Source of the DNA: an uncultured Clostridia bacterium
Lineage (GTDB): Bacteria; Bacillota; Clostridia; TANB77; CAG-508
Length of the DNA stretch: 64,000 nucleotides
Direction: 5' to 3'
NCBI GenBank assembly: GCA_934167095.1
Contig: CAKPKE010000004.1
Coordinates: forward strand, 7,033 to 71,032
The position numbers and the translations under genes are program-made. The notes beneath the pieces are model-generated. The model made no database searches. It saw only the letters and a program-made list of their open reading frames with translations, and was not told the origin of the DNA. Positions 1 through 64,000 of this stretch are shown here, one piece after another. Numbering within the stretch: position 1 is the first letter of the stretch; each line of letters opens with the position of its first letter.

Positions 1-254
1 ATGTAAGAGATAGCAAAATAAAACAGATGGATTTGATATTATGTGCAACTATTAGCCATGCAGAAATGCTAAAAAGAATGTATCCAGAACTAAAAGAAAA
101 AATATTTACAATAAAAGAATATGCTTATGGCAAAGAAGTTGAGGATAAAGATATAAAAGACCCATGGGGATATACTTTAGATGTGTATAAAAACTGTGCA
201 AAAGAAATATATGAAGCATTAGAGAAAATTGTCGAAAAAACACAGCAAAAATAA
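1..254 (+). CDS. Low-molecular-weight protein phosphatase (YwlE-like Arg/Tyr phosphatase), C-terminal fragment; 5' end outside window
   Basis: Frame is open from base 3. ..DLILCATISHAEML..FTIKEY..DIKDPWG..DVYKNCAKEI matches the C-terminal half of LMW-PTP proteins, including the D-P-(F/W)-G general-acid loop. Confidence 0.75.
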   Translation, partial: VRDSKIKQMDLILCATISHAEMLKRMYPELKEKIFTIKEYAYGKEVEDKDIKDPWGYTLDVYKNCAKEIYEALEKIVEKTQQK

Positions 255-332
255 AAACAAATGTTCCTAAAAACGTTGACTTTTGGGAACATTTTATATA
301 TAATTTCTAAAAACAAATTGATAGGTGATAAA

Positions 333-2660
333 ATGAATAAAGAAGAACTAATTAATGGATTAAATGACAAACAAAAAGAGGCAGTACTTCAAACTGAAGG
401 ACCATGCCTAGTAATAGCAGGAGCAGGAAGTGGTAAAACTAAAGTTTTAACTCACAAAATTGCGTATTGTATAGCAAATGGAGTTAAGCCATGGAATATA
501 CTTGCAATAACATTTACTAATAAAGCTGCCAATGAAATGAAAGAAAGAATTGAAAATCTTATAGGCGAAGCAGCGGGCGATTTGTGGATGGGAACATTCC
601 ACTCTATTTGTGTTAGAATTTTAAGAAAATTTATTGATAGAATAGGCTTTGGAACAGACTTTGTTATATTTGATAGTTCAGACCAAAAAACATTAGTAAA
701 AGAATGTTTAAAAGCTTTAAAAATAGATGATAAATCATTTACTGATAGAGGAGTCTTGTCAGAAATAAGTAATGCAAAAAATGAATTGCTAGAGCCAAAA
801 GCGTATGCAGTAAAATATTCAGGCGATTATAGAAAAGGTAAAATTGCAGAAATTTATAGCTTATATCAAAGAAGACTAAGAGAAAATAATGCATTAGACT
901 TTGATGATATAATAAATTATACAATAAAAATACTTTCAGATAATCCAGATATATTAGAATATTACACAGAAAAATTCCAATATGTTTTAGTAGATGAGTA
1001 TCAGGACACAAACAAAGCTCAGTTTACATTAGTATCAATACTTGCTTCAAGATATGGAAATATAACAGCAGTTGGCGATAATGACCAATCAATATATGGT
1101 TTCAGAGGTGCTGATATTAGTAATATTTTAAACTTTGAAAAGGATTTCCCTGGAACAACAATTATAAAATTAGAGCAAAATTACAGATGTACAGGCAATA
1201 TTTTAAAAACAGCAAATGCAGTAATTAAGCACAATGAAAACAAATATGAGAAAAAATTATGGACTCAAAACGATGAAGGCGAGCTTCCTTGTATATATTC
1301 AGGTGAAGACGAATATGATGAAGCACGCTATGTTGTAGAGCAAATAAATCATTTAAAAAGAGAAGAATTTTATAAATATCAAGACTTTACAATTCTTTAT
1401 AGAATGAATGCGCAGTCAAGAGCAATAGAAGATATTTTAATGAGAGAGCAAGTTCCATACAAAGTTGTAGGAGGATTAAAGTTCTATGAAAGAAAAGAAA
1501 TAAAAGATACTATTGCATATTTAAGATTAATTCATAATACTGCAGATAATCTTTCATTAAGAAGAATTATAAATGAACCCAAACGTGGAATTGGAAAAAC
1601 AAGTCTTGATAAAATACAAGATATTTCAGATAGAGAAGGAATATCTATGTATGAAATAATAAAAAATGCACAAAACTACGATTTAACAAGAGTTGCAACA
1701 AATGCAAAAGAATTTGTTGAACAAATTGAAAGTTTAAGAGCAAAGAAAAATGAGCTAAAAATTTCTGATTTAATAAAAGAAGCATTAAATGTAACAGGCT
1801 ATACAAAGGCATTAGAGCTTGAAAACACAATAGAAGCTCAAACTAGAATTGAAAACATCGAAGAGTTTTTAACAGTTGCAATAGAGTTTGAAGAGCAATC
1901 AGCAGATAATAGTTTAGCTGAATTCTTAGAAAGTATAACATTGTCTAGTGATATTGATGGAATGGAAGATCAAGAAGATTCAGTAACACTTATGACACTT
2001 CACTCAGCAAAAGGTCTAGAGTTCCCAGTTGTATTTTTAGTAGGAATGGAAGAGGGCTTATTTCCAGGATATAGGTCAATAGGTGAGCCTCAAGAACTAG
2101 AAGAGGAAAGAAGATTATTCTATGTTGGAATCACAAGAGCTAAAAAATATTTATATTTAACATGCGCAAAACATAGAACAATATTTGGTTCTACAAGCTA
2201 TAACCAAGTTTCTAGATTTATAAAAGAAATACCAGATGAACTTCTAGAAGGATATGCAGAAGTTGTAAATAATTCAAGTAAACAAGAGGACAATTTCCAA
2301 GACTTTGGATATAGATGGAGCTATGGAAAAGGTCAATCTGTTAAAACTTATAAAATGGATGACGATGATAAAGCTGTTGCAAATAAAGTTGTAGCTGCAG
2401 CAACATCAAATAGTTCAGATAATGGCTTTAAATTTAGAACAGCAGAAAGCTTCTTAAGCTCACTAAAAACACAAACTACAAGCAATGTTGATTTATCAAA
2501 ATATCAAGTTGGACAAAGAGTATATCACAAGAAGTTTGGAGAAGGAACTATTGTAAAACTTGAAGAAGAAGGAAACGACATAAAGGTAGATTTAGACTTT
2601 GACAAAGTAGGTCATAAGAGGTTAATGGCAAAGTTTGCAGGATTAGAAATATTAAATTAA
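333..2660 (+). CDS. pcrA: ATP-dependent DNA helicase PcrA (UvrD/Rep superfamily 1)
   Basis: Track ORF is 261-2660; ATG 333 behind AGGTGA is the better start (MNKEELINGLNDKQKEAV). Motifs: AGAGSGKT (Walker A), VDEYQDTN, GDNDQSIYGFRGA, TLHSAKGLEF, YVGITRA. C-terminal KFGEGTIV tail. Confidence 0.93.
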   Translation: MNKEELINGLNDKQKEAVLQTEGPCLVIAGAGSGKTKVLTHKIAYCIANGVKPWNILAITFTNKAANEMKERIENLIGEAAGDLWMGTFHSICVRILRKFIDRIGFGTDFVIFDSSDQKTLVKECLKALKIDDKSFTDRGVLSEISNAKNELLEPKAYAVKYSGDYRKGKIAEIYSLYQRRLRENNALDFDDIINYTIKILSDNPDILEYYTEKFQYVLVDEYQDTNKAQFTLVSILASRYGNITAVGDNDQSIYGFRGADISNILNFEKDFPGTTIIKLEQNYRCTGNILKTANAVIKHNENKYEKKLWTQNDEGELPCIYSGEDEYDEARYVVEQINHLKREEFYKYQDFTILYRMNAQSRAIEDILMREQVPYKVVGGLKFYERKEIKDTIAYLRLIHNTADNLSLRRIINEPKRGIGKTSLDKIQDISDREGISMYEIIKNAQNYDLTRVATNAKEFVEQIESLRAKKNELKISDLIKEALNVTGYTKALELENTIEAQTRIENIEEFLTVAIEFEEQSADNSLAEFLESITLSSDIDGMEDQEDSVTLMTLHSAKGLEFPVVFLVGMEEGLFPGYRSIGEPQELEEERRLFYVGITRAKKYLYLTCAKHRTIFGSTSYNQVSRFIKEIPDELLEGYAEVVNNSSKQEDNFQDFGYRWSYGKGQSVKTYKMDDDDKAVANKVVAAATSNSSDNGFKFRTAESFLSSLKTQTTSNVDLSKYQVGQRVYHKKFGEGTIVKLEEEGNDIKVDLDFDKVGHKRLMAKFAGLEILN

Positions 2661-2666
2661 AAAACA

Positions 2667-2696
2667 AAGCATTTACTGTAATAGTAAGTGCTTTTT
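2667..2696 (+). terminator. Rho-independent terminator after pcrA
   Basis: AAGCATTTACT / AGTAAGTGCTT 11-bp stem (one G-U), 5-nt loop, then TTT. Confidence 0.7.
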
Positions 2697-2837
2697 ATAA
2701 TATAGTAGAAAAATTATGCTGACTTTTCTATTATATTAAATATTGTACAGAAATTTTATTTTTTTAATAAATTATTTTTGCATAAAAAATAAAAATAAAG
2801 TAATAATAAGTAAAGAAAAATTTTCTAGGAGGAAAAA

Positions 2838-3026
2838 ATGCCAAATTTAAGTCAAGTTGAATTACAAAATTTAAAAAACTTAATTGAATTGCAAGATACC
2901 AGTTATCAAAAAATAAATGTGTATTCTGATCAAGCAGTTGATCCACAAATAAAACAAATATTTACAAAGTATGCACAAGATAGACTAAATACAAAACAAA
3001 AACTAATGACATTTTTAAATGATTAA
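2838..3026 (+). CDS. Spore coat protein, CotF-like (Coat_F domain), small subunit
   Basis: AGGAGG RBS. LSQVELQNLKNLIELQDTSYQKINVYSDQAVDPQIKQIF resembles Coat F domain proteins, and it is paired with a second Coat_F-like gene as in many clostridia. Confidence 0.55.
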   Translation: MPNLSQVELQNLKNLIELQDTSYQKINVYSDQAVDPQIKQIFTKYAQDRLNTKQKLMTFLND

Positions 3027-3035
3027 GGGGGAGCT

Positions 3036-3278
3036 ATGGACGAAAAAACAATGGTAAATGATGTTTTAGATTCTTGCAAGACAAGTTTAAATTTATATGG
3101 AACTGCTATTATTAATACAATAGATATGACTTTAAGACAAACGATACAACAAATAAGAAATAATGAAGAGAGCTTTCAATATGAGATGTTAAAAATTGCA
3201 CAATTAAAAGAGTACAAAACTCTAGAGTTCCAAGCATCAGAAAGCGAAATAGAGCAAGTAAAAAACGAGCTTCAGTAA
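3036..3278 (+). CDS. Spore coat protein, CotF-like (Coat_F domain)
   Basis: GGGGGAG RBS. MVNDVLDSCKTSLNLYGTAIINTIDMTLRQTIQQIRNNEESFQYEM is a typical Coat_F pattern. Confidence 0.55.
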   Translation: MDEKTMVNDVLDSCKTSLNLYGTAIINTIDMTLRQTIQQIRNNEESFQYEMLKIAQLKEYKTLEFQASESEIEQVKNELQ

Positions 3279-3383
3279 GAAATTTTGCTTTATATCTTGA
3301 TAAATTTCCAATATTAGTATAGAATAACAATGATAAACAAAAAAGATGGGAGTTGTTGAGGTATAAATATTTTTAAAAGAGGA

Positions 3384-4358
3384 ATGAACCATGCTAGATT
3401 TATAGTAAAGCTAACAACATTAATAGTAATTGCTGCAGCTATAATATGTGGAGTGATAATCTACTTTTTTAAACCAACTTATAGTGTAAGCCTAAATGGA
3501 GAATTCATAGGATACACTCAAAATAAAAGTGAACTACAATCAAGAATAAATGAAGCACTTCAAAAAGGAAATGGTGGAACACTTGCATTTGTACAAATAG
3601 AAAATATGCCACAATATAGTTTGTGCATGCTAAAAAGAAATGTGCAAACTAATGATGATGAGATATATGAAAAAATTGTAGGACAAGGAGTATCATATTA
3701 TAGATACTTTGCTGTACTAGAAGGCGAAGAAGAAAAATGCTATATTTCAAATTTTGACGAAGCAGAAAGTGTAATAGAAACTCTTAAAGAAAAAGAAAGC
3801 ACAAATGCTGATAAAATTAGTATAGTAGAAACTTATAGTACACAGGAGCCTGAATACACAAGTGCTGATACATGTGTAGAAGAACTATATAAAGCAAAGC
3901 CAGTTGTAAAAAAAGTTACAAGAGGTGGAAGTGGTATAGGTGTATCAGGAATGAATACATCAGGTAATGTGGTATCAATTGGAATAAGCTTAATAAGACC
4001 TGTAAATAGTAGTATATTAACATCAAGATATGGCCCAAGAAGTAGAGATAACCACAAGGGAATTGATATAGCAGCAGATTATGGCACAAATATTTATGCT
4101 GCAGCATCTGGAACAGCTTATGTAGCAGCTTATGGCTACAACGGTGGATACGGAAATTACATAATATTAGACCATGGAAATGGAGTTCAAACATTATATG
4201 GACATTGTAGTTCATTATGTATAGAACAAGGTCAGTATGTAGAACAAGGCCAATTAATTGCAAAAGTAGGGTCTACAGGAATATCAACAGGAAATCATTT
4301 ACACCTAGAAGTTAGAGTAAATGGAGTAGCTCAAGACCCACAAAACTACGTATATTAA
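3384..4358 (+). CDS. Membrane-anchored M23 (LytM-type) metallopeptidase
   Basis: N-terminal TM helix. C-terminal HKGIDIAADYGTNIYAAASG..GYGNYIILDHGNGVQTLYGHCS..GSTGISTGNHLHLEV gives the HxxxD and HxH zinc motifs of peptidase M23. Confidence 0.85.
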   Translation: MNHARFIVKLTTLIVIAAAIICGVIIYFFKPTYSVSLNGEFIGYTQNKSELQSRINEALQKGNGGTLAFVQIENMPQYSLCMLKRNVQTNDDEIYEKIVGQGVSYYRYFAVLEGEEEKCYISNFDEAESVIETLKEKESTNADKISIVETYSTQEPEYTSADTCVEELYKAKPVVKKVTRGGSGIGVSGMNTSGNVVSIGISLIRPVNSSILTSRYGPRSRDNHKGIDIAADYGTNIYAAASGTAYVAAYGYNGGYGNYIILDHGNGVQTLYGHCSSLCIEQGQYVEQGQLIAKVGSTGISTGNHLHLEVRVNGVAQDPQNYVY

Positions 4359-4364
4359 AAATTT

Positions 4365-4405
4365 AACTATAATTAGGATAGAATATCTTAATTATAGTTT
4401 TTTTG
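4365..4405 (+). terminator. Rho-independent terminator after M23 peptidase gene
   Basis: 13-bp stem AACTATAATTAGG / CTTAATTATAGTT, 9-nt loop, T-run. Confidence 0.75.
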
Positions 4406-4465
4406 TTGACTTTATTTTCTAGTAGTATTATGATAAAGGAAAACAGAAGAATAAGGAAAATTTAT

Positions 4466-5296
4466 ATGAAAAAAAGAAAAATTGTACTATTTATAATATT
4501 AGTAATTATTGGTATGCTAATATTAAATAAAAATGTATATGCTACTTCAGTTGGAATAATTACTATAAAAGGTAGCAAAAGAAATGTAAAAGCAGGGGAT
4601 ACTTTTACAATCACTATTCATGCTAGTTGCGATGATGGTATAAATGGATTAACTGCTAATTATGAATACGATGAAGATAAACTAGAGTTGACAGATGCAA
4701 AAGTTGCAAATTCAAATTGGAGTTCACTTGGTGGAGAAAAGGAAATTGCATTAATTGCTACGAGTGCTACCGATATAACATCTGATGATATGTATACTTT
4801 AACTTTTAAAGTTAAAAGTAATGTGAAAAGTGGAGATACAATAAACTTTAGTATAAAAAATACCACCTTAAGTGTATTTTCACATGATGGAAGTGATATA
4901 AATATTGGAGATAAAACTGTCACACTAAATGTTAGTGAATCAACAACAGTAGATCCCTCTCCAGATCCAGAGCCTGACCCAGAACCAGAACCTACTCCAA
5001 CTCCAGACCCAGAGCCAAATCCTACACCAGAACCAGAACCGACACCAGAGCCAACTCCTAGCCCAGAACCTGACAACAAAAGTGATGTAGATAATAGAAA
5101 TGATAATAAAGTAGATAATAAAAAAGAAGAAATAACAAAACAACCTGGAGAAAATAAAGAAAAAGACACAACAACTGCTACAACTAATTATCCATATACT
5201 GGAGAAAAAACAATAATTTTTATATCAATATTAATTGCAATAGCTGTTATATCAGCACTATTGTATAAAAAATATAAAAATATTCAGATAAAATAA
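4466..5296 (+). CDS. Cell-surface cohesin-domain protein with Pro/Glu/Thr linker and sortase-type C-terminal anchor
   Basis: Start ATG 4466 (track ORF starts at 4403) gives signal peptide [26 protein letters not shown]. Cohesin-like beta-sandwich pattern: [59 protein letters not shown]. Then a PEPT linker and YPYTGE + hydrophobic helix + KKYKNIQIK tail (LPXTG-like sorting signal variant). Confidence 0.65.
4953..5073. repeat. Low-complexity CCAGA(A/G)CC-type repeat encoding the (P-E/D/T)n linker
   Basis: Encodes [41 protein letters not shown]. It also generates a spurious GSGSG antisense ORF. Confidence 0.8.
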
Positions 5297-5306
5297 AGGG
5301 GAAAAA

Positions 5307-6836
5307 ATGAATAAAAAAAGATTAACTTTTGTATTTTGTTTGCTGGGAATATTATTAATTACGGCAATTATAGTCTTTATTATTGAATTTTCTAGACCAA
5401 AAACGAGAAATCAACAAATAGTTGGAGATACAGCAAATTTTAATGCAGAAGATGAAATAAAAATAATAGGGCTAACCATTGAAAAAGAACCTGATAAAAC
5501 AACATATTATGTTGGTGATTATTCAAGAGATATTGATTTAAGCGGAATGAGATTGATATATGTATATCAAAAAGGAAATGAAATAATTCACGAATTGGTG
5601 GATAATATTTATGTAGCCAATAGCATAAGGTTTGACCATGAGGGAAGTTATACTATACCAATACAATGTCAATATGGAACAGTTACAATTGAAATAAAAA
5701 CAGTGATGCCTCCTATATCAAGATTGCAAGTAAATAGAAATCCGACAAAAACAGAATATTATGTTGGAGATAGTCCAGACATAACAGGATTAGCACTTGG
5801 AGCAATATACGAAAATGAATATTATAGGGAGAATATTCAAAATTTTACATGTAGAAGTCCACAAGTATTTACAGAGGTTGGAACACAAGATATTGTAGTG
5901 GAATATACTGAAAATGGAAAAACTGTAACGATAAATATCCCGGTTAATGTAAAAAAGCCTATCCCTGTATCTGTTGCAATAAGTACATATCCAAATAGAA
6001 TGCAATATTTTGAATATGACACATTAGATTTAACTGGACTAAAATTAAATGTAACATATAATAGTGGTAAAGTAGTAGAAAAATCTGAAGGATTTTCAAG
6101 TGAACAAACAATTTTAGAAAATGAGGGCATGCAACAAATAATTGTAAAATATAAAGAAGATGATGTTATATTGCAAGTTGCTTTCAATGTACAAGTTCAA
6201 AAAAGAGTATTAACTTATATATTATTAAAAACATATCCTACTAAAGTTCAATATATAGTTGGAGAAGACTTAGATATAACAGGACTTACTATAGAAGCAA
6301 AATATAACAATAATACAAGTAAAGTTATGAATTCAGGTTTTGAGTATACTCCAAAGAATTTAACAAAGGAAGGCAATCAAGTAATAACAATAAATTATAC
6401 TGAAAATAATGTAAAAACTGTATTAAGCTTTAGTGTAACGGTGTATCCGGTTGTAATAAATTCAAATGTTTACGAAGTAGGGGAAAAAGAAATTAGAAAA
6501 ATTCAGCCTAAAACCAAAAGTAGACAATTAAAAAACAATATAACAAGCAATACAAATATAAAAATAACAAATAATGAAAATGAAGTTTCTGATGAAGCTT
6601 TTTTAGCAACAGGAATGACAGCAAATGGATACAAAATAATTGTTACAGGAGATACAAATGGAGATGGCAAAGCTGATATTCAAGATATACTAAATATAAA
6701 TAAACACAGGCTAAATAAAATAAAACTTGAAAATGAATATCTAAAAGCTGGAGATGTGACAGGAGATGGAAAAGTTGATATTCAAGATATATTAAAAATA
6801 AATAAATATAGATTAAATAAAATCTCAGAAATATAA
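5307..6836 (+). CDS. Dockerin-bearing surface protein with four Big_3-type Ig-like repeats
   Basis: N-terminal signal/anchor. Four repeats of the K(T/V)xYxVG(D/E)xxD(L/I)(S/T)G(L/M) pattern (Big_3-like). C-terminal duplicated Ca-binding segments GDTNGDGKADIQDILNINKHRLNK / GDVTGDGKVDIQDILKINKYRLNK form a type I dockerin (about nt 6648-6833). Confidence 0.75.
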   Translation: MNKKRLTFVFCLLGILLITAIIVFIIEFSRPKTRNQQIVGDTANFNAEDEIKIIGLTIEKEPDKTTYYVGDYSRDIDLSGMRLIYVYQKGNEIIHELVDNIYVANSIRFDHEGSYTIPIQCQYGTVTIEIKTVMPPISRLQVNRNPTKTEYYVGDSPDITGLALGAIYENEYYRENIQNFTCRSPQVFTEVGTQDIVVEYTENGKTVTINIPVNVKKPIPVSVAISTYPNRMQYFEYDTLDLTGLKLNVTYNSGKVVEKSEGFSSEQTILENEGMQQIIVKYKEDDVILQVAFNVQVQKRVLTYILLKTYPTKVQYIVGEDLDITGLTIEAKYNNNTSKVMNSGFEYTPKNLTKEGNQVITINYTENNVKTVLSFSVTVYPVVINSNVYEVGEKEIRKIQPKTKSRQLKNNITSNTNIKITNNENEVSDEAFLATGMTANGYKIIVTGDTNGDGKADIQDILNINKHRLNKIKLENEYLKAGDVTGDGKVDIQDILKINKYRLNKISEI

Positions 6837-6843
6837 AAATAGA

Positions 6844-6869
6844 GTCGTATGAATTAATCATACGGCTTT
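6844..6869. terminator. Bidirectional terminator between convergent dockerin gene and mecA
   Basis: GTCGTATGA / TCATACGGC 9-bp stem (one G-U), loop ATTAA, T/A runs on both sides. Confidence 0.6.
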
Positions 6870-6874
6870 AAAAT

Positions 6875-7504
6875 TTATTTTAAAAAATATTTTTCGCAAG
6901 TTTTAATTGCATTTGATTTTATAACTATTTTGCCAGATTCATGTATTTTCTGAATTAGTCCATGAACAGGAGTTACATATTTTGCAAACTCTGTAATTGA
7001 GGAATAAAGTTTTTTTGCTTCAGGATATTTTGCATTAACGTTACCAAATACAAGGTAATAAGCATTATTAAAATTATATAAAGTTGTTATTTTTGCAAAT
7101 CTGCTAAAGCCAGGTAAATTCATATTATGTAAGTGGTCAACAAATGAGCAAAAGTCCTCAAAATTTTCAAATTTGTAAATTAGTACAGAGCAATCTATAT
7201 TAGATTGTGATATTTTTTTAGAAACCTTTAATTTCTTTTTAGTTGATTTTTCTTCATTTTCATGAATTCTTGTTATTGTAAAAATGAAAGTGCCTTTGTC
7301 TGTAACTATTGTTTCAACTTTTAACCTATAATTTTCTGTTGAAAAGCCATATTCTCTTTCAGCTTTATCAAGAACACTTAAAAATAAAGACTGAGTTTCA
7401 TCTGAATTAGACATAAAAGAGTGAAAATCAATATTGTTTTCTTCTAAGTCAGATTTGCTAAGAGTTATTTTCATTTTATCTTCATTTACTTTTTCAAATT
7501 TCAT
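6875..7504 (-). CDS. mecA: Adaptor protein MecA (ClpC adaptor)
   Basis: MKFEKVNEDKMKITLSKSDLEENNIDF.. N-terminus, ..LYNFNNAYYLVF.. and C-terminal ..HESGKIVIKSNAIKTCEKYF are colinear with Bacillus MecA (..LYSFENRYYLYV.., EEYGKLIISEHALETIKKHF). Confidence 0.85.
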   Translation of the reverse strand: MKFEKVNEDKMKITLSKSDLEENNIDFHSFMSNSDETQSLFLSVLDKAEREYGFSTENYRLKVETIVTDKGTFIFTITRIHENEEKSTKKKLKVSKKISQSNIDCSVLIYKFENFEDFCSFVDHLHNMNLPGFSRFAKITTLYNFNNAYYLVFGNVNAKYPEAKKLYSSITEFAKYVTPVHGLIQKIHESGKIVIKSNAIKTCEKYFLK

Positions 7505-7848
7505 ATTGTAAAACCTCCAGAATAATTGGAATGGAATATAAAAGATTGATTCATTAAATATATTATACTACTAAATGATTGCTAAATAAAGAAACAATAA
7601 TTGGAAATCAAACTTTTATATATTATATTAATATTTAATTAAAAATGTAATAATAAATATATCACAAAAATGGCTAAAAATAAAGAAAAATTTGTCGAAA
7701 ATCTAAAATAATATATAAAATTTTATTAATTAAATATAATTTCATTTTTCTATTGAAAAAAAAGCTATTTCAATATATAATACATGCTATAGTGGGCACA
7801 AATATAATAAAAATTAAGATAAACATAAATTAGTACACGGAGGAAAAA

Positions 7849-8103
7849 ATGAAGAGTAGAAGTTCTTGGATATGTATATTATTTATTCTAGCAGGATTAG
7901 TAATAGGAAGTTTAATAGGAAATTTAGCTTCAAATGTGGATTTTTTATGGTGGTTGTCATTTGGACAAGAGTTTGGTCTATCTGAGCCATTAGTATTAGA
8001 TTTACAAGTAGTAAAATTAACATTTGCAGTAACATTTAAAATAAATATAGCTAGCATAATAGGAGTAATAATATCAATGTTTATATACAGAAAAGCTTTA
8101 TAA
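7849..8103 (+). CDS. DUF4321-family small membrane protein (typically precedes mreB in Clostridia)
   Basis: GGAGG RBS, 84 aa, two TM helices. ..LAGLVIGSLIGNL..FLWWLSFGQEFGLSEPLVLDLQVVKLTFAVTFKINIASIIG pattern, positioned directly upstream of mreB. Confidence 0.7.
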   Translation: MKSRSSWICILFILAGLVIGSLIGNLASNVDFLWWLSFGQEFGLSEPLVLDLQVVKLTFAVTFKINIASIIGVIISMFIYRKAL

Positions 8104-8156
8104 ACAGAATAGAACTGCTCACGACTTGAAAAGAAGGAAAGGATGAGTAGAAAAAA

Positions 8157-9185
8157 ATGAGCCTATTTTCATTAGTTTCAAAGGACTTAGGAATGGACCT
8201 AGGTACATCAAACATATTAATAACAATCAAAGGAAAAGGCATTGTTTTAAATGAACCTTCAGTTGTAGCAATAGATAGAAGAAAAAATGAAATTGTAGCA
8301 ACAGGACATGAAGCAAAAGAAATGCTTGGAAGAACTCCAGAACAAATAAATGCTGTAAGGCCAATGAAAGATGGTGTTATAGCAGATTTAACAGCAACTA
8401 GTTTGTTAATTAAAAATATTATGAATAAGGTTTGTAAAAGATACAATTGTGGTAGACCAAGAGTGGTAGTAGGAGTACCATCTGGAATTACAGAAGTAGA
8501 AGAAAGGGCTGTTCAAGAAGCAGTTGCAAGTGCAGGAGCAAGAGAAGTTTTTTTAATTGAAGAACCTATGGCAGCTGCAATTGGTGCAGGATTGGATGTT
8601 GCAGAACCAACAGGAAGTATGGTAATAGACATTGGTGGAGGAACAACAGAAGTTGCTGTTATTTCACTTGGAGGAATTGTTGTATCAGATTCAATAAAAA
8701 TTGCCGGAGATGAAATTGATCAAGAAATAATTGCTTATGTTAAAAATAATTTAAATTTAGCAATTGGAAGCACTATTGCAGAACAAGTAAAAATAGAACT
8801 TGGATGTGCTACAAAGCCAATAACAGACAAAACTATGGAAATCAGTGGAAGAGATTTAACATCTGGACTACCTGAAAATAGAACAATATCTTCAAAAGAA
8901 GTTTGCATGGCTATGGCACCATCAATAGAAAAAATAGTAGACTTAGTAAAATCAACACTTGAAAAAACACCACCAGAACTTGTTTCAGATATAATTGAAA
9001 GAGGAATAACCTTAACTGGTGGCGGAGCACTTATTAAAGATTTGGACATGCTTATAGCACAAAGAATTGAGGTACCAGTGTATGTTGCAGATAGACCATT
9101 AGAATGTGTTGTAAACGGTACAAGTAAAACAATTCAAGATTTAGAAAAGTTAAGAACAGTTTTAATCAATGCAAAAAAGAGATAA
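8157..9185 (+). CDS. mreB: Rod-shape-determining protein MreB (actin-like ATPase)
   Basis: DLGMDLGTSN, VVVGVPSGITEVEERA, IEEPMAAAIGAG, VIDIGGGTTEVAVISLGG, ITLTGGGALIKDLD. Confidence 0.95.
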   Translation: MSLFSLVSKDLGMDLGTSNILITIKGKGIVLNEPSVVAIDRRKNEIVATGHEAKEMLGRTPEQINAVRPMKDGVIADLTATSLLIKNIMNKVCKRYNCGRPRVVVGVPSGITEVEERAVQEAVASAGAREVFLIEEPMAAAIGAGLDVAEPTGSMVIDIGGGTTEVAVISLGGIVVSDSIKIAGDEIDQEIIAYVKNNLNLAIGSTIAEQVKIELGCATKPITDKTMEISGRDLTSGLPENRTISSKEVCMAMAPSIEKIVDLVKSTLEKTPPELVSDIIERGITLTGGGALIKDLDMLIAQRIEVPVYVADRPLECVVNGTSKTIQDLEKLRTVLINAKKR

Positions 9186-9202
9186 AAAATAGGAGAGCTT
9201 AA

Positions 9203-10018
9203 ATGCGTAGAAATAAGAAAACTGGAATAGTAGGAGTAATAATAACAATAATAATTCTAATTATTATTGTTATTGTTTCTAATGTTAAAATAGAGAATTT
9301 CTCTAATATAGGCAGTGCTTTAGGAAGTTTTGTAATGCCAGTACAAAACGGAATAACTTATTTAAAAAATAAAATTAGAGGAAATAATGAGTTCTTTTCT
9401 GATGTGTCAAATATTAGAGCAGAAAATGAAGAACTAAAAAAGCAAAATGATGAATTAGAAAAAGAATTAAGAGAACTAGAAATAATAAAGGCAGAAAATG
9501 AAACTTTAAAAGAATATGTAAATTTAAAAGATAAATATACCGAATACAAAACTTTGCCAGGATATGTTATAAACAGAGATAACAGCAATTATAGCAATAT
9601 TATAGTTATAAATGTTGGAAAAAATGATGGAATAAAGGTAAATATGCCGGTTATTTCAAATAATGGTTTAGTAGGACATATTATTTCTGTAACCGATACA
9701 ACAGCAAAAGTTCAAACTCTTTTAGATACAGCAAGTGCAGTAAGTGGTGTTGTTGGAAGTTCGAGAGATACTCTAATTTTAAAAGGAAATTTGCAAGAAA
9801 CAGGATTGTTAAAAGCAAGTTATATTCAAACAACTGCAACAATTTTAGAAGGGGATAAAGTAGAAACTTCGGGTCTTGGTGGAATATATCCAAAAGGAAT
9901 AACAATAGGAACAGTAAAACAAGTAATAAATACAAAAAATTTAACCAATAGATATGCTTTAATAGAGCCTGCAGTAGATATTAATAAAATAGAAACTGTA
10001 TTGGTAATAACAAATTAA
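9203..10018 (+). CDS. mreC: Rod-shape-determining protein MreC
   Basis: N-terminal TM, coiled coil (ENEELKKQNDELEKELRELE), C-terminal beta-barrel motifs (GIKVNMPVISNNGLVGHI..ETSGLGGIYPKGITIGTV), position after mreB. Confidence 0.9.
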   Translation: MRRNKKTGIVGVIITIIILIIIVIVSNVKIENFSNIGSALGSFVMPVQNGITYLKNKIRGNNEFFSDVSNIRAENEELKKQNDELEKELRELEIIKAENETLKEYVNLKDKYTEYKTLPGYVINRDNSNYSNIIVINVGKNDGIKVNMPVISNNGLVGHIISVTDTTAKVQTLLDTASAVSGVVGSSRDTLILKGNLQETGLLKASYIQTTATILEGDKVETSGLGGIYPKGITIGTVKQVINTKNLTNRYALIEPAVDINKIETVLVITN

Positions 10019-10042
10019 AAATAAGAAAGGAGGAAAGCTAAA

Positions 10043-10576
10043 ATGAAAAAAACAATTTCAATTTTTTGTTTAGTAGTAACCTTCTTTTTTATATACTTTT
10101 TGCAGTCCAATTTTTTTACATGGTTTAATATTAGCGGAATAATGCCTAATTTATATGTAATATTTGTATTGTTTATAGGCCTATTTGTAAAAAGAAAAGT
10201 AGGTTTAATATTTGGAATGGCAAGTGGATTATATATAGAAATTCTTTTAGGAAGGGGCGTTGGAATAGCAGCTTTAGGTTTAGGAATAGTAGGAATACTA
10301 GGGGAAGTATTTAGCAAAAACTTTTCAAAAGACAGTAGATTTATAGTATCATTAATGGTATTAGGAACAACAATAATATATGAAACGCTAATATATATAT
10401 TATCAATGCTTCAAGCAGGTGGAACAATAGAGATATTGCCATTTATCAAAATTTTATTAGTTGAGTCAATATTTAATGTGCTAATAACAATTATAATATA
10501 TCCAATAATAAAAAAGGCCGGATATTATTTAGAAAATTTATATGATGACAAAATAATGCTAACAAGATATTTCTAA
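10043..10576 (+). CDS. mreD: Rod-shape-determining protein MreD
   Basis: 177-aa polytopic membrane protein immediately after mreC. Confidence 0.8.
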   Translation: MKKTISIFCLVVTFFFIYFLQSNFFTWFNISGIMPNLYVIFVLFIGLFVKRKVGLIFGMASGLYIEILLGRGVGIAALGLGIVGILGEVFSKNFSKDSRFIVSLMVLGTTIIYETLIYILSMLQAGGTIEILPFIKILLVESIFNVLITIIIYPIIKKAGYYLENLYDDKIMLTRYF

Positions 10577-10587
10577 AAATATGTAGT

Positions 10588-12705
10588 TTGAAAGAAGGTG
10601 AGAATATTACGATTCAAGATAGAAATGATAAAATAAGATATAATTTTTCTACAATTATAGTTTATATAATTGGAATAATTTTGCTTATGCAACTATTTAA
10701 CTTGCAAATTATACATGGAGCTGAGTATAGAGAAACTTCAAATACAAGACTTACAAGAGAAAGTGTATTGGAAGCTGATAGAGGAAAAATATCAGATAGT
10801 TCTGGAACAGTTCTTGCAGGTGTAAAATCTCAATATTCGGTTGTATTATATAAAACAAGCGTAAGTACAGAAACTTTAAATAATACAATATTAAATTTAA
10901 TTAATATTCTTACTGCAAATGGCGATAGTTATGAAGATGAATTTTTGATTAACATTAATCCATATAGTTTTAAATTAGAAGAAGAAGAAAGTCAAAAAGC
11001 CTGGAAAAAGGCGAATAATATAAATGAAGATTATACAGCAGAAGAAGTATTTAATTATTATAAGAAAAAATATGAAATAACAACAGATAGCGTAGAAGAT
11101 GCAAGAAAAATAATAGCGATAAGATATTTAATATCATACAAAGGATATAGTAATACGAAATCTTTAAAAATAGCAAGTAATATAAGTGAAGCAAGTTTGC
11201 ATCAAATAAAAGAACAAAATACTAATTTGTCTGGTGTTGAAATTCAAGAAAGCTCCATAAGAACATATCCGTATGGAAATTTAGCATCACATATTTTAGG
11301 AAGAATTGGAAAAATCGAAGAAAATGAGTTAAAAGGAAACGAAGATACATATAACCAAAACGATATTATTGGAAAAGCTGGAATTGAATCTGTTTTTGAA
11401 AAATACTTAAAAGGCAAAAGCGGAGTAAAACAAATAGATATGAATGTTGATGGAACTACAACAAATGAATATGTATCAAAAGAAGCTGTTTCTGGAAGTA
11501 ATGTAGTTCTCACAATTGATTCGAAACTTCAAAATATAACAGAGCAAGCCCTAAAAAATAATGTTGAAAAAATTGCAAGTGGAGGATTTGGAAAAGCTTA
11601 TAATGCAGATGCAGGAGCAGCAGTTGTACTTAATATAAAAAGCGGTGAAGTTCTTGCAATGGCAAGCTATCCAGATTATAACCCATCAGATTTTGTAAAC
11701 GGAATAAATACAAGCACGTGGAATTATTACATAAATGGAGCAACAAAACCTCTAGAAAATAAAGCGATATCTGCTATGTATTCACCAGGTTCTACATATA
11801 AAATGGCAACGGCTATTGCCGGATTAGAGTCTGGAGCAATAACTACAACAGAAAAAATTAATGATACTGGTGTATATAAAAAATATAATAGTGAATGGAA
11901 ATGTTGGATATATTCAAGCTATGGATATGGACATGGTAGATTTAATGTATCACAGGCGATTAAACATTCATGCAACTATTTCTTTTACGAATTAGGAGAT
12001 AGAATAGGAATTGATACTTTAGCTAAATATTCATATTATTTAGGATTAGGACATAAAACTGGAATCGAGCTAACAGGTGAAATATCAGGAGTTTTAGCAA
12101 GTACAAAAATTGCGGAGCAAGAGCATAGAGTATGGAACCCAGGTGAAACAATTTCAGCAGCGATAGGACAAAGTTATAATACATTTACGCCATTACAAAT
12201 GGCTAAATATGTTGCAATGATTGCAAATGGTGGCAAAAAGCTAGATGTAACAATTGTAAAATCAATAATAAATTCTGATGGAAGTGAAGTACCAAGGGAT
12301 GAGTATCAGACTTATGTAAATGAAAAATTAGGAACAACTGAAGATGATAGCGAGGATTTTAGCTTTAATCAAGATAATGTAAATGCAATACTTGAAGGAA
12401 TGAGAGGTGTTACCTCGGAATCTGGAGGTACAGCATATTCAACATTTGCAAACTTTAATATTGAAGTTGGTGGTAAAACTGGTTCTGCACAAACAGGTGT
12501 AGAAGGATATACTAATGCCTGGTTTGTTGGTTTTGCTCCATTTGATGATCCAGAAATTGCAGTAGTAGTATTTGTGAGAAATGGTGGACATGGTAGTTAT
12601 ACAGCAGAAGTAGCAAGAGATATTATGGCACAGTATTTTGGAATGAATGTAAATCAAGTAACAGAAAATGTAAATGCAATACCAAGTACTCAAATAATAA
12701 ATTAA
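10588..12705 (+). CDS. mrdA: Penicillin-binding protein 2 (class B transpeptidase, elongasome)
   Basis: TTG start per track (no upstream ATG). N-terminal TM, dimerisation domain, transpeptidase motifs S-T-Y-K (SPGSTYKMATA), S-C-N (HSCNYFF), K-T-G (GGKTGSAQ). Follows mreBCD. Confidence 0.9.
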   Translation: MKEGENITIQDRNDKIRYNFSTIIVYIIGIILLMQLFNLQIIHGAEYRETSNTRLTRESVLEADRGKISDSSGTVLAGVKSQYSVVLYKTSVSTETLNNTILNLINILTANGDSYEDEFLININPYSFKLEEEESQKAWKKANNINEDYTAEEVFNYYKKKYEITTDSVEDARKIIAIRYLISYKGYSNTKSLKIASNISEASLHQIKEQNTNLSGVEIQESSIRTYPYGNLASHILGRIGKIEENELKGNEDTYNQNDIIGKAGIESVFEKYLKGKSGVKQIDMNVDGTTTNEYVSKEAVSGSNVVLTIDSKLQNITEQALKNNVEKIASGGFGKAYNADAGAAVVLNIKSGEVLAMASYPDYNPSDFVNGINTSTWNYYINGATKPLENKAISAMYSPGSTYKMATAIAGLESGAITTTEKINDTGVYKKYNSEWKCWIYSSYGYGHGRFNVSQAIKHSCNYFFYELGDRIGIDTLAKYSYYLGLGHKTGIELTGEISGVLASTKIAEQEHRVWNPGETISAAIGQSYNTFTPLQMAKYVAMIANGGKKLDVTIVKSIINSDGSEVPRDEYQTYVNEKLGTTEDDSEDFSFNQDNVNAILEGMRGVTSESGGTAYSTFANFNIEVGGKTGSAQTGVEGYTNAWFVGFAPFDDPEIAVVVFVRNGGHGSYTAEVARDIMAQYFGMNVNQVTENVNAIPSTQIIN

Positions 12706-12793
12706 ACAAAGGAAGAAAAGTCAATAGTTAATATTAAAAAAATAAATATTAATTATTGACTAATTATATGCAAAATAGAAAGGGAGCACATTT

Positions 12794-13411
12794 ATGAAGA
12801 GTTGTATAATGGTTAGTATGAAACAAGAGAATGTAGTAATAAAAATTAGCGAAGAAACAAGTCAAGAAAAAATATTAGAAGAATTAAAAAAGAGAATGCC
12901 GGGATTAAAAAAACTTTATAAAGAAGAGAAACAACCAATTTTAATTACTGGGAAAATATTAAAAAACAAAGAGATAGATGAAATACAAAGTTTAATAAAC
13001 AAGTATTTAGATGTAGAAGTTAAATTTGAATCACCAAGAACATTAGGCCTTCATGGTATAACAAAAACGTATAAAAAATATATTGCAACATCTGAAACAA
13101 AGTTCCATAGAGCATCTTTAAGATCTGGGCAAAAAGTGGAATTTGAAGGAAGCTTAGTTATTATAGGTGATGTAAACGACGGAGCTGAGGTAATTGCTAG
13201 CGAAAATATTGTTGTAGTAGGTGTCTTAAGAGGTCTTGCTCATGCTGGTGCAAAAGGAAATAAAGAAGCCATAATTACAGCATCCTCAATAGAATCAATG
13301 CAACTTAGAATAGCAAATGTTGTAAAAGAAAGAGAAAAAGACGAAATTCTTTCTGATACAAAAAAAACGTATGCATATTTAAATGAAAAAGGTGAAATGG
13401 TAATAGAATAA
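12794..13411 (+). CDS. minC: Septum site-determining protein MinC
   Basis: AGGGAG RBS. C-terminal beta-helix SLRSGQKVEFEGSLVIIGDVNDGAEVIASENIVVVGVLRGLAHAGAKGNKEAIITA..QLRIA. Confidence 0.9.
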   Translation: MKSCIMVSMKQENVVIKISEETSQEKILEELKKRMPGLKKLYKEEKQPILITGKILKNKEIDEIQSLINKYLDVEVKFESPRTLGLHGITKTYKKYIATSETKFHRASLRSGQKVEFEGSLVIIGDVNDGAEVIASENIVVVGVLRGLAHAGAKGNKEAIITASSIESMQLRIANVVKEREKDEILSDTKKTYAYLNEKGEMVIE

Positions 13412-13414
13412 AAT

Positions 13415-13451
13415 AAAAGCTCTTTTCAATATAAAAACGAGAAGAGCTTTT
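13415..13451. terminator. Bidirectional terminator between minC and convergent gene
   Basis: AAAAGCTCTTTTC / GAGAAGAGCTTTT stem with A-run and T-run flanks; overlaps the stop codon of the minus-strand gene. Confidence 0.7.
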
Positions 13452-13933
13452 TAATTCATCAATAACAAAAATAAAATCATAATTAAAAAATAGTCATGAG
13501 AATCCTCGTTAAATAAAAAGAAAATTAGTGCTAGTATTAAGAGGTCATCAAAGTATAAATCTAATCCTAAAATACTAAACATAGGTTGTTGCTTTTGATT
13601 GGTATTTACTACGCTATTGGAAGCGTTTAACTGATGATTATGGTTACTTGAAAATCTGTTATATAAATTAGAAGAATTTGTATTTGATTTAGTATTAAAT
13701 GATTCAGCTGGAATGTAGTTTTCCTTAAATTGTGAGTGATGTGGAGGTGGAGGCTTAGGAATACTTTGAGATAAATTGCCTTGAAATACAGTATCTGTAG
13801 GAGCTTTATAAGTGTGTGCTAGATTTTGATTCTGGATATAACTATTATTTAAAGATGATTTTTTATTAATGTAATTCATATAATTTGGAAATCCATAGTA
13901 TGGATAATCAGGAATCATGTTTTTGGTCACCAC
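13451..13933 (-). CDS. Hypothetical Asn/Gln/Pro-rich protein with C-terminal hydrophobic tail
   Basis: 160 aa. Low-complexity N/Q/S-rich body (PKPPPPHH, NTNSSNLYNRFSSNHNHQ) and C-terminal LGLDLYFDDLLILALIFFLFNE..IMILFLLLMN. Overlaps the upstream gene by 26 nt (operon). Confidence 0.5.
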   Translation of the reverse strand: MVTKNMIPDYPYYGFPNYMNYINKKSSLNNSYIQNQNLAHTYKAPTDTVFQGNLSQSIPKPPPPHHSQFKENYIPAESFNTKSNTNSSNLYNRFSSNHNHQLNASNSVVNTNQKQQPMFSILGLDLYFDDLLILALIFFLFNEDSHDYFLIMILFLLLMN

Positions 13934-14291
13934 CTAAATTATTCATAACATTCATAACTTGCTCTAAATTTAATAGTTGTATGTACTCATCGACTTTGTT
14001 TTGCCTAGAAGGCTTTAAATAAGGTTTTAGCGAGCGTAACAAATTAGCACTGTTGCTGTTGCTTGAGGCTTGCATTGCAGACATGACTTGACTAATTTTG
14101 ATAATTGTATCCATGTCTATATTAGGAAAACTTGCTTCATCAGAGGAGCTAGAAGTTTGCGAATTAGTATTTTCTGTTTGAGCTGTCTGATTAGAATTTT
14201 CAGAGCTATCAGATTCATTTTGCTGATTTGCAGATGACATCATTTGAGCAAAATTTTTTATAATATCAGCCATATCTGCCAATTTTATCAC
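13908..14291 (-). CDS. Hypothetical Ser/Asn/Gln-rich protein
   Basis: 127 aa with GGAGG RBS. Acidic S/N/Q-rich centre and a C-terminal LLRSLKPYLKPSRQNKVDEYIQLLNL motif that I recall from uncharacterised clostridial proteins. Confidence 0.5.
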   Translation of the reverse strand: MIKLADMADIIKNFAQMMSSANQQNESDSSENSNQTAQTENTNSQTSSSSDEASFPNIDMDTIIKISQVMSAMQASSNSNSANLLRSLKPYLKPSRQNKVDEYIQLLNLEQVMNVMNNLGGDQKHDS

Positions 14292-14304
14292 CTCCTAATG
14301 AAAT

Positions 14305-14490
14305 TTATTTATTACCATTATTGTTGTTATTAGATAATTTGTTCATCATAGCTTGAGCACCACCGTTGGCATTTATTATTGCTTGAGCCTCATTCATTTT
14401 GCTTTGAAGTTCTTTTTTATCCATGTGTGCAATCATATTCATTAGTTGACCTAAGTTCATGTTGTTCATATTATTCATGTTGTTATTCAT
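14305..14490 (-). CDS. Hypothetical small Asn/Met-rich protein
   Basis: 61 aa, MNNNMNNMNNMNLGQLMNMI...NNNNNGNK. First gene of a three-gene minus-strand unit. Confidence 0.4.
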   Translation of the reverse strand: MNNNMNNMNNMNLGQLMNMIAHMDKKELQSKMNEAQAIINANGGAQAMMNKLSNNNNNGNK

Positions 14491-15026
14491 AAAAAATCAA
14501 TCCTTTCAAAAGTTACTATATAATATTCAGAAATGTTAAAAGTGTTACTAAAATTTTGAAAAAATTAAAAAGTAATATTTTGCGGAATAAAGAGAAAAAT
14601 TAATTTTTTATGAAATATAGTGTAAAAAAAGCAAAAAATATGGCGAACGAATATAAAAATTAATAAGCTGAAAGCCTTGCAACATAAGTGGTTTGATGCT
14701 ATCATATATTTAGTTTTATAAAACTTTTAAATCTTAATCGTAAATGTACTAGTACTAATTAATTGCAAAGAGATTCTCTATCTATGCAAGCTAAAGAGTA
14801 TTTCGCATCTGATTTCGAAATCCCAAAGAAAAAATTAAAAATAACCGAAGAAAATAATATAAATAACAATCCCCCTAAATGTTATTATATATAAGATTTT
14901 ATCCAATATTATTTTTATAGGAGGTGAAGGACTCATTATATTATATAAACGCAATTTAATAATGCACACACACATTCCCCTTATTTTTATTTAATTTAAA
15001 AATTAACTATATTAGTTTATGTGATA

Positions 15027-15059
15027 GGCAGTATGAGAGAGTACTGCCTCAATTTTTTT
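15027..15059 (+). terminator. Orphan rho-independent terminator inside the long spoIIE upstream spacer
   Basis: GGCAGTA / TACTGCC stem, 8-nt loop, TCAATTTTTTT tail. No annotated + strand gene ends here. Confidence 0.65.
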
Positions 15060-15309
15060 ATGCCAATTACCCTCTAAATATTGTATTTTGAAACAAAATA
15101 ATATAAAATAAACGAAGCAATTTCATCATAAGATAAAAATAATAAAATTTAATAAACAAAAAGAAGAAAAAATATCATAATAAGTAGAAAACTTTTTTGA
15201 TTTTTGTATCTAAAACGACAAATAAATCAACTGTTTTGTATTACAATATAAGCATTCAAACAAAGGAAAAATAAGTTTGAAAATTTACAAAAATCTATGG
15301 GGTGGAAAT

Positions 15310-17796
15310 ATGTTTCAAAATATAACAAGTAACACAAATGATGAAATATTAAATGAGGAGAGCGGCTTAAAAAAGTTTTTTAAAGATAACTTTAAAATTC
15401 AAAATATTATAATATACATACTGTCTTTTATGATGTCTATGGTTGGTGGACAAGATGGTAGCATTTTTAGTCAAATTGCTCCATTTGGACTTGCAATGTT
15501 TGCAGCATGTGTTGGAAGTGGAATTCCTGTTGCAATAGTTGCTATAACCACATTAGTAGGAACAACAATAAAATTTGGAGTAGGAGGGCTAACTACAACA
15601 CTACTTACAATTCTAGTGTTCTTAGCATTTATTTTAATTAAAAGACCTTATGAAGATGAAGATAGAAACGAAAAATTAAAAGTTGGAGTTCAACTTGCAA
15701 GTAGTATATTTATAGTTCAAATTGTTAAATGCTTATTTAAAGGAGTGCTATTATATGATATTTTGTTTAGTATAATGCTAACAGTGATATCATACATTTT
15801 GTATAAAATTTTTGTAAATGGACTACCAGTAATAAAAGAATATGGAGAAAAAACTGTATTTAGCATAGAAGAAGTAATGGGAGCAAGTCTGCTTCTTGCA
15901 ATAGCAATAAATTGCTTTGGAAATCTAAATGTATTTGGATATTCTATAAGAAATATACTTAACATATTAATTGTACTTGTAATGGGCTGGAAAAACGGAA
16001 TGTTAGTTGGTGCAACTTCTGGAATAACAATTGGAACAGTTTTAGGAATATTAAATGGACAAGATCCAGTAATGCTTGCGGCGTATGGAATATCTGGATT
16101 GGTTGCAGGAATATTAAATAGATTTGGAAAAATTGGCGTAATATTAGGATTTATAATTGGAAATATTATTTTATCATATTTAGCAAATGGAAATACAATA
16201 GAGGTAATAAAATTCCAAGAAATTTTAATTGCAGCTTTGGGCCTTTTAGCAGTACCAAAGAAATATAAAATTAATATAAGCGATATACTATCAGACACAA
16301 AATTGCTTCCAGAAACAACTACAAGAACATTGGAAGAAAACAAAGAAACAGTAAATAAGCTAGAAAATATGTCTAGCACAATAATGCAAATTGCAAATGA
16401 ATATAAAGATGTTGCAGCAAGTGTTGTAGCAGATGAAGAAATAGAAGAGCAAGAAAAGCAAAATGAAGAGATGTTCATTGACGAGCTAATGAATAATCTA
16501 GAAGGCAAAGAAGAAAATCTTTTATATGATGAAATTTACAATAACAACGGAAATATAATTGAAGATATATTTAACGAATTGCTAAAAAATGATGTGTTAA
16601 CAAGACCTGACATTTTGTATATTTTCCAAAAGCATAATAATTACATATTAGGATTTAGCAAAGATTCAAAAGAAGATGAATCAGTTGCTAAAAATGACAT
16701 TGACGAAATGCTAAAAACAATAAATTATTCATATAGAATTAGTAAAATAAATTTTGTATGGAAGAAAAAGTTAGACGATAATAAAAAACAAGTGTCTAGT
16801 CAATTATCAAATGTTTCAGAGGCTATCTCAAATTTAGCAGAGCAAATAACTAAAAAAGAAGTTAATGAGTTTGATGATAAAAAAGAACAAATCAGAAAAC
16901 TTCTACTAGAAAAAGAAGTTGATGTAAAAGAAGTAAATATTACAAAGGCAGATGACGAAAAATATTTAGTTAATATTTATACAGGAATATGCTCAAATGA
17001 AGATGGTTCAGAATGTTTTGTAAAGAAAATAGATAAAGTTTTGCAAAAAGTATTACAAGAAAAAATGACTCTTCAAAAGCAAAAATGTGGACTTAGAGTA
17101 GATTCAGAAATTTGCTTATTTACATATACATCAGAAGATAAATTCTTTAGCCAAATAGGAATTGCAAAATCTAAAAAATATGATTCAATAATTTCAGGCG
17201 ATACAACAATTCAAACAAAATTAGATGATGGAAAAATGTTACTTGCATTAAGCGATGGAATGGGTTCGGGACCAGAAGCAAGAAAATCTAGCAAAATAGC
17301 AATTAAAATGTTAGAAAGACTACTAAGTTCAGGATTTAATAAAGATACAGCACTAAAATTAATCAATAATACAATTTCTGCAAACACTGATGACGACATG
17401 TATGCAACATTAGATATAAGCATATTAGATTTGTACAATGGAAGTATGGAATTCATTAAAAATGGAGCTTGCCCAACATTTATAAAAAGAAATGGACAAG
17501 TAGAAGTTTTAAAAGCAGTAGCATTGCCAACTGGAATATTAAATAATATTGATTTGGTTGAGTACAATTATGACTTACAAGATGGCGATATAATTGTAAT
17601 GTGTAGTGATGGAATATTAGATTCAAGCAAGGAATATGTAAGTAAAGAACTATGGGTAAAAGAAACATTGGAAGAAATTGAAACAGATGATGCTCAAAGA
17701 ATTGCAGATATTCTACTTTGTGAAGCAAAAGACAATGACTTTGGAAAAGAGAAAGATGACATGACTGTAATTACATGTAAAATAAATAAAAAATAA
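15310..17796 (+). CDS. spoIIE: Stage II sporulation protein E (membrane PP2C phosphatase)
   Basis: ATG 15310 behind GGGGTGG (track ORF starts at TTG 15277). About 10 N-terminal TM helices, central regulatory region, C-terminal PP2C: ISGDTT..LLALSDGMGSGPEARKSS..IIVMCSDGI..DDMTVI. Confidence 0.92.
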   Translation: MFQNITSNTNDEILNEESGLKKFFKDNFKIQNIIIYILSFMMSMVGGQDGSIFSQIAPFGLAMFAACVGSGIPVAIVAITTLVGTTIKFGVGGLTTTLLTILVFLAFILIKRPYEDEDRNEKLKVGVQLASSIFIVQIVKCLFKGVLLYDILFSIMLTVISYILYKIFVNGLPVIKEYGEKTVFSIEEVMGASLLLAIAINCFGNLNVFGYSIRNILNILIVLVMGWKNGMLVGATSGITIGTVLGILNGQDPVMLAAYGISGLVAGILNRFGKIGVILGFIIGNIILSYLANGNTIEVIKFQEILIAALGLLAVPKKYKINISDILSDTKLLPETTTRTLEENKETVNKLENMSSTIMQIANEYKDVAASVVADEEIEEQEKQNEEMFIDELMNNLEGKEENLLYDEIYNNNGNIIEDIFNELLKNDVLTRPDILYIFQKHNNYILGFSKDSKEDESVAKNDIDEMLKTINYSYRISKINFVWKKKLDDNKKQVSSQLSNVSEAISNLAEQITKKEVNEFDDKKEQIRKLLLEKEVDVKEVNITKADDEKYLVNIYTGICSNEDGSECFVKKIDKVLQKVLQEKMTLQKQKCGLRVDSEICLFTYTSEDKFFSQIGIAKSKKYDSIISGDTTIQTKLDDGKMLLALSDGMGSGPEARKSSKIAIKMLERLLSSGFNKDTALKLINNTISANTDDDMYATLDISILDLYNGSMEFIKNGACPTFIKRNGQVEVLKAVALPTGILNNIDLVEYNYDLQDGDIIVMCSDGILDSSKEYVSKELWVKETLEEIETDDAQRIADILLCEAKDNDFGKEKDDMTVITCKINKK

Positions 17797-17829
17797 AAAA
17801 ATGGCCATAATATTTCTAGAGGTGCTTAT

Positions 17830-18081
17830 ATGGAAATATTTGATGGTGAAAATTATAAATTTATTAGTGAATATATAGAATCTAAAATAAAAAATCTAAG
17901 AAACAACAAAGATTTTAATGAAAAATATTTGAAACTATATGAAAAAATAGATGAAGTAGAAAAAGAATTAAAAGGAGAACAAAAAGAAAAATTTGATGAA
18001 ATAATTAAACTATTTTATCAAACTGAAGAGTATTATTTTGCGTATAGTTATTTGTTAGGAATAAAAGAAAAAGATATATAA
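17830..18081 (+). CDS. Hypothetical small helical protein
   Basis: 83 aa with GAGGTG RBS; charged coiled-coil-like sequence and no motif recognised. Confidence 0.4.
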   Translation: MEIFDGENYKFISEYIESKIKNLRNNKDFNEKYLKLYEKIDEVEKELKGEQKEKFDEIIKLFYQTEEYYFAYSYLLGIKEKDI

Positions 18082-18112
18082 ATTTAGAAAACTCTAAGTT
18101 TATATGTCTTTT

Positions 18113-18442
18113 TTATCTTTCTAGAAAATATTTTATTAAAAATAATACACTATCTCTGTCTTTTTTGGAAAGCTTTTTAAAATCTTCGTCATACATTTTT
18201 ACATCTTTTTTTAAATCCTCATCAAGTAAGTCATAAAGAATAACATCAGGAGTAATTTTATATGCATTGCATAATTTTAATAATGTATCAATGCTTCCTT
18301 TTGAAAATCCGCGTTCAATTTGACTAATATGTCTTGGCTCTAAGCCAGTGAGTTCTGCAACTTGGTTTTGTGTTAAGTTATTTTTTAATCTATATTCTTG
18401 GCAGATTTTGCCAATATGTTCACCTATGTTTGATTTTTCCAT
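18113..18442 (-). CDS. XRE-family helix-turn-helix transcriptional regulator
   Basis: HTH_3 motif LKNNLTQNQVAELTGLEPRHISQIERG. Divergent from the pilin-like enzyme genes. Confidence 0.85.
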   Translation of the reverse strand: MEKSNIGEHIGKICQEYRLKNNLTQNQVAELTGLEPRHISQIERGFSKGSIDTLLKLCNAYKITPDVILYDLLDEDLKKDVKMYDEDFKKLSKKDRDSVLFLIKYFLER

Positions 18443-18682
18443 AATTACCTACTTTCTATAACAAATAATATAATATTTTAACTAATATTTTAGAATGATT
18501 TTATAATTGATAAAAAGGAAAAATAAAGCGATTTTGTATTGCAAATTATTGAAAATAAATGATATAATCTACGCATAATAGTTGACAAAAAACGCATTAA
18601 ATGTTGATAAAATATGAAAAAGGAATATATTTAATATTTTAGCAAATAATATTAAAAAATTATCAAGAAGGGAAGAAAAAAT

Positions 18683-20221
18683 ATGGAAACAAAAGAAAAT
18701 AAGGGTATAACTTTAGTTGCACTTGTTGTAACAATAGTAGTTTTGCTAATCCTAGCAGGAGTTTCAATTAATTTAGTATTAGGTGAAAATGGACTAATAA
18801 CACAAGCTCAAGAGGCCAAAAGAAAAACAGAAGAAGCAACACAAAATGAAATAGCAGGAATAGATAATTTATCAAAAGAAATAGAAAGATATTCTTTTGA
18901 AGGTGGTTCATGGAATGAAACTTTAGGAGTATGTACACCAAAATTAGGAACCAATATGGTAGGTGTTTATTGGTCTGATGGAACAAAAAATGATTCAGGT
19001 TTGTACAACGCAAGTACTACATCAACAGCAGTAGAAGTAACAAGTGAACAAGAAGGATTTAGTTGGTCGGAATGGTATAATTATGTAAAAATTGATGGTA
19101 CAGAGGATAGTAAAACAAGTAGATGGGCAAATGCAAAAAGTACAACTGACGGAAGTTATTTTGTCTGGATACCAAGATATGAATATAAAATATTAAGTGG
19201 AGAGCATACATCAACAGCAGGTGAAATTGATGTGCAATTTATAAATTTAACTACAACTATAGCGGATAAAGATGGTTATAAAGTGCATCCAGCATTTACA
19301 ACAAATTTACAATTAGGTGGATGGGATTCAGAAATACCAGGAATATGGGTAGCAAAATATGAAATGAGTATGGAAGAAACTACAGACAGCGGAAGAACAT
19401 GGAAAAATTCAGAATCAACTTCAGGTACAGGAAACAAAGCAATAAGTGCAACAGTAAGAGCAGTAAGTAAGCCTAGTCAATATTCATGGAATTATATAAA
19501 TATTACAAACTGTTTTAATAACTCATTAAATTATAGTACATTGCAAACAACAGGAGCAAATTCACATTTAATGAAAAATAGTGAATGGGGAGCTGTAGCA
19601 TACTTAACACAAAGTAAATATGGAAGAAATAATCATGAAATATCAATAAATTCATACAATAAAGATAGTACAAATTATGCAAAATTAACAGGTGTAGGTG
19701 GAAGTTCAGCAGATAATAAATACAATACAACAAATGGAATGAACGCAAGTACAACAGGTAACCTTTATGGAATATATGACCTAAGTGGTGGAAACTGGGA
19801 GTATACATCAGTTTTATATAGTAAGTATACAAATGGAAACGGAACAGCACTATATGCACATACAGCAAATGGAAAATACGCAAAAGATGTAGATGGTTCA
19901 CAATTACCAACCAATAGTAGTAAATATGTAACAATATATCCAATAGATACAACAATAGAAGGTGATGATGGTTCTATTAATATGCATTATTCAAAATGGA
20001 ATGAAATTTATGGAGATGCCATTTACGAAACGTCAAATGGATGTGGATATAAAAATGCCTGGTATGGAGACCGTGCGGATGAAGATTCTACTTCAGAAGG
20101 ATTTTGCACACGTGGCAGCCGCTTTTCACATGGTACAGAAGCTGGAATTTTTGCATTTGGAGATAATGGTGGTGATGCATGGTGGGAAGATGGATATCGA
20201 GTAGTATTAATCTGTGAATAA
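18683..20221 (+). CDS. Secreted/anchored protein: pilin-like N-terminal module + uncharacterised extracellular domain
   Basis: N-terminus METKENKG|ITLVALVVTIVVLLILAGVSI resembles a class III (prepilin) signal, but residue +5 is Ala, not Glu. The body has YFVWIPRYEYK, GIWVAKYEMS and HLMKNSEWGAVAYLTQSKYGRN motifs, which I recall from uncharacterised pilin-headed proteins. Confidence 0.6.
   Translation: METKENKGITLVALVVTIVVLLILAGVSINLVLGENGLITQAQEAKRKTEEATQNEIAGIDNLSKEIERYSFEGGSWNETLGVCTPKLGTNMVGVYWSDGTKNDSGLYNASTTSTAVEVTSEQEGFSWSEWYNYVKIDGTEDSKTSRWANAKSTTDGSYFVWIPRYEYKILSGEHTSTAGEIDVQFINLTTTIADKDGYKVHPAFTTNLQLGGWDSEIPGIWVAKYEMSMEETTDSGRTWKNSESTSGTGNKAISATVRAVSKPSQYSWNYINITNCFNNSLNYSTLQTTGANSHLMKNSEWGAVAYLTQSKYGRNNHEISINSYNKDSTNYAKLTGVGGSSADNKYNTTNGMNASTTGNLYGIYDLSGGNWEYTSVLYSKYTNGNGTALYAHTANGKYAKDVDGSQLPTNSSKYVTIYPIDTTIEGDDGSINMHYSKWNEIYGDAIYETSNGCGYKNAWYGDRADEDSTSEGFCTRGSRFSHGTEAGIFAFGDNGGDAWWEDGYRVVLICE
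18703..18801. repeat. 99-bp repeat copy A (encodes shared pilin-like N-terminal module)
   Basis: Near-identical to 20261-20359 (a handful of mismatches by eye). Confidence 0.9.
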
Positions 20222-20246
20222 TACTTAAGAACAGGAGGAAAATATA

Positions 20247-22262
20247 ATGAAAGAAACAAAGGGTATAACTTTAGTGGCACTTGTTGTAACAATAGTAGTG
20301 CTACTAATTTTAGCAGGAGTTTCAATTAATTTAGTATTAGGTGAAAATGGGCTAATAACTATGGCTAAAAAAGCTAAAGATGAATATGAACTAGCAAAAA
20401 AGAACGAACAGTATCAATTAAGTAGTGTATTTGAAGAAGCTTATGCAACTCATAATGGAAAATTATCTGTACAAGGAAATGATTTAGTTAATGAAAGAGG
20501 AGAAAAGATACAATTAAAAGGATTCGGAACAACATATTGGTATTTAACTAATGAGGATTTTTCAGTGTTTGGAGGAGTTAGTGGAAAAACATATAAAGAC
20601 TACTATAATCAGGAATCTATGGCATCGATAAAAAAGTGGGGAGCAAATTGTGTTAGAATAGTAATAACTAGACAGCTTTATTTACAAGATGAAAATAATA
20701 TTAATAAAGTATATGATATTATTGATGACTGTATATCACAAGATTTATATGTAATTGTTAATTGGCATTGTTTTAATGATCCAAATACTAATATAGATGA
20801 TAATATAGAATTCTATACCAAAATAGCTAATAAATATAAAGAATCCAACAATGTAATGTATGAAATATACAATGAACCTTGTGGCGATAATGTGACATGG
20901 AATATTATTAAAACATATGCAAATCAAATAATTCCTAAAATAAGAGAAATTGATAATAATGCTATAATAATAGTTCCAACGCCTAACTATGACAAAAATA
21001 TTTTAGATGTTATTAATAATACTCTAAATTATGAAAATATAATGTATTCATATCATATATATGTTGGCTCAAATGATATGCAAGAAGAAATGGAAAAAAT
21101 AAAACAATGCTTAATTAATGAAGTTCCAATTTTTATTACAGAATGGGGAACAACACAAAATGATGGGCTAACAGGATTTTATGAGAATGAATCAAATTTG
21201 TTAGTGAAATTCTGTGAAAATAATAATATAAGTTGGTGTTATTGGTGTATGAGTGACTGCCATTTCAATAAACCAGAGGGTGGAGCACTAGTAAAAGAAA
21301 GACAATGGCAAAATGATTTGAATGATGATATTTTAACAACGAGTGGAAAATATATGAAACAGATATTAAATAAAACAAGAAATTCATATAACGAACTAGC
21401 TGCATCAAATATGATGATGTATGGAAAAAATAATGGTTATGCTTTTTGGGAGGATAAATATAGAGAAAATATAACAAGAATATTATTTGAAAACAGTATT
21501 AATATACCAAAAGATGCTATAAAAATATGGGATGTTTCTTATATATACAATAGTAAAAGAGTTTGGGCATATATAGTAAATGATTCAGATGATGGATATG
21601 AATTGCATATACAAGCAGATGGAAAGATAGAATCTCCATATAATGCATGGGCATTATTCTCAAAGTTTAGTAAATTGAAAAATATTGATTTTTCAAACTT
21701 TGATACTTCAAAAACAACCAGTTTTATATACATGTTTAATGGAGATAGTTCATTAGAAGAATTGAATTTAAGTGACTTTAACACAGAAAAAGTAATTAAT
21801 ATGGATTCGATGTTCTCTGGTTGTACTAAATTATCAAAAATAGATTTAACTAGTTTTAATACATCAAATGTAAAGAAAATGAGCGGAATGTTTTCACTTT
21901 GTAAAAGCTTAAGAGATTTAGACTTAAGTAATTTTGATACATCAAATGTAACAAATATGAGTTCTATGTTTCAATTTTCTTATGTAACTGGCGACTTAAA
22001 ATTAAATAGCTTTGATTCAACTAAAATAAAAACAATTCAATATATGTTTGGAAATGCAACAATTACCGGTATGTTAGATATTAGTAGCTGGAATTTAGAA
22101 AATATAGAGAATTATGAGAAATGTTTTGAATATTTTAACGTTTTTGCCAAGAAAGTATATGTAAAGGATGAGGAAAATGCAAAATTACTTTCTGATATGG
22201 GATTAACAAATACAATTCAAATATATTATAAGGTTGATGGAGAAGATAAATTATATAAATAA
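20247..22262 (+). CDS. Pilin-like N-terminal module + GH5 glycoside hydrolase + BspA/DUF285-type leucine-rich repeats
   Basis: The N-terminal 35 aa are almost identical to the previous gene. GH5 signatures: LKGFGT, VIVNWH, YEIYNEP (acid/base Glu), FITEWGT (nucleophile Glu). C-terminal repeats FSNFDTSKTTSFIYMF / LSDFNTEKVINMDSMF / LTSFNTSNVKKMSGMF / LSNFDTSNVTNMSSMF. Confidence 0.8.
   Translation: MKETKGITLVALVVTIVVLLILAGVSINLVLGENGLITMAKKAKDEYELAKKNEQYQLSSVFEEAYATHNGKLSVQGNDLVNERGEKIQLKGFGTTYWYLTNEDFSVFGGVSGKTYKDYYNQESMASIKKWGANCVRIVITRQLYLQDENNINKVYDIIDDCISQDLYVIVNWHCFNDPNTNIDDNIEFYTKIANKYKESNNVMYEIYNEPCGDNVTWNIIKTYANQIIPKIREIDNNAIIIVPTPNYDKNILDVINNTLNYENIMYSYHIYVGSNDMQEEMEKIKQCLINEVPIFITEWGTTQNDGLTGFYENESNLLVKFCENNNISWCYWCMSDCHFNKPEGGALVKERQWQNDLNDDILTTSGKYMKQILNKTRNSYNELAASNMMMYGKNNGYAFWEDKYRENITRILFENSINIPKDAIKIWDVSYIYNSKRVWAYIVNDSDDGYELHIQADGKIESPYNAWALFSKFSKLKNIDFSNFDTSKTTSFIYMFNGDSSLEELNLSDFNTEKVINMDSMFSGCTKLSKIDLTSFNTSNVKKMSGMFSLCKSLRDLDLSNFDTSNVTNMSSMFQFSYVTGDLKLNSFDSTKIKTIQYMFGNATITGMLDISSWNLENIENYEKCFEYFNVFAKKVYVKDEENAKLLSDMGLTNTIQIYYKVDGEDKLYK
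20261..20359. repeat. 99-bp repeat copy B (encodes shared pilin-like N-terminal module)
   Basis: Near-identical to 18703-18801. Confidence 0.9.
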
Positions 22263-22269
22263 AAATATA

Positions 22270-22304
22270 AACAGAAATTCTAGCAATTAGTTTTTCTGTT
22301 TTTT
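22270..22304 (+). terminator. Rho-independent terminator after GH5 gene
   Basis: AACAGAAA / TTTCTGTT stem, 15-nt loop, TTTT tail. Confidence 0.55.
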
Positions 22305-22377
22305 CATTTACATATTGTAATTCCAACCACTTTTGTGGTATAGTATAACTGAAAAATTATATTCGAGAGGATACATT

Positions 22378-23898
22378 ATGGGAAGAGGAAGAAGATACAG
22401 TGATAACGAACCAAAGCTAAATGTAAAAAAAGTAGTCGCCGTAATTATAGCCATATTAGTTGTAATTATGTTTATAATATTAATGAAAAAATTTGCTACA
22501 CCACAGGATAAAACATCAACAGAAAAGAAAGCAACAAATGCTTATTATGTAGCATACGACAATTCAAAATGGGGAGTAATTAATTCTAAAGGTGAAACTG
22601 TAATAAGTCCTATGTATGATGAAATGATTACTATTCCAAACAGCGAAAAAGCAGTATTTGTAGTAACTTCAGATGTGAACTATGAAACAGGAACATATTC
22701 ATCAAAAGCAGTAAATGACAAAAATGAACAGCTATTTACAAATTATGACAAGGTTGAAACAATACAAAACTATGATAAACAAAATAATCTATGGTATGAA
22801 AAATCTTGCCTAAAAGTACAAAAAGATGGCAAATATGGATTAATTGATTTATCAGGGAAAGTATTATTAAGCTGTGAATATGATTGGGTAGAACCAATAA
22901 TTCATGAAAGCAATAGCCTAATAACTATAAAAGATGGCAAAAAAGGATTAGTAAGTACAACAGGTTCTGTAATAATTGAAAATCTATATTCTGATATAAA
23001 GGCTTTAACAGAAAAATATGAAGATGGATATATTGTAAAAAATGACCAAGGAAAAGTTGGTGTAATAGGTACAAACAAAAAAGTTATATTACCATTAGAA
23101 TATGACGAAATAAAAAATGTAACATCAGATAGCACATATATAGTAAAGAAAAACGGAAAATGGAAAATATTAAATGCACAAACAAATGAAGAAAATGATT
23201 TTAATTATGATGATGCAACTCAAATAATTAATGGATACATTACAGTAAAATCAAATGGAAAATATGGAATCATAACAACAAAAGGTGAAGAAACAGTTGC
23301 TCCAAACTATGAAGATTTAAGTTATATATTTACAAATTCATATATAGCAAAAAAAGATGGTAAATATGGAGTAATTGATGTAACAGGAACAACAAAACTA
23401 AACTTTACTTATAATTATTTAAGTTATATCAAAGAAGCAGATATCTTAGAAGGTGAAAACGATACAGTAAATACAGATTTACTAGACAGAAATTTTGAAG
23501 TAAAACTATCTGGAATAGTTTCTCAAATAAATACAGATGTAGGATATTTAAGACTTAGAATTTCATCAGAATATAAATACTTTAACTTCAAATTTGAAGA
23601 AAAGAAAAGTCAAGATTTACTAACAACAAATACATTGTTCTTATCTAAACAAAATGGAAAATATGGCTTTGTAAACAAAAATGGAATAGTTGTAATTGAT
23701 TACTTATATGATGATGCAACAGAGCAAAACGAAGCTGGTTTTGTAGCAGTAAAAAAGGACGGAAAATGGGGTTCAATCAATTCAAAAGGTGAAACAGTTG
23801 TAAGCCCAAGCTATGAACTAAAAAATAATCCAGTAATAGATTTTATTGGAAAATGGCACTTAGCAGAAGATGTAAACGCAAATTATTATATAAAATAA
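22378..23898 (+). CDS. WG-repeat (KWG) protein with N-terminal membrane anchor
   Basis: ATG 22378 behind GAGAGG. TM helix VVAVIIAILVVIMFIILM. More than 8 repeats of the (K)(W/Y)G(V/L/F)I(N/D)xxG pattern (KWGVINSKGETVISPMYDE, KYGLIDLSGKVLL, KYGIITTKGEETVAP, KYGFVNKNGIVVI, KWGSINSKGETVVSP). Confidence 0.8.
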   Translation: MGRGRRYSDNEPKLNVKKVVAVIIAILVVIMFIILMKKFATPQDKTSTEKKATNAYYVAYDNSKWGVINSKGETVISPMYDEMITIPNSEKAVFVVTSDVNYETGTYSSKAVNDKNEQLFTNYDKVETIQNYDKQNNLWYEKSCLKVQKDGKYGLIDLSGKVLLSCEYDWVEPIIHESNSLITIKDGKKGLVSTTGSVIIENLYSDIKALTEKYEDGYIVKNDQGKVGVIGTNKKVILPLEYDEIKNVTSDSTYIVKKNGKWKILNAQTNEENDFNYDDATQIINGYITVKSNGKYGIITTKGEETVAPNYEDLSYIFTNSYIAKKDGKYGVIDVTGTTKLNFTYNYLSYIKEADILEGENDTVNTDLLDRNFEVKLSGIVSQINTDVGYLRLRISSEYKYFNFKFEEKKSQDLLTTNTLFLSKQNGKYGFVNKNGIVVIDYLYDDATEQNEAGFVAVKKDGKWGSINSKGETVVSPSYELKNNPVIDFIGKWHLAEDVNANYYIK

Positions 23899-23929
23899 TT
23901 TTGAAAAGAACGAAGGGAAAATATAATAA

Positions 23930-25171
23930 ATGAACTTAAAGACGAAGTATCAATATTCATATTTTATATATCCATTTGTAGTAGATGAAAAAAAGTATGA
24001 TAAATATTTGCTAAAGCTACTAAAAAATAAAAGATGTAAAATGAGAATATTTGAAAGAGAAAAAGATGCAGATTTGTATTCATATTTCTTGCCACAAATA
24101 AGAAATACTTTGTTTTGGTCAATTGATATGAACAAATCAAAAATTGAAAAGCTAAATAAGCTAGATTTGACAACTCAGTCAAGACTTATAGCTCAGTATC
24201 CATGCACAATTTTTGAATATGTTATAGATAAAGATATTCAGGGAAGAAGCATTCAAAAAGATACAATATATTTCAGTATTAATAAAATTGAAGTGATTTG
24301 CTTTAATACAGGAATATGTTTCTTAGCAATAAAAACAATACTTGATGAAGGTTCAAGCTTTGAAGATTTACTAAATTTTAATTATAGATTTAGAGATGTA
24401 AATTCAAATGTTTTTGATTTAAAAAAGTACGAAAATATAAAAATACAAGAAAGCAAATTAGCTGATATCAAAAGCATTCAAGAAGTAATAAAAGAAATAA
24501 CAGGTTCAAACAAATCTGCAAAAGATATCAATTTAGATGCAGAAAGATTTATTACATATTCTTATGCTTGCGTTGGACAAGAAAATTGGCAGGATGAAAA
24601 GCAATTTAAATTACTTGAAAAAGAATTCTATAAATTTGCAGGTGTTTATCATGAGAAGCATAAGGCTGATTTTGAAAACTTAGTTACAGGTAATATGAGA
24701 ATATATGAAAAAACAAAAAGCGAAATGTATGGCTTTACAAGAGTTGGAACCGTACTTTTAACATCAGATATAAGTACAGAAAACTATACAAGTCTGCCAC
24801 ATAAATTTGAAAGAGAATATTTTTATACATATATTTTTGAATTATATAAAAAGCTGAATCTAAATAAAATTAGTAAAGAATTTAATAAGTTAGATAGTTT
24901 TAGTAAGGCTCAAGATGAATATGTAGATTTTACTAAAAATCTTTGGATAGAAGAAACTACTAACAATAATACAGGAATAATTCTTACAAGAATATGGCGA
25001 GAAATGGCAAAATCTGACGAGATTTATACAAAAATTAAGAATAAATATGATGTTGCATATAAAAATTCAAGCCTAGTAAAATCAGAAAAACAAATAAACT
25101 GGATTTTGGCATTATTAGTAATTCTTTTAATAGTAAATGTTTTAAGTATTCTAATAAAAACCAAAATGTAA
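23930..25171 (+). CDS. Hypothetical protein with C-terminal TM helix
   Basis: 413 aa, GAAGGGA RBS, single C-terminal helix INWILALLVILLIVNVLSILI. No family recognised. Confidence 0.5.
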   Translation: MNLKTKYQYSYFIYPFVVDEKKYDKYLLKLLKNKRCKMRIFEREKDADLYSYFLPQIRNTLFWSIDMNKSKIEKLNKLDLTTQSRLIAQYPCTIFEYVIDKDIQGRSIQKDTIYFSINKIEVICFNTGICFLAIKTILDEGSSFEDLLNFNYRFRDVNSNVFDLKKYENIKIQESKLADIKSIQEVIKEITGSNKSAKDINLDAERFITYSYACVGQENWQDEKQFKLLEKEFYKFAGVYHEKHKADFENLVTGNMRIYEKTKSEMYGFTRVGTVLLTSDISTENYTSLPHKFEREYFYTYIFELYKKLNLNKISKEFNKLDSFSKAQDEYVDFTKNLWIEETTNNNTGIILTRIWREMAKSDEIYTKIKNKYDVAYKNSSLVKSEKQINWILALLVILLIVNVLSILIKTKM

Positions 25172-25179
25172 AAGAAAGC

Positions 25180-25572
25180 ATGAATATGAATATAAAAACT
25201 GGAATAGATATAATAGAAGTAGAGAGAATCCGAAACTCAATAGAAAAACTTGGTGAAAAATTCCTAAAAGAAGTGTACACAGATGCAGAAATAGAATATT
25301 GCCAAAATACAAAAATGATGATGTATCAACATTATGCAGCAAGATTTGCGGTAAAAGAAGCAACTTTTAAGGCAATTTGGAATATTTTAGATGCTAAAAA
25401 TAGTATAACTTGGAAAAATGTGGAGACAATAAATGATACAAATGGCAAACCACATATAAAATTTGTAAATGTTGATGAAAAAATATTACAAAAAATAGAA
25501 AGTATAGATGTAAGCATTTCGCATATAGAAAAATTAGCAGTAGCAAATGTTACAATTTTAGTAAAAGACTAA
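25180..25572 (+). CDS. acpS: Holo-[acyl-carrier-protein] synthase
   Basis: GIDIIEVERI..., ..EIEYC.., ..YAARFAVKEATFKA.., ..SISHIEKLAVANV. Confidence 0.9.
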   Translation: MNMNIKTGIDIIEVERIRNSIEKLGEKFLKEVYTDAEIEYCQNTKMMMYQHYAARFAVKEATFKAIWNILDAKNSITWKNVETINDTNGKPHIKFVNVDEKILQKIESIDVSISHIEKLAVANVTILVKD

Positions 25573-25619
25573 AAAGCAGACTAAGCACTAAATGAAGCAA
25601 GAAAGGAAAAAGACCTATA

Positions 25620-26411
25620 ATGGAATTTTTTGATTCGCATGCACACTACAATGATGAACAATTTGATAGCGATAGACAGCAAATAATAAACAAAACTTAT
25701 GAAGATGGTATAACAAAATTTATGTGTGCTGGATATAGCTTGGAATCATCAAAAAAAGCATTAGAAATTGCAAATAGTTATGATTTTATTTATACAATAT
25801 CAGGAGTTTCGCCAAATGATGTAAAAGCAACAATTGATGAAACTAAGCAAGATATAGAAAAAATAAAAGAATTAATTGTAAATGATAGAAAAGATAAAAA
25901 GTCTAAAATAGTTGCAATAGGCGAAATCGGACTTGACTACTATTGGAATAAAGAAAACAAAGAAATACAAAAATTTGCATTTATAGAACAAATAAAACTT
26001 GCAAATGAATTAAATCTTCCTATTGTTATACATACAAGGGAGGCAATCTTGGACACGATAAATATTTTAAAAGAATATAATGTAAATATGAAAGGTGTAT
26101 TTCATTGTTGTCAGCAAAATGTACAATTAGTACAAGAAGCATTAAAATTAGGATTTTATATTTCTTGTGCAGGACCATATACTTTTAAAAATGCAAAAAA
26201 TTCTGAAGAAATTATAAAATTAATACCAGACGATAAATTACTAATCGAAACAGATAGCCCATATCTAGCTCCAGAGCCAAAAAGAGGAACTAGAAACGAC
26301 TCAAGAAACGTAAAATTTATAGCTCAAAAAATAGCCGATGTAAAAGGCGAAACACTAGAGAAAATAGCACAAAAGACGTATGAAAACGCATGCAAAATTT
26401 TTCAAATTTGA
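25620..26411 (+). CDS. tatD: TatD-family metal-dependent hydrolase/DNase
   Basis: FDSHAHYND.., AIGEIGLDYYW.., PIVIHTREA.., GVFHCC.., LLIETDSPYLAP. Confidence 0.9.
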   Translation: MEFFDSHAHYNDEQFDSDRQQIINKTYEDGITKFMCAGYSLESSKKALEIANSYDFIYTISGVSPNDVKATIDETKQDIEKIKELIVNDRKDKKSKIVAIGEIGLDYYWNKENKEIQKFAFIEQIKLANELNLPIVIHTREAILDTINILKEYNVNMKGVFHCCQQNVQLVQEALKLGFYISCAGPYTFKNAKNSEEIIKLIPDDKLLIETDSPYLAPEPKRGTRNDSRNVKFIAQKIADVKGETLEKIAQKTYENACKIFQI

Positions 26412-26469
26412 CAATAAAGCCAAAAAATGTTATAATGAACATGTTGTTTCAAAGGAGGAACGAAATTTT

Positions 26470-27471
26470 ATGAAGAAAAACAAAAAAGCACAATTACCAA
26501 TCAGAAAAATAATTGGTATCTGCTTAATGGTATTATTCATAATGGGAGTTGGCGTTGCAGCAGGTAATGCACAAATAAGCAATGTTAAAATTATACTTTC
26601 AAATGGATATATAATGGAAGTTACAACAACCAAGGAAAAAGTCGGAGAAATACTAGATGAAAATCATATTATATTATTACCAGAAGAAAGCGCATATCCA
26701 AGTGTAGATAGTGTACTTACTGATAATAATACAATAAGAATTTCAAAAGAAGAAATAAAAGCTAAAGAAGTTGCAACAGAAACTGTTAAATCAGAAGATG
26801 TAACTGTTGATTCACTTTTAGCATCTTATGATTCAATAACAGAAAAAATAGAAGTAGTACAAGAAGTTATACCATTCGAAACAATAACAAAAGATGTTTC
26901 AAATAGTAGCTCAACTACTAGAGAAACTGTTACTCAACAAGGAAAAGATGGACTAAAAGAAGTTACTTATAAAGTAAAATATCAAAATGATGTAGAAATT
27001 GAAAGAACTGAAATTGCTTCAAATATAATTGAAGAACCAGTAGATAAAATTATTGAAGTAAGAAAAGTAACAAACAGAAGTGAAAACTCAAGAAGTACTT
27101 CTGTAACATACAGCAATGGCGTATGGTCATATTCAGATGAAGAATTTGACTTATTATGTGCAATAACAGCACAAGAATGTAGCAGAAGCTATGAAGGTGC
27201 ATTAGCTGTTATAACAACAGCATGTAACAGAGCTGAAAGCACTAAATGGGCAAAAAATGGTTCAGACCCATTAAGCCAATATAAAGCTCCAAATCAATTC
27301 TGCTATACAATAGATAGTTACTGGAAAAAATATTTAAATGGTAACTATTCAGATACTGTAGCACAAGCTGTTAGAGATGCGTTAAATGGTAAAAGAAATC
27401 ATAGCTATTTATCGTTTAGAACAGCTGGTTATGCATCAGGTGAATATATAGGTGGAAACGTATATTTCTAA
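26470..27471 (+). CDS. Cell-wall hydrolase: DUF348 + G5 + SleB/CwlJ-type (Hydrolase_2) domain
   Basis: ATG 26470 behind AAGGAGG (the track start 26380 overlaps tatD). TM anchor, then a DUF348-like segment VKIILSNGYIMEVTTTKEKVGEIL. G5 segment is ETVTQQGKDGLKEVTYKVKYQNDVEIERTEI. C-terminal LLCAITAQECSRSYEGALAVITTACNRAES..APNQF. Confidence 0.75.
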   Translation: MKKNKKAQLPIRKIIGICLMVLFIMGVGVAAGNAQISNVKIILSNGYIMEVTTTKEKVGEILDENHIILLPEESAYPSVDSVLTDNNTIRISKEEIKAKEVATETVKSEDVTVDSLLASYDSITEKIEVVQEVIPFETITKDVSNSSSTTRETVTQQGKDGLKEVTYKVKYQNDVEIERTEIASNIIEEPVDKIIEVRKVTNRSENSRSTSVTYSNGVWSYSDEEFDLLCAITAQECSRSYEGALAVITTACNRAESTKWAKNGSDPLSQYKAPNQFCYTIDSYWKKYLNGNYSDTVAQAVRDALNGKRNHSYLSFRTAGYASGEYIGGNVYF

Positions 27472-27483
27472 AATAAATAATCA

Positions 27484-27526
27484 AACTCTAAAATGTTCGT
27501 AAATGTACATTTTAGGGTTCTTTTTT
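27484..27526 (+). terminator. Rho-independent terminator
   Basis: 13-bp stem AACTCTAAAATGT / ACATTTTAGGGTT followed by CTTTTTT. Confidence 0.75.
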
Positions 27527-27590
27527 ATTGAAAAAAAGCAAAGTTTATGTTATCATAAACATATTAATGAAACAAAAAGGAAGAAAATAT

Positions 27591-28346
27591 ATGAAGTTGA
27601 TTTCGTGGAATGTAAATGGCTTAAGAGCAGCTATTAACAAAGGTTTTAATGACTTTTTTGATAGCATAAATGCTGATGTATTTTGTATTCAAGAAACAAA
27701 GTTGCAACCTGAACAAATAAAATTTGAAAAAGAAGGTTACAAACAATATTGGAATAGCGCTGTAAAAAAAGGATACTCTGGAACAGCAGTATTTACAAAA
27801 ATAGAGCCTATAAATGTAAGTTATGGCATTGGAATAGAAGAACATGATCAAGAAGGAAGAGTAATTACACTAGAATTTGAAAAATTTTATTTAGTAAATT
27901 GCTATACACCAAACTCTAAACGAGAACTTGAAAGACTTGATTATAGACAAGTTTGGGAGGATAACTTTAGAGAATATTTAGTAAAATTAAATAATGCAAA
28001 ACCTGTTATTTTATGTGGTGATTTAAATGTAGCTCATAAAGAAATTGACCTAAAAAATCCAAGCTCTAATCATCATAATGCAGGATTTACAGATGAAGAA
28101 CGAGAAAAAATGACACAGTTATTAGATGCGGGGTTTGTAGACTCATTTAGATATAAATATCCAGATAAAACTGGCGAATATTCTTGGTGGTCATATATGT
28201 TTCACGCAAGAGAAAATAATGCTGGCTGGAGAATTGATTATTTCATAGTTTCGAATAAAATAAAAGAAAAAATTATTGATGCAAAAATTCATCAAGAGGT
28301 GTTAGGAAGTGACCATTGCCCTGTTGAATTAGAAATTAATATATAA
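27591..28346 (+). CDS. xth: Exodeoxyribonuclease III (AP endonuclease, Xth/ExoA family)
   Basis: ATG 27591 (MKLISWNVNGLRA). CIQETK, GYSGTAVF, VNCYTPNS, ILCGDLNVAH, WWSY..NAGWRIDYF, LGSDHCPV. Confidence 0.92.
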   Translation: MKLISWNVNGLRAAINKGFNDFFDSINADVFCIQETKLQPEQIKFEKEGYKQYWNSAVKKGYSGTAVFTKIEPINVSYGIGIEEHDQEGRVITLEFEKFYLVNCYTPNSKRELERLDYRQVWEDNFREYLVKLNNAKPVILCGDLNVAHKEIDLKNPSSNHHNAGFTDEEREKMTQLLDAGFVDSFRYKYPDKTGEYSWWSYMFHARENNAGWRIDYFIVSNKIKEKIIDAKIHQEVLGSDHCPVELEINI

Positions 28347-28395
28347 AACGAGCCTTGCAAAAAAGTTAGTACAGGCAAGAAAGGATAAATTAATT

Positions 28396-29556
28396 ATGAA
28401 AAAAGAAAACGCAGTAAAAAAGTGGCTTTTCTGGTTTGGACTTGGTGTGGCAATAATTCTTGTATATAACATTTTAGGAAATTTTACAAAAGTCACAGAT
28501 TGGATAGGAAATCTTTTAAGAACACTTATGCCATTTATCATTGGTATATTAATAGCATATTTATTATATCTACCTTGTAGAAAAGTAGAAAGCATACTAA
28601 AAAAGACTAAAAAGAAAAAATTTTTAAATAAGCACGCAAGAGGCTTATCAATAACAACTGTTTATATAATTACAGCAATTATTATAGTAATAATTATAAA
28701 TGTAATTATGCCATCAGTAGTTGAAAGCTTTACAGAACTTGTAACAAATATACCCAATTATTATAACACAGTAGTTGAAAAAATAAATGAATTACCAGAT
28801 GACAATATTTTAAAAACAGAGCAAGCTAAAAATGTTATAGACAGCATTAAAAATATTGATTGGAATGAATTATTTAATTTTGAAAGAATTCAAACATATA
28901 TTGCAAGTGCAATGTCAGCTGTAAGAACAATTATGGATGTATGTATATCTTTTATAGTATCAATATATATTCTAGCACAAAGAAAACAAATAGTAGCATT
29001 TTTAGCAAGATTAACGCATGCAATATTTAATGAAAAAGCATATTACAAAATAAGAAAATGTTTCAACAACGGTAATGAGATATTCTTTAAATTCCTAACA
29101 AGTCAAATAATTGATGCAATTATAGTTGGAGTGCTAGTTTCTATAGGGCTTTCAATTATAAATGTAAAATATGCAATTCTTTTAGGATTTATAATAGGAT
29201 TATTTAACTTAATTCCGTACTTTGGAGCGATTATAGGAGTTGTATTGTCAATACTTATAACAATACTTACAGGAGGAATAGGAAAAGCTGCAGTAATGAC
29301 TGTTGTAGTAATAGTTCTTCAACAAATTGATGCAAATATTATAAACCCTAAAATAGTAGGCGATTCTTTAAACATCAGCCCATTGCTTGTAATTTTTGCA
29401 GTAACAATAGGTGGAGCATACTTTGGTGTACTTGGAATGTTTTTAGCAGTTCCTGTGTTTACTGTTATAAAAATGCTAATAGAGGACTTTGTTGATGAAA
29501 GAGAAACTAAAAAATGTCAAAGTGGTATTGACAAAGACGGCTTAGGTAGGTTATAA
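28396..29556 (+). CDS. AI-2E family transporter (PerM/UPF0118)
   Basis: 8-TM protein with ..FNLIPYFGAIIGVV.. and ..PLLVIFAVTIGGAYFGVLGMFLAVPV.. signatures. Confidence 0.8.
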   Translation: MKKENAVKKWLFWFGLGVAIILVYNILGNFTKVTDWIGNLLRTLMPFIIGILIAYLLYLPCRKVESILKKTKKKKFLNKHARGLSITTVYIITAIIIVIIINVIMPSVVESFTELVTNIPNYYNTVVEKINELPDDNILKTEQAKNVIDSIKNIDWNELFNFERIQTYIASAMSAVRTIMDVCISFIVSIYILAQRKQIVAFLARLTHAIFNEKAYYKIRKCFNNGNEIFFKFLTSQIIDAIIVGVLVSIGLSIINVKYAILLGFIIGLFNLIPYFGAIIGVVLSILITILTGGIGKAAVMTVVVIVLQQIDANIINPKIVGDSLNISPLLVIFAVTIGGAYFGVLGMFLAVPVFTVIKMLIEDFVDERETKKCQSGIDKDGLGRL

Positions 29557-29639
29557 TAAAAAAGTGTAAAAATTACATATAAAGGATAGTAATTCCAGAC
29601 GAATGCAATAGTGGATGCAGCGGAAGGAGGGGAATATAG

Positions 29640-29810
29640 ATGTCAGAAGTTAAAGTAAATAATGGAAATATAGAAGATGCCTTAAAAAGATTTAAAAGAC
29701 AATGCGCTAGAAATGGAGTATTACAAGAGGTACGTAAAAGAGAACATTATGAAAAACCTAGTGTAAAAAGAAAGAAAAAATCAGAGGCAGCTAGAAAAAG
29801 AAAATTTTAA
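29640..29810 (+). CDS. rpsU: 30S ribosomal protein S21 (not in ORF track, 56 aa)
   Basis: [70 protein letters not shown]. Confidence 0.92.
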
Positions 29811-29822
29811 TTAAAAATAGAA

Positions 29823-29878
29823 AAGAGGCGTTTTCAAAATATAATTTTATATTTTAGAAAAACGCCTTTTAGTTTTTT
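29823..29878 (+). terminator. Rho-independent terminator after rpsU
   Basis: GGCGTTTT / AAAACGCC core stem extended by A/T pairs, then TTTTAGTTTTTT. Confidence 0.75.
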
Positions 29879-29893
29879 AAGGAGGAATAAAAA

Positions 29894-38391: not shown

Positions 38392-41361
38392 ATGAATATA
38401 AAAAATAGACTACAAAAGATAACGATAATATTAGCAACATTTTTAATATTATTCAACTTTATGGGTGGAAATGTAGCATTTGCTGAATATGGAGCAGCGG
38501 CTTCTGATCCTGGCAAGGATAGTTCAATGCAAACATCAGGAGATAGCAAGGGCTCAATAGCAAGTGCGACAAAAGGTACAGGAATATCAGAGGCTGATAT
38601 CATTGCCAAAATAAAAGAAAAAGCAAATGTAGATGATGAAATGGCAAGAAAAATCTATAATGCAGCAACAGAGGATACAACTAAAATCACAGTAACATGG
38701 TCTACTAAAGGATATGCAAATAATGGTACAAAAACTTTAAAAAGTGTAGAAATATATTTTACTGGTGAAGAGCTAGAACAAATAAGAAATGGAACATATC
38801 AACCTAATTTAGCCACAAACCAAGAAAATGTACAAGATAATGTTCAAAGGGATTATTGGGATCCTGAAGCAAAAAATGATGGGAATTTTCTTGAAAGCTT
38901 ATTAATTACTCCAACTGTTGGATTAATTACTACATGTGTAGATGGCGTATATAAAGTATTTCAAAACTTTATATTAGGAACAAACACAAGCATAGGAAGC
39001 ACAATAACTTCAGCACTTCCTTGGGCAGGAAATCATATAGTAATAACAAAAGAAGACGGAAAGTCACAAGGATTAATATCTGATGGAGCTTCATTAACAG
39101 AGGAGGAAAAAAATTCTGCAATTCCAATTCAATACAGTCAAATTTATCATGTACCTACTATGATTTTAACTCCAGCAGCTATATTTGAAGGAAAAGTTGC
39201 TGCTTTAAATGGAAACTTTTTTGATACAGATGATGTTAATAATGAAATTGGTGGCGAAAATATGTCAACAGTTACTCAATTAAAATCAACTGTTAGTGGA
39301 TGGTATATAACATTAAGAAACATTGCTGTAGTTGGATTATTATCAGTACTAATTTATATAGGCATTAGGATAATTATAAGTACAAGTAATAGCGATAAAG
39401 CAAAATATAAACAGTTCTTCATGGACTGGGTAATTGCATTATGTTTAATATTCTTTATGCATTATATAATGTCATTCATAATGACGGTGACGGATTCAGT
39501 TACTGCTATGATGGCATCAGATCAGGGAGAGGATGGAAGCTATCAAGCAAAAGAAGTTGTGGTGCAATTTGAAAATGACGGTGATGGTAATGCAAGATAT
39601 ATGTATACATCTTTTGCTGGGGTTGCAAGAATGAGATTACAATATGCTTCACCGGCAACAAAACTAGGTTACATGGTAATGTATATAGCTTTTGTTGGAT
39701 ATACTGTATATTTCTCAGTAATTTACTTAAAGAGAATTTTATATTTATCATTCTTTACAATGATAGCACCAATGGTAGCATTAACTTATCCGCTTGATAA
39801 AATTAAAGATGGTAAAGCACAAGCTTTTAACTTCTGGTTTAAGGAATATATTTTTTATGCGATGCTACAACCATTACATTTATTCTTATATACAGTGCTT
39901 GTTAAATCAGCAATGACACTGGCTTCTACTAACATGATATATGCAATAGTAGCAATGGCATTTATAATACCAGCAGAAAAAATTGTAAAGAGTATGTTTG
40001 GAATAAGAGGACAAACAGAAGGAAATCTAGGTGGCTTAATGGGATTATCTGCAGCAACGCACATGTTCCAATTATTAAGAAAACCACCAAAGATGCCACA
40101 AGGTGCTGGTAAAGGTAATGGTGGAGAAAGTGAAGGAATTACTGATAATCCTAATAGTGGAAAATTTGATAGTTTATTTACAACGCCATCAACTGCATCA
40201 AATGATAATAGTGGATTCACAGCTGGTTCAATACCAGAAGTAGATGATTCAACAAGATATAATGAGCAACAACAGTTAGGAATAGCTGAGCAGAAAAGAG
40301 CTCAAATTGCTGCTGAACAAAAGAAAAAGGAAGAAGAAGAGGAAGAAAGAAACAGAAGGGCTTTATCAAATGGACAATTACAAAATCCTGGAATATTAGG
40401 AGAAAATACTTCTGGAATTTCTACTAAAGAACAAGAAAAACAACCTAGAATAAAACAATTACACAACAATGCTCGAACTGCTATTAGAAAGAGATTTGTT
40501 GCAGCTGGAGGCTATAAGGGACTTGCTATGAAAGCTGGAAAGGGACTTGCAAAAGGTTATATGACAGCAGCAGGAACCGTTGGGCTTGGAGCAGTTGGAC
40601 TTGGACTTGGTATGGTTGGAGGAGATTTAAATAATGCTTGGCAAGGACTTGTGGCAGGAGCTGGTGTTGGTGCATATGTTGGAAATAACGTAGGAAATGG
40701 AGTGTTAAATACAATTTCTGCAACAGCCAGTGGAAAAAATGCTTTAGGTTCTTTTGCATCAGAAGTATGGAATGGTGAAGAAGAAAGCATAAGATTAAGA
40801 GAAGAAAATGCCTATATGAATGACCAAGCTAATATTGCAAGAATTCAAGCAGAACATGGAGATTGGGATTATGAACAAATTCAAAACCATGCTAAGAGAG
40901 AATATAATATGCAAAGAGATTCAGGAGTACATGATACAAAACTTGCAAATAAGGCAATTAAACTAGAAGATGAATTCATTAGTCAAGGAAGTACTCCAGC
41001 AGATGCTCATGAGCATGCATATAAGATATTACAAGGAACAAAAGTTTATGATAAATCAATGTTCTATAATAAGAAGAAGCTAAATGAAGCAAGAGAAACT
41101 ATGGTTGAAAATAGAATGGCTTCAAAGAATGTATCAAGAGAAGAAGCTGTAGCACATACTAATAAAATCTTTAAGGAAATTGGACAAGTTTATGGTGTTG
41201 GAAAAGTTACAGATATGCCTGTTAGGACAACTGCAACGGCTACAAAGAAAACAGATGATACATCAAAAGGAAAAACTAGAACACAGCAAGAACTAGGTGA
41301 TGTAAGAGGAGCTAAAACTACAACAAAAATAAGAAGAACTAGTAATAAAAATGGTAAGTAA
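38392..41361 (+). CDS. VirB6/TrbL-like polytopic T4SS channel protein with large N- and C-terminal extensions
   Basis: AAGGAGG RBS and signal/anchor. At least 6 TM helices at about aa 300-560 (WYITLRNIAVVGLLSVLIYIGIRIII, FFMDWVIALCLIFFMHYIMSFIM, LGYMVMYIAFVGYTVYFSVIY, LSFFTMIAPMVALTY, IFYAMLQPLHLFLYTVLV, IYAIVAMAFIIPA). The C-terminal roughly 430 aa hold a charged coiled coil (EQKKKEEEEEERNRR) and a Gly-rich hydrophobic block (GTVGLGAVGLGLGMVGG..GAGVGAYVGNNVGNG). Confidence 0.6.
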   Translation: MNIKNRLQKITIILATFLILFNFMGGNVAFAEYGAAASDPGKDSSMQTSGDSKGSIASATKGTGISEADIIAKIKEKANVDDEMARKIYNAATEDTTKITVTWSTKGYANNGTKTLKSVEIYFTGEELEQIRNGTYQPNLATNQENVQDNVQRDYWDPEAKNDGNFLESLLITPTVGLITTCVDGVYKVFQNFILGTNTSIGSTITSALPWAGNHIVITKEDGKSQGLISDGASLTEEEKNSAIPIQYSQIYHVPTMILTPAAIFEGKVAALNGNFFDTDDVNNEIGGENMSTVTQLKSTVSGWYITLRNIAVVGLLSVLIYIGIRIIISTSNSDKAKYKQFFMDWVIALCLIFFMHYIMSFIMTVTDSVTAMMASDQGEDGSYQAKEVVVQFENDGDGNARYMYTSFAGVARMRLQYASPATKLGYMVMYIAFVGYTVYFSVIYLKRILYLSFFTMIAPMVALTYPLDKIKDGKAQAFNFWFKEYIFYAMLQPLHLFLYTVLVKSAMTLASTNMIYAIVAMAFIIPAEKIVKSMFGIRGQTEGNLGGLMGLSAATHMFQLLRKPPKMPQGAGKGNGGESEGITDNPNSGKFDSLFTTPSTASNDNSGFTAGSIPEVDDSTRYNEQQQLGIAEQKRAQIAAEQKKKEEEEEERNRRALSNGQLQNPGILGENTSGISTKEQEKQPRIKQLHNNARTAIRKRFVAAGGYKGLAMKAGKGLAKGYMTAAGTVGLGAVGLGLGMVGGDLNNAWQGLVAGAGVGAYVGNNVGNGVLNTISATASGKNALGSFASEVWNGEEESIRLREENAYMNDQANIARIQAEHGDWDYEQIQNHAKREYNMQRDSGVHDTKLANKAIKLEDEFISQGSTPADAHEHAYKILQGTKVYDKSMFYNKKKLNEARETMVENRMASKNVSREEAVAHTNKIFKEIGQVYGVGKVTDMPVRTTATATKKTDDTSKGKTRTQQELGDVRGAKTTTKIRRTSNKNGK

Positions 41362-41377
41362 ATCTTACCATTTTTTT
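41351..41377 (+). terminator. Internal terminator of the T4SS-like locus (stop codon in loop)
   Basis: ATGGTAAG / CTTACCAT 8-bp stem, loop TAAAT containing the TAA stop of the VirB6-like gene, then TTTTTTT. Confidence 0.7.
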
Positions 41378-41466
41378 ATACCACAAAATATCCATAAAAC
41401 TATGGAAACTTAGCGCTAGTTATGTTATTATATAATTATGTAATAGTACGTAGGAGGAAATGAATA

Positions 41467-42429
41467 ATGCATAAACTAATATCATTATGGAACCAAAATA
41501 GAAAACTTTTTTTAGCAATAATTGGAATAATAATTGCTATATTTATAGGAATTCAACTATTAAACCAAATGGCAAAAAATGATTTAAAAGAAAAAAATAA
41601 CGGAAATTCTGGTACAGCTACAAGCCAAACTAATACTGTTATTGATAAGTCTGCAAATACAACACAAACAGATAGTATAGGAAGCAATACAAATATATCG
41701 GCAGAAACAGCTAATGCAAATCAAACAATAATTAAAAATTTTGTAGATTATTGCAATAATGGAAATATTACAGAAGCATATAACTTATTAACAGAAAAGT
41801 GCAAAGCCGAATTCTATACAACACAAAACGATTTTAAATCAAAATATGTAGACAGAATTTTTACTAGCAAAAAACAGTTTAATTTGCAAAATTGGTATAC
41901 ATCAGATTTAGGAAGTACTTATAAAATTACATATATTAATGACATTTTAGCATCAGGAAAAGTTGAAACAAATATAGAAGATTATATAACAGTTTCAAAC
42001 AATAAAATTAACATTAATAGATTTATTGATAAATTAGATGTAAACAGAACTTCAAGCAATAAATTTGCAAAAATCACATTAGTGAGCAGAGAAATATTTG
42101 ACGAATACGAGATATTCAATTTACAAGTAACAAATTTAACAAACACAACTATAATGATAAACAGACATGCTGATAATGGTAAAACTTATGCAACATATAA
42201 TGACAGTAAAACATATAAAGCAATAATCAGTGAAACATATTCTGGAAATTTAACAATCGAAGGAAATCAAACTAAAAATGTAAGCATAAAAATAAACAAA
42301 ATGTATAATGGAAATTATTCACTAAGTAAGCTTACATTCACTGATATTATAAATAATAAAAACGACTTTGATAAAATAACCAATAAAGATGCCTACACAA
42401 ATGTATCAAGTATAGAAATAAATTTATAG
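41467..42429 (+). CDS. N-terminally anchored T4SS-associated protein (possible VirB8/TcpC-role, NTF2-like guess)
   Basis: AGGAGG RBS, TM LFLAIIGIIIAIFIGIQLL, then IIKNFVDYCNNGNITEAYNLLTEKCKAEFY... The family assignment is a guess from position and architecture. Confidence 0.35.
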   Translation: MHKLISLWNQNRKLFLAIIGIIIAIFIGIQLLNQMAKNDLKEKNNGNSGTATSQTNTVIDKSANTTQTDSIGSNTNISAETANANQTIIKNFVDYCNNGNITEAYNLLTEKCKAEFYTTQNDFKSKYVDRIFTSKKQFNLQNWYTSDLGSTYKITYINDILASGKVETNIEDYITVSNNKININRFIDKLDVNRTSSNKFAKITLVSREIFDEYEIFNLQVTNLTNTTIMINRHADNGKTYATYNDSKTYKAIISETYSGNLTIEGNQTKNVSIKINKMYNGNYSLSKLTFTDIINNKNDFDKITNKDAYTNVSSIEINL

Positions 42430-42442
42430 GAGTATAAAAGGC

Positions 42443-45400
42443 ATGGGAGATAATGATAAAAATATAAAGAAAAAAATAATGTCTAAAGCTATAAAAAAAA
42501 TAGCAAAAAAAATAGTAATTGGAGCATTAATTGCAGTAATACCAGCAGCATTATTTTGGGCTGTAATAGAAGGGCTATTAGATGAACTAAGTAATTCAAT
42601 AAATAATTTAGGAAGCACATATACATCAATTACAAGTAGTATTAACTCTGATTTATCAGAAGGAATAAACATTACAGATGATAAGATTGAACAATTAATA
42701 AGTGTATTACAAAAAAACGGAATATCACTACAATCAGTATTTTTAAGTGGTGACACACTTGGACTAGATGAAACTTCGCCAGAATATAAAACTGAATTAT
42801 ATAAATATTTAAGACAATTCTTACTAGCACAAGTTTGTACACAATATCCTGACTTTGGAATAACTGAAGATGAAACACATTATAATGGAATAATAAAAAT
42901 TAGAAGAACTGCAAGCACAGCAACAAGCGTAGATGAAGCTGTTGACATGACCTACGTTAAAAAAGATAAGTTTGAAGCTATGGTAGAGGCAGTTAACACA
43001 AATTCATTAGAAAATTCGACATTATCTGGAGAATATGAAACCGATACAAAAAATGTTGATATAGATTATACTGATGGAACAAAAATTAAATCTACAATAA
43101 TAGTTCCAGCAGGACTAAGCGATAGTATTCCACTTGTTGTAATGTGCCATGGATTCACAGGTGCCAAAGAAGGAGACGAGCATCACTTTACAACATTAGG
43201 AACATTGCTTGCATCAAATGGAATAGCAACAATAACTATTGATTTTCCTGGTTGCGGACAAAGTGATGTAGACAGCTTAAAATATACTTTAAGCACAATG
43301 CAAGGATATGTTGATACCGCAATTGAAAAAATGAAGTCAGACTACAATATAGATGAAAGTAAAATTGGTATAGTAGGCCATTCAATGGGTGGTAGAGTTG
43401 CATCATTGTATTTAGACAAAGTCTCAGCTGCTGCTTTATGGGCTCCTGCCAATGGAGATGGTCTAAAAGGCTTAGAATTCTTAGGAAACTATGATGAGCT
43501 AAACAATACAGCTCAAGAAAATGGAAGCGTTTCTAGTGGTTGGGATTATGCATCAACAGCTGTAAATTTTGATGGTAAATTTACACTAAGCAACACTTTC
43601 TTTAATGAAATGTCTGAGTCACATCCAAATGAAAAAATAAGTAGCTTTAGTGGAAAACTATTTGTTGCTTATGATTCTGAGGATAGAGATGGAACAAATA
43701 ATGTAATTAGCCCAGAAACAGTACAATCTGTAAAAGATGCTTTACCAAGCGGAGCTGAGTGGAAAGAATATGAGGACAACCATAATTTTATAAATACCGG
43801 TTCAGCCTTAATTTTAGATACAGCAAACTTTTTATGCAATGCTTTCCTAGGACATGATGCAGGAAGAAGTACTGATGCTGTTAATTTATTAGATGGATAT
43901 ACTTTAGAACAGTTAAGAAATCTAATACAAACTGTATATACAATCGATAACAATGGAAATTTATATTTTACAAATAGAAAAATTACAGATACAACAAGCG
44001 AAGCTGGAACTACTGCAGAAACGACTACAAGAGAATATGTAGTAACAGTTCAATCTGTAAATTATAAAGATGCCGTTGAAAAATACTCAATGCCAATGCA
44101 GGCAAGTTTAGCTTTATGCGAAGGAACACAAAATCCACAATATGTATATGAATTTATTGATGATTTTGTAAGAGCTGGACATATTGATATAACTATAATG
44201 GATAGTCTATATGTGGATACTTATAATAGTTGGTATGATTACCAATATTCGCAAAGAGTAGAAGTATGGACTAAGAAAGAAACTACAACGTATGATAAAT
44301 GGGATACAAAACATGAATATCCACATACGAGTGTGACTTGGCCAAAAACTAAAGATGAAACAACTAATATACAGGTAAATAATAGACATCATAACACAAT
44401 AATAATAAATACAATAGAATCAACAGCAAAAGTAACTGATGTAGATACATGGATGGCAAAAGTAAATTTTGAATTTTCAAATCAACAAAATATGGTAGAT
44501 TATCCTCTAGGAGAAGAAACTGTTGTAGATAATAATGCAAACCTTCCGGATTCTATACCAGCAAGTAGCACAACCTCAAATGAGGATACAAAAACTACCA
44601 CAACGTATTCTTATGATACATCAAATAGTAACAACTGGTGTCACTGGACTCAAACACAAAATATTGTACATAATGAGTGGGTTCAAGACAGTGTAGAAGT
44701 AGATGAGGTTGCAATAGACCAAAAAGCCCAAGCAATTGTTGCTCAATGGGATGAACAATTTTCTGTTCCAAATAGCACAGCAACAGCAGCACCAGGCCCA
44801 ATGATTAAAAATAATGAAGGAATGTTCTTGGAAATGCTAAATAATGAATCGACTCAAAAACAACAAGAAATATTCAAAAATTTACTATATATTTATACAA
44901 ATGGATTATATGGAAGTAACGAAAAAAATAATGATATTTACAAAGATAATGACCTAAAAACTGTTACAAATGACGATATTATTGTAAATGTAACAAAATC
45001 GGTTGCAAGACTTGTTTTATCAAAAGACCAATTAAAAACTGCAATTAAAGCATGCTATTCAGGACAAGCTCAAGAAAATTTATTGGGCGCATTAGATGCA
45101 TTTTATTCAATACAGCAAAACTACAAAGTAAATGGAACATTTGCAATAGCAGTTACGATAGCAGAATCAAGTGGTGGAACAAACTGGGCCGCAATAGATG
45201 AAAAAACACATAATTGGATGAGTGTACAAGGATCATTTAGCGGAAATTCATATACTGATGGTAATGGAACTAAGTGGAGAAAGTATACAAGCTTTTCACA
45301 AGCAACAAGAGACTTTGGAAAACTTATAAAGAATAATTATTTCTCTGAAGGAAGAAATACAGTAAAAGAAGTAATTGAAAAGTATAACCCTGGTGGAGCA

Positions 45401-46069
45401 GATGCTGAATCAGATTTGATAATTAAAGAAATGCTAAAAATGTATAGTGCAGTAGGTGTTATATTAGATGACTCAACTTCTTCAGATAATAATTCATGGT
45501 CTGGTGGTAATGGAAGTAGTAATGGTGGCTCTTCAATAAATGGAGAAAACGGTGATTTAGCAGGTAGCACAGGAGAGGGATTCTGGAACACTTATACTAA
45601 AGGTGGAAAAACATATAAATTATATTATCAAAATTATATGGGAACATATAACAACTGGGGTACAGGAACAAATGTAATGTGTGTTGCAACAGCTTATGCA
45701 ATTGTTAATTCTGCAGCAGGAGGAGGCAATCCTTTGGCATACTGGCAAGATGGCGTTGGTGGCGTAAATGGTGGCTTATCAAGATGTAGCAGAGATCAAG
45801 ATACAATAATGAATTATGTTGATAGTGGAAATCCTGTTGTAGTATATTCATACTTTGGAAATGCATTTTATGGCTCACCTCATGCTATTGTATTGTTGGA
45901 TGCAAGGAACACATCAGGAACAAATGAAGTATTTGTAGTAAATCCATATTATACACCAAACGGTTCTGGCGGACAAAAAGCAGGCGGTTGGATGCCACTA
46001 AGTACAGTTTTAGGATATCCTCAAGCTACAACAAATGCATTTGGTTCTTGCGGAGTACTATTAAGATAG
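42443..46069 (+). CDS. Multi-domain membrane-anchored hydrolase: alpha/beta-hydrolase + GH73-like glucosaminidase + papain-like Cys peptidase (VirB1-role candidate)
   Basis: TM KKIVIGALIAVIPAALFWAVI. The alpha/beta hydrolase has VVMCHGFTGAKEGD.. and the nucleophile elbow GIVGHSMGG (nt 43376-43393). GH73-like segment FAIAVTIAESSGGTNW..HNWMSV..WRKYTSFSQATRDFGKLI (about nt 45080-45330). C-terminal Cys..His peptidase NVMCVATAYA..GSPHAIVLLD (about nt 45640-46069). Confidence 0.65.
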   Translation: MGDNDKNIKKKIMSKAIKKIAKKIVIGALIAVIPAALFWAVIEGLLDELSNSINNLGSTYTSITSSINSDLSEGINITDDKIEQLISVLQKNGISLQSVFLSGDTLGLDETSPEYKTELYKYLRQFLLAQVCTQYPDFGITEDETHYNGIIKIRRTASTATSVDEAVDMTYVKKDKFEAMVEAVNTNSLENSTLSGEYETDTKNVDIDYTDGTKIKSTIIVPAGLSDSIPLVVMCHGFTGAKEGDEHHFTTLGTLLASNGIATITIDFPGCGQSDVDSLKYTLSTMQGYVDTAIEKMKSDYNIDESKIGIVGHSMGGRVASLYLDKVSAAALWAPANGDGLKGLEFLGNYDELNNTAQENGSVSSGWDYASTAVNFDGKFTLSNTFFNEMSESHPNEKISSFSGKLFVAYDSEDRDGTNNVISPETVQSVKDALPSGAEWKEYEDNHNFINTGSALILDTANFLCNAFLGHDAGRSTDAVNLLDGYTLEQLRNLIQTVYTIDNNGNLYFTNRKITDTTSEAGTTAETTTREYVVTVQSVNYKDAVEKYSMPMQASLALCEGTQNPQYVYEFIDDFVRAGHIDITIMDSLYVDTYNSWYDYQYSQRVEVWTKKETTTYDKWDTKHEYPHTSVTWPKTKDETTNIQVNNRHHNTIIINTIESTAKVTDVDTWMAKVNFEFSNQQNMVDYPLGEETVVDNNANLPDSIPASSTTSNEDTKTTTTYSYDTSNSNNWCHWTQTQNIVHNEWVQDSVEVDEVAIDQKAQAIVAQWDEQFSVPNSTATAAPGPMIKNNEGMFLEMLNNESTQKQQEIFKNLLYIYTNGLYGSNEKNNDIYKDNDLKTVTNDDIIVNVTKSVARLVLSKDQLKTAIKACYSGQAQENLLGALDAFYSIQQNYKVNGTFAIAVTIAESSGGTNWAAIDEKTHNWMSVQGSFSGNSYTDGNGTKWRKYTSFSQATRDFGKLIKNNYFSEGRNTVKEVIEKYNPGGADAESDLIIKEMLKMYSAVGVILDDSTSSDNNSWSGGNGSSNGGSSINGENGDLAGSTGEGFWNTYTKGGKTYKLYYQNYMGTYNNWGTGTNVMCVATAYAIVNSAAGGGNPLAYWQDGVGGVNGGLSRCSRDQDTIMNYVDSGNPVVVYSYFGNAFYGSPHAIVLLDARNTSGTNEVFVVNPYYTPNGSGGQKAGGWMPLSTVLGYPQATTNAFGSCGVLLR

Positions 46070-46079
46070 GAGATTGGTT

Positions 46080-47204
46080 ATGAACAAAAAGAAAAATATT
46101 GTAATAATTGCAATGATAATATTAACTATGGCAATTATTGCTACACTATTAGTAATATTAAAAACTACCAAACAAAATAGTGAAGACGAAGAAAATGTAT
46201 TAATGGAAGGATACGAAAATTTAAGTGTAATTACAGTAGAAAAAGTTAAATCAAAAACAATCTTACAACTTTTAATGAACTGCTTAAATGAAGACTATAT
46301 ACGAGAAGCATACAAAGTGAATACACAAGACATTGAAAAATATGCTGTTTATGTAAGAGAAAGTGCTGAAAATAAATTTTATATTGTTTACTTAGACTAT
46401 GATAATAAAGCATACAAAACTGATGAAATAAATGAAGAAACATATAAAAAAATAAAAAATGGACAAATAGATCAAAAATATTTAGAAACAAAAAGTGTAG
46501 AAGCAAATGGTCAAAATAGCTTTTTGGTAACAAATATGACAGACGAAAAAATAGCTATTATGTATTATAATGTAATCAAAAATTTAATAGTTAATGATAA
46601 TGTAGTGCTTTATAGCATATTAGACGAAAATTATAAAAATGCAAAATTTGCAGACCAATCAACATTCTATAATTATTGCAATAATATAAAAAGCAGTGTT
46701 GCAGACTCTGAAATAAGAGAATATAAAATAGATACTGTAAATGGTGTAGAACAGTATACTTGCATAGATAATAATAAACATACATTTATAATTAAAGTAA
46801 CATCTGCATTAGATTATACAGTTATGTTAGATGACTACACCGTTGAAAACAACACAGAAGTAGAGGAATATAATTCTTCAAATGATACTACAAAAATCTC
46901 TAAAAATATTGATAAATTTATGAAAATGATAGTAAATAGTGATTATCAATCTGCCTATAATTTACTAGATGCAACATATAAAGCAAATAATTTTCCTACT
47001 TTAGAAAGCTATACAAATTTTATTAATTTGCATTTTTATAGAACTGGATATTATACAATCGATTCGATAACGATGCAAGGAAATTACTATGTAGTAGCAG
47101 TAACTACAAAACAAACAGCGACTGTTGCTTCTTATAGTACTACAAATCAAATAATAATGAGCTTAGGCGAAGGTACAAGTTTTACAATGTCAATAGCAAA
47201 ATAA
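46080..47204 (+). CDS. N-terminally anchored T4SS-associated protein (paralogue-like of 41467 gene)
   Basis: ATG 46080 behind AGGAGA. TM IVIIAMIILTMAIIATLLVIL. The C-terminal module IVNSDYQSAYNLLDATYKANNFPTLESYTNFI echoes GNITEAYNLLTEKCKAEFYTTQNDFKSKY of the 41467 protein. Confidence 0.35.
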   Translation: MNKKKNIVIIAMIILTMAIIATLLVILKTTKQNSEDEENVLMEGYENLSVITVEKVKSKTILQLLMNCLNEDYIREAYKVNTQDIEKYAVYVRESAENKFYIVYLDYDNKAYKTDEINEETYKKIKNGQIDQKYLETKSVEANGQNSFLVTNMTDEKIAIMYYNVIKNLIVNDNVVLYSILDENYKNAKFADQSTFYNYCNNIKSSVADSEIREYKIDTVNGVEQYTCIDNNKHTFIIKVTSALDYTVMLDDYTVENNTEVEEYNSSNDTTKISKNIDKFMKMIVNSDYQSAYNLLDATYKANNFPTLESYTNFINLHFYRTGYYTIDSITMQGNYYVVAVTTKQTATVASYSTTNQIIMSLGEGTSFTMSIAK

Positions 47205-47239
47205 TTAATTATGAAATAAAAAATTGCTAAATAAGTGAT

Positions 47240-47282
47240 ATGAACCCAAAATGTTAGATAAAACATATAGGGTTCATTTTTA
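47240..47282 (+). terminator. Rho-independent terminator closing the T4SS-like locus
   Basis: ATGAACCC / GGGTTCAT outer stem plus inner ATGTT/AACAT pairing, then TTTTT. Confidence 0.75.
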
Positions 47283-47449
47283 TGCTTAATATTTAAGCTT
47301 GTCTATTATTTTTTTATAGGATAAATTATAATTTTAAAATTTTAGTAATGAATAATTAAAAAGTAAAATAGTATAAATGTAAAGAATAATATGTTAAAAA
47401 ATGTATCTTAAATAAAATTTATAAATATATTATATGAGGAGATTTTACT

Positions 47450-48709
47450 ATGAAAAAATTAAAAATTATATTTATATTATTAATAACTGTAAGTTCACTA
47501 GTATCCACAGTTTGTGCAGATGATGTGGATAATGAAGTCGAAAATGATATAGAAAATCAAATAGTAGAAGCATCAGCTCAAGTTCAAAATTTTCCAGATA
47601 TTAATTCAAGAAGATATGTTGTTTTTGATAGAACATCAAAGCAAGTATTGTTTGGAAAAAATGAAAATATAAAAGGTGCGATGGCATCTACAACAAAAAT
47701 AATGACTGCAATTGTAGTATTAGAAAATGCTAATTTAGATGAAGAAGTACAAGTAAGTGCAAAATCTGCTGGGACAGGAGGCTCAAGGCTAGAGCTAAAA
47801 ACAGGAGATAAAATTACAATTAATAATTTACTTTATGGATTAATGCTAAGGTCTGGAAATGATGCAGCAGTAGCTCTTGCTGAAAGTGTAGGAGGTAGTG
47901 TTTCAGGTTTTGCAGATATGATGAATGAAAAGGCAAAAGAACTAAATCTTACTTCAACACATTTTGTAACACCTCATGGATTAGATAATAGTGAGCATTA
48001 TACAACGGCAGTTGAGCTTGCAAAAATAGCAGATTATGCAATGGAAAATGAAATGTTTTGCAAGATTGTTGGTACAAAAATCGCAACAATTTATATAAAC
48101 GGATACGAAAAGCAAATCGCAAATACTAATGAATTATTAGGAAATTTAAATGGTGTTGTTGGCATAAAAACAGGCTTTACAAATAATGCAGGAAGATGTT
48201 TGGTAACTGAAACTAAAAGAGGAGATATGGACATAATTGTGGTTGTTCTTGGTGCTGATACAAAAAAGTTTAGAACACAAGATAGCGTAAAATTAATAGA
48301 ATATACTTATTCAAATTATGAAATGGTGGATGTTGAAAATTTAATAAAAAACGAATTTGAAAATTGGAAAAATATAAATTTGAAGAGAATAAAAATAATA
48401 AAAGGAAAATCTAATATAATAAATTTAAGATTATCTGAAATTGAAATAAAGCAAATGGCAATTAACAAAAGTGACATAGATAAAATTAAGTTTGAAACAA
48501 ATTGCATGACAATGTTAGATGCCCCAATTAATGAAAATACTAAGATGGGAACAATGCAAATATCTCTAAACGGAAAAATAATTGAATCAGTAGACCTTTT
48601 AACAAATGAGGAAATAACTAAAAAAGAATGGAAAGACTATTTTAAAGAACTGCTAAAAATATTTAGAGTTCAAACGAACTATTTTGAAGCAATAAATTTA
48701 GGGTTATGA
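47450..48709 (+). CDS. D-alanyl-D-alanine carboxypeptidase (S11, PBP5/DacB-DacF type)
   Basis: Signal peptide. SxxK (MASTTKIMTA), SxN (RSGNDAA), KTG (IKTGFTNNAG). C-terminal PBP5_C-like domain. Confidence 0.9.
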   Translation: MKKLKIIFILLITVSSLVSTVCADDVDNEVENDIENQIVEASAQVQNFPDINSRRYVVFDRTSKQVLFGKNENIKGAMASTTKIMTAIVVLENANLDEEVQVSAKSAGTGGSRLELKTGDKITINNLLYGLMLRSGNDAAVALAESVGGSVSGFADMMNEKAKELNLTSTHFVTPHGLDNSEHYTTAVELAKIADYAMENEMFCKIVGTKIATIYINGYEKQIANTNELLGNLNGVVGIKTGFTNNAGRCLVTETKRGDMDIIVVVLGADTKKFRTQDSVKLIEYTYSNYEMVDVENLIKNEFENWKNINLKRIKIIKGKSNIINLRLSEIEIKQMAINKSDIDKIKFETNCMTMLDAPINENTKMGTMQISLNGKIIESVDLLTNEEITKKEWKDYFKELLKIFRVQTNYFEAINLGL

Positions 48710-48732
48710 CAGAATATATTGTGCCGATTTGA

Positions 48733-48873
48733 AAAAATGTGATTCTTTTATGTTAAAACGTTGCAAAAATGTGATAAAAATATTAAAAAAGCTTGCAAAA
48801 ATGTGATGAAAACGTCAAAAAAATCTGCAAAAATGTGATAAAAGAGCCGAAAAACTTTACAAAAATGTGATTT
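48733..48873. repeat. Iteron-like array: five direct repeats of (T)GCAAAAATGTGAT at an exact 32-bp period
   Basis: AAAAATGTGAT starts at 48733, 48765, 48797, 48829 and 48861. The 16-18 nt between the cores are not conserved. Confidence 0.9.
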
Positions 48874-49160
48874 AGATGAATTTTTAAATCTGTATCCAAT
48901 GAAAATAATGATAATGAAATATCTATAAGATTTTCTAATAATAATCTTTGCAAAGATGGAAAAATAATTAACATTCCATTATTTATGATAGAAAATATTG
49001 AAAAATTTATTTAAATAGGATAGTAAAAAATTAAATGCAATTCTGTAAAGTAAATGTAAGTTGTATGAGAAAAAGCAAGTTTTTTAAGCAAAATAATACT
49101 TATAAACTTGTTTTTTCAATTGACTTAAATTTATTTTATGGAATTTATTTAGTTATAAAA

Positions 49161-49206
49161 TTGACAATTATACCGATTTTGTATATAATATAGGTATGAT
49201 TGTCAA
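49161..49206 (+). promoter_or_regulatory. abiE promoter with overlapping inverted-repeat operator
   Basis: TTGACA (49161-66), 17 nt spacer, TATAAT (49184-89). The inverted repeat TTGACAATTATACC (49161-74) / GGTATGATTGTCAA (49193-206), 13 of 14 complementary, brackets the -10. Confidence 0.65.
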
Positions 49207-49225
49207 AAAAAGAGGGTGATTTTTA

Positions 49226-49807
49226 ATGGATAATATAGAAAAAATTAAAGAGTTAGTAAAAAATAATAATGGTATATTATTAGTAAAAGATGCACAAAAA
49301 AATAATATTCATAGACAATATATAAAACAATTAGAAGAAAAAGGATATTTGAAAAAAGTGTCAAAAGGAGTGTATGTAGAAAAAGATAAAGAAATAAATG
49401 AATTTTTTATCTTAGGACAAAAATATAAAAAAGGAATTTTTTCACATAATACAGCATTATATTTCTATAATCTAACAGATAGAACACCAATAAAAATAGA
49501 TATGACATTTCCAAGCTATATAACTGTACATGATAAATCTATAAATGTTCATTATATAAAAAAAGAAAAGCATCTTCTAGGATTAAAAGAAATGAAATTA
49601 CAAGATGGAACAACAATACAAATATATGATATGGAAAGAACGATATGTGATATTATTAGAGATAGAAATAAGATAGATCCACAAATATTTAATGATGCTA
49701 TAAAAGGATACATTAAGAAAAAAGAAAAAAATCTTATTTTACTATATGAATATGCAGAAGAATTTAAAATACAAAATATATTGAGGAATTATATGGAGGT
49801 GCTATAA
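49226..49807 (+). CDS. abiEi: AbiEi-family antitoxin / transcriptional regulator (type IV TA)
   Basis: AGAGGGTG RBS. N-terminal winged-helix pattern ..NNNGILLVKDAQKNNIHRQYIKQLEEKGYLKKVSKGVYV.. typical of AbiEi. Sits immediately upstream of AbiEii. Confidence 0.8.
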   Translation: MDNIEKIKELVKNNNGILLVKDAQKNNIHRQYIKQLEEKGYLKKVSKGVYVEKDKEINEFFILGQKYKKGIFSHNTALYFYNLTDRTPIKIDMTFPSYITVHDKSINVHYIKKEKHLLGLKEMKLQDGTTIQIYDMERTICDIIRDRNKIDPQIFNDAIKGYIKKKEKNLILLYEYAEEFKIQNILRNYMEVL

Positions 49808-50653
49808 TTGAAAAGAAATACAATGAGCTTTAAAGCTGTAATAAATAATATGGCTAAAGAAAATAATGTAGCAGCACAATCAGTTTTGCAAACATATATG
49901 TTAGAAAGATTATTAGAAAGAATATCAATTTCAAAATATAAAGATAATTTTATATTAAAGGGAGGAATGTTAATATCTGCAATGCTTGGAATTGATAGCA
50001 GAACTACAATGGACATGGATACAACAATAAAAGGCCTTCCATTAACAAAAGATAATATTACCAATATTATGGAAGAAATATGTAATATAGAAATTGACGA
50101 CAATGTGACGTTAAAAATTAACAAGGTTGAATTAATTAGAGAAGATGATGACTATGGTGGGTATAGAATTACATTTGAAGCAAAATATAATAATGAAATG
50201 CCAGTTACAATGAAAATAGATATTACAACAGGAGACAAAATTACATATAAAGAAATTGAGTATAATTTTACATTAATGTTAGAAGATAGAAAAATACAAA
50301 TATGGTCATATAATGTAGAAACTATAATTGCTGAAAAATTTGAAGCTATTGTAAAAAGAGGAGTGCTTTCAACAAGAATTAGGGATTATTATGATGTCTA
50401 TATGCTTGTAAGGACTCAAAGCAAAATTATTGATGAAAAAACATTAAAAGATGCGATAATTTTAACAGCACAACATAGAGGAACAAGTGAAATAATAAAA
50501 GAGTGGAAGAAGATAGTGGAGAAAATTGCAAATGATAGTGAAATGCAACAACAATGGAAAAGATATCAAAAAAATAATTTTTATGCTGAAGAAATAGAAT
50601 ATAAAGACTTAATAAATGCTATAAGTAAAGTAGGAGAAATATTTGATAATTAA
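49808..50653 (+). CDS. abiEii: AbiEii/AbiGii-family nucleotidyltransferase toxin (DUF1814)
   Basis: TTG 49808 behind GGAGGTG (alternative ATG 49823). ..LQTYMLERLLERISISKYKDNFILKGGMLI..SRTTMDMDTT.. NTase motif. Confidence 0.8.
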   Translation: MKRNTMSFKAVINNMAKENNVAAQSVLQTYMLERLLERISISKYKDNFILKGGMLISAMLGIDSRTTMDMDTTIKGLPLTKDNITNIMEEICNIEIDDNVTLKINKVELIREDDDYGGYRITFEAKYNNEMPVTMKIDITTGDKITYKEIEYNFTLMLEDRKIQIWSYNVETIIAEKFEAIVKRGVLSTRIRDYYDVYMLVRTQSKIIDEKTLKDAIILTAQHRGTSEIIKEWKKIVEKIANDSEMQQQWKRYQKNNFYAEEIEYKDLINAISKVGEIFDN

Positions 50654-50768
50654 TATTTTTTAAATTAAAATAACTAATCGAGTAGTAACTTTTTTTATGT
50701 AGTTAAAATTTTGGAAATCTGTATGATATAAAAGTAGCATAAAAAATGGAGAAATGTTGATAAATGCG

Positions 50769-50797
50769 TTGACTTTAGGGAAAATGCATGATAAAAT
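50769..50797 (+). promoter_or_regulatory. SigA-type promoter of the str operon
   Basis: TTGACT (50769-74), 17 nt spacer, TAAAAT (50792-97), with TG two bases upstream of the -10. Confidence 0.55.
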
Positions 50798-50873
50798 ATA
50801 GAGGCTAATAAAATAGGCTCTATATTTTTGAGCTTTATAAAGTTAGTAATTTATTTTAGGAGGTGAAATTTAA

Positions 50874-51287
50874 GTGCCAACAATTAATCAATTAGTAAGA
50901 AAAGGAAGAAAAACAACTACAACAAAATCTACATCACCAGCTCTTCAACATGGATACAATTCTATGAAGAAAAAGCAAACTGATAAAAGATCTCCACAAA
51001 AAAGAGGAGTATGTACAGTAGTTAAAACTGTTACACCTAAGAAGCCAAACTCAGCTTTAAGAAAAGTAGCCAGAGTTAAGTTATCAAACGGATACGAAGT
51101 AACATCTTATATTCCAGGAATCGGACACAACTTACAAGAGCACAGCGTTGTTCTAATAAGAGGTGGAAGAGTAAAAGACCTTCCAGGTGTTAGATACCAC
51201 ATTATAAGAGGAACTCTTGATACTGCAGGTGTTAAAGACAGAATGCAAGCTAGATCTAAGTATGGAGCTAAACGCCCTAAGAAATAA
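50874..51287 (+). CDS. rpsL: 30S ribosomal protein S12
   Basis: GTG start behind [68 protein letters not shown]. Confidence 0.97.
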
Positions 51288-51415
51288 AATTTGAACTTAT
51301 AAACATCGTCTTGCGTCGTTAGTCATCACTTAAAAAATGCTCAATGTACCAAGCGTACATTTCCGCTTTTTTAGTTCGACTGCCTTGCAATACTTGCTTC
51401 TAAATTCAAATTTGG
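51287..51415 (+). repeat. Structured intergenic repeat, copy A (after rpsL)
   Basis: The closing helix AAATTTGAA (51287-95, overlapping the rpsL stop) / TTCAAATTT (51405-13) encloses an A-run/hairpin/T-run (51332-72, inner stem ATGTAC/GTACAT). About two-thirds identical to 52078-52205. Confidence 0.7.
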
Positions 51416-51615
51416 TTAGTATAAATTAACCAAATTCAATAACTTAGATTACACAAAAAGAGTGCATATAGCTTACTAGTTTGAGTTGAAACTTAAATTT
51501 AAGATATATAGCACTAAACGAAAGAGTTTGAGAATAATAGTATTAAACTTTTTAGAGTACCGTTAGATACTTTGGCAAAAAATAAAGTATCAAATTTAAT
51601 AAGGAGGGAAGAATA

Positions 51616-52086
51616 GTGCCAAGAAAAGGATATATAGCAAAAAGAGAAGTATTACCAGATCCAATTTACAATAGCAAAGTTGTTACAAAATTAATAAACA
51701 ACGTAATGCTTGATGGTAAGAAAACAGTTGCTCAAAAAATAGTTTATGATGCATTTGATATCATAAAAGAAAAAGAGCAAAAAAATCCACTAGAAGTATT
51801 TGAAGAAGCACTTAACAACGTAATGCCAGTTCTAGAAGTTAAAGCTAGAAGAATTGGTGGTGCTACATACCAAGTACCATTAGAAATAAGACCAGAAAGA
51901 AGACAAACATTAGGACTAAGATGGTTAGTTACATATGCTAGAAATAGACATGAAAAAACTATGGCTGAAAAACTAGCTGGAGAAATAATGGATGCAGTTG
52001 CTGGAAACGGTGGAGCTTTCAAGAAGAAAGAAGATATGCATAAGATGGCTGAAGCAAATAAGGCTTTCGCTCACTATAAATTTTAA
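51616..52086 (+). CDS. rpsG: 30S ribosomal protein S7
   Basis: GTG start behind [54 protein letters not shown]. Confidence 0.97.
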
Positions 52087-52205
52087 TTATAAGCTACGTC
52101 TAACATCGTTAACCTTCATCTAAAAATTTCCTCGACGTACACCAGTACGTTTCCGGAATTTTTGATTTGGTTGCCTTGTTATACTTGCTTCTAATCAAAA
52201 TTTGG
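52078..52205 (+). repeat. Structured intergenic repeat, copy B (after rpsG)
   Basis: The closing helix AAATTTTAATTATAAGC (52078-94, overlapping the rpsG stop) / GCTTCTAATCAAAATTT (52187-203) encloses an A-run/hairpin/T-run (52122-63, inner stem ACGTAC/GTACGT). Confidence 0.7.
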
Positions 52206-52238
52206 AAATAAATTAAATTTAGAAAGGGAGAAAAAAGT

Positions 52239-54329
52239 ATGGCCCAAAATGGAAGAGAGTTTCCTTTAGAGAAAACAAGAAATATAGGAATAATGGCCCA
52301 TATAGATGCAGGAAAAACAACTACAACTGAGAGAATACTTTTTTACACAGGAAGAACACACAAAATAGGTGAGGTTCATGATGGTGCTGCTACAATGGAC
52401 TGGATGGTTCAAGAGCAAGAAAGAGGTATAACAATTACATCTGCTGCTACAACATGCCACTGGTTAGGTAATAGAATAAACATTATCGATACTCCAGGAC
52501 ACGTTGACTTTACAGTAGAAGTTGAAAGATCTCTAAGAGTACTAGATGGTTCAGTTTTAGTATTAGCTGCAAAAGGTGGAGTTCAACCACAATCTGAAAC
52601 TGTTTGGAGACAAGCAGATAAGTACCAAGTACCAAGAATGGCATATGTAAACAAAATGGATATTACAGGTGCTGATTTCTATGGATGTGTTGAACAAATA
52701 AAATCAAGATTAGGTGCTAATCCAGTTCCAGTTCAATTACCAATTGGAGCAGAAGATAACTTCCAAGGAATAGTAGACTTAATTAAGATGAGAGCTTTCA
52801 TTCATAAAGACGATTTAGGAAAAGAAATTGAAGAATGTGATATTCCTGAAGATATGAAAGCAGATGCTGAAAAGTATAGATCAGAAATGATTGAAGCTGC
52901 AGCAGAACAAGATGATGAATTAATGATGAAATACTTAGATGGTGAAGAACTAACAGCTGATGAAATCAAAGCTGGTCTAAGAAAAGGAACAATAGCTAAC
53001 ACTTTAGTTCCAGTAACATGTGGTTCATCATACAAGAATAAAGGTGTTCAAGAATTATTAAATGCTATAGTTGATTATATGCCATCACCACTTGATATAC
53101 CAGCTATAAAAGGTGTTGATGAAGACGGTAATGAAGTAGAAAGCAAGACAGATGATAATGAACCATTTGCTGCTTTAGCATTCAAAATAATGACAGACCC
53201 TTATGTTGGAAAACTATGTTTCTTCAGAGTTTATTCAGGAACTTGTGAAACAGGTACAACAATATTAAATGCTACAAAGGCAAAGAAAGACAGAATAGGA
53301 AGAATCCTATTAATGCATGCTAACCATAGACAAGATATAGATAAGGTTTATGCTGGAGATATAGCTGCAGCTGTTGGACTAAAAGATGTTTCAACAGGTG
53401 ATACATTATGTGATCCAGAACACCCAGTAATACTTGAATCTATGGAATTCCCAGAGCCAGTTATCGATATAGCTATAGAGCCAAAAGATAAGGCTAATGG
53501 AGAAAAAATGGGAATCGCTTTAGCAAAACTTGCTGAAGAAGATCCAACATTCAAAACATGGACAGATCAAGAATCTGGACAAACAATTATAGCAGGAATG
53601 GGTGAGCTTCACCTAGATATAATCGTTGACAGATTAAAGAGAGAGTTCAAAGTTGAATGTACAGTAGGTAAACCACAAGTTTCTTACAAAGAAACAATTA
53701 GAAATAAAGTAAGAGTTCAAGGTAAATTCGTTCGTCAATCAGGTGGACATGGACAATATGGTGATGTTTGGTTTGAAATGGAACCATTAGAGCCAGGTTC
53801 AGGAGTTCAATTCGAAAGCAAGATTGTCGGAGGAGCTGTTCCAAAAGAATTCATTAAACCTACTGAAGAAGGTATGAGAGAAGCTGCAATGAGCGGTATA
53901 CTTGCTGGTTACCCAGTTATAGACTTCAAAGCAACTTTAGTTGATGGTTCATACCATGATGTTGACTCATCAGAAATGGCCTTCAAGATTGCTGCATCAA
54001 TGGCATTCAAAGAGGGATGTAAACAAGCTAAATCTGTTATACTAGAGCCTATCATGAGAGTTGAAATAACAGTTCCAGAAGAATACATGGGAGATGTTAT
54101 TGGAGATATAAATGCTAGACGTGGTAGAATGGAAGGAATGGAAGCAAGAAGTGGTAACCAAATAATAAGAGGATTTATTCCACTTTCAGAAATGTTTGGT
54201 TATGCAACAGACTTACGTTCAAAAACACAAGGAAGAGGAACATACTCAATGGAACCAAGCCATTACGAAGAAGTTCCAAAATCAGTGTTTGAGCAAATTG
54301 TTGCTTCAAGAGCTAAAAAATCTGAGTAA
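52239..54329 (+). CDS. fusA: Elongation factor G
   Basis: [32 protein letters not shown]. Full-length EF-G colinearity. Confidence 0.97.
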
Positions 54330-54486
54330 AAACATCATATTTGCAAGAAACTCTTGCAAAAAATGAAAAAATATTATAAAATGCAAGAAAATAATAACTA
54401 AGTTTATTAAATTAAAAAAATATAAGAAGAAAAGGCTTAAGTAAAACTTGAGCCCTCAACTTCAAAATTTAAGGAGGAATTAAAAA

Positions 54487-55686
54487 ATGGCAAAGGAAAA
54501 ATTTGTTAGATCAAAGCCACACGTTAACATTGGTACAATCGGACACGTTGACCATGGTAAAACAACAACAACAGCAGCTATTACAAAATACCTAAGTTTA
54601 TTAGGACAAGCTAAATTTGAAGCATACGATCAAATCGATGGTGCTCCAGAAGAAAAAGCAAGAGGAATCACAATTAACACAGCTCACGTTGAATATGAAA
54701 CAGCAAACAGACATTATGCTCACGTTGACTGCCCAGGACACGCAGATTACGTAAAGAACATGATAACAGGTGCTGCTCAAATGGATGGTGCTATATTAGT
54801 TGTTTCTGCAGCTGATGGACCAATGCCTCAAACAAGAGAGCATATATTACTTGCAAGACAAGTTGGTGTTAAATATATCGTTGTTTACTTAAATAAATGC
54901 GATATGGTTGACGATCCAGAATTATTAGAATTAGTTGAAATGGAAGTTAGAGACTTATTAACAGAATATGGTTTCCCAGGAGACGAAATTCCAGTTGTAA
55001 AAGGATCTTCATTAAAAGTACTAGAAAGTACATCAACAGATCCAAATGCACCAGAATATCAATGCATGAAAGAATTAATGGATGCAGTTGATAGCTATAT
55101 CCCAACACCAGAAAGACCAATAGACCAACCATTCTTAATGCCTATTGAAGACGTTATGACAATAACAGGTCGTGGTACAGTTGTTACAGGAAGAGTAGAA
55201 AGAGGAGAAGTTAAACTACAAGACGAAGTTGAAATAGTTGGTATCAAACCTTCTACAAAAACTGTTGTAACAGGTGTTGAAATGTTCAGAAAACTTCTTG
55301 ACCAAGCAGAAGCTGGTGATAACATCGGTGTTCTATTAAGAGGTGTTCAAAGAACAGACGTTGAAAGAGGACAAGTTCTTGCAAAACCAGGATCAATACA
55401 TCCTCATACAAAATTCAAATCACAAGTATACGTTCTAACTAAAGATGAAGGTGGACGTCATACACCATTCTTCAATGGTTACAGACCACAATTCTACTTT
55501 AGAACAACAGACGTTACAGGTGTTATTGAATTAGACGCTGGAACAGAAATGGTTATGCCAGGAGATAACGTTAACATGACAATCGAATTAATCACACCAA
55601 TCGCTATCGAAAAAGGACTAAGATTCGCTATCCGTGAAGGTGGTAGAACAGTTGGTTCAGGTGTTGTTTCTGATATAATTGAATAA
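54487..55686 (+). CDS. tuf: Elongation factor Tu
   Basis: [30 protein letters not shown]-equivalent SSLKVL. Full-length EF-Tu. Confidence 0.97.
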
Positions 55687-55707
55687 TTATTAAATGAAAT
55701 ATAAAAA

Positions 55708-55747
55708 AACAAGGGGTTACAAGTTATTGTAATACCTTGTTTTTTTA
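55708..55747 (+). terminator. Rho-independent terminator after tuf
   Basis: AACAAGGGGTTAC / GTAATACCTTGTT stem with an internal 2-nt mismatch, then TTTTTTT. Confidence 0.8.
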
Positions 55748-55841
55748 TTTATATAAATTCTTATTGACTTTTGTGCCAGTTCATTATATACTTTAACTGC
55801 TAATAAACTAAAGAACTAAACAAAGTTTATAGGAGAAATAC

Positions 55842-57152
55842 ATGAAAAGAAAATTAATATTAGTAAACATTATAATAGCTGGTGCAATTTTACTTCTTAC
55901 AACTAAGGTAAATGCAGCAACTGCAACAGTAACAACAGAAACACTAAATTTAAGAGAAAAAGCAGATACTTCATCTAATGTATTAGAACTTTTAAATGCA
56001 GATGAAAAGCTAGAAATAATTTCAGAAGAAGGTTCATGGTACAAGGTAAAGCATGGAAATAATACAGGATATGTAAGTAAGGACTATGTTAAAGTATCTG
56101 GAACAGTTGATAGTAACACAAAAAATAATGATGATACAACAACGACAACTGAAACAAATAAAGATTCTAACAATACTACACCAACATCTGATTTTTCAAA
56201 TGTTAATGTAGGTGATAAAATAACAATAAGATCTAATACAAAAGTAAGAATATTACCATTAATAAATTCTCAAACACTTACAGAACTTACAAGTGATACT
56301 GAGGCAGAGGTAATATCAATAACAAATAATTGGATTTTTGTATCATTAAATACAATTACAGGTTGGATTCCAAAAACTAGTGGAACATCTATAACTCCAA
56401 ATACAGAAAACTCAAATACAGGTTTAACAACAGGAGCAGAAGAAACTACTACAAATAATGAAGAAACAAAAACTGAAGCAAAGCCTGAAACAAATCAAAC
56501 AAATACAACAAATTATTCAGAATCAAAAACAAAATATGTAAATGTAAATTCAGCATATATAAGAAGTGAAGCTTCAACATCAAGTTCAATTGTAACAACA
56601 TTAATTAAAGACACTGATGTAAAAGTTACAGGAGAAAGTGGTGACTGGTACAAAATAGAATATAGTTCATATTCTGGATATATGTACAAAGAACTATTAT
56701 CAGATAGCAAGTCTGGTACAACAAACAGAAGTGGTGATACTCTTACAAGAGTAAGCTTGGAAAGTACAAAATCAACCGCAGGTGATGAAATTGTAAGTTA
56801 TGCAAAACAATATTTAGGATGTAGTTATGTATATGGTGGTTCAGGACCAAGTACATTTGATTGTTCTGGATTCACAATGTATGTATATAAACATTTTGGA
56901 TATTCACTTTCACATTCTGCAACAGCCCAATCTTATGAAGGAACAGCAGTAGCAAAAGAAGATTTACAACCAGGGGATTTAGTATTCTTCTCAGACTACC
57001 AAACACTAGAAGGAATTGGACATTGTGGAATATATATAGGAGACGGAGAATTTATACATGCTTCTTCTGGAAGTGGATATTGTGTAAAAATTTCAAACTT
57101 ATTATCAGGAAGTTACAATACAAGATATGTAACAGCAAGAAGACTAATATAG
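55842..57152 (+). CDS. Secreted NlpC/P60 (C40) cell-wall peptidase with three SH3b domains
   Basis: Signal peptide. SH3_3 repeats (LNLREKADTSSNVL..GSWYKVKHGNNTGYV, and YIRSEASTSSSIV..GDWYKIEYSSYSGYM). Catalytic FDCSGFTMYVY..GHCGIYIGDGEFIHAS. Confidence 0.88.
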   Translation: MKRKLILVNIIIAGAILLLTTKVNAATATVTTETLNLREKADTSSNVLELLNADEKLEIISEEGSWYKVKHGNNTGYVSKDYVKVSGTVDSNTKNNDDTTTTTETNKDSNNTTPTSDFSNVNVGDKITIRSNTKVRILPLINSQTLTELTSDTEAEVISITNNWIFVSLNTITGWIPKTSGTSITPNTENSNTGLTTGAEETTTNNEETKTEAKPETNQTNTTNYSESKTKYVNVNSAYIRSEASTSSSIVTTLIKDTDVKVTGESGDWYKIEYSSYSGYMYKELLSDSKSGTTNRSGDTLTRVSLESTKSTAGDEIVSYAKQYLGCSYVYGGSGPSTFDCSGFTMYVYKHFGYSLSHSATAQSYEGTAVAKEDLQPGDLVFFSDYQTLEGIGHCGIYIGDGEFIHASSGSGYCVKISNLLSGSYNTRYVTARRLI

Positions 57153-57189
57153 AAATTAAATAAAATAAGGCAGAATAGAAAGGGAGAAA

Positions 57190-64000: not shown

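Follow-up and report, generated by a model that had tools for sequence, protein, structure and literature searches.

The locus described here raises the question of what an iteron-like array of five phased direct repeats represents, located between dac and abiEi and apparently lacking a gene for a partner protein, and to which genetic system it belongs or once belonged. The window, i.e., the whole stretch of 64,000 nucleotides analyzed, corresponds to C4:7033-71032 of a genome comprising 35 contigs. Its relevant features are:

33443-47204: chromosomal T4SS-like cluster, before dac
47450-48709: dac, D-Ala-D-Ala carboxypeptidase (PF00768), upstream of the array
48729-48871, + strand: five-unit direct-repeat array, boxes composed of TTGA/TTGC/TTGC/CTGC/TTAC each followed by AAAAATGTGAT; the same word and phase occur upstream of DUF4143 genes in relatives and other phyla
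48729-48743, + strand: unit 1, box TTGAAAAAATGTGAT
48761-48775, + strand: unit 2, box TTGCAAAAATGTGAT
48793-48807, + strand: unit 3, box TTGCAAAAATGTGAT
48825-48839, + strand: unit 4, box CTGCAAAAATGTGAT
48857-48871, + strand: unit 5, box TTACAAAAATGTGAT, promoter-proximal (the equivalent unit supplies the -35 in intact relatives)
48875-48901, + strand: gene remnant 1, DEFLNLYPM, corresponding to codons ~140-148 of 435-aa relatives (VDFLNMYPM), from tblastn, blastn and translation
48898-49014, + strand: gene remnant 2, the last 38 codons (NENNDNEISIRFSNNNLCKDGKIINIPLFMIENIEKFI; codons 398-435) and stop codon, from tblastn and blastn
49226-50653: abiEi/abiEii, downstream of the array

The exact 11-mer AAAAATGTGAT starts at 48733, 48765, 48797, 48829 and 48861 of the + strand, i.e., with a period of exactly 32 bp, which is also returned by Tandem Repeats Finder and agrees with the five direct repeats reported in the initial annotation. 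The 13-mer proposed there as repeat (GCAAAAATGTGAT) is exact in only three of the five copies, since the core is preceded by GA in copy 1 and by AC in copy 5; the start positions quoted for it are actually those of the 11-mer. The conserved box comprises 15 nt, composed of (T/C)T(G/A)(C/A) and the AAAAATGTGAT core. The spacers, previously described as mutually unrelated, are indeed unalike in sequence, but share a common pattern, in that each core is immediately followed by a W-rich stretch and the next box preceded by an A-tract. The minimal ATG-TGA start-stop noted within each core is regarded as incidental. A genome-wide look at the motif, likewise suggested by the initial annotation, revealed 16 copies of AAAAATGTGAT in 1.44 Mb (35 contigs), five of them in the array, compared to 10 copies of the reversed control word; no further exact copy is present in the 64-kb window. 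The five-unit array is real and chance is excluded as its origin. A coding repeat was rejected, since 32 bp is not divisible by 3, and so was a small ORF, the 63-aa antisense ORF at 48783-48974 being without Pfam match. No Rfam 15 match at or above the gathering score was obtained; SAM-II within dac (20.5 bits versus a threshold of 44) is a chance match.

The array begins 20 nt past the dac stop codon (48707-48709) and ends 354 nt upstream of the abiEi start (49226), confirming its earlier placement just after dac and ~350 bp before abiEi. Beyond abiEi/abiEii follow rpsL, rpsG, fusA and tuf, while the chromosomal genes spoIIE, PBP, minC, tatD and those for M16 peptidases are located farther upstream. 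Among 30 window proteins scanned against Pfam, no Rep, Par (ParA/B/R), relaxase or integrase was found, in accordance with the earlier statement that no Rep or Par gene is nearby; a gene for a ParA/ParM/TubZ NTPase or a centromere-binding protein was likewise not found in the window. The T4SS-like cluster encodes a VirB4-like ATPase (36410-38377) along with three VirB2-like pilins, a VirB6-like membrane protein of 989 aa and a hydrolase/glucosaminidase of 1208 aa; genes for a relaxase, a coupling protein, Rep or an integrase were found neither with this cluster nor elsewhere in the window.

Expression of the neighbouring abiEi gene can be assigned to a perfect promoter of its own (TTGACA-17-TATAAT, 49161-49189), which is bracketed by a 14-nt inverted repeat (TTGACAATTATACC at 49161-49174 and GGTATGATTGTCAA at 49193-49206, 13 of 14 positions complementary). 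This inverted repeat (49161-49206) probably represents the AbiEi autoregulatory operator. Because abiEi possesses its own bracketed promoter, the array was rejected as AbiE operator; moreover, relatives carry the array without AbiE. The orphan array is part of a small defence islet beside AbiE.

An orphan was one of the two options considered in the initial annotation, which is right in spirit in so far as the partner gene is missing; what it overlooked are two remnants of a DUF4143 gene located directly downstream of the array (48875-49014). With blastn, remnant 1 matches the genes of four relatives at the corresponding position. Remnant 2 shares 71 % identity over 38 aa with a same-genus orthologue (tblastn, E 3e-16), and its DNA 77-82 % identity with relatives over ~120 nt (E down to 4e-26), reaching up to 90 % over 62 nt. 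Both remnants are in different frames and meet at a 5-nt AATGA microhomology (48898-48902), which occurs in relatives at codon 147-149 and again at codon 397-399. Only ~47 codons of the gene survive in the window; the AAA_14 P-loop and DUF4143 domains are both deleted, nine residues being left of the AAA module and otherwise the extreme C-terminus. Unit 5 retains a -35-like TTTACA, but no -10 follows in the window. Judged from its sequence, the DUF4143 locus is a pseudogene relic. The cassette was formerly located between dac and the AbiE module. A first deletion of about 465 bp, extending from just past box 5, removed the -10, the leader and codons 1 to ~139, and a second one of about 750 bp, with the AATGA microhomology at its flanks, codons 149-397, leaving behind five boxes and two short coding remnants.

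In eight independent metagenome contigs from several studies, the dac-abiEi interval has a length of 516 bp and is 100 % identical. It follows that the deletion is genuine and has apparently become fixed in this species. Metagenome look-ups by AbiEi and dac retrieved the deleted state only, and no intact allele at the dac-abiEi site was found in an exact 25-mer scan of metagenome contigs. As the intergenic region does not vary among the eight contigs (clonal sample), selection on cores versus spacers is not separable within the species. All five AAAAATGTGAT cores are perfect despite the destroyed gene, which is as compatible with a recent deletion as with continued constraint.

For identification of the missing gene's relatives independent of the DNA word, PF13635 was searched against 40 related genomes, yielding 70 DUF4143 genes together with their upstream regions. 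All seven members of the same-genus subfamily A (435 aa, ending with ...DGKI[IL]NIPLF.IE..EKFI) are preceded by an array of three TTGCAAAARTGTGAT units with a 32-bp period; the -35 (TTGCAA) is supplied by the final unit and followed 16-17 nt later by TATAAT (7 same-genus genes). The window boxes have the same sequence as these orthologous arrays (TTGCAAAARTGTGAT, seven same-genus cassettes). Between same-genus genomes, the 15-nt boxes are 87 % identical versus 55 % for the 17-nt spacers, and the cassettes reside in a different gene neighbourhood in each genome. An array of promoters was rejected, as the -10 follows only the last unit in intact relatives and none of the units in the window. A close relative from the same genus (L010; G018:C7, 1505-1580) carries a gene-less array, the three TGTGAT units of which, spaced by 32 bp, precede an unrelated ORF of 180 aa. 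Together with the two remnants, the comparisons with the same-genus cassettes show, at the level of sequence, that the array belongs upstream of a DUF4143/PDC-S01 cassette gene and that this gene is deleted here.

Other DUF4143 subfamilies display the same architecture with other words, i.e., AAAAACTTGCAA, TTCGTTTGAAAAATATGCAAT and AAAAACGGAC, and furthermore AGTCGTATC, TTATCTTTGATTTTGTG and ACGGATATGTG. The periods are 23 or 46 bp in the GPKWCGKT clade, and phased arrays are mostly absent from the ~400-aa GIRRCGKS clade; the array rule is therefore not family-wide. The genome containing the window harbours three intact paralogues with the words AAAAATGTGR at 33 bp (C13), TGCACAA at 46 bp (C7) and ATATCACGG at 23 bp (C8). 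Three words and periods in one genome cannot be explained by a single host regulator. The C13 paralogue (438 aa, helix NARSREY) possesses an array of three AAAAATGTGR units at 33 bp. Just upstream of the latter (genome G000, C13 about 26395-26460, - strand), two TTACGGATATGTGT units are found at 33 bp. Their word is that of the L181/L182-type DUF4143 subfamily, which is without gene in this genome, and the pair looks like a second orphan array.

A scan for AAAAATGTGAT-N21-AAAAATGTGAT across one genome per prokaryotic species yielded at least 119 loci, compared to a few matches at most expected by chance for such an 11-mer-N21-11-mer (rough estimate). According to the record labels, and as far as MAG taxonomy allows, the matches listed belong to Clostridia, Bacilli, Negativicutes, Bacteroidota, Spirochaetota, Fusobacteriota, Actinomycetota, Desulfobacterota, Chlorobiota and Pseudomonadota. 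A DUF4143 homologue is located directly downstream on the same strand in 89 of the 119 matches listed, and adjoins palindromic units in three more (92 of 119). Among these 119 matches, the arrays consist of two (22), three (77), four (15) or five (5) units, and the units are spaced by 32 bp (222 times), 33 bp (13) or 31 bp (6). The downstream ORF encodes a protein of 430-460 aa starting with M..L.RKID..L..WK...R.PLI.KGARQ.GKT, which is assigned to Pfam AAA_14 (E 5e-31) plus DUF4143 (E 2e-35) and, in case of the orthologue in relatives, matches PDC-S01 of PADLOC (E 8e-178).

About 18 of the 119 matches listed have no adjacent gene, some of them with N-terminal remnants, and the cognate-type gene is absent from four of 15 genomes bearing gene-less arrays, a count limited by MAG completeness. 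Arrays can hence persist, or act, without a gene in cis. In two Bacilli MAGs of different species (L011, L074), three perfect AAAAATGTGAT boxes at 32 bp are positioned ~110 nt upstream of proS, and neither genome yielded a cognate-type DUF4143 gene; this gene-less array is conserved and possibly exapted. Two Bacteroidales MAGs (L057, L127) contain a phased TGTGAT array directly before a non-DUF4143 gene. The one in L057 is a 403-aa ORF starting with MKDSSLDFSEYIRQEEPTKREAAYAW, presumably Fic-like, and L127 has a similar N-terminal sequence right after the array. Viral contigs gave 8 matches in 2.9 million, and only two of these eight have the gene; a phage origin of the array was rejected on these grounds. 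Three IMG/VR phage contigs (L201, L204, L207) carry two cccATAAAAATGTGAT units at 32 bp before unrelated genes, with no adjacent DUF4143. In L204, the units are followed by a TTGACA promoter and a gene with the N-terminus MRDAYDFAKYFIKNG, which we take to be DUF4065/Panacea-like.

The position of the arrays relative to the downstream gene was evaluated for 85 loci with a clear start codon, which is preceded by the end of the last core at a median distance of 24 nt. A -10-like hexamer begins -3 to +9 nt from the core end in 48 of these 85 loci. In 13 further loci, the last core is preceded by a Bacteroidota-type TAnnTTTG box at a distance of 11-18 nt, ten of these loci having it at -13. Thus, in most of the 85 loci, the core promoter includes the promoter-proximal unit, whichever promoter type the host employs. 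Its arrangement looks like that of an autorepression operator and argues against an RNA-level element.

The protein encoded downstream was modelled with AlphaFold2 using the same-genus orthologue (42 aligned sequences; pLDDT 89.7, pTM 0.89). The model displays an AAA+ module, a winged helix and a C-terminal nuclease fold in this order. The winged helix is predicted to consist of a helix (233-251), a short turn, a second helix (268-280) and a beta wing, with the motif G265-A-R-x-R-E-Y271 located where the predicted recognition helix (268-280) begins. A PDB sequence search provided no solved sequence homologue of the DUF4143 protein. In a fold search, the archaeal AAA+ ATPases 2fna and 2qen were nearest, followed by Cdc6/Orc1 on origin DNA (2qby). 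The G-A-R-x-R-E-Y motif is nearly invariant among proteins associated with the TGTGAT word. At the subfamily level, G-A-R-x-R/K-E/D-Y/F is present in all eight subfamilies with TGTG in their word and absent from five subfamilies without TGTG, which have GEKNRKY, GSSRKY, LKFSRY, ASKNVY or KTFSDY instead (Fisher about 0.003, kinship ignored); one further case is ambiguous (GARFKDY with the word AAAATGT). Within the TGTGAT-word proteins, GARNREY is combined with G at core position -1 in 108 of 156 units and GARAREY with C in 41 of 86 (G in 5 of 86), this N/A versus G/C contrast being essentially one clade contrast at the subfamily level with kinship ignored. The window boxes are of the C type, matching the remnant's subfamily. 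From this covariation, we infer that the word tracks the GARxREY motif of the predicted recognition helix. The encoded protein is the only factor travelling with the word across phyla.

In the preferred reading, to which a probability of about 0.8 is assigned, the five repeats constitute the upstream array of an AAA_14 + DUF4143 cassette (COG1373, PDC-S01), which consists of a single gene for an AAA+ ATPase, winged-helix and PD-(D/E)XK nuclease protein and has lost this gene by deletion; the boxes are most likely the operator of this gene's own product, and the array is a relic here. In intact cassettes, the boxes would accordingly serve as operator of the downstream gene. The winged helix of the protein would read the TGTGAT word, as suggested by covariation and co-occurrence, and protomers may line up head to tail, one per three helical turns and on one face of the DNA, in an Orc1/DnaA-type AAA+ assembly. 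With the last box positioned in the core promoter, occupancy would repress the gene. In the window, the array has neither promoter nor cognate gene and would represent a relic, at most occupied in trans by the C13 paralogue.

Alternatively, the orphan array might still be in use, i.e., functional as trans docking, titration or decoy site for the C13 paralogue rather than a neutral relic. Its five perfect 11-mers next to a destroyed gene would agree with such a use, as would the paralogue's A-R-x-R-E-Y and near-identical word and the recurrence of gene-less arrays, exemplified by the proS loci of the two Bacilli MAGs and the second orphan pair at C13. However, this is considered unlikely: the period is 32 bp here versus 33 bp in the paralogue's array, the eight samples are identical including the remnants and give no sign of selection on the cores, four of 15 orphan-bearing genomes are devoid of a cognate-type gene, and a recent deletion equally predicts perfect cores. 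One may speculate, as a long shot, that the array goes beyond an autorepressor site and is the resting platform of a sequence-programmed Orc1-like PDC-S01 ATPase-nuclease, and that gene-less arrays stay docking or decoy sites for paralogues, hence the perfect cores. The window array, the C13 pair, the proS-upstream arrays and the two-unit phage copies could then be examples, and the copies on phage contigs could act as anti-defence decoys.

Far less probable than either are three explanations which dispense with a DUF4143 operator. The initial annotation proposed a remnant of an integrated replicon or of a partition locus, and direct repeats on the same face at three helical turns, AT-rich and with no partner gene in cis, do resemble plasmid-type iterons or a partition centromere. 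While the underlying notion of a same-face array of protein sites was right in spirit (putative sites, with word and phase kept before DUF4143 genes), the replicon itself can practically be discarded, since Rep, ParA/B/R, relaxase and integrase were not found in a window with chromosomal genes on both sides (spoIIE, PBP, minC, tatD, rpsL-tuf), identical word and phase are elsewhere tied to DUF4143 promoters, gene remnants follow directly downstream, and matches in viral contigs are rare. Sites for a host global regulator, e.g., a CRP/FNR-type protein reading TGTGA, are very improbable as well. AAATGTGAT does equal a CRP half-site, as annotated, and the word is common to hosts of many phyla; yet the units are direct repeats, none of which has a TCACA partner at 6-nt spacing (TGTGA-N6-TCACA), so that the half-site is no pointer to a host regulator, the word changing by subfamily. 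Moreover, the word travels with the gene across phyla having different promoter types, three unrelated words and periods occur among the paralogues of a single genome, and the word covaries with the helix of the encoded protein. An equally improbable role is that of a mobility or recombination site, with the boxes as recognition or cleavage target in homing-like movement of the cassette. The varying neighbourhoods of intact same-genus cassettes, the PD-(D/E)XK nuclease fold of the protein (model; PMC3424549) and the existence of orphan arrays would be compatible with it, but the boxes are confined to the 5' side, overlapping the promoter, neither a second end nor a target-site duplication nor a recombinase was found, and the deletions here are ordinary, microhomology-flanked ones.

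For annotation, chromosomal iteron-like arrays of this kind should be taken to indicate DUF4143 cassettes, present or former, and defence islets rather than integrated plasmids. Arrays can outlive their genes. PDC-S01 is a frequent defence candidate without known mechanism or ligand. A large branch of its family, covering about ten phyla, is associated with one 11-nt word (AAAAATGTGAT) in a fixed three-turn phase inside its own promoter; with this word as defined DNA substrate and the GARxREY helix as target for mutagenesis, a biochemical characterization of the family could begin.

Among known systems, the iterons of plasmids such as P1, F, pSC101, R6K and RK2 are same-face direct repeats overlapping the promoter of the gene for the Rep initiator which binds them, and autorepression is expected for this gene. 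The arrays described here are alike in that several same-face direct repeats adjoin or overlap the promoter of the gene for a putative binder, but differ in that neither Rep nor origin nor replicon is involved and the partner is an AAA+ ATPase-nuclease, which is deleted in the window. Furthermore, the iteron period is ~22 bp, compared to 32-33 bp in DUF4143 arrays. Archaeal Orc1/Cdc6 on origin recognition boxes (2qby, the third-best structural match) and DnaA on DnaA-box arrays share the succession of AAA+ module and winged helix as well as arrayed sites (putative in case of DUF4143) beside the protein's own gene. Similarity to Orc1/Cdc6 (2qby) is restricted to the fold (13-16 % identity, TM 0.3-0.5); DUF4143 proteins possess a C-terminal nuclease domain in addition, and a replication role is not indicated. 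The best structural matches are SSO1545 (2fna) and PAB2304 (2qen), with Foldseek E ~3e-8 and TM 0.43-0.56; both combine AAA+ and a C-terminal winged helix, but have no recognised nuclease domain and no sequence-level similarity to the DUF4143 protein. To our knowledge, no DNA target is known for SSO1545 or PAB2304.

The closest counterpart is PDC-S01 itself (COG1373; AAA_14 PF13173 + DUF4143 PF13635), to which family the deleted gene belongs, the difference being that it is an uncharacterised candidate in the literature found and that only ~47 codons of it survive here. DUF4143 is a PD-(D/E)XK nuclease family (PMC3424549), and few candidate defence loci of gut and rumen genomes are as frequent as those of the very abundant PDC-S01 family; in a rumen survey, no other single defence-candidate locus was found as often as PDC-S01 (PMC13356809). 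In the DUF4143/PDC-S01 literature, no mention of an upstream repeat array or of a DNA specificity was found, and a full-text literature search for the repeat word returned irrelevant matches only. To the existing picture of PDC-S01, the window adds the cross-phylum constancy of AAAAATGTGAT, its link to the GARxREY motif, and an orphaned array with mapped deletion junctions beside AbiE.
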